Shown here piece by piece: positions 1-31,762 of a stretch of 31,762 nucleotides of DNA. Positions within the stretch are counted from its first letter, which is position 1; each line of letters opens with the position of its first letter. Both the position numbers and the translations under genes were made by a program. A model generated the notes under the pieces. It was not told the DNA's origin, did not search any database, and saw only the letters and a program-made list of their open reading frames with translations. Source of the stretch: Gemmatimonas sp. (GTDB lineage Bacteria > Gemmatimonadota > Gemmatimonadetes > Gemmatimonadales > Gemmatimonadaceae). The stretch lies in the NCBI GenBank assembly GCA_031414535.1, contig JANNVQ010000023.1:1-31762 (forward strand), in the 5' to 3' direction.

Positions 1-88
1 GGCCACTGCAGTCCTTCCATAAAGTGGAGCAGTGGCCCCACAACCGCTACCGGCCCTGCGCTTGTCGGCAGCAAGCGTCGTTAGCGAG
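1..88 (-). mobile_element. integron attC recombination site, 5' half (remainder outside the window)
   Basis: On the minus strand, 6 nt after the stop codon of 95..1198: CTCGCTAAC (R''-like), 5-nt spacer GACGC, then TTGCTGCCGAC (L''-like), and an apical hairpin GGCCACTGC...GCAGTGGCC (1-9 / 28-36). The R''-like box is the exact complement of GTTAGCGAG preceding the gene. Confidence 0.75.
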
Positions 89-94
89 CGTGCG

Positions 95-1198
95 CTAGCG
101 CTCGATGAGTCGTGGCTCAAGCACGCGGAGCGCAATCTCACCGTCCGCGCGCTCCTCGTACTGAACCAACTGCCCGTTGGGCAACACGTGAATTACCCCC
201 GCGGGCGCGACGGCCCGGGTCACCACACGACCAGTCTGCGCGTCCAACACCTCGAGCACGACTTCATAAAGATCCTGAAGTGCCAAGGAATTGCTCCGCA
301 CCTCACCGCCGCGTGCCGAGGATGCCCACGCCGCGCGCCAAGTGACGCTCGCACGGCGTACGTACGCCACGATCCGTTCATCGTCGCGCGCGACCACCGC
401 GGCCAAGAGCGGAGGCGGCGCGACCGTCGGAGACCCGCGCCACGCGGAGGAGCGCGATGCAAACCAACTCGGCTTGCGCAGCAGAGTGAATTCAGGCGTT
501 CCGCTCTCTGACCAACGCGTGATCCGATACTCGAGTGGGTCACCCGCCCATAGGGCACGGCGCGCACCCGTCGCGAGCACAGGAAGTACGCTGACATCTC
601 CACCACCGGCACGCGGATCGATAGGCTCAAGAAATGACGCCCGCACCGTTGGAGTACCGCCGGAGAAATCCACGATGTGCACCTGGCGCGCTCCGGCTCC
701 CGCGACACGCCCCGTCATTGCAACGTGTGTGGGCCATGCGAGGACCGTCGCGGACTGGAGTGCGCCCGGGAGCGTGAACTCTCTCGCCACGCGACCATCG
801 GCTGCGACGAGCATCGCGCGATAGGAACCAGCATCCAGCACCAACACCGAGTCCCCCGGCGTCGCTGCCAGTGCCGCTGCGCCCTCAAGCTCTCGTGGGC
901 CGCGGCCGAGTCGACCGAGGCGGACTTGAAATGCGCCATCGCTCCCGAACAAGGCAGCGAGCGCCGGATACTCGGCGAGCGCATATCGTCCGCTGGGGAG
1001 CGAGGTCGCGACTATCGGTATGCCCGCGAGTTCGGCACGCTCGACGTCGAGCACTGCAATCATACGGAACTCGATGCGGCACCCCGTGCACGACAGCGCA
1101 TCGGGAATGGTGACCGTCGCGGGCTGCGCAGTCAGCGCGGTCGTCGCGAGTCCGAGCGCTACAAGCGAATACAAAATGTGTGCACATTCACGATGCAT
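95..1198 (-). CDS. secreted 6-bladed beta-propeller (NHL-like) protein, carried as a gene cassette
   Basis: 367 aa ORF with a hydrophobic signal peptide, CTGC near the N-terminus, and the 'LGRLGRGPREL' and 'GDSVLVLD' motifs typical of NHL/6-bladed propellers. Confidence 0.7.
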   Translation of the reverse strand: MHRECAHILYSLVALGLATTALTAQPATVTIPDALSCTGCRIEFRMIAVLDVERAELAGIPIVATSLPSGRYALAEYPALAALFGSDGAFQVRLGRLGRGPRELEGAAALAATPGDSVLVLDAGSYRAMLVAADGRVAREFTLPGALQSATVLAWPTHVAMTGRVAGAGARQVHIVDFSGGTPTVRASFLEPIDPRAGGGDVSVLPVLATGARRALWAGDPLEYRITRWSESGTPEFTLLRKPSWFASRSSAWRGSPTVAPPPLLAAVVARDDERIVAYVRRASVTWRAAWASSARGGEVRSNSLALQDLYEVVLEVLDAQTGRVVTRAVAPAGVIHVLPNGQLVQYEERADGEIALRVLEPRLIER

Positions 1199-1201
1199 GC
1201 T

Positions 1202-1261
1202 TGTCTCGCTAACGTGTATTAGTCAAAATTTAAGCACCCACGAATACTTACTTTGCACCCA
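1202..1261 (-). mobile_element. cassette entry site (attI-like / dif-like) with two upstream direct repeats
   Basis: Minus strand ATTTTGACTAA-TACACG-TTAGCGAGACA (1229..1202) contains the G|TT core at 1213/1212. GCACCCA is repeated at 1234-1240 and 1255-1261. The region is locally AT-rich. Confidence 0.55.
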
Positions 1262-1346
1262 GTTCCAAAACCCCGCAACTCCCTCAAACAAAACACCTTA
1301 CCCCCGACCACCTCGCGAACGCATCACCGCGTTGTCTTGCGAGAAC

Positions 1347-1365
1347 GAGGCAGTAACACTGCCTC
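1347..1365. terminator. hairpin downstream of the MFS gene, possible terminator
   Basis: GAGGCAGT-AAC-ACTGCCTC perfect 8-bp stem; no clear U-tract. Confidence 0.35.
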
Positions 1366-1407
1366 CGAAAACGGCCCGGGCCGCTAAAGCGAAATCGCGA
1401 GAATCCG

Positions 1408-3036
1408 CTAATCGATTTCCACCCCAACCGTCTCCGGTAACATCACCGCGCCAATCACAACCGTCACCGCCGCGATGATCACCGGATACCAGAGCCCCGC
1501 ATAAAAGTCCCCCGTCGCGGCGACAATCGCAAAAGCTGTCGTCGGCAAAAACCCGCCAAACCAGCCGTTGCCGATGTGGTAGGGCAGTGACATCGACGTG
1601 TACCGGATGCGTGTTGGAAAGAGCTCCACCAGCATCGCGGCAATCGGCCCGTACACCATCGTGACGAGGAGGACGAGCGCGGTCAGCACCACAATCACGC
1701 GCACCGTGCGCACCTGCGCGGGGTCTGCACCACGTGGATAGCCAACAGCATCGAGGGCCTCGGCAAGCTCTGAATCAAAGCGAGCCTTCGCGCTGTCCGC
1801 GCCGGCAGCGCCAGCATCGTACGAAGTGACGAGGCGCTCGCCAATCGTGATGGTCACGGCCTCACTCGACGCCGGCTCGTTGCTGTACGGAACTCCGCGT
1901 CGCACGAGCGCGGCCTTGGCAACGTCACAGGGCTTAGTGAACGTCGCGGTACCCACGGGATTGAACTGCACGGAGCAGCGGCTCGCGTCGGCGGCAACGA
2001 CAATCGGGGCGCGATCCACGGCGGCCGCCAATGCGGGATTCGCAGCCGCCGTCAGCGCGTGGAACAACGGGAAAATGGTCAGCGCGGCCAGCGCGCAACC
2101 ACCGAGGATCACAGGCTTCCGTCCAACCTTGTCGGACAGCCATCCAAACAGAACGAAGAATGGCGTGCCAATCAAAAGAGCGGCCGCCACCATGAGGTTC
2201 GCGTGCTGGGCCTCGACCTTGAGCGTCTGCGTCAAGAAGAACAAAGCGTAGAACTGGCCGGTGTACCACACGACGGCCTGGCCGGCTACAATGCCGAAGA
2301 GCGCGAGGAGCACGAGCCGGAGATTCGCCCACTGGCCAAAACTCTCGCGCAACGGCGACTTGGACTGCTTGCCCTCAGCCTTCATCTTCTTGAACATGGG
2401 CGACTCGTCGAGCGAGAGCCGAATCCAGGTGGAGATCCCGAGCAGAACCACCGAAAAGAGGAAAGGCAGTCTCCAGCCCCAAGCGTCGAATCGCTCCGTA
2501 CCCAACAGCACTCGGCAGCCAAGAATCACAAGCAATGAGAGAAAGAGGCCGAGCGTGGCAGTTGTCTGAATCCAGCCGGTGTAGAGGCCACGCTTCCCAG
2601 GCGGCGCGTGCTCAGCTACATAGGTGGCGGCGCCACCGTACTCACCGCCAAGCGCGAGGCCCTGAGCGAGACGCAACAACACGAGCATCACGGGCGCAGC
2701 AATGCCAATCTGGTTGTAGCTCGGCAGCACGCCCACAAGGAAGGTGGACGCACCCATCAAGACGATGGTGACGAGAAACGTATGCTTGCGACCCACGAGA
2801 TCGCCAAGGCGCCCAAAGAACACGGCGCCGAAAGGCCGCACGGCAAATCCTGCAGCGAATGCGAGCAGCGCAAAAATGAATCCGGCGGTCTCGTTCACCC
2901 CAGAGAAGAACTGCCGCGAGATGATAGCCGCGAGCGAGCCATAGAGGTAAAAGTCGTACCACTCAAAAACGGTGCCGAGTGAAGAGGCGAGAATGACGCG
3001 GCGGACGTCCTTCGTGGGAGCGATGGTCTCAATCAT
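1408..3036 (-). CDS. MFS transporter, MHS (metabolite:H+ symporter) family
   Basis: 542 aa; motifs 'ASSLGTVFEWYDF', 'GRLGDLVGRK', 'GGEYGGAATYVAE', 'ELFPTRIRYTSMSLPYH'; about 12 hydrophobic segments. Confidence 0.93.
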   Translation of the reverse strand: MIETIAPTKDVRRVILASSLGTVFEWYDFYLYGSLAAIISRQFFSGVNETAGFIFALLAFAAGFAVRPFGAVFFGRLGDLVGRKHTFLVTIVLMGASTFLVGVLPSYNQIGIAAPVMLVLLRLAQGLALGGEYGGAATYVAEHAPPGKRGLYTGWIQTTATLGLFLSLLVILGCRVLLGTERFDAWGWRLPFLFSVVLLGISTWIRLSLDESPMFKKMKAEGKQSKSPLRESFGQWANLRLVLLALFGIVAGQAVVWYTGQFYALFFLTQTLKVEAQHANLMVAAALLIGTPFFVLFGWLSDKVGRKPVILGGCALAALTIFPLFHALTAAANPALAAAVDRAPIVVAADASRCSVQFNPVGTATFTKPCDVAKAALVRRGVPYSNEPASSEAVTITIGERLVTSYDAGAAGADSAKARFDSELAEALDAVGYPRGADPAQVRTVRVIVVLTALVLLVTMVYGPIAAMLVELFPTRIRYTSMSLPYHIGNGWFGGFLPTTAFAIVAATGDFYAGLWYPVIIAAVTVVIGAVMLPETVGVEID

Positions 3037-3082
3037 CGCGGGAAGCTCGCACCCTAGGCCGCGTGGCGCTACCTCCGCTGCG

Positions 3083-4231
3083 TTAGGCGGCGCCCTTGTG
3101 GTACTGGCGCACGGCCAACGACATGATCACGAGGCCCGATGCGAAGAGTGCGCCAAGCCGAGGGAGGACGTCCATAAAGCCGGCACCCTTGAGCATCACG
3201 GCACGCATCAGCGCGATGAAGTGCATCAGTGGGTTGATTTGCGCGAGCCACTGGGCCCAGTCCGGCATCGAGCGAATAGGCGTGAATAGCCCGCTCATAA
3301 GGATGTAGACCATCATCAAGGCAAAGGCCACAAATAGCGCCTGCTGCTGCGTGTCTACCACCACAGAAATCCAGAGCCCGAGGCCCAGTGCGGCAACCAA
3401 GTACAGGGCCGCGGCGAGATAGACGAGCAGGATGGGGCCCTCGAGCGGCACGCCGAACAGTAGGCGCGCTGCGATGATGCCGACGGTGAGCTGCAACATC
3501 GCAATCATCCACAGAGGCAATAGTTTCGCAGTGATGAACGTGGCTCGCCCAATCGGCGTCACGTTCAATTGCTCCAGCGTGCCGGCCTCCTTCTCGCGCA
3601 CAATATTGAGCGCGGTCATGATGGTCCCGACGATGGTCACCAGCTGCACGAGGATGCCGGGGACCATGTAGCGGTGATAATCGAGCGTGGGGTTGTACCA
3701 GAAGCGACGTTGCACTTCGAGCCTGGGCTGTCCGGGTACGGGCAGCTTGCGTCCGGGATCAGCGCTGGCGAGCGTAGGCCGGAGGTCGGCGCTGAGTTCG
3801 GCACCATAGTCGCCGATGACGGCGCTTGCATATGACGACGCCACGCCGGCCTGCGCGCCATCCTCGGCGTTGAACGCCAACTGAACGGAGGCGCGGCGTA
3901 CACGCGCAATGTCACGCGCAAAGCCATCGGGGATGGCGAGAATCACATCTGCCCCGCGACTCATCAGCGCCTCGTCGGCCTCAGCGTGCGAGGGAGATCG
4001 GCCAGCAACCGCGAAGCGGCCACTGCCTACCAGTCTTTGCACCAACGCAGCCGATACCTCGCTGTGGTCTTGATCCACCACCCACACACGGCTCTGCTTG
4101 ACTTCAAACGTTGCGGCGTTGGCGAGGACGATGAGCTGGATAACGGGCATGATGAACAACATCCGCAGAATCACAACGTCGCGGCGAATCTGCAGGAACT
4201 CCTTTCGGAGTAGAACGCGGAGCACGCGCAT
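3083..4231 (-). CDS. ABC-2 type exporter permease (YbhR-like)
   Basis: 'KEFLQIRRD', 'WYNPTLDY..MVPGIL', 'REKEAGTLEQLNVTPI', 'SGLFTPIRSMP'. Confidence 0.9.
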   Translation of the reverse strand: MRVLRVLLRKEFLQIRRDVVILRMLFIMPVIQLIVLANAATFEVKQSRVWVVDQDHSEVSAALVQRLVGSGRFAVAGRSPSHAEADEALMSRGADVILAIPDGFARDIARVRRASVQLAFNAEDGAQAGVASSYASAVIGDYGAELSADLRPTLASADPGRKLPVPGQPRLEVQRRFWYNPTLDYHRYMVPGILVQLVTIVGTIMTALNIVREKEAGTLEQLNVTPIGRATFITAKLLPLWMIAMLQLTVGIIAARLLFGVPLEGPILLVYLAAALYLVAALGLGLWISVVVDTQQQALFVAFALMMVYILMSGLFTPIRSMPDWAQWLAQINPLMHFIALMRAVMLKGAGFMDVLPRLGALFASGLVIMSLAVRQYHKGAA

Positions 4232-5346
4232 CAGTCCAATCTCACCGAGAACTTGCGGATAGCCAGCGACATCATCGCCGCGAACATCCCGGCGAGCACG
4301 GCGAACTGGAGCCAGAGCTCAGGAAAGCCGGCACCCTTGAGCATCACACCACGGGAGATTTCCACGAACCAGCGGGCTGGCACGATGTTAGACACCAGCT
4401 GTAGCGGCGCAGGCATAGAGTTGATGGGGAAGATCATCCCGCTAAGCAGCGTGCTTGGCAGCATGGTGCCGCCGAGTGCGGCGAGCATCGCAGCGAGCTG
4501 GGTGCGCGTGCTGGCGGCGATGAGTACGCCCAATGACAGGCCGACCAGCGCATAGAGCGTGCTGCCGGCGAGCAGAAGCGCCAGCGAACCTCGGAAGGGC
4601 ACGCCGAACACCAGCCATGCGGCGACGAGCACTGAAACCACGTTGATGAATGCAAGAATCATGTACGGCGCCACCTTGCCGACGATAATCTGCCAAGGGT
4701 GCAGGGGAGACACCAAGAGAATCTCGAGTGTGCCGCGCTCCTTCTCTCGCGAGAGTGAAATGGCGGTCATGAGCGCCGTGACGATGGTCAGGATGAGCGC
4801 AATCAGTCCGGGTACGAAGAGGTTCACGCTCTCGAGCGTGGGGTTAAAGCGCATCCGGATGCGTGGTTCAATCACCACGCCGCTGCCACGCCCGCCGAGG
4901 TCCCTTTGCCAAGCGGTGATGGCGGCGAGCACGTGCGCTTGCATAGTGCTGCCGGTGTTGGGGTCCGAAGCGTCAGCAATCACCTGCATCTGCGCCACGC
5001 GCCCCGTGCGAATGCCCTCGGCCAATCCCGGGGCAATCACGAGAGCGACATCGGCCTTGCCAGCGCGAAACGCGGCGGCAATCGAACCAGAGGCCGGATT
5101 AGCAGGAATGAGCGTGAAGCGACCGTTGCGCTCAAACCGGGTCCGCAGTTCGGCGGTCGCAGCGTCGGGTTGCTGCTCGACATAGACTAAACGGATATCG
5201 CGTACGTCCGTGCGCAGCGCGAAGCCGAAGAGCGTGACCTGCGCGATGGGCAGCGCGAGCAGAATCACCAGCGTCTGCCGATCACGCAGGATGTGCCGAA
5301 TCTCCTTCCATATAAAAGAGCGCAGCGCAACGAGGGCTTGATTCAC
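4231..5346 (-). CDS. ABC-2 type exporter permease (YbhS-like)
   Basis: 'KEIRHILRD', 'FNPTLES..FVPGLI', 'REKERGTLEILLVSP'; overlaps both neighbours. Confidence 0.9.
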   Translation of the reverse strand: MNQALVALRSFIWKEIRHILRDRQTLVILLALPIAQVTLFGFALRTDVRDIRLVYVEQQPDAATAELRTRFERNGRFTLIPANPASGSIAAAFRAGKADVALVIAPGLAEGIRTGRVAQMQVIADASDPNTGSTMQAHVLAAITAWQRDLGGRGSGVVIEPRIRMRFNPTLESVNLFVPGLIALILTIVTALMTAISLSREKERGTLEILLVSPLHPWQIIVGKVAPYMILAFINVVSVLVAAWLVFGVPFRGSLALLLAGSTLYALVGLSLGVLIAASTRTQLAAMLAALGGTMLPSTLLSGMIFPINSMPAPLQLVSNIVPARWFVEISRGVMLKGAGFPELWLQFAVLAGMFAAMMSLAIRKFSVRLD

Positions 5347-6092
5347 GCGGCCGCTCCGCTGCCGCGCGCGAGGCGCACGAAGACTTCGTCGAGCGTGCTG
5401 GTATCGAACTGCGCCTTGAGTTCAGATGGAGTCCCGAGCGCGGCCACGTGGCCGTCCACCATGATCGCCACGCGGTCGCAATACTCGGCTTCGTCCAAAT
5501 AGTGCGTGGTGACGAATACTGTGGTGCCGCGAGTGGCTGCGGCGTAGATCATTTCCCAGAACGCGCGACGCGTAAGCGGGTCTACGCCGCCGGTGGGCTC
5601 GTCCAGAAACACCACGCGCGGCTCATGGAGCAGTGCCACAGAGAACGCGAGCTTCTGCTTCCAGCCCAGCGGCAACGAGGCCACCAGCGAGTCGGCGTTG
5701 GCGTCGAGCTGGAGCTCGGTGATGAGCCGGCCACCGCGTGTCGCAATCTCTGCGTCGCTCAGTCCATAGATCCCGCCGTAGAGCGCGATGTTCTCTCGGA
5801 TGGTGAGATCGTCGTACAGTGAGAACCGCTGGCTCATGTAGCCAATGCGCTGGCGCACTTCCTCCGACTGCGTGGCCACATCAAAGCCAGCCACGCTGGC
5901 GCGGCCGCCGCTTGGCGCGAGCAGCCCGATCAGCATGCGGATGGCGGTAGTCTTGCCAGCGCCGTTTGCACCGAGGAAGCCGAACACCTCACCCTGTGCC
6001 ACGCTGAAGCTGATGGCGTCGACGGCCGTAAAATCACCGAACTGACGCGTCAAACCGTCCACGGTAATGGCGGCCTCTGGCATGGCACTCAC
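5343..6092 (-). CDS. ABC transporter ATP-binding protein
   Basis: Walker A GANGAGKT, degenerate signature LPLGWKQK, Walker B VVFLDEPT. Confidence 0.93.
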   Translation of the reverse strand: MSAMPEAAITVDGLTRQFGDFTAVDAISFSVAQGEVFGFLGANGAGKTTAIRMLIGLLAPSGGRASVAGFDVATQSEEVRQRIGYMSQRFSLYDDLTIRENIALYGGIYGLSDAEIATRGGRLITELQLDANADSLVASLPLGWKQKLAFSVALLHEPRVVFLDEPTGGVDPLTRRAFWEMIYAAATRGTTVFVTTHYLDEAEYCDRVAIMVDGHVAALGTPSELKAQFDTSTLDEVFVRLARGSGAAA

Positions 6093-7033
6093 GCCGCCAC
6101 TCCGGGCGCTTCGCCCATGAGCTCAATAAATGCGTCTTCAATTCCCGGCGCGATGCTCACGACGCGGGCATCGCTGAAGCCGGCGTTCAAGAGGTGCGCG
6201 CGCAGTGCAGCCTCCAACTCAGACGGGGCGAGCTCCACGCGCGCGTCGCTGAAGTGCACGTCCTCGCCGAAGGGCAGGGCCGAACCCAAGTGGGGGTACT
6301 GGCGCAGGGCGTCGAGCAATGCCGCACGACGACTCGCGCGCACGGCAAAGAGCGGGCGAGGGAAGCGTCCGCCAATCGCGGCCGGCGCATCAATGGCGAG
6401 CACCCGCCCCTGCTGCACCAAGGCCACGCGATCGCAGCGCGATGCCTCGTCCATGTAAGGCGTGGAGACGACGATTGTCAGTCCATTGCGGCGGAGTTCG
6501 TGTAGGAGGTCCCAGAACTCGCGACGCGACACCGCGTCCACACCCGTGGTTGGTTCGTCGAGCAGCAGGAGGTCTGGCCGGTGTACCAGCGCGCACGACA
6601 GAGCGAGTTTCTGCTTCATGCCTCCCGAGAGTGCCGCTGCTCGCCGATCCTTAAAGCGCTCAATCTGCGAGTAGATGGGCGCAATCAGATCGTAGCCTTC
6701 CTTCACCGTGGTGCCAAACACCGACGCGAAGAATTGCAGGTTCTCCGCAACCGAGAGATCGCCGTAGAGCGAGAAGCGCCCAGGCATGTAGCCGACACGG
6801 GAGCGAATAGCCCAGAGGTCGCGCACCACATCGTGGCCAAGCACGCTGGCGGAACCGCCGTCGGGGAGGAGCAAGGTGGTGAGGACACGAAATAGCGTCG
6901 TTTTTCCGCCGCCATCGGGACCAACAAGCCCATACAACTCAGCCTCGTTCACGGACAGCGACACGCTGTCCAGTGCGGTAGTGGTCCCGAAGCGCTTTGT
7001 CACATTGTCAACAACAACGGGCAACGCGCTCAC
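6089..7033 (-). CDS. ABC transporter ATP-binding protein
   Basis: Walker A GPDGGGKT, signature LSGGM, Walker B LLLLDEPT. Confidence 0.93.
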   Translation of the reverse strand: MSALPVVVDNVTKRFGTTTALDSVSLSVNEAELYGLVGPDGGGKTTLFRVLTTLLLPDGGSASVLGHDVVRDLWAIRSRVGYMPGRFSLYGDLSVAENLQFFASVFGTTVKEGYDLIAPIYSQIERFKDRRAAALSGGMKQKLALSCALVHRPDLLLLDEPTTGVDAVSRREFWDLLHELRRNGLTIVVSTPYMDEASRCDRVALVQQGRVLAIDAPAAIGGRFPRPLFAVRASRRAALLDALRQYPHLGSALPFGEDVHFSDARVELAPSELEAALRAHLLNAGFSDARVVSIAPGIEDAFIELMGEAPGVAA

Positions 7034-7923
7034 GGTGTGGACTCGAGCGTTACGTCGCCGGGCATGCCAATCTTGAGCCGTCCCTCGGCGTCGCGCACTC
7101 GCACCTTCACCGCATACACGAGGTCGGCGCGCTCGTCACGCGTCTGTACGGGCGTCGGTGTAAACTCGGCGCGTGACGAAACCCACGCGATCTCTCCGGG
7201 GAATGGCATCAGCGAGCCATCTATCGAGACGCGTACCGTGACCTGCTGTCCAAGCTTGAAGGTGCCGAGCTGATCGCCGCTCACGTAAGCACGCAGGGTC
7301 AGCGAACTGAGGTCAGCGATGGCAAACAGCGCCTGCCCCGGCTGCACGGACTCTCCAGCTCGTGCATAGGTGGTTAGCACAGTGCCGGCAATCGGCGCGC
7401 GCACCAGCGCACGCGAGAGTCGGTCCGTGACTGCGGCAATTCGTGCATCGGTGGCTGCGAGTTCAGCGCCGAGTGAAATGGTGGAGGCGGCCAACGCGTC
7501 GCGCTGCGAGCTCAAAACGCGCACTTCGCGCTCGGCGCCATCAAGCTGTTGAGCGGTGGCTGCATCACCCTCGCGGAGGCGCGTGGTGCGTCCGAGTCCT
7601 CGCAGGGCAATCTCCAACTGCGATTCCACTGAGGCACGCTGCGCGGCCAATTCATTGCGCCGCGAGACAATCACGTTGCGCTGGGCGGAGAGTTGCTGCC
7701 GTTCAAGCACCAGCGGTGTGGTGTCCACCACCGCGGCGAGTGCACCAACGGTAAGCTCTTGACCTTCGACGGCGTCAAACCGGAGCAGTGGCCCGCCAAC
7801 CTGTGCGGACACCACCACTTCCTCGCCTTCGAAGTTTCCATAGGCATCCGGCTCGCTCTCGGTATTGCAACCGAGTGCGCTGAGCACCACTGCGCTAGTC
7901 AGGAGAAATGAAAGGGGGCGCAT
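7030..7923 (-). CDS. HlyD-family periplasmic adaptor (YbhG-like), lipoprotein
   Basis: Lipobox-like SALGC, 'YGNFE', 'AEFTPTPVQTRDER..LVYAVKV', 'LKIGMP'. Confidence 0.9.
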   Translation of the reverse strand: MRPLSFLLTSAVVLSALGCNTESEPDAYGNFEGEEVVVSAQVGGPLLRFDAVEGQELTVGALAAVVDTTPLVLERQQLSAQRNVIVSRRNELAAQRASVESQLEIALRGLGRTTRLREGDAATAQQLDGAEREVRVLSSQRDALAASTISLGAELAATDARIAAVTDRLSRALVRAPIAGTVLTTYARAGESVQPGQALFAIADLSSLTLRAYVSGDQLGTFKLGQQVTVRVSIDGSLMPFPGEIAWVSSRAEFTPTPVQTRDERADLVYAVKVRVRDAEGRLKIGMPGDVTLESTP

Positions 7924-9191
7924 CAGTGAATCTCCTGGCCAAGCGTGGTGAGGAATCGGGCGCGGGCCTCGGCGAGGCGCACGCGGTGTAGGGCGCGCGA
8001 AATGTTCGCGCTGAGAAGGTCGGTCTCGCGGTCCACGAATTCGGCGGCCGTGATGCTGCCTTCGCGAAAGCGCAGGCGTGCTTCGTCGAGCACCTGCTGA
8101 TGCAGCGCGATGATGGCGTCGTCGCTGCCGAGGGTGCGCTCAAGGCGGTCAATCGCGGCGATGTCGCGCGCGACGGCGCGCTCGAGTTGTGCGGTGAACT
8201 GCTCTTCGTCGCGCGTGACAATCTCGGATTGCAGGCGCTGTACTTCTTGGTCGCGGCCGGAGGCGCCCCAGGCGGATGGCGTCCATTCAACTTGCAGGCC
8301 AGCAATCCAATACGACTGGAAATCGCGCGCCAGAGGGTTGATGCCCGGCCGCCCGTATCCCGTGCGCCCGAAGGCGGTGAGCCGCGGAAGGTTGGCCCTT
8401 GCGCTGCTGCGTTCGCGCGCTGAGAGTAGCTCGCGAGTCCCGGCGAATTGTGCATACTCTGGACGCAGGCGGCTTGACGTCAATGAATCGCGCAGAGCGA
8501 TGGCGGCGGTACGCAGATCTGGCAGCGCGAACGTGGCGTTGGCTTCAATGCGCGTGCCGGTCAGTGAGGCAAGCACGCTCAAGGTGGCCAGACGGTCGGA
8601 CTCGAGTGCGTCCAGCGTCTGGCGCCGGCGTAAGAGTTCGGCGTCGAGCATCGCGGATTCGCTCGCGAGTGCGGCGCCCGCTGCCACGCGCGTGCTGGCA
8701 AGGCGACGCTGCGCTTCGAGGTCAGTGAGCGCGGCTAGGAGTGTACTCCGCTCGGCGTCCAATGCGATGATTGTGAAGAAGGCATCGTTCACCGCTTGGC
8801 GCTGCTGCCATAGCGTGGAGCGCACGCGGGCTTCGGCTTCGCTGAGTTGCGCGTCTTCAATGTCGCGCCGCGCGCCGCGCGTGGGATCCAAGAGACGTTG
8901 ACGCACGGCGAGATACGCATCGTACTGCTGGAAGGGCACCATCGGCGCACCACCGATTCTTGGGACGTCCGAGACGTACTGGCCCGTGGCCAGGCCGCTG
9001 ACGGTTGGGAGCAGCTCGGTGTTGAGTGTGCGCGTACGCAGCGCCGATTGCTGGGCAATAAGCGGCAACTGCGCGCTACGACGGTCCGTGCGCTCCATTG
9101 CGGAGAGCAGGGAGGGCAGTCGCAGGGAATCCACCTGCGCACGCGTGACTGAGGGCAGTAGCAGTAGAGAAAAGAGCAGAATGTGCTTCAT
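7923..9191 (-). CDS. TolC-family outer-membrane efflux protein
   Basis: Signal peptide, long helical segments, 'GYGRPGIN' motif, position within an efflux operon. Confidence 0.85.
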   Translation of the reverse strand: MKHILLFSLLLLPSVTRAQVDSLRLPSLLSAMERTDRRSAQLPLIAQQSALRTRTLNTELLPTVSGLATGQYVSDVPRIGGAPMVPFQQYDAYLAVRQRLLDPTRGARRDIEDAQLSEAEARVRSTLWQQRQAVNDAFFTIIALDAERSTLLAALTDLEAQRRLASTRVAAGAALASESAMLDAELLRRRQTLDALESDRLATLSVLASLTGTRIEANATFALPDLRTAAIALRDSLTSSRLRPEYAQFAGTRELLSARERSSARANLPRLTAFGRTGYGRPGINPLARDFQSYWIAGLQVEWTPSAWGASGRDQEVQRLQSEIVTRDEEQFTAQLERAVARDIAAIDRLERTLGSDDAIIALHQQVLDEARLRFREGSITAAEFVDRETDLLSANISRALHRVRLAEARARFLTTLGQEIH

Positions 9192-9868
9192 ACGCGAAGG
9201 GCGTTGAGGATGAACTTCGGGAGTTCCTCGCGACGCTCATCGAGGAATCGGTCGTACTGCGCGTCATTCATGCCGTACACACCCGTGAGCACCCGCTGCG
9301 CGATGAATGGGAAGGTCACGAGAGCCATCATGTTCACCATCAACTGCTCGGCTTTGATCGCCCGCATTTCTCCCGCCGCCACGCGTGCGTCAATCATCTG
9401 CTGCACCATCTGCAGGAGCATCGGCGTGTCCGTGGTGGGGTTGCGGCCAGTCACGCGGGCGAGCATCGCGGCGATGCGCTCGGGGTGCTGATGCGTTTCC
9501 GCCGCGATGTAGCCGGGGATGAAGGGCGTCTTCCGGACTGTATCGATGTACGAGGACACGAAGCTCCGGACGATGTCGGCGAGCGGAGCGTCGGGTCGTA
9601 AATCACGAGGCATCGCCGCAAACAGTGCCGATGCGGCCTCAAAGAACACGCGCTCGGCGAGGGCTTCTTTGGTCCTGAAGTAGTAGTGCAACAGGGCTTG
9701 GTTCACGCCGGCCTCGCGAGCGATGTCCTGCATGCGCGCGCCCGCGGTGCCCGTTCGTGTGAACACGCTGCGGGCGGCGGCGAGGATTCGAGCTTCCGTA
9801 TCGGCTGGCGCGGACGCCTTTGGTCTCGTCCGGACCTTTGGCTTACCTGTGGGCTTAGATTGACTCAT
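9188..9868 (-). CDS. TetR/AcrR family transcriptional regulator
   Basis: HTH 'GARMQDIAREAGVNQALLHYYFRTKEAL'. Start placed at ATG 9868 (MSQSKP), directly behind the operator palindrome, not at the track's 10111. Confidence 0.9.
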   Translation of the reverse strand: MSQSKPTGKPKVRTRPKASAPADTEARILAAARSVFTRTGTAGARMQDIAREAGVNQALLHYYFRTKEALAERVFFEAASALFAAMPRDLRPDAPLADIVRSFVSSYIDTVRKTPFIPGYIAAETHQHPERIAAMLARVTGRNPTTDTPMLLQMVQQMIDARVAAGEMRAIKAEQLMVNMMALVTFPFIAQRVLTGVYGMNDAQYDRFLDERREELPKFILNALRV

Positions 9869-9870
9869 TG

Positions 9871-9903
9871 GTTTAACTAAATAGTTAAACAGGGCAATGT
9901 CAA
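9871..9903 (-). promoter_or_regulatory. TetR operator palindrome overlapping the efflux operon promoter
   Basis: GTTTAACTA-AA-TAGTTAAAC (9871-9890) is a perfect 9-bp inverted repeat 2 nt from the ATG. TTGACA lies on the minus strand at 9903..9898. Confidence 0.75.
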
Positions 9904-10039
9904 CGGGCTCCGGCTTAGGCGCCCTTTGTTGGGAGCTGAGGCGGAGTGCAAGCGCCGCCCAGCGGGGTATCTTTTCTGCTGCATCAGAACGCCAGCCCAC
10001 CCCCTTGGCGCTTCGTCGCGACCCTCCTCTTATATAGAA

Positions 10040-12223
10040 ATGCGACTCATCCGCTCCGCCCTCGCCGCCGCTCTCCTCGCCCCGGCTGTCCTCGCCGCCC
10101 AGGGCCGCCAACTCACCGAGCAGGACTATGCCCGCGCCGAGCGGTTTCTCGGGCAGGGCGTCGCTTCATTGGTGAGTGGGCAGGGCTCCAGCTACAACTG
10201 GCTCGCCGACGGCCGCTTCTGGTATCGCGTGGCCCTGACGGGTGGCCCGGAACTCCGCATTGTGGATCCCGCCCGCAACCAAAGCCGCACCTGTGTGCCG
10301 CAGCAGGATCCCTGCGCGGTGACCCCGCCGGCGCGCCCCGCGCACGCGGCTCCAGGCAGCTCTTCGATGAGCCCAGATCGCACCAAGGCCGCCTTCATCC
10401 GCAACTACAACTTATGGGTGAAGGACTTGGTCAGCGGCACCGAAACGCAGTTGACGAGCGATGGCGTCCAAGACTTTGGCTACGCCACGAACAACGCGGG
10501 CTGGGTACACTCGGACGACCCCGTGGTCAGCTGGAGCCCAGACTCCAAGCAGATTGCCACGTTCCAGCACGACGGCCGCGGCGTTTCGATGATGTATCTC
10601 ACCACGACGAACGTTGGCGCGCCGCGCCTGCAGTCTTGGCGCTATCCGCTCCCGGGTGACTCGGTAATCTTCCGCATTCAGCGCGTGGTGATTGCGCTCG
10701 ATGGTGGCGACGGACGGCCCAAGCTCACGCGCTTCAAGATGGAGCCCGACCAGCACCGCTCGCGCGTCTCGGACCACATCGAGTGCGGCGGCGAAATCTG
10801 CGACACGCAGTGGTATCCCGATGGCTCGAAGATTGCGTTCGTGTCCAACACCCGCGATCACAAGCAGATGTGGATGCGAGTGGCCGACGCACGCACGGGT
10901 GACGTGAAGACGCTCTACGATGAGAACAGCGAGACGCAGATTGGCGATGCCTCGCTAGATAACGAGCTCTGGCGCGTGCTGCCGGCGAGCAACGAACTCA
11001 TCCAGTGGTCGGTGCGCGACGGCTGGATTCAGCTCTACCTGTTTGACCTCACCACGGGCCAGCTCAAGAATCGCATCACTACAGGCAACGGCAACGTGAC
11101 GCAGATCGTGCGCGTGGATGAGCGCACGCGTCGCATTTACTTCATGGCGCAGGGCCGCGAAGCAGGCCGCGATCCGTATTACACCTCACTCTACCGCGTA
11201 AACTTCGACGGCCGTTCGCTACTTGGGCTCACGCCTGAAGTGGGCAACCACGCAGTGACCATGTCGCCGGACGGCCGCTTCGTGATTGACACCTACTCCC
11301 AGGCCAACGTGCCGCCGGTGACGGTGCTGCGCGACGGCAACACGGGCCGCGTGATTCGCGAACTTGCCCGCGTAGACATCTCGCGCTTGGTCGCTTCTGG
11401 CTGGAAGGCGCCGCAGCCGTTCACGGTGAAGGCCCGCGATGGCCAGACGGACCTGTATGGCCTGATGTTCACGCCCACGCAGCTCGACTCCACCAAGAAG
11501 TATCCAATCATCAATTACATCTACCCGGGCCCGCAGGGTGGGTCGGTAGGCTCGCGCTCCTTCTCGCCTTCACGTGGTGACCATCAGGCGCTAGCTGAGC
11601 TTGGATTTATTGTGGTGTTGATTGACGGTATGGGCAGCTCGCCGCAGCGCTCTAAGGCCTTCCACGATGCCTACTACAGCCGCATGGGCGACAACTCGAT
11701 TCCCGATCAAGTCGCCGGCATGCAGGAACTCGCGCGCCGTCACCGCTTCATTGATATCGAGAAGGTCGGCATCTGGGGCCACTCTGGTGGTGGCTTCGCC
11801 ACGGCAGCCGCCATGTTGCGCGCGCCGGAGTTCTTTGACGTGGGTATCGCCGAGTCGGGCAATCAGGATCAGCGCAACTACGAAGACGACTGGGGCGAGC
11901 GCTATCAGGGCCTGCTCGTTCGTAATGGCAGCACGGATAACTACGCGGCCGAAGCCAACCAGACCTACGCGGCCAATCTCCGCGGCAAGCTGCTGCTTAT
12001 CCACGGTTTGATGGACGACAACGTGCCGGCCACCAACACGCTACTTGTGGCGGACGCTTTAATGAAGGCCAACAAGGACTTCGACATGATCCTTCTGCCG
12101 CACGCGCGCCACGGCTTTGGGCAGGATGGGATGTACATCATGCGCCGTCGCTGGGACTACTTCGTGACGCATCTGCAGGGCAATATCCCACCGCGCGAGT
12201 ATCGGATGGGGCAGCGCCGATAG
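10040..12223 (+). CDS. S9 family peptidase (dipeptidyl peptidase IV-like), secreted
   Basis: Signal peptide MRLIRSALAAALLAPAVLAAQ, DPPIV N-terminal propeller region, nucleophile motif GHSGGG, 'HGLMDDNV' Asp and 'RHGF' His. Confidence 0.92.
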   Translation: MRLIRSALAAALLAPAVLAAQGRQLTEQDYARAERFLGQGVASLVSGQGSSYNWLADGRFWYRVALTGGPELRIVDPARNQSRTCVPQQDPCAVTPPARPAHAAPGSSSMSPDRTKAAFIRNYNLWVKDLVSGTETQLTSDGVQDFGYATNNAGWVHSDDPVVSWSPDSKQIATFQHDGRGVSMMYLTTTNVGAPRLQSWRYPLPGDSVIFRIQRVVIALDGGDGRPKLTRFKMEPDQHRSRVSDHIECGGEICDTQWYPDGSKIAFVSNTRDHKQMWMRVADARTGDVKTLYDENSETQIGDASLDNELWRVLPASNELIQWSVRDGWIQLYLFDLTTGQLKNRITTGNGNVTQIVRVDERTRRIYFMAQGREAGRDPYYTSLYRVNFDGRSLLGLTPEVGNHAVTMSPDGRFVIDTYSQANVPPVTVLRDGNTGRVIRELARVDISRLVASGWKAPQPFTVKARDGQTDLYGLMFTPTQLDSTKKYPIINYIYPGPQGGSVGSRSFSPSRGDHQALAELGFIVVLIDGMGSSPQRSKAFHDAYYSRMGDNSIPDQVAGMQELARRHRFIDIEKVGIWGHSGGGFATAAAMLRAPEFFDVGIAESGNQDQRNYEDDWGERYQGLLVRNGSTDNYAAEANQTYAANLRGKLLLIHGLMDDNVPATNTLLVADALMKANKDFDMILLPHARHGFGQDGMYIMRRRWDYFVTHLQGNIPPREYRMGQRR

Positions 12224-12281
12224 CGCCCCATCGTCTGGATTTCGTAGGCTCTATCATTAACCAACTACTCCGAGGCTGATC

Positions 12282-12746
12282 ATGCTCCGCCGCATGCTTG
12301 CCGTTGCTGCTTTTCTCGCGCTCGCTTCCGTTCCCGCTCAGGCGCAGGTGCCCTTGCTCGACCTGCGAGTCGGCGCGCACGGCGCCCTCCCGCAGGGCAA
12401 CTTCGCCGACACGCACGATGCGGGCGTCGGCGCGTACTTCCGCGCCGGCGTGCCACTGCTCGTCTTTAAGCTCATGGGCAGCGTCACGTACACGCAGTTC
12501 AAGGCCGTGAACCCGTTCATTGACGATGTCTCTGAGATCACGCTGCAGGCCGGACCGCACTTCTCGCCCCTTCCGCTGCTCGACCTCGGCGCCGAGTTCG
12601 GCTACCTCACGGACGCCAAGGAAATGGCGTTTACGCCGAATGTGTCGGTGGGCTTTTTGATGCTCGAGGCAACAGCATCGTACAACAAGCCGTTCGAGAA
12701 GGGCGCCAACAGCTGGGTCACGCTGGGTATCGGCCTGCGCTTCTAG
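12282..12746 (+). CDS. small outer-membrane beta-barrel protein (hypothetical)
   Basis: Signal peptide ending AQAQ, alternating hydrophobic strands, C-terminal 'LGIGLRF'; GAGG upstream. Confidence 0.7.
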   Translation: MLRRMLAVAAFLALASVPAQAQVPLLDLRVGAHGALPQGNFADTHDAGVGAYFRAGVPLLVFKLMGSVTYTQFKAVNPFIDDVSEITLQAGPHFSPLPLLDLGAEFGYLTDAKEMAFTPNVSVGFLMLEATASYNKPFEKGANSWVTLGIGLRF

Positions 12747-13459
12747 CGCGGCGCAGCGTACTGCATTCGAGCGAGAATTTCTGGAATCCTCCGCGACGCG
12801 ACGCTCCCTGATGGGCTCCAGCGTCGCGGCGACGGCAAGATGGCGGCCAGACGTGCGGCCTGCTCAGCGCTCAATCGCGCGGCGCTCACACCAAAGTGCT
12901 TCCGCGCCGCCATCTCCGCGCCAAACACGCCATCGCCCCACTCGGCCAAGTTGAGATACAGGTCGAGGATGCGCTCCTTGGGGAGCGTCAACTCCAGCAC
13001 GAGCGTGATGTAGGCCTCGAAGCCTTTTCGCACGAACGAACGCCCTTCCCAGAGGAAGATGTTCTTCGCCACCTGCTGCGTGATGGTGGAAGCGCCGCGC
13101 AGGCGGCCGCCGCGTTCGGCGCGGTCGAGTGCCTTCTGGATCTCCACCACATCCAGACCCCAATGCAAGTAGAAGCGGTCGTCTTCCGCCGCTAGCACCG
13201 CACGGCGCAGCCGCGGCGAAATCTCGCTGCGCGCTACTACGTCACGCTGCGGATACCAAGGACGCTTGCCATCAACGGCGCGCTGAACGGTGCGTCGCAG
13301 CATGACCATCGTGGTGGGAGGCTGCAGGAAGTTGAGTAGCAGTCCGAGCACCACCGGACCAAGCATCACCACGGCCAGCGCAATCAATAGCAGCCGACGC
13401 AGGTGAGGCCAGGCGGCACTGAGGCGCTGACGGATGCTCGGCGGTGTGGGGGAGGGCAC
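12743..13459 (-). CDS. mtgA: monofunctional biosynthetic peptidoglycan transglycosylase
   Basis: GT51 motifs 'AAEDDRF..HWG', 'RGASTITQQVAKN', 'RKGFE', 'KERILDLYLN', 'LAAILPSP'; no transpeptidase domain. Confidence 0.92.
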   Translation of the reverse strand: MPSPTPPSIRQRLSAAWPHLRRLLLIALAVVMLGPVVLGLLLNFLQPPTTMVMLRRTVQRAVDGKRPWYPQRDVVARSEISPRLRRAVLAAEDDRFYLHWGLDVVEIQKALDRAERGGRLRGASTITQQVAKNIFLWEGRSFVRKGFEAYITLVLELTLPKERILDLYLNLAEWGDGVFGAEMAARKHFGVSAARLSAEQAARLAAILPSPRRWSPSGSVASRRIPEILARMQYAAPR

Positions 13460-13539
13460 ACGTGGAAGCTACTCGGAGAAACCATAGGAGCGCATCCGGC
13501 GTACTAGGGGAAGCCGTCTACCTCTTGGAGAATCACCGC

Positions 13540-14151
13540 ATGCCTTCGTCCGCGCTCCGTCGTTCCGTCCTGTCCGCTTTGCTCATTGCGGCTGTCCCCA
13601 CGTTCGCTCACGCGCAGGATGAGTACCTGTTTGCAAACGGCCCCCGCAGCTTCGGTGGCTTCGGTGGCCCGATGTTCCGCGTCACGCAGGTGGCCGGCGA
13701 GACAATGTTCCTCGGCGGCGGCGGCGGGGCCTTCCTGATCAATCGCCGCTTCGCAATTGGGGGAATGGGACTCGGCGGTACCACGAACGTTGATGCAATC
13801 ATCGCGGGGAATCCCGTGCGCGGCGAGATGGACTTCGGCTACGGTGGGCTCACCCTCGAAGTCATCACCCGGCCGTCCAAATTAGTGCACGCCACCTACG
13901 GCGTGCTGCTCGGAGGCGGTGGCGTGTCAGTGTGGCCGGATAATCTTCGTCCGCGCAATGCGAACTACGAAATGGAATCCTTCGGCGTCGCTGAACCGCA
14001 GCTTGGCGTAGAGCTGAATGTGCTACGCTGGATGCGTATCGGCGTAACCGGCAGCTACCGCTTCGCCGTTGGTGGCGACTTCCCGGAGCTCGTGAACGAC
14101 AAGATCAGTGGAGCGAACGGTTCACTGGTCTTCCGCTTCGGCTCGTTCTAA
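13540..14151 (+). CDS. outer-membrane beta-barrel protein (hypothetical)
   Basis: GGAG upstream of ATG 13540, signal peptide ending AHAQ, Gly-rich strands, C-terminal 'FRFGSF'. Confidence 0.7.
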   Translation: MPSSALRRSVLSALLIAAVPTFAHAQDEYLFANGPRSFGGFGGPMFRVTQVAGETMFLGGGGGAFLINRRFAIGGMGLGGTTNVDAIIAGNPVRGEMDFGYGGLTLEVITRPSKLVHATYGVLLGGGGVSVWPDNLRPRNANYEMESFGVAEPQLGVELNVLRWMRIGVTGSYRFAVGGDFPELVNDKISGANGSLVFRFGSF

Positions 14152-14167
14152 CGGGAGACTACGCTGC

Positions 14168-14204
14168 AGGGGCGGGACGCGAGCAAGCCAGCGCGTCCCC
14201 CCCT
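14168..14204. terminator. GC-rich hairpin after the OMP gene
   Basis: GGGACGCG (14174-14181) / CGCGTCCC (14192-14199), extendable; no strong U-tract. Confidence 0.4.
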
Positions 14205-14262
14205 CGCGCCGCGCAAGCCTGATGACCACCTTACGGCGACCCTCAATCCCGAGTCGCCACTG

Positions 14263-17200
14263 ATGTTCCGATGCCGCCCCGCTTACGCGCGCCCTCTCCA
14301 ACTCGCCAGTCTTCTTCTCCTAGGCGCTGGCGCGCTTCACGCCCAAGCGGCGTCTGTGCCGGCCTCCGCCGCCGAGGGGCTCGTGATGCGCCCTATCGGC
14401 CCCGCGCTGATGGGTGGCCGCATCGCCGACATCGCGGTGCATCCTCTTGACGCACGCACCTGGTATGTGGCCGCTGGCTCGGGCGGCGTCTGGAAGACCA
14501 CAAACAGTGGCGTCACCTTCACGCCAATCTTCGAACGACAGACCTCGTATTCCATCGGCGAAGTCACAATCGACCCCACGAACCCTGAGATCGTGTGGGT
14601 AGGCACCGGTGAGAACGTGAGTGGCCGTCACGTCGGCTGGGGCGATGGCGTGTACCGCTCGCGCGACGGTGGCCGTAACTGGCAGCGTATGGGGCTCACC
14701 AACTCGCAGCACATTGGGCGCATTCTTGTTGATCCGCGCCAAGGGAACACCATCCTTGTAGCGGCCGAGGGCCCTCTGTGGTCCAGCGGCGGTGAACGCG
14801 GCGTCTATCGCTCCACGGATGGCGGCGCCACGTGGACCGCCGCGCTGCAGATTGACGAGAACACGGGTATCACTGACTTGGAGTTCGATCCCTCGAACCC
14901 CGACGTTGTCTACGCCGCTGCGTACCAACGTCGCCGACACGTTTACGGCTTTCTCGCAGGCGGGGCGGGCTCTGGCTTGTATAAGTCCACGGACAACGGC
15001 CGCACATGGCGGAAGCTCACGAGCGGACTTCCCACAGGCGAGATCGGCAAGATTGGCCTCGCCGTCACTCCCGCAGATCCGTCGCGCGTCTACGCGACGA
15101 TAGAAGCCTCGGCCGAGCATCGCGGCTTCTACGTATCGCTGGATCGTGGCGAGAGTTGGGAGAAGCGCAACTCGTACATCTCCGGTGGTACTGGGCCGCA
15201 TTACTACCAAGAGATAGAGGCCTCGCCTACCGATGCAAACCTCGTGTATCAGATGGACGTATTCATCCAAGTCACGCGCGACGCTGGCCGCAGCTTCGGT
15301 AATCTTGAGTCTGGGCACGACAAGCACAGCGACAACCACGCGCTCTGGATTGATCCCACGGATGGACGCCACATGCTTGTGGGCACCGATGGCGGACTCT
15401 ATGAAAGCTTCGACTCCGGTCAGCGGTGGCGGCACTTCCCGAACCTCCCGCTGTCGCAGTTGTACAAGGTGGCTCTGAACGATCGCGCTCCCTTCTATGA
15501 CGTGCTCCTCGGCGCGCAGGACCAGGGCACCTTTCACGGGCCCTCGCGCACCCTGCAACTGGAAGGCGTGCGCAGTCAGGACTGGTATGTGCCACTTGGC
15601 GCGGATGGCTATGGTGTAGCCTTCGAGCCCGGCAACCCTGACATGATGTACCTGATGTGGCAGGAGGGCATGCTGGCGCGAAAAGATCGTCGCAACGACG
15701 AGACCGTGATGATTAAGCCGCAGCCCGCGGCCACGGACGCACCTGAGCGGTGGAACTGGGATGCACCGCTACTCGTGAGCCCGCACAACCCCGCGCGTAT
15801 CTATTTCGGTTCTCAGCGCCTGTGGCGCAGCGATGACCGTGGCGACAGTTGGAAGACCGTGAGCTCTGATCTCACACTCGGTGGCGAGCGCTACGCGCAG
15901 CGCTACTATGGCCGCGGCGTGAGTGTGGACGCGCTCTACGATCATGGCGCGATGTCCAAGTACGCAACTACCACAAGCATCTCGGAGTCGCCAAGTGCAG
16001 AAGGCACGCTCGCGGTTGGCACTGACGATGGCCTCGTGCAGGTGACGACGGATGGAGGCGCCACGTGGACTCGCGCGGCGGCGTTGCCGGGCCTGCCGCC
16101 GCTGTCCTTCATCAATGACGTGGAGTTCTCGCGGCACTCGGCGCGCACGCTGTTCGTGGCCGCAGATGCACACAAGATTGGCGACTTCACGCCCTACCTC
16201 TTCAGCAGCGCTGACCTCGGTCGCACCTGGCGCTCCATCGCTGGAGACTTGCCCAAGGGCTCAATCGTATGGGCGGTGCAGCAGGATGGTGAGTCCGGCC
16301 TGCTGTTCGTCGGCACCGAGTCCGGCGCGTACTGGTCGCCCAATGGTGGCACGAACTGGCATCGCCTCGGTGGCATGCCCACCATCCCGGTGCGTGACAT
16401 CGCTCTGCAGCGGCGCGACAACGATCTCGTCGCGGCAACCTTCGGGCGCAGCGTGTATGTGCTCGACGACTACACGCCTCTGCGTGCCATCGCGGCCGGC
16501 GTGCGCGTGGACGTGGCGACGCTCCTCCCCGTGCGTGATGCCTGGTGGTACGTGCCGACCGCTGTGGCGCAGGCACCGGGCCGCCCCGAGCTCGGGACGG
16601 ACGACTTCACAACGGAGAATCCTCCTTTCGGTGCGCTGCTCACGTACTATGTGAGCGCGCTGCCGAGTACCGCGCAGGAAGCGCGTCGCGCCGAGGAGCG
16701 TCGCCTGCAGGAGCGCGCTGCTGACGTGCCATTCCCAGGCTTTGACCGCCTGCGCGCGGAGCAGCAGGAACGCGCGCCGCAGCTTGTGCTTGCCATCCGA
16801 GACGCCAGCGGGGCAATCGTGCGGATGCTTGAGGCTCCGTCACGATCAGGCTTGCATCGTCTCAACTGGGATTTACGCTTGGCGAGCCCAGATCCAGTGA
16901 ACTTGAATCCCCCCGCCTTCCGCCCTCCATGGGCGGGCGAGCCTCAGGGGCCGCTCGCCACGCCTGGCGCCTACACGGCAACGCTGCACTTGGTGTCGGC
17001 CGCAGGCGTTCGCGCACTTGGTGAGCCGCAAGCCTTCACCGTGCGTCCCGTTCCGAACGTGCCTGGCTCGCCCGACTTCGTGGCGGCGGCAGCGTTCCAA
17101 CAGAAGGTGGCCAAGCTCGAGGGCCGTGCCTCGGCGCTCGGCAGGGAACTAGGAGCGGCCCGCGAGGATCTGCGGCACGCTCGCGCGTCCATCGCAGCGG

Positions 17201-17538
17201 CATCACGACCAAATCCCTTGCTGTATGGGATGGTGGATTCGCTGTCGACGCGCATTGCGTTGCTCTCGCGCCGTTTGAACGGAGATCCCGTGCGCGGCCA
17301 GCTCGACGAACCGCAGGAGCACAACGTATCGGCGCGTCTTGGGGCCGCGGCGCAGTATGAGCATAGGTATCCGCCAACAGCAACGCAGCGTCGGGAGGCT
17401 GACCTCGCGGAGTCCGAACTCGCGGCTATCGAGCGCGACGCGCGCGTGTTGTTGGAGACGGAGCTGGCGCGGGTCCAGCAGGCGATGGCAGCGGCCGGTG
17501 CTCCGTGGAGCGCTGGCCGGGGCCTGCGCGTTCCTTAG
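14263..17538 (+). CDS. VPS10/sortilin-like BNR (Asp-box) repeat protein, putative glycosyl hydrolase
   Basis: 1091 aa with a signal peptide, 'RPIGPALMGGRI', many SxDGGxxW Asp-boxes and a helical C-terminal tail. Confidence 0.88.
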   Translation: MFRCRPAYARPLQLASLLLLGAGALHAQAASVPASAAEGLVMRPIGPALMGGRIADIAVHPLDARTWYVAAGSGGVWKTTNSGVTFTPIFERQTSYSIGEVTIDPTNPEIVWVGTGENVSGRHVGWGDGVYRSRDGGRNWQRMGLTNSQHIGRILVDPRQGNTILVAAEGPLWSSGGERGVYRSTDGGATWTAALQIDENTGITDLEFDPSNPDVVYAAAYQRRRHVYGFLAGGAGSGLYKSTDNGRTWRKLTSGLPTGEIGKIGLAVTPADPSRVYATIEASAEHRGFYVSLDRGESWEKRNSYISGGTGPHYYQEIEASPTDANLVYQMDVFIQVTRDAGRSFGNLESGHDKHSDNHALWIDPTDGRHMLVGTDGGLYESFDSGQRWRHFPNLPLSQLYKVALNDRAPFYDVLLGAQDQGTFHGPSRTLQLEGVRSQDWYVPLGADGYGVAFEPGNPDMMYLMWQEGMLARKDRRNDETVMIKPQPAATDAPERWNWDAPLLVSPHNPARIYFGSQRLWRSDDRGDSWKTVSSDLTLGGERYAQRYYGRGVSVDALYDHGAMSKYATTTSISESPSAEGTLAVGTDDGLVQVTTDGGATWTRAAALPGLPPLSFINDVEFSRHSARTLFVAADAHKIGDFTPYLFSSADLGRTWRSIAGDLPKGSIVWAVQQDGESGLLFVGTESGAYWSPNGGTNWHRLGGMPTIPVRDIALQRRDNDLVAATFGRSVYVLDDYTPLRAIAAGVRVDVATLLPVRDAWWYVPTAVAQAPGRPELGTDDFTTENPPFGALLTYYVSALPSTAQEARRAEERRLQERAADVPFPGFDRLRAEQQERAPQLVLAIRDASGAIVRMLEAPSRSGLHRLNWDLRLASPDPVNLNPPAFRPPWAGEPQGPLATPGAYTATLHLVSAAGVRALGEPQAFTVRPVPNVPGSPDFVAAAAFQQKVAKLEGRASALGRELGAAREDLRHARASIAAASRPNPLLYGMVDSLSTRIALLSRRLNGDPVRGQLDEPQEHNVSARLGAAAQYEHRYPPTATQRREADLAESELAAIERDARVLLETELARVQQAMAAAGAPWSAGRGLRVP

Positions 17539-17617
17539 GTCGAGCTGCGCGTATTCGGCGAAGTGAACTTTGCAGGAGACTTCGGAGGGTGCCGCGGGTA
17601 GCGGAAAGGGGCAGGTG

Positions 17618-19096
17618 TTAGGGGCAGAATCCCCACACCTGCCACGGCTGCGCGAGTGCATCCACGCCAGCAGCAATCGCGCTGACCCACGCGGCGATGA
17701 GCAGCAGATGCGCGCCCGTCTTGTGCTTCACGATGCGATGTAGCGCGAGCGAGATGATGAAGAGACCTACAAACAGCAGGCTCCCGACGCCACCGAGCCA
17801 AGCGGCCGCGCAGGCAATGTTGGGACTGCCGTCCCTCAGCAGCGGTAGCATGGCTCCAGCAATCGTGATTGTGATCGGCAACGCCAGCAATCCCGTGAGC
17901 ACGCCAGTGGCGCGCCCTGCGAGCCGAAGGTCGCGCGCAACGGGCAGGGCATCGAGTAGCGCGTCGGCTCGCACATCACGGTCGCGCCACACGAGCTCAC
18001 CAGCATAGATGGTGGCGATGAGAATCGCGAAGAGCCGCGCGTGGAACTCCAAGGCGCGGACCAGCGCGCTCGAATCCATGGCCACGCTCCAGCCGTTGGC
18101 GGTCGAATTCAATAACGCGAGGAAGAGCAACACAGTGAAGCCGCGCTCCTGAACGACCCAGCGAAGGCCGAATCTATACTCGGCTTTGAACTGGTCAGTC
18201 GTACTTGCGCCGCGTAGTGGCGCGAGGGGCTTAGCGGGTGCAACTGATGGCGTCGTCTGCGCGGCAACTTGTGGGCTCCCGGCGCTCGCTAATCGCGCCG
18301 TGACCTGTTTGGACGCAGCGGCCACTGCGCCACGCGCGGGCGCAGCAAGAACGCCACCTCGCGGCCGCCAGCGCCAAAGCGTGATACCCAGCAGCGCCCC
18401 CGATACTGCGAGCCAAAGCACGCGGTTCGCCGCGAGTGAGTGCCCAGCAGTGAGCGCCGCGTTGCCAAAGGGATCAATCAGCGCACCGATGCTCACTCCA
18501 CGCGCAACTAAGCTGAGCCCCGTTTGCCACAGGCCGATGAATCCCAAGCCAACCAGCAGGATCACACTGAACCCACCACTCAGGGCCGCCGCCGCAAAGA
18601 AGGCCGCAGCCACGAGTGCCACATTGGGCAGCACGAGCGAGGCCACTGGCGCGAGCAAGTCACCAGGAGCCGCACCGCCAAGCGCGAATCCCAGTGGGAT
18701 TGCGGCGGAGATGGCAAGGAGCACCGCTAGCGTCGCCGCATAGCGTCCGAGCAAGTAGGCTCGCCAAGCTATACCAGTAGTCAGCACCAGCCCTTCGCTG
18801 CGCAGCGATACATCACGCAGTCCCACCGTCGCCGCGGTCATCGCCGTGATGACTTGGCCGAAGGCCGTGAGCCCGGCCATCGCTTGTGCCAATACGGGTC
18901 CCGCAGTCCGGGGTAGTGAGGCGAGATCCCCACTCACCAATGAAATGGGCCCGCCGCTCGCGTGCGCGAGTGAGAGAAAGAAAAACACCAACGCACCCAG
19001 CCAAGCCATGAAGTCCCGCGCATGCAGCCGCAGCTCAAGGCTGACTACTATTCCAATGGTTGCGAGCCCGCTGTGCGGGCGCTCAGCGCTCGGCAT
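17618..19096 (-). CDS. ABC transporter permease (N-terminal part of the permease/M1-aminopeptidase family)
   Basis: Two hydrophobic halves; 'IYAGELVWRDRDVRADALLDALP'; ATG 19096 overlaps the end of the upstream ATPase gene. Confidence 0.7.
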   Translation of the reverse strand: MPSAERPHSGLATIGIVVSLELRLHARDFMAWLGALVFFFLSLAHASGGPISLVSGDLASLPRTAGPVLAQAMAGLTAFGQVITAMTAATVGLRDVSLRSEGLVLTTGIAWRAYLLGRYAATLAVLLAISAAIPLGFALGGAAPGDLLAPVASLVLPNVALVAAAFFAAAALSGGFSVILLVGLGFIGLWQTGLSLVARGVSIGALIDPFGNAALTAGHSLAANRVLWLAVSGALLGITLWRWRPRGGVLAAPARGAVAAASKQVTARLASAGSPQVAAQTTPSVAPAKPLAPLRGASTTDQFKAEYRFGLRWVVQERGFTVLLFLALLNSTANGWSVAMDSSALVRALEFHARLFAILIATIYAGELVWRDRDVRADALLDALPVARDLRLAGRATGVLTGLLALPITITIAGAMLPLLRDGSPNIACAAAWLGGVGSLLFVGLFIISLALHRIVKHKTGAHLLLIAAWVSAIAAGVDALAQPWQVWGFCP

Positions 19097-19838
19097 CCAA
19101 CGGTACGTGCTTGAAGTACAGGTCCTCAAGCGTTGCCTCAGCGCCCATGGACTCGCGTAACGCGCGCACCGCGCGCCCGGGCTCGTCCTCAGCTACGATG
19201 CACCCGCGGCTGAGTATCGCGAAGCGCGTACAGGCAACACGGATGTCTTCCGTGAGGTGCGTGGAGAGCAAGACCACCGTGCGCTCGCCCAACTGCGCGA
19301 GCACATCATAGATCCGGCGACGCTCGCCCGGATCGAGTCCCGCCGTAGGCTCATCGAGCAGCAGGAGCGCCGGGTTCCCCGCGAGCGCAATGGCCAGTCC
19401 GAGGCGCTGACGCATGCCACCGCTCAAGCTTCCGACAATCGCACGTCGCTTATCGAGCAGGTTCGTACGGCTGAGTAACGAGTCAACCCAAGCGGCGCGC
19501 GCCTCGCGTTCAGTGGCGCCTTTCAGTGCGCAGAAATGTCCGAGCACGTACTCCACGCTTAAGGACGGGTAGAGCCCGAAGTCCTGCGGCAGGTAGCCAA
19601 GGGTACGCCGCAAGCGTTGGGAATCATGCAAGACGTCAAACTCACCGGCATCGTCTGCAAATCGAATGCTCCCGCTATCTGGTTGCTGCAAGGTGGCCAA
19701 GACCCGGAGCAGGGTGCTCTTACCCGCGCCGTTAGGGCCCAGCAATCCAAACACACCCGGCCTGAAGGCGAGGGACACAGCATCGAGCGCTCTCGGGCCC
19801 GCCGCATAGCGAACCGTGAGATCAGCCGCCGTCAGCAC
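19083..19838 (-). CDS. ABC transporter ATP-binding protein
   Basis: GPNGAGKS, LSGGM, LLLLDEPT. Start placed at GTG 19838, 1 nt after the selO stop. Confidence 0.88.
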   Translation of the reverse strand: MLTAADLTVRYAAGPRALDAVSLAFRPGVFGLLGPNGAGKSTLLRVLATLQQPDSGSIRFADDAGEFDVLHDSQRLRRTLGYLPQDFGLYPSLSVEYVLGHFCALKGATEREARAAWVDSLLSRTNLLDKRRAIVGSLSGGMRQRLGLAIALAGNPALLLLDEPTAGLDPGERRRIYDVLAQLGERTVVLLSTHLTEDIRVACTRFAILSRGCIVAEDEPGRAVRALRESMGAEATLEDLYFKHVPLDAER

Positions 19839-19839
19839 G

Positions 19840-21438
19840 CTACGAGCTACAGGAGAGCATCGAGCAGCCAGGCTTGTCCTGCGCCCACTTAGGCCGCTTC
19901 GCGAGGAATCGCTCGCGGCCAGGCTGCGCGTCGTAAGGCCGGCGCATGGTGTCGAGCAACTCGTGTACGAGTGAGGCGTCGCCGGCAGTGGCGGCGTCAA
20001 TCGCTTGTTGCGCGAGGTAGTTGCGCAGCACGAAGCGCGGGTTGGCGCGCTCCATGCGCTGCTGCACTTCTTCACGACTCGCATTGTCACGACTCGCATT
20101 GTCACGACTCGCGTGCTCTGCGCTTCGCGCCGCTTGCCAGCGCCTGAGCCAAGCAGCCAGCGCTGGCGCGTACTCGGTCTTCTTGTCGGCGTTGTAGAAC
20201 ATGTCGCCGAGGAGCGTGACGGCCTCTGCGTCGCTCTCCGGCAGCACAAGCGGCATCTCCGTCAGCGCCCGGAAGAAGAGTGTGTAGTCGCCCTCAACGG
20301 ACTGCAGCAGCGTAAGCCCGGCCTGCGCGACTTCTTCCTGATCCGCGGCAAACTCTGCAAAGCCAAACTTACTGGCCAGCATCGCGCGGTACTCACGGTT
20401 AAAAACGGCGATGTATCGCTCGAGCCCCGCTTGCAACGGCGCGACGTCAGCAAAGAGCGGGCGAATGGCATCGGCGAGCCGCTCAAGATTCCACTGCGCG
20501 ACGGCCGGTTGCTGCGCGTAGCGGTAGCGACGCCCACTCGCGTCCGTTGTGTTGGGCGTCCAGTGCGGATCAAAGTCATCGAGCCAGCCATACGGGCCGT
20601 AGTCAATCGTCAGCCCGAGGATACTCATGTTGTCCGTATTCATCACGCCGTGCACAAAGCCCACGCGCATCCAGTGCACAATCATGGTGGCCGAACGCTC
20701 GCAGACTTCCATGAACCACTGCGCGTAATCGGACGCTGCGAGATGCGGAAAGTCCCGCGCGATGGTGAAGTCCGCCATCTGCCGCAGCAGCGCCGTGTCA
20801 TCGCGCGCGGTGGCAATCTCGAAGTTGCCGAAGCGAATAAAACTCGGCGCCACGCGGCAGACGACGGCGCCCGGTTCGAGCGCGGCGCGCCCGTCGTAGA
20901 ACATATCACGCAGCACCTGCTCGCCCGTCGTCACCACGCTGAGGGCGCGCGTGGTCGGAATACCAAGGTGGTGCATGGCCTCTGAGCAGAGGAACTCGCG
21001 GATGCTGGAGCGTAACACCGCGCGGCCATCCGTCGAACGCGAGTAGGGTGTGGGCCCGGCGCCCTTCAACTGCAGTTCCCATCGCTCGCCCTTGGCGTTT
21101 AGCACCTCGCCCAAGGAGATGGCACGGCCATCGCCGAGTTGTCCGGCCCAATTGCCGAACTGGTGGCCGCCGTAGCAGGCGGCGTAGGGCTGCATGCCGT
21201 TGAGCAGTGCGTTGCCGCCAAACACTTCAGCAAAGCGCTGGCTCTGGTGGTCTTCGGGAGCAAATCCCACCAGCGCGGCCACTTCGGCCGAGTGCGCGAG
21301 CAACTCCGGCTTCGCCACCGCCGTGGGATGCACCGCGCTCCAAGCCGCACGGAGCACCTGACGACGCTCGTTACCCGACTTCAGATCGCCGGGCAAATCG
21401 CGCACGAAGCGATTGTCGAAGCTCAGTCCGCTTCCCAT
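19840..21438 (-). CDS. selO: protein adenylyltransferase SelO (YdiU/UPF0061)
   Basis: '[16 protein letters not shown]', '[24 protein letters not shown]', '[11 protein letters not shown]', 'IDYGPYG', C-terminal 'GCSMLSCSS'. Confidence 0.95.
20072..20112. repeat. 15-bp in-frame tandem repeat in selO (2.7 copies)
   Basis: TCACGACTCGCATTG x2 plus TCACGACTCGC; encodes [14 protein letters not shown]. Confidence 0.9.
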
Positions 21439-21863
21439 GCGACCTCATCGCCCACCTGAATGATTCCACCGCTTATGACTTGAGCAAACGCACCACCGCC
21501 CCAATGCGGCTCCAACTTCGCACGCAGTCCATCGCAGGCTTCATCCATGCGCTCGCAGGGCATCGTATGTCCGCCAATCTTGATGAGCGTCTCGCCAATG
21601 CGCAGTAACTTCCCGCGCGTGTCCACGAGGTGAATTCCACTCAGCATCATATTCGCTCGGCGCGCGCTGTACGGAATCTGCGCTTGCAGCTCCTCCTGCA
21701 TGCGATCCCATACTTCCCGTTCAATGAGCGTCACTTGCCGACGCGTGCTGCGGCCCACGCTCCCCTCTAAGCCTGTGCCGGGCACGAGTGTCGCGCGCTC
21801 GAGTGCATCCATCGGTCCACGATGCGCGCGCTTGCTCCAAATGGCCTCAAGACGACCGCTCAC
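21423..21863 (-). CDS. MOSC domain-containing protein
   Basis: 'RQVTLIE', 'RRAN', 'PCERM', 'GGIIQVGD'. Confidence 0.85.
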
Positions 21864-22648
21864 GCGCCCCCCGCGGCCACAAGTCGGTCAATCGCCCGCA
21901 GGCCTTCGTCGCCCACATCCAAGGACCATTTGTTTACATACAGCTTGATATGCTGCTGGCAGACGTCGGCACTCATTTCCTGCGAGTGTACGCTCACGTA
22001 TGCGGCGCTCGCTGCGGGATGATCAAACGCGTACTGCACGGACTCACGGATGCCCGACTCCATCGTGCTGCGCGTGGCGTCGTCAATGTCCGCGCGCGCA
22101 CAGATGCCGGCCAACGGCACGGGCAGCGAGGTCTGCTGCTCCCACCACTCACCCAAGTCCTGAGCCTTGTGGAGGCCGTGATCGCGATACGTGAAGCGGC
22201 TCTCATGGATGATGAGCCCCGCATCTACCTCACCGCTTGAGACGGCCTGTAGGATGCGGTCGTAGCGCATCTCAATTGTTGTGGCGAGAGTTGGCGCCGC
22301 CAAGCGAAGCAAGCGATACGCCGTCGTCTCCTTCCCGGGAATCGCCACGCGTCCACGCACCGCTTCCGCGAGTGTCATTGGAGTGCGCGTGACGACCAGC
22401 GGACCCACGCCGTGCCCCAATGCCGCGCCGCTGCGCATCAAGCGATACCGGTCACCGACGGCGGCAAAGGCACCAACACTCAGTTTGGTAAAGCTGAACT
22501 CACCCACGTGCGCTCGACGATTCAACTCTTCGATGTCCAGTAGCACCGGGCGTACGGCGAACGGCAAACGCACTATGCCATGCGTCAGCGCGTGAAACGC
22601 GAAGGTGTCGTTGGGGCAGGGCGAGTAGCCAAAGCTCAGCTCACGCAC
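21860..22648 (-). CDS. mqnD: 1,4-dihydroxy-6-naphthoate synthase (futalosine pathway)
   Basis: 'GYSPCPNDTF', 'DIEELN', 'GAALGHGVGP', 'GLIIHESRFTY', 'DLGEWWE..LPVPL', 'HIKLYVN'. Confidence 0.95.
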   Translation of the reverse strand: MRELSFGYSPCPNDTFAFHALTHGIVRLPFAVRPVLLDIEELNRRAHVGEFSFTKLSVGAFAAVGDRYRLMRSGAALGHGVGPLVVTRTPMTLAEAVRGRVAIPGKETTAYRLLRLAAPTLATTIEMRYDRILQAVSSGEVDAGLIIHESRFTYRDHGLHKAQDLGEWWEQQTSLPVPLAGICARADIDDATRSTMESGIRESVQYAFDHPAASAAYVSVHSQEMSADVCQQHIKLYVNKWSLDVGDEGLRAIDRLVAAGGA

Positions 22649-23208
22649 GCAACGATCTCCTCAAGCAAGCGCGGCGTCACGCCGGTGATGGCCGCGAAGG
22701 CCAGCTCGAAATGCCAGCGCGTGCGGTCTTCTTCCTCGATCTCGTTGGAGATGGCGCGTACCTCCACCGCAGGAATGCCTGCGATGCCAGCCGCACGGAG
22801 CACGGCAAAGCCTTCCATCGCTTCGACCTCGCAGCCAGCGCTTCCGCCTACGCGTCCCGTGGTGCCAATCGGCAGTTGCACGGCTGTCGGCACGGCGCGT
22901 CTCGCCGCAATCATCAAATCGGCGCTCGGGTGAATCTCCCGCGGTGCCAGATTGCGCGAGACCTCCAAGTCCGTGTAAAGCGAAGCCGAGCCGATGATAA
23001 TCGTACCGGGTGTCAGTCCGCTGCCCCGCCTGGCACCGGCGATGCCCACGTGCAACACGGCCATCGGCTGGAGCATCGCAATCGCCGCCGCCGTGCGTGC
23101 CGCCGACTCCACCGGACCCACGCCACAGATGAGCGTGTGGCAGGGCAGCTTCGTCGCCAACTCACGCGCCGTGGCGGCAATCACGAGGATAGGCAGAGCG
23201 TCCGTCAT
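22636..23208 (-). CDS. mqnB: futalosine hydrolase (PNP/MTAN fold)
   Basis: 'CGVGPVESA', 'GIAG', 'EAMEGFAV', 'EVRAISN', 'W.F..A'; adjacent to mqnD; ATG 23208 overlaps the upstream TGA. Confidence 0.82.
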   Translation of the reverse strand: MTDALPILVIAATARELATKLPCHTLICGVGPVESAARTAAAIAMLQPMAVLHVGIAGARRGSGLTPGTIIIGSASLYTDLEVSRNLAPREIHPSADLMIAARRAVPTAVQLPIGTTGRVGGSAGCEVEAMEGFAVLRAAGIAGIPAVEVRAISNEIEEEDRTRWHFELAFAAITGVTPRLLEEIVACVS

Positions 23209-24074
23209 CAGAGTGAATCTAACGGCAGGCCTGGGCGCCACAGCGCCTTGAGGGCCTGCACTTGGTGGCGCAGTCCATCGGCGCGGGCGAGCGGATCTGG
23301 GTCATAGTGCTGCTCTTGATCGTCGAGCCGCCGCGTGAGGAGATGACCAAGGCCCTCGTAGATGCGGAGGTCGCAACTGGCACGGACCTGTACCACGAGA
23401 AGGCAGAAGCGTTGTGCGCCGGCCAGCGGCGTAAGCGAGTCCTCCGCGCCCTGCACGATGACGGTCGGAGGCATTGTGAGCCGCCCAGCCACCACCGGCG
23501 AGACATCGCGCGCGCTGGCACGATCGAGCAGCAGTCGCGCAAAGTGCGCGTCGCGTTCCACGTCGAGCGCAGGTGACAACAGCAACAGCGCGTCGGCTCC
23601 ACGGTCGGGGATGGCCTCCGGACAACCGACCGTCACGGTGCTCGCCGCCAGGTGTCCGCCCGCCGAGACGCCGTAGATCGCGACGCGGGAGGAGTCCACG
23701 CCCAGTGAGTCTCCGAGGAGCCGCGTCCAGCGCAGGGCCGCGCACACATCGGCCAAGGCTTCGATCGGCGTCCGCAGGCTGTCACTCAATCGATACTGCA
23801 CCGCGAAGGCCACGAAGCCGGCATCGGCGAAGGCCTGCGCCGCCGGGAAGACCCAAGCGGGTTCACCTGCATTCCACCCACCGCCGTGCAAGAGCAACAC
23901 GGCGGGCCGCGGCACTGCGTTGGCAAAGACGCCAAACCGGTAGACACGCAGGGTATCTGCGCCCGCCACGGCGTAGGGCGCCGAGCTCGTCGGCGCGGGC
24001 GCCGGCGGCACGGTCGGTCTGCAGCTCGCAATCGCGATGGCCACGAGCGCGATCCCACTCTTGGCGAAGCTCAT
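23208..24074 (-). CDS. alpha/beta hydrolase (HSL-like esterase), probable lipoprotein
   Basis: HGGGW oxyanion motif, GVSAG nucleophile, 'GAED' Asp, 'GLGH' His, lipobox-like IASC. Confidence 0.85.
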   Translation of the reverse strand: MSFAKSGIALVAIAIASCRPTVPPAPAPTSSAPYAVAGADTLRVYRFGVFANAVPRPAVLLLHGGGWNAGEPAWVFPAAQAFADAGFVAFAVQYRLSDSLRTPIEALADVCAALRWTRLLGDSLGVDSSRVAIYGVSAGGHLAASTVTVGCPEAIPDRGADALLLLSPALDVERDAHFARLLLDRASARDVSPVVAGRLTMPPTVIVQGAEDSLTPLAGAQRFCLLVVQVRASCDLRIYEGLGHLLTRRLDDQEQHYDPDPLARADGLRHQVQALKALWRPGLPLDSL

Positions 24075-24114
24075 GCCTAGCAAGATACATTCTTCCTGTC
24101 CCCAACACCTGCCG

Positions 24115-24765
24115 ATGGCCTACCACCACGATGACCCCGACAAGAAGACGGCGGCCGGATTCATTGATAGCGGTGTGGTGCACGGCATCGTCGCTGGTTT
24201 CTGCGGACTGATCTTCACGCCCCTCTTACAGGCGCGCGGCCACCTGCCCGCGAATCCGCTCGTGACGATTGCCGGAGTCGTCGTCTGCTTCGGGATCGGA
24301 AAGGGCATCTGGCGCATGGGATTGAAGGGCGCCGAGCGATTCGGAAACTCCATCTACGCGCCGTCCGGCGATACAACAGCCTACACGCCGACCTTCTCGC
24401 ATATCGAGGCGCTGGAGCTCAAGGGAGATCTCGACGGCGCTGCCGCGGCGTGGGAAGCAGCCCTTCTCGAGCAACCCGAGAGCGTGATTACCGTCGTGCG
24501 CGCGGCTGATTTCCATTTGCGTGCGCGCAAGGATCCGCACACCGCACTCGAGCACTATCTCCGCGCGCGCGCGCTCAGCGGCGGCACCGCCGACATACGC
24601 CGCTACGTGCAGCAAAAACTCGTGGATCTCTACCTTGGACCGCTTGCCGATACCGGGCGCGCGATGGTCGAGTTGCGTCGCTTGATTGACGCCTTTCCCG
24701 ATACGCGCGAAGCGGAAGGCGCACGAGTCGCCCTCGCGGAACTGAAGCAGTCGCCCAACCAGTAA
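24115..24765 (+). CDS. membrane-anchored TPR-like protein
   Basis: Two N-terminal hydrophobic segments followed by helical repeats ending 'LIDAFPDTREAEGA'. Confidence 0.65.
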   Translation: MAYHHDDPDKKTAAGFIDSGVVHGIVAGFCGLIFTPLLQARGHLPANPLVTIAGVVVCFGIGKGIWRMGLKGAERFGNSIYAPSGDTTAYTPTFSHIEALELKGDLDGAAAAWEAALLEQPESVITVVRAADFHLRARKDPHTALEHYLRARALSGGTADIRRYVQQKLVDLYLGPLADTGRAMVELRRLIDAFPDTREAEGARVALAELKQSPNQ

Positions 24766-24850
24766 GCGCGAATCGCCACGCATTCCGCGCTCGTATATGG
24801 ACCAGTCCACGACTGCGCGTTGCGCTGTCCAGTAGTAATGAATACCTAAC

Positions 24851-24875
24851 GGAACTGACTGCGTCTGATCGCGTT
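24851..24875 (+). promoter_or_regulatory. candidate ECF sigma promoter for the fasciclin gene
   Basis: GGAAC-N16-CGTT, ending 69 nt upstream of ATG 24945. Confidence 0.45.
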
Positions 24876-24944
24876 TGAGAAGCACAACCTGCGCGCTTGC
24901 GACTGCATCGCGCTCCTCTCAAAACAACATCTGGAGTTGTTCCA

Positions 24945-25439
24945 ATGCGTTTGACCATCGCCGCGCTCGCGCTCGCACTCGTCGCTCCGTCTCTCTCCGC
25001 TCAGCAGATGGGCGCCCGTCCCGCCGCGCCGACGAAGAACATCGTCACCGTCGCCGTCGAGAACGGTTCCTTCACCGTCCTCGCCCGCGCACTGACCGCC
25101 GCTGGCCTCGTCGAGACGCTTCAGGGCCCGGGCCCGTTCACGGTCTTCGCCCCGACCGACGCTGCGTTCGCTAAGCTCCCCGCCGGCACGCTGGACGCGC
25201 TGCTGCTCGACATCCCGCGCCTTCGCTCCATCCTCACCTACCACGTTGTCGCCGGCAAGGTTACGGCCGCAGACGTTGTGAAGCTCACGAGCGCGAACAC
25301 GGTGCAGGGTTCGGCCGTCAGCATTCACGTCATGGACGGCAAGGTCATGATCAACAACGCGACCGTCGCTACGGCCGACGTGCAGGCGTCGAATGGCGTC
25401 ATCCACGTGATTGACACCGTCATCATGCCGCGTAACTAA
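24945..25439 (+). CDS. fasciclin (FAS1) domain protein, secreted
   Basis: Signal peptide, '[13 protein letters not shown]', 'ILTYHVV', '[11 protein letters not shown]'; GGAG upstream. Confidence 0.95.
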
Positions 25440-25454
25440 TTTGCAACGCTGGTA

Positions 25455-25496
25455 AAATCTCCCGCCACCGAGTCTCGTCTCGGTGGCGGGAGATTT
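25455..25496. terminator. strong hairpin, probably a bidirectional terminator
   Basis: AAATCTCCCGCCACCGAG-TCTCGT-CTCGGTGGCGGGAGATTT, a perfect 18-bp inverted repeat just after the fasciclin stop. Confidence 0.8.
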
Positions 25497-25645
25497 GCCT
25501 TTGACAAGGCGCGACGTGGCGAGCAATAGAATGCCAACGAAGCCAACCATGCCAACGATGCCGGCAATGCTATAGACGCGGCTCGCAAATCCCACGGACG
25601 CAGTCATGGCAGTGCCAAGATGAACGTGAATCCATAACTTGGCAC

Positions 25646-26137
25646 ATGCTTACGCTCCACCTCAAAAAGCGCCTCGAGGGCGGCTCCTCGCTCACGCTTG
25701 AGCGTGCGGACGGATCGCGGACCTTTCAGCGCCAGACTCGGCACGCGGAGTTCTTTGCCGCGCACGATTGTACGCATTACGCCGTAGAGTCCGTGCTTGG
25801 CCTGTCCACCGCCTTCTATGGCCTCATCGCAGGAGGCTGGGACTTCGAGAGTTTCGAGCCGCCCTACGCTCGCGGCCCGATTCCCCCGGACGCGCTCTTC
25901 GTCGAGCGCCTCGTTGGGCTCTTGGATGTGGAGCGACATCAGACTGCTGCTGGGGCAGCTCCCAGCTCGGCAGCCGAGCTCAACGTTTTCATTGCCCAGC
26001 AGTACGAGCCCTCGTTGGCGCCGCGGCAGATCACAGATGCCGAGTTGGACCTCGTTCGTCACCGCTTGAGTGACTCCCTGCGCGAGTGGGCGGCGCTCCC
26101 TGCTGGCGAAACGCTGGTCCTGCGCTTCGAACTCTAG
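25646..26137 (+). CDS. hypothetical protein with an HDxxH motif
   Basis: 163 aa ORF, TAACTT 5 nt before the ATG, 'HDCTHYAVE...FYGLIAGGW'. Confidence 0.7.
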   Translation: MLTLHLKKRLEGGSSLTLERADGSRTFQRQTRHAEFFAAHDCTHYAVESVLGLSTAFYGLIAGGWDFESFEPPYARGPIPPDALFVERLVGLLDVERHQTAAGAAPSSAAELNVFIAQQYEPSLAPRQITDAELDLVRHRLSDSLREWAALPAGETLVLRFEL

Positions 26138-26189
26138 TCCACCGCTGGCGCGGTTACTGGGAGCGGCTGAAGCGAGTACGTTCCCCGTC

Positions 26190-27647
26190 ATGGTGCCGAC
26201 GATTCCACCGCTGTTCTTGTGGCTGAGCGTTGCGCTGCTCGCGGCGTTGCTCCTCCTCGCGGCCTGGCGGAACTGGACCCGACGCCTCGCGCGCCGCGCC
26301 CTCATGCGCTTTCGCGCCCGCGTGGATCGCTTCAAGCTCACCGGCAAGCGCTACATCGTGCAGTCCCTGCTCGCAGACGAACGCATCGCTGAGGCCGTCC
26401 GCTTGCACGCCGAGGAGCACGGCGTCCCCCGCGCCCAAGTCTGGCGACGCGTCGAGACCTACCTCGACGAAATCGTCCCGAGCTTCAACCTCTTCATGTA
26501 CTACCAGTTCGGTTACGCCATCTCCAAGGCGGCACTCGGACTCTTCTATAGAACGACGGTCAAGATCCAAAACGTCGCGGCCTTCGAACGCCTCCCGCGT
26601 GAGAGCATCGTCATCTATTTGATGAATCACCGCTCCAATGCGGATTACGTGCTTGCCTCGTATGGGCTCGCGGGGCAGGTGGCCATCTCCTACGCGGTGG
26701 GAGAATGGGCGCGAGTGTTTCCGCTTGAGTACCTGTTCAAGTCCTTTGGCTCCTACTTCATTCGTCGGCGCTACCGCGAGCCGCTCTACCACTCCGTCCT
26801 CGAGCGCTACGTCCAGCTCATCACGCGCAATGGCGTGACTCAGGGGCTCTTCCCCGAAGGCGGCCTCACCCGCGACGGCAAGCTCCGCCCTCCCAAAATC
26901 GGCATGCTCGATTACATGCTCGGCACGGCGCGTGAGCCGGGCTTCGCCGAGCGTATCTACATCGTGCCCGTTGGCCTCAACTACGATCGCGTGCTCGAGG
27001 ACCGCACGCTGCTGCGCGAACTCCGCATCACGGACGGGAAGGCAACCACCTCGCGGTTTGGCCAACTCCGTGAGGTCCTCAACTTCTCGGTTGGAAGCTT
27101 CGGCCGCATGGGTACCGGGCGTTGGAAGCGCTATGGACGCGCCGCGGTGGTCGTCGGTGATCCCGTACCAGTCGCACCCTGGCTCGCGGAGCTGGCCGCA
27201 AGCGGAGCGCCGCTTTTCGAACGCGAGCGCCCTGAGCGCCTCGCCGCGGTGCAAGAGTTCTGCGACGCGATGATGACGCGCATCGGTTCCGTCATTCCAG
27301 TCACGGCCGTGCCGCTGGTGTGCGCGGCCTTGCAGACCTTCGACGCCGAAATTATTCCCGAAGCCACGCTGCTCACGCGCATCGAAGAGTTACGCGACGT
27401 GCTGATCGCCGAGGGCGCCGAAGTGGTGGAACCGCAGCGCGAGGGCGCTGAAAGCTTCGAGCGCGCGTATCGCATGCTGCGGATGCGTCGCGTGCTCCAT
27501 AAGGAAGGCGCCAACTATTTGATTCTGCCGCGTGGCCGCGAGCTCATCTCCTACTACGCCAATGGCATCGTGCATCTCTGCGGGGAGTACGGACAGCGCG
27601 TGCGGGGCCACAACGCGCTGCCCAGTGATGCCTTCGTCGGCCACTGA
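26190..27647 (+). CDS. glycerol-3-phosphate / lysophospholipid acyltransferase (PlsB/PlsC superfamily)
   Basis: HX4D motif 'NHRSNADY', 'FIRR', 'FPEGG.TRDG', 'IVPV..NYD'; N-terminal hydrophobic segment. Confidence 0.85.
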   Translation: MVPTIPPLFLWLSVALLAALLLLAAWRNWTRRLARRALMRFRARVDRFKLTGKRYIVQSLLADERIAEAVRLHAEEHGVPRAQVWRRVETYLDEIVPSFNLFMYYQFGYAISKAALGLFYRTTVKIQNVAAFERLPRESIVIYLMNHRSNADYVLASYGLAGQVAISYAVGEWARVFPLEYLFKSFGSYFIRRRYREPLYHSVLERYVQLITRNGVTQGLFPEGGLTRDGKLRPPKIGMLDYMLGTAREPGFAERIYIVPVGLNYDRVLEDRTLLRELRITDGKATTSRFGQLREVLNFSVGSFGRMGTGRWKRYGRAAVVVGDPVPVAPWLAELAASGAPLFERERPERLAAVQEFCDAMMTRIGSVIPVTAVPLVCAALQTFDAEIIPEATLLTRIEELRDVLIAEGAEVVEPQREGAESFERAYRMLRMRRVLHKEGANYLILPRGRELISYYANGIVHLCGEYGQRVRGHNALPSDAFVGH

Positions 27648-27665
27648 CGCTACACGAACGCTCGC

Positions 27666-30344
27666 CTAGCGCCCCAGCCACCACGCCAGCTTCACCAAGA
27701 ACACATTGCGCGCCGGCTCGCCGAGCAGTGTGCCCAACTGCCCGCTGACGTTCAGGTCCGCTGTGGGCTCAGACGCCTCTCGCGTCTGCTGCCACACGAA
27801 GAACAAGGTTGAGCCTGGTCGCAGCTCCCAGCGCAACACGGCATTGCCTCGCAGCTCACGCGCGGTGTAGTCCTGATCGCCAAACACGAAACTCGCGGAT
27901 GGGCCCGCACCGTCGGGGTCCACCGTGACATCGCCGCCGGTGCGCGAGATGCTGCCGGCGTCCTCGCCGTACACCGCGAACTCAAAGCGCCGCGGCCTAA
28001 GGAACTCCTTGTACTCCTTGAAGCGTCCCGCCGACGCGAAGGGCTGCAGGAACAACTGCAGCGACACGTAGGGCGTGAAGGTGACGTCCACGCGCGTGTT
28101 GAGCCGCGCCTCGCGCTGCGTCACGTCCGCAAACACATAGCGACGTCCGAAGGTTGCCGCCGCCAGCACATCCTCGCGCGACGTCACGTACTGGTCCACA
28201 ATCTCATTCGATGCAAACTCAGGCTCCAGACGCACGCGCACTGCGGAGCTTGGACGCCAATCCACGCCTATCCCAACGGAGAACTCGCGACGCCCGGCGT
28301 CGTTTGCCAACGCCTCAAGCCCAGCTTCGAGAATGACGGGCTTGCGGCTGTCCGTCTCCACCCCGAATTCCAAGCGTCGCGACGAGGGCCGTGCTGCCAC
28401 GGGGCCACCGCGCAGTAATCGGTCGTTGTATTGGCCGAGTTCGGTGTTGGCCTCGAGCGAGAGCGACCAAAAATTCCGGAACTGCAGTTCATTGAACGTC
28501 GCGAGCCGCGCTTCAAGATTGTCGCCCGCTCCGTTCCACGCGAACGTCGTCGCGAAGCCCACCTGCCAGCTCTGAAAACGCGCGGTTTGCGTCGGTTGCC
28601 GATACGAGGTCGAGGTGCTGATCGAACGTAAGTCGGAGCGCGTCTGGAATCCGATGTCGTTGGATTCAAACGAGGCATCAATCTGCTCAGCCGTCACCGA
28701 ACCCGTCAGCCGCCCGGCAGTCTTCGCCGCCGAGAGCGCGTAATAGCCACCCGCGAGTACCGTACGCGTCGAATCGAGTTCAAGGTGATCTGCATCCGGC
28801 CGCTGAAACGAGCGGTAGTTGGCCCGCTGCAATCGTGTGATGGCCGCACGTTCGCCACTCACGTTGCTTCGCGACGCCACACCCGAGAGCGTCCAGCGGC
28901 GTCCCTCCGTGGCGTGCTCAAAGTCCAGGCCACTGACCAAGGCTCGCTGCGGCAAGAGCGCGGCCACCGAGGAGTCACTGAGTTCGCGCTCCACCCAAGA
29001 GCCAAAGCCGCCGATGGCCGTGAATCCACCGCGAAGCAAGCGCCGCACACGCGTCACGTGGGAATTGGTGAGCGGTTCCACTTCACCGCGCCCAATTGTG
29101 GAGTCCGCCCGCACGAAGCGTCCAAACTCGCGCCCCGTCGTGGCGTTGAGCGAACCGATTGCCCAGCCACCGGGTGTGGTGCCGCTCAGCTTAAAGGCGG
29201 CAAGAATCGGAGTCTGCGTAGGCGCGTCCACAAACTCGCCACCGAGCCGACGCTGCGGGGCACGCCCAATGCGTCGTGTGTAAAAGAAGTTCGGTGCGTC
29301 GTTGTCGTTGAACGTCTTGGTGTCACCAAAGCGAAACGTGTCGAAGTTCTCCAAGAAAAACGGACGACGTTCCGGAAAGAAAATCTCGAACGCCGAGAGA
29401 TTCACAACCGCCGGATCCGCTTCCACCTGACCGAAGTCAGGGTTGAACGTCGCCGCCAGATTGAGCGACTTCGGCAACCGCGTCCGGAGGTCCAAGCCAA
29501 ACGCCATCTCGGCGCTGGTGGGCTCGAGGAATGGATTGCCCGGTTCGTCTGGCACGCTCGCGACTTGCGAGCGCGCATAGGGAACGGCCTCCACCGGGAG
29601 GCTACCCTCGAGCGCGCCGAGTCCCGTGAGCACGCCATAGCGCGAGACGTCCTCAGGTGAGTTGGGATTGCGCGGACTCCAATACGCTTCCTCGCCGCGC
29701 CGCGCGATGACGCGTAGGAATTGCAGGCCCCAGTCGCGCGTCGCATCGCCGGAGGTGTAGCGGAGTTGCGAGAGCGGGATGCGCATCTCAGCCGTCCATC
29801 CCAGCGAGTCCACTTGAGCGCCCGACTGCCATACGGCGTCCCACTGGAAGTCAAAGTCGCCGTCATTGAATGCATAGCCATCGCGCTGAGCACCGCGCGG
29901 ACTGACCGCAAATGCGAAGCCCGTGCGGCGGTCGCCGTAGGAATCGAATCCCACCCAGACCCAGTCGGTGTAGGTGTCGCCCACATCGCGCCGAGCCAGC
30001 TGCATGCCGATGGAATCCGGCGCGCTGTCGTAGAGGCGAATACCGACGTAGACATTGTTCGCGTCAATGAGCACGCGCGCCTCGGTGCGCTGCGTCGAGG
30101 CCTCGCCGGAGTTGGGTACCAGTTGCACCCAGTTGTCTGTGGCCTGAGCTCGGCTCCAGGGCTCATCTTCGAGACGGCCATCAATGACGGGCGCCGTCGT
30201 GACGCGCAGCACCCGTAACGTGGGGCGGGGTAGTGAATCGCTGCTACGGGCTGTTTGCGCGTAGAGGGCCGACGCGGAGCACAGCGTCAAAGCGCCAAGC
30301 ACGGCCAAGACGGCCAGCGCGAGAGGTCGATTTGTGGGGGGCAT
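27666..30344 (-). CDS. CBM9-like / DUF5916 outer-membrane protein
   Basis: Signal peptide, 'PVIDGRLED..W', 'GWTAEMRIPLSQLRY', 'NPDFGQVEAD', 'ERRPFFLE', C-terminal 'FLVKLAWW'. Alternative start is GTG 30362. Confidence 0.85.
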   Translation of the reverse strand: MPPTNRPLALAVLAVLGALTLCSASALYAQTARSSDSLPRPTLRVLRVTTAPVIDGRLEDEPWSRAQATDNWVQLVPNSGEASTQRTEARVLIDANNVYVGIRLYDSAPDSIGMQLARRDVGDTYTDWVWVGFDSYGDRRTGFAFAVSPRGAQRDGYAFNDGDFDFQWDAVWQSGAQVDSLGWTAEMRIPLSQLRYTSGDATRDWGLQFLRVIARRGEEAYWSPRNPNSPEDVSRYGVLTGLGALEGSLPVEAVPYARSQVASVPDEPGNPFLEPTSAEMAFGLDLRTRLPKSLNLAATFNPDFGQVEADPAVVNLSAFEIFFPERRPFFLENFDTFRFGDTKTFNDNDAPNFFYTRRIGRAPQRRLGGEFVDAPTQTPILAAFKLSGTTPGGWAIGSLNATTGREFGRFVRADSTIGRGEVEPLTNSHVTRVRRLLRGGFTAIGGFGSWVERELSDSSVAALLPQRALVSGLDFEHATEGRRWTLSGVASRSNVSGERAAITRLQRANYRSFQRPDADHLELDSTRTVLAGGYYALSAAKTAGRLTGSVTAEQIDASFESNDIGFQTRSDLRSISTSTSYRQPTQTARFQSWQVGFATTFAWNGAGDNLEARLATFNELQFRNFWSLSLEANTELGQYNDRLLRGGPVAARPSSRRLEFGVETDSRKPVILEAGLEALANDAGRREFSVGIGVDWRPSSAVRVRLEPEFASNEIVDQYVTSREDVLAAATFGRRYVFADVTQREARLNTRVDVTFTPYVSLQLFLQPFASAGRFKEYKEFLRPRRFEFAVYGEDAGSISRTGGDVTVDPDGAGPSASFVFGDQDYTARELRGNAVLRWELRPGSTLFFVWQQTREASEPTADLNVSGQLGTLLGEPARNVFLVKLAWWLGR

Positions 30345-30379
30345 GAAACGTGTACGATGCACTCCCCACGGAAGTTTTC

Positions 30380-31096
30380 CTACGGTGGGGGCGCTCCAAT
30401 CGTGGCTCGGAGCGTGCCCGCGGAGTACGGAGTAAAGCCCTCGATACGGATGAACCAGGTGCCGCTCTCCGGATTGGCAACGGTGCAGGACTCACTGCCC
30501 GTCACAGTGAACGAGGCGCAGTCGTAGACGTTTAGCCGAGGGTGGGCAGCGCGGCGCAGATAGAGATCGGCGTCGCCGGTGGCATCGAAGGTGACGGTGA
30601 GGGCCGTTGCGCCCGCAGGGACGGCAATGGAAAACATGCGAAACGAGCCCGCCCCTCCGGCGAGGGCCTCAACCGGTACCCCGGAGGTCAGAACCGTGGC
30701 GCCAGATTGCGACAGCAGCGACCCGATAAGCCGCACGTCTGCATAGCTCGTGTAGCCATACACGAGGATGTAATAGATGCCCGGCTCGGGAGCGTCGAAC
30801 AGGCACTCTTCGTCGTTACCTTCCGTCTCCGAAAGACAGTCCGCGAGTCCGGGCTCGGGCCTCGCGCCAAAGCGCACCACCAAGTCCGCGTCGCCGCCTC
30901 CGTCCGTGAGCCTCACCTGGAGGGTTCCCGTCCCGGCCGGCACCGCGATCGTGAAGATCTTCTCAGAACTGCTCGCGCCAGAGAGTACCCGCGATTCACC
31001 GGGTACCAGGGAGCCGGTGCTAGGCCCAGTGGGCTCGCTCCCGCAGGCGCAGAGGAACGCGAGGGCGGCAAGACGGGGAAGCGTGCGCATGGACAT
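30380..31096 (-). CDS. lipoprotein with two PPC (pre-peptidase C-terminal) domains
   Basis: Lipobox-like LCAC; two 'GDADL.(V/L)R...P....DC......E.C' repeats; TATACT 7 nt upstream of ATG 31096. Confidence 0.8.
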   Translation of the reverse strand: MSMRTLPRLAALAFLCACGSEPTGPSTGSLVPGESRVLSGASSSEKIFTIAVPAGTGTLQVRLTDGGGDADLVVRFGARPEPGLADCLSETEGNDEECLFDAPEPGIYYILVYGYTSYADVRLIGSLLSQSGATVLTSGVPVEALAGGAGSFRMFSIAVPAGATALTVTFDATGDADLYLRRAAHPRLNVYDCASFTVTGSESCTVANPESGTWFIRIEGFTPYSAGTLRATIGAPPP

Positions 31097-31125
31097 GTCC
31101 GTCAGTATACGCCGCTCGTCCACAA

Positions 31126-31209
31126 GTGTTTCCCGTGATGTCTCTCGAGGTGTCTCTCGAGGTGTCTCTCGAGGTGTTTCTCGAGGTGTTTCTCGAGGTG
31201 TCCCCGTGG
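31126..31209. repeat. 12-bp tandem repeat (RTGTYTCTCGAG) x5 with degenerate flanking units
   Basis: Core units at 31138, 31150, 31162, 31174 and 31186; degenerate units at 31126 and 31198. Confidence 0.95.
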
Positions 31210-31273
31210 GCCAATCCGGGGAGCTTCCTTGGAGGTGCTTCCCAAGAGAGAGGAAACCTCTCGAGCCCCCGAG

Positions 31274-31302
31274 TTGACCCAGCCGCCCCAGTTTGGTAGC
31301 TT
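31274..31302 (+). promoter_or_regulatory. sigma70-type promoter of the rpsL (str) operon
   Basis: TTGACC-17 bp-TAGCTT with TG of an extended -10, ending 73 nt upstream of the rpsL ATG. Confidence 0.7.
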
Positions 31303-31375
31303 ATGTGGCTCTGTTCCGTGCCGCCCGTCCGGGCGATTCACGTAGATACAGTTGGTCGAACAAACTTAGGGTAAG

Positions 31376-31762
31376 ATGCCGACGATTAATCAGCTCGTCC
31401 GGCAGAGTCGCCGCGAAGTAGTCAAGAAGGACAAGGCGCCGGCTCTGAAGGAGAATCCGTTCAAGCGTGGCGTGTGCACCCGCGTGTACACCACCACCCC
31501 CAAGAAGCCGAACTCTGCGCTGCGTAAGGTCGCGCGTATCCGTCTCGTGAACGGCTTCGAAGTCACAGCCTACATCCCCGGCGAAGGTCACAACCTGCAG
31601 GAGCACTCGATCGTGCTCATCCGCGGTGGTCGTGTGAAGGACCTTCCGGGCGTTCGTTACCACATCGTGCGCGGCAAGCTCGACGCATCCGGCGTTGCAG
31701 GGCGTAACAAGAGCCGCTCCAAGTACGGGACCAAGAAGCCGAAGGCTGGTGCCCCGGCTGCT
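31376..31762 (+). CDS. rpsL: 30S ribosomal protein S12 (3' end outside the window; absent from the ORF track)
   Basis: Manual translation: MPTINQLVR...[24 protein letters not shown]...[12 protein letters not shown]...[17 protein letters not shown]...RSKYG. Confidence 0.98.

Follow-up and report, generated by a model that had tools for sequence, protein, structure and literature searches.

How does a gene with the anatomy of an integron cassette come to stand beside a sugar transporter gene, on a contig that carries no integrase, and what machinery could serve it there? The window analysed, 31,762 nt from Gemmatimonas sp., is the entire contig C23 of a genome of 58 contigs (hereafter G000), and the gene in question occupies its left end. 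A preliminary description had proposed an integron cassette without an adjacent integrase, either the first unit of an array or a single orphan cassette, and its coordinates all proved correct when re-read on the sequence. The answer that we consider probable, judging from the sequence comparisons set out below, is that this gene holds the first-cassette position at a satellite integron head, likely served in trans by the single, distant integrase of the genome. The architecture is more structured than was first proposed. The cassette itself is laid out as follows.

95..1198, minus strand: cassette open reading frame, 367 aa.
1205..1213, minus strand: cassette core site, with the crossover between G (1213) and TT.
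1..88, minus strand: left part of the attC, with R'' at 86..80, a 5-nt spacer, the L'' region at 74..64 and the central hairpin at 36..1.

The core and the inverse core at 88..80 are an exact 9-bp complement (9/9) with the open reading frame between them; the ATG starts 14 nt after the core G, and the stop codon lies 6 nt before the inverse core. A cassette that enters as a circle ends up with a core matched to its own inverse core. Regarding the attC, its right arm lies past the end of the contig, and the remainder was compared with a covariance model for which 40 attC sites from G000 and two relatives were used, the window sites being excluded. The model, a comparison named beforehand as one by which the cassette reading might fail, matches positions 86..1 at 60.6 bits (E 1.5e-14, far above chance), with the left 87 of its 136 positions present and 49 lost at the 3' end to the contig edge. 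The closest complete copy of this attC, on contig C36, is 93% identical over 84 nt, and folding of a complete member of the family gives a long hairpin in which two bases bulge out (−48.1 kcal/mol, z −9.6). The hairpin reported earlier near position 21 is indeed present, and it corresponds to the attC's central hairpin rather than to the outer stem. Since the core match and the attC-model match are joined by the outcome of an IntI family search of the genome, which found nothing on C23, the description as an integron cassette without an adjacent integrase holds. Only one attC is visible on C23 before the contig ends, and an Rfam scan of positions 1–1500 returned four matches, every one far under the cut-offs. 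A generic attC heuristic yielded 364 candidates, most of them spurious, so a profile specific to this genome was made instead from 57 complete copies; this profile places 105 attC loci on 18 contigs of G000, a homogeneous set of roughly 95–145 bp.

Upstream of the cassette, between it and the transporter gene, stands a copy of an integron head.

1210..1358, minus strand: 149-bp duplicate of the integron head, the counterpart being C31:46560-46708 (92% identity).
1213..1245, minus strand: satellite copy of attI, an AT-rich block ending TAATACAC-G, with near-identical sites on C31 (beside intI) and C10.
1250..1278, minus strand: predicted Pc, TTGCGG (1278..1273), 17 nt, CAAAGT (1255..1250).
1347..1365, minus strand: perfect 8-bp hairpin that straddles the upstream boundary of the head module (fold z −5.0).
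1408..3036, minus strand: MFS sugar/acid transporter gene (Pfam Sugar_tr, E 8e-36).

The head copy (E 8e-57 against C31, with 12 of the 149 positions different) contains an integrase 3' tail, a promoter-like box and attI, and the identity between C31 and C23 ends within a few bases past the crossover. The tail, at 1354..1316, is a 13-codon match (E 0.04) to the non-conserved C-terminal end of IntI. By homology and position the C23 site is an attI, being a duplicate of the stretch that on C31 stands behind intI and in front of the first cassette. Because the cassette adjoins a copy of the promoter-attI head of an integron, the orphan-cassette option is weakened, while that of an array unit stands. 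The promoter was assessed with a relaxed pattern, derived post hoc from the very sites at which it was then counted, which occurs at 12 of the 16 sites next to an integrase gene and at 18 of the 25 satellites, versus 27 of 4000 background windows; a strict sigma-70 scan of the window detected no promoter.

The identification of the cassette's neighbour as an MFS transporter is confirmed by its Pfam match, and its stop lies 50 bp from the head module. This gene has counterparts in 50 of the 54 other genomes of the genus, and a comparison of relatives at this place, which the preliminary description had called for, found an attI-like motif or attC after it in none of the 29 (of 50) that could be examined. 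As the site is empty in all of them, the cassette gene is not fixed here in relatives. A metagenome scan with the attI consensus of G000 gave 0 matches.

The single integron integrase of G000 is encoded on C31 (413.7 bits against a TIGR02249 cut-off of 265) and is intact, without stops and with the catalytic R-K-H-R-H-Y motifs all present. Its gene points toward its own array, with attI behind the intI 3' end; at the C23 locus intI is not adjacent to attI, and only the 13-codon tail is left. Three attI copies exist in the genome, on C31, C23 and C10, the last of which heads another array. Since one intact IntI is present elsewhere in the genome, service in trans is plausible: the enzyme from C31 would bind the satellite attI and recombine it with a circular cassette's attC in its folded form, and the copied promoter would transcribe the first cassette or cassettes, so that each satellite would add an expressed front position. 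In a single integron, expression is confined to the first few cassettes. If the proposal is true, several heads would let the cell sample several cassettes at once and would split a large reservoir into separate arrays.

Other parts of G000 carry traces of array history. On C14 (G000:C14:322520-320016, minus strand) lies a decayed fourth head, with an attI-like motif and a core that, though mutated, has kept 8 of 10 bases in agreement with the next inverse core; it is followed by a cassette for a 556-aa P-loop ATPase, an intact attC, a second open reading frame and a broken attC. On C9 (G000:C9:29950-2681) an array is interrupted after an attC by an IS-like gene together with large genes that span about 27 kb, among them those for a KaiC-like ATPase, sensor kinases and a TonB-type receptor, and more attC remnants follow. 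Contig C31 terminates at G000:C31:48660-48835 in a perfect fold-back of an attC left arm, which arose artificially when the hairpin was assembled.

The arrangement recurs across the genus. Integrases above the cut-off are encoded in 34 of 55 genomes, some of which have two to three intI copies, and intI stands at several different loci; many of these integrases have the same attI ending behind intI. A 12-letter attI motif occurs at 41 sites in 22 of the 55 genomes (reversed-pattern control, 0), 16 of them behind intI and 25 not, the latter being called satellites here. Same-strand attC matches lie downstream of 20 of the 25 satellites; four of the remaining five have less than 500 bp of contig left, and one has no attC in 1.5 kb. 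Upstream of the satellites, no attC was found in the DNA compared around the 25 sites. At four loci (L016, L019, L023 and L024) a second, more distant IntI type, of about 50% identity, comes with a different attI ending.

Two near-closed relatives display the layout at genome scale. Each encodes one IntI; G070, in one contig, has three arrays with an attI head, and G017, in three contigs, has five, the heads lying hundreds of kb apart. Whole-genome attC searches gave 126 matches in G070 and 136 in G017, counts that include reverse-strand duplicates and come from 150 scored candidates of 3837 and 3716, respectively. The matches listed sit downstream of heads, with the exceptions of one weak stray and of two small array-piece contigs in G017. 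One satellite array of G070 has at least 23 attC matches in its first 19 kb. A sub-cluster of the same genome lies 44 kb beyond its array, behind an IS and a metal-resistance block, and its own attI head is absent. The block itself (44 kb, G070:C1:1293-1336 kb; L144, L145 and L108) is flanked by similar IS-like genes and splits a satellite array with genes for heavy-metal efflux, a copper oxidase and cytochromes. By the CALIN criterion, the satellites of both genomes count as CALINs.

When 14 further cluster starts (one in G070, the other 13 in five more genomes of the genus) were put to a relaxed test, only four had an attI-like head, and several of the headless starts are decayed, array-internal or close to contig ends. 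Outside the genus the motif did not exceed its control (6 matches in 241 genomes versus 13 for the control), a result uninformative on range because other lineages have other attI sequences.

Two kinds of evidence bear on whether the satellites are in use. First, the core of the first cassette is the complement of R'' at 7 of 7 bases in 19 of 21 scored sites, and in 14 of 16 when satellites are taken separately; here 24 distinct sites of the 41 were tried, and three had no attC motif within 4 kb. Shuffling gave a mean of 2.1 such sites and a maximum of 9 in 10,000. Second, over the 31 nt that precede the motif, the intI-adjacent attI of the satellite's own genome is the best of 16 in 14 of 17 cases, these being the satellites with a strict intI-adjacent site in their own genome (eight lacking one were omitted), a pattern among kin genomes and not an independent-sample test. 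Moreover, some satellite loci are common to several species, such as those on C10 of G000 and at 656k of G017, both behind the same peptidase gene. In six shared-locus pairs, which overlap, the own-genome score exceeds the orthologue score in 11 of 12 comparisons, and in the C10/656k pair the distal part tracks the orthologue, and the proximal part tracks the genome's own integrase. This suggests that satellite attI sites undergo concerted evolution, and for this reason the 92% identity of the C23 head need not mean a recent birth, even though the 29 relatives examined have an empty MFS site. The sites would be kept matched to the resident integrase by selection together with either gene conversion or attI x attI exchange; IntI1 recombines attI x attI at about 1.8e-4 (PMC7790495), and by analogy such recombination is a possible route for homogenisation. 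Between arrays, the parts compared (49 cassette bodies in G070 and 53 in G017) share no identical non-IS cassettes, only cassette families at 82–88% identity plus IS copies, and no cassette exchange was seen in them.

The competitor that survives best, though we think it unlikely, regards the satellites as frozen relics of whole integrons that were duplicated or re-acquired and then lost intI, so that promoter-attI heads persist without capture. Such relics should not show an attI that tracks the resident integrase at loci common to several species; also against them, an intI body is found upstream of 0 of the 25 satellites, and the satellite arrays are long, with intact attC sites. Loss of intI is nevertheless one of the listed origins of CALINs (Cury 2016; Ghaly 2021), and the presence of intI at several loci of the genus, in two to three copies in some genomes, agrees with it, as do the IntI tail retained by the window copy and the decayed head on C14, from which it follows that satellites do die. 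Also in line with relics, the contigs of a second sample have this same first cassette, and no alternative first cassette occurs among the contigs listed. An origin from whole integrons may hold even if the relics stay active.

That the duplicated head is an artefact of assembly or binning in a fragmented metagenome genome appears very improbable. The 58 contigs do break at attC repeats, and the copies share a 32-bp identical stretch at which a separate assembly, of run X1, also breaks, so that the pairing on the upstream side is ambiguous; but the copies differ at the 12 positions mentioned above, both are present in the run X1 assembly (which may represent the source sample) at equal depth (10.4 and 10.1), one contig there spans the module edge into the MFS gene, and the one-contig G070 and three-contig G017 have the same layout. 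Hardly credible at all is an off-target insertion at a genomic GWT site (attG) that would have produced a SALIN or CALIN with an incidental upstream likeness, for although attG insertion is efficient and requires only GWT (Loot preprint 10.1101/2022.09.11.507474) and all 29 of the 29 relatives examined have an empty MFS site, attG differs from attI by definition (same preprint), and the target on C23 is a copy of the attI head whose likeness to the intI-adjacent head runs for 149 bp and ends at the crossover.

If, then, the C23 gene is the first cassette of a satellite, the origin of the satellite head has to be considered. In four genomes the module begins shortly past the point where the conserved part of IntI ends, 146–173 bp before the crossover, and both G000 head copies carry GWT at the upstream edge. 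Among intI remnants sought upstream of the 25 satellites, only the 13-codon tail of the window (E 0.04) was found, three others being at E>=0.29. The edges, the GWT and the missing intI body together favour copying of the head alone, the GWT being weak evidence because it is a common word, and the occurrence of intI at several loci of the genus fits instead the relocation of whole integrons. The chances of head-only copying, possibly via IntI at the upstream GWT, and of whole-integron copying followed by intI loss are about even. In the former case, satellites would arise by copying a 150–190 bp head, possibly through IntI recombination at the edge GWT as a secondary site. A palindrome, TTATGC...GCATAA, is found at the upstream edge of many heads, about 150–190 bp before the attI site (e.g., G000:C10:2945-2915, minus strand), and in G003 a related 21–22 bp palindrome unit forms a tandem repeat on contig C13; it may be a binding site for IntI or for a regulator.

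Regarding orientation, all eight arrays of G070 and G017 point against the replication fork when the origin is placed at dnaA, an arrangement in which the lagging-strand template carries the attC bottom strand. The GC skew agrees with this origin in 9 of 10 windows of G070 and 7 of 10 of G017; for the G000 contigs it gave no orientation. G042 is a counter-example, for the two arrays examined there, which lie on the dnaA contig, have the reverse orientation. We regard the against-fork pattern as suggestive. The opposite orientation is reported for 25 of 30 sedentary integrons, and the against-fork one raises excision (Loot 2017, PMC5371416); the SCIs of Xanthomonas are known exceptions in replication orientation (10.1101/2025.06.18.660453).

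Integrase-less arrays (CALINs) are already known, and action or excision in trans has already been proposed for them in the CALIN literature. Their origins are given as intI loss, array splitting and off-target insertion (Cury 2016, PMC4889954; Ghaly 2021; Loot preprint 10.1101/2022.09.11.507474). Taken by itself, the C23 locus would be classed as a CALIN or SALIN, with which it shares attC cassettes and an intI that is not nearby but elsewhere in the genome; split CALINs, however, are described as cut off from Pc, whereas the satellites have their own attI and a predicted Pc. The integron on C31 resembles sedentary chromosomal integrons of the inverted-integrase group (Cury 2016), with one intI in the same direction as the cassettes and attI 3' of intI, but the cassette pool is here spread over three to five separately headed arrays, and the eight arrays of G070 and G017 run against the fork, unlike 25 of 30 sedentary integrons (PMC5371416). 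The CALINs of Xanthomonas (10.1101/2025.06.18.660453) are similar in having intI at one locus and further arrays at conserved loci common to species; that account, compared by its description of the arrays, makes no mention of an attI/promoter copy. Natural extra attI copies that are recombined by IntI1 do exist: class 1 and 2 mobile integrons contain duplicated and truncated attI in their delta-attI-type cassettes (PMC12901181), but there attI replaces attC within one array, whereas here whole heads start distant arrays. A literature search, with most subscription papers and supplements outside its coverage, returned no description of dispersed attI-headed satellite arrays.

These comparisons lead to a wider proposal, which we put forward tentatively and would not yet call the more probable view: many chromosomal integrons may be distributed, with one integrase and dispersed, copied promoter-attI heads that concerted evolution keeps matched to it, often in an excision-prone orientation, and some of the CALINs now regarded as relics would then be live platforms for insertion and expression. 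Such platforms could perhaps have been overlooked since their attI is not searchable; attI is unknown for most integrons and has been searched for only in classes 1–3 (Cury 2016, PMC4889954). Satellite heads make the abundance of integrase-less arrays a testable question, and the approach is a simple one: to take the attI of a lineage from behind its own intI and search the starts of CALINs for it.

It is the architecture that constitutes the finding, the cargo being ordinary. The 367-aa product is likely a secreted six-bladed beta-propeller of the DUF5128/NHL-like kind. The protein itself has no Pfam match, to PF17170 or otherwise, and the label comes from its homologues: it has 2579 relatives at E<=0.001; of 20 homologues scanned, 16 match DUF5128 at E<=0.01 and 5 exceed the Pfam cut-off; and a profile of a 134-sequence family matches NHL-repeat propellers in the PDB (best E 5e-36) over about residues 59–146 of the profile only. 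In the Atlas the protein is placed at 0.97 with DUF5128 clusters, mostly from Gemmatimonadota, and by its homologues the host is likely of this phylum. Apart from the missing Pfam match, it resembles DUF5128 (PF17170)/NHL propellers in its conserved GxGPGE blade motif, its length of about 370 aa, its hydrophobic N-terminus and its membership of a group common in Gemmatimonadota. Near 16 distant homologues, no attC-model match was found. A bias of propeller cassettes to array heads was considered and rejected: three of 92 cassettes qualified by motif, all at positions 1–2, a fourth was found mid-array on C9, and the bias is absent in G070 and G017.

Repeated elements also mark the arrays of the relatives. 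Many attC sites have their right arm interrupted by a transposase element of about 1.4 kb, IS110-family-like, which runs opposite to the cassettes, and its copies are 92–100% identical across arrays (L113, at G017:C1 near 778.5 kb, and others in G017 and G070); presumably it is akin to the IS1111-attC elements, which it resembles. Finally, short cassette families with bodies of 242 bp and 177 bp, 86–100% alike, repeat within and between the arrays L110 (G070, 3.12 Mb), L113 and L115 (G017), and these are possibly cassettes that have no open reading frame or a small one.
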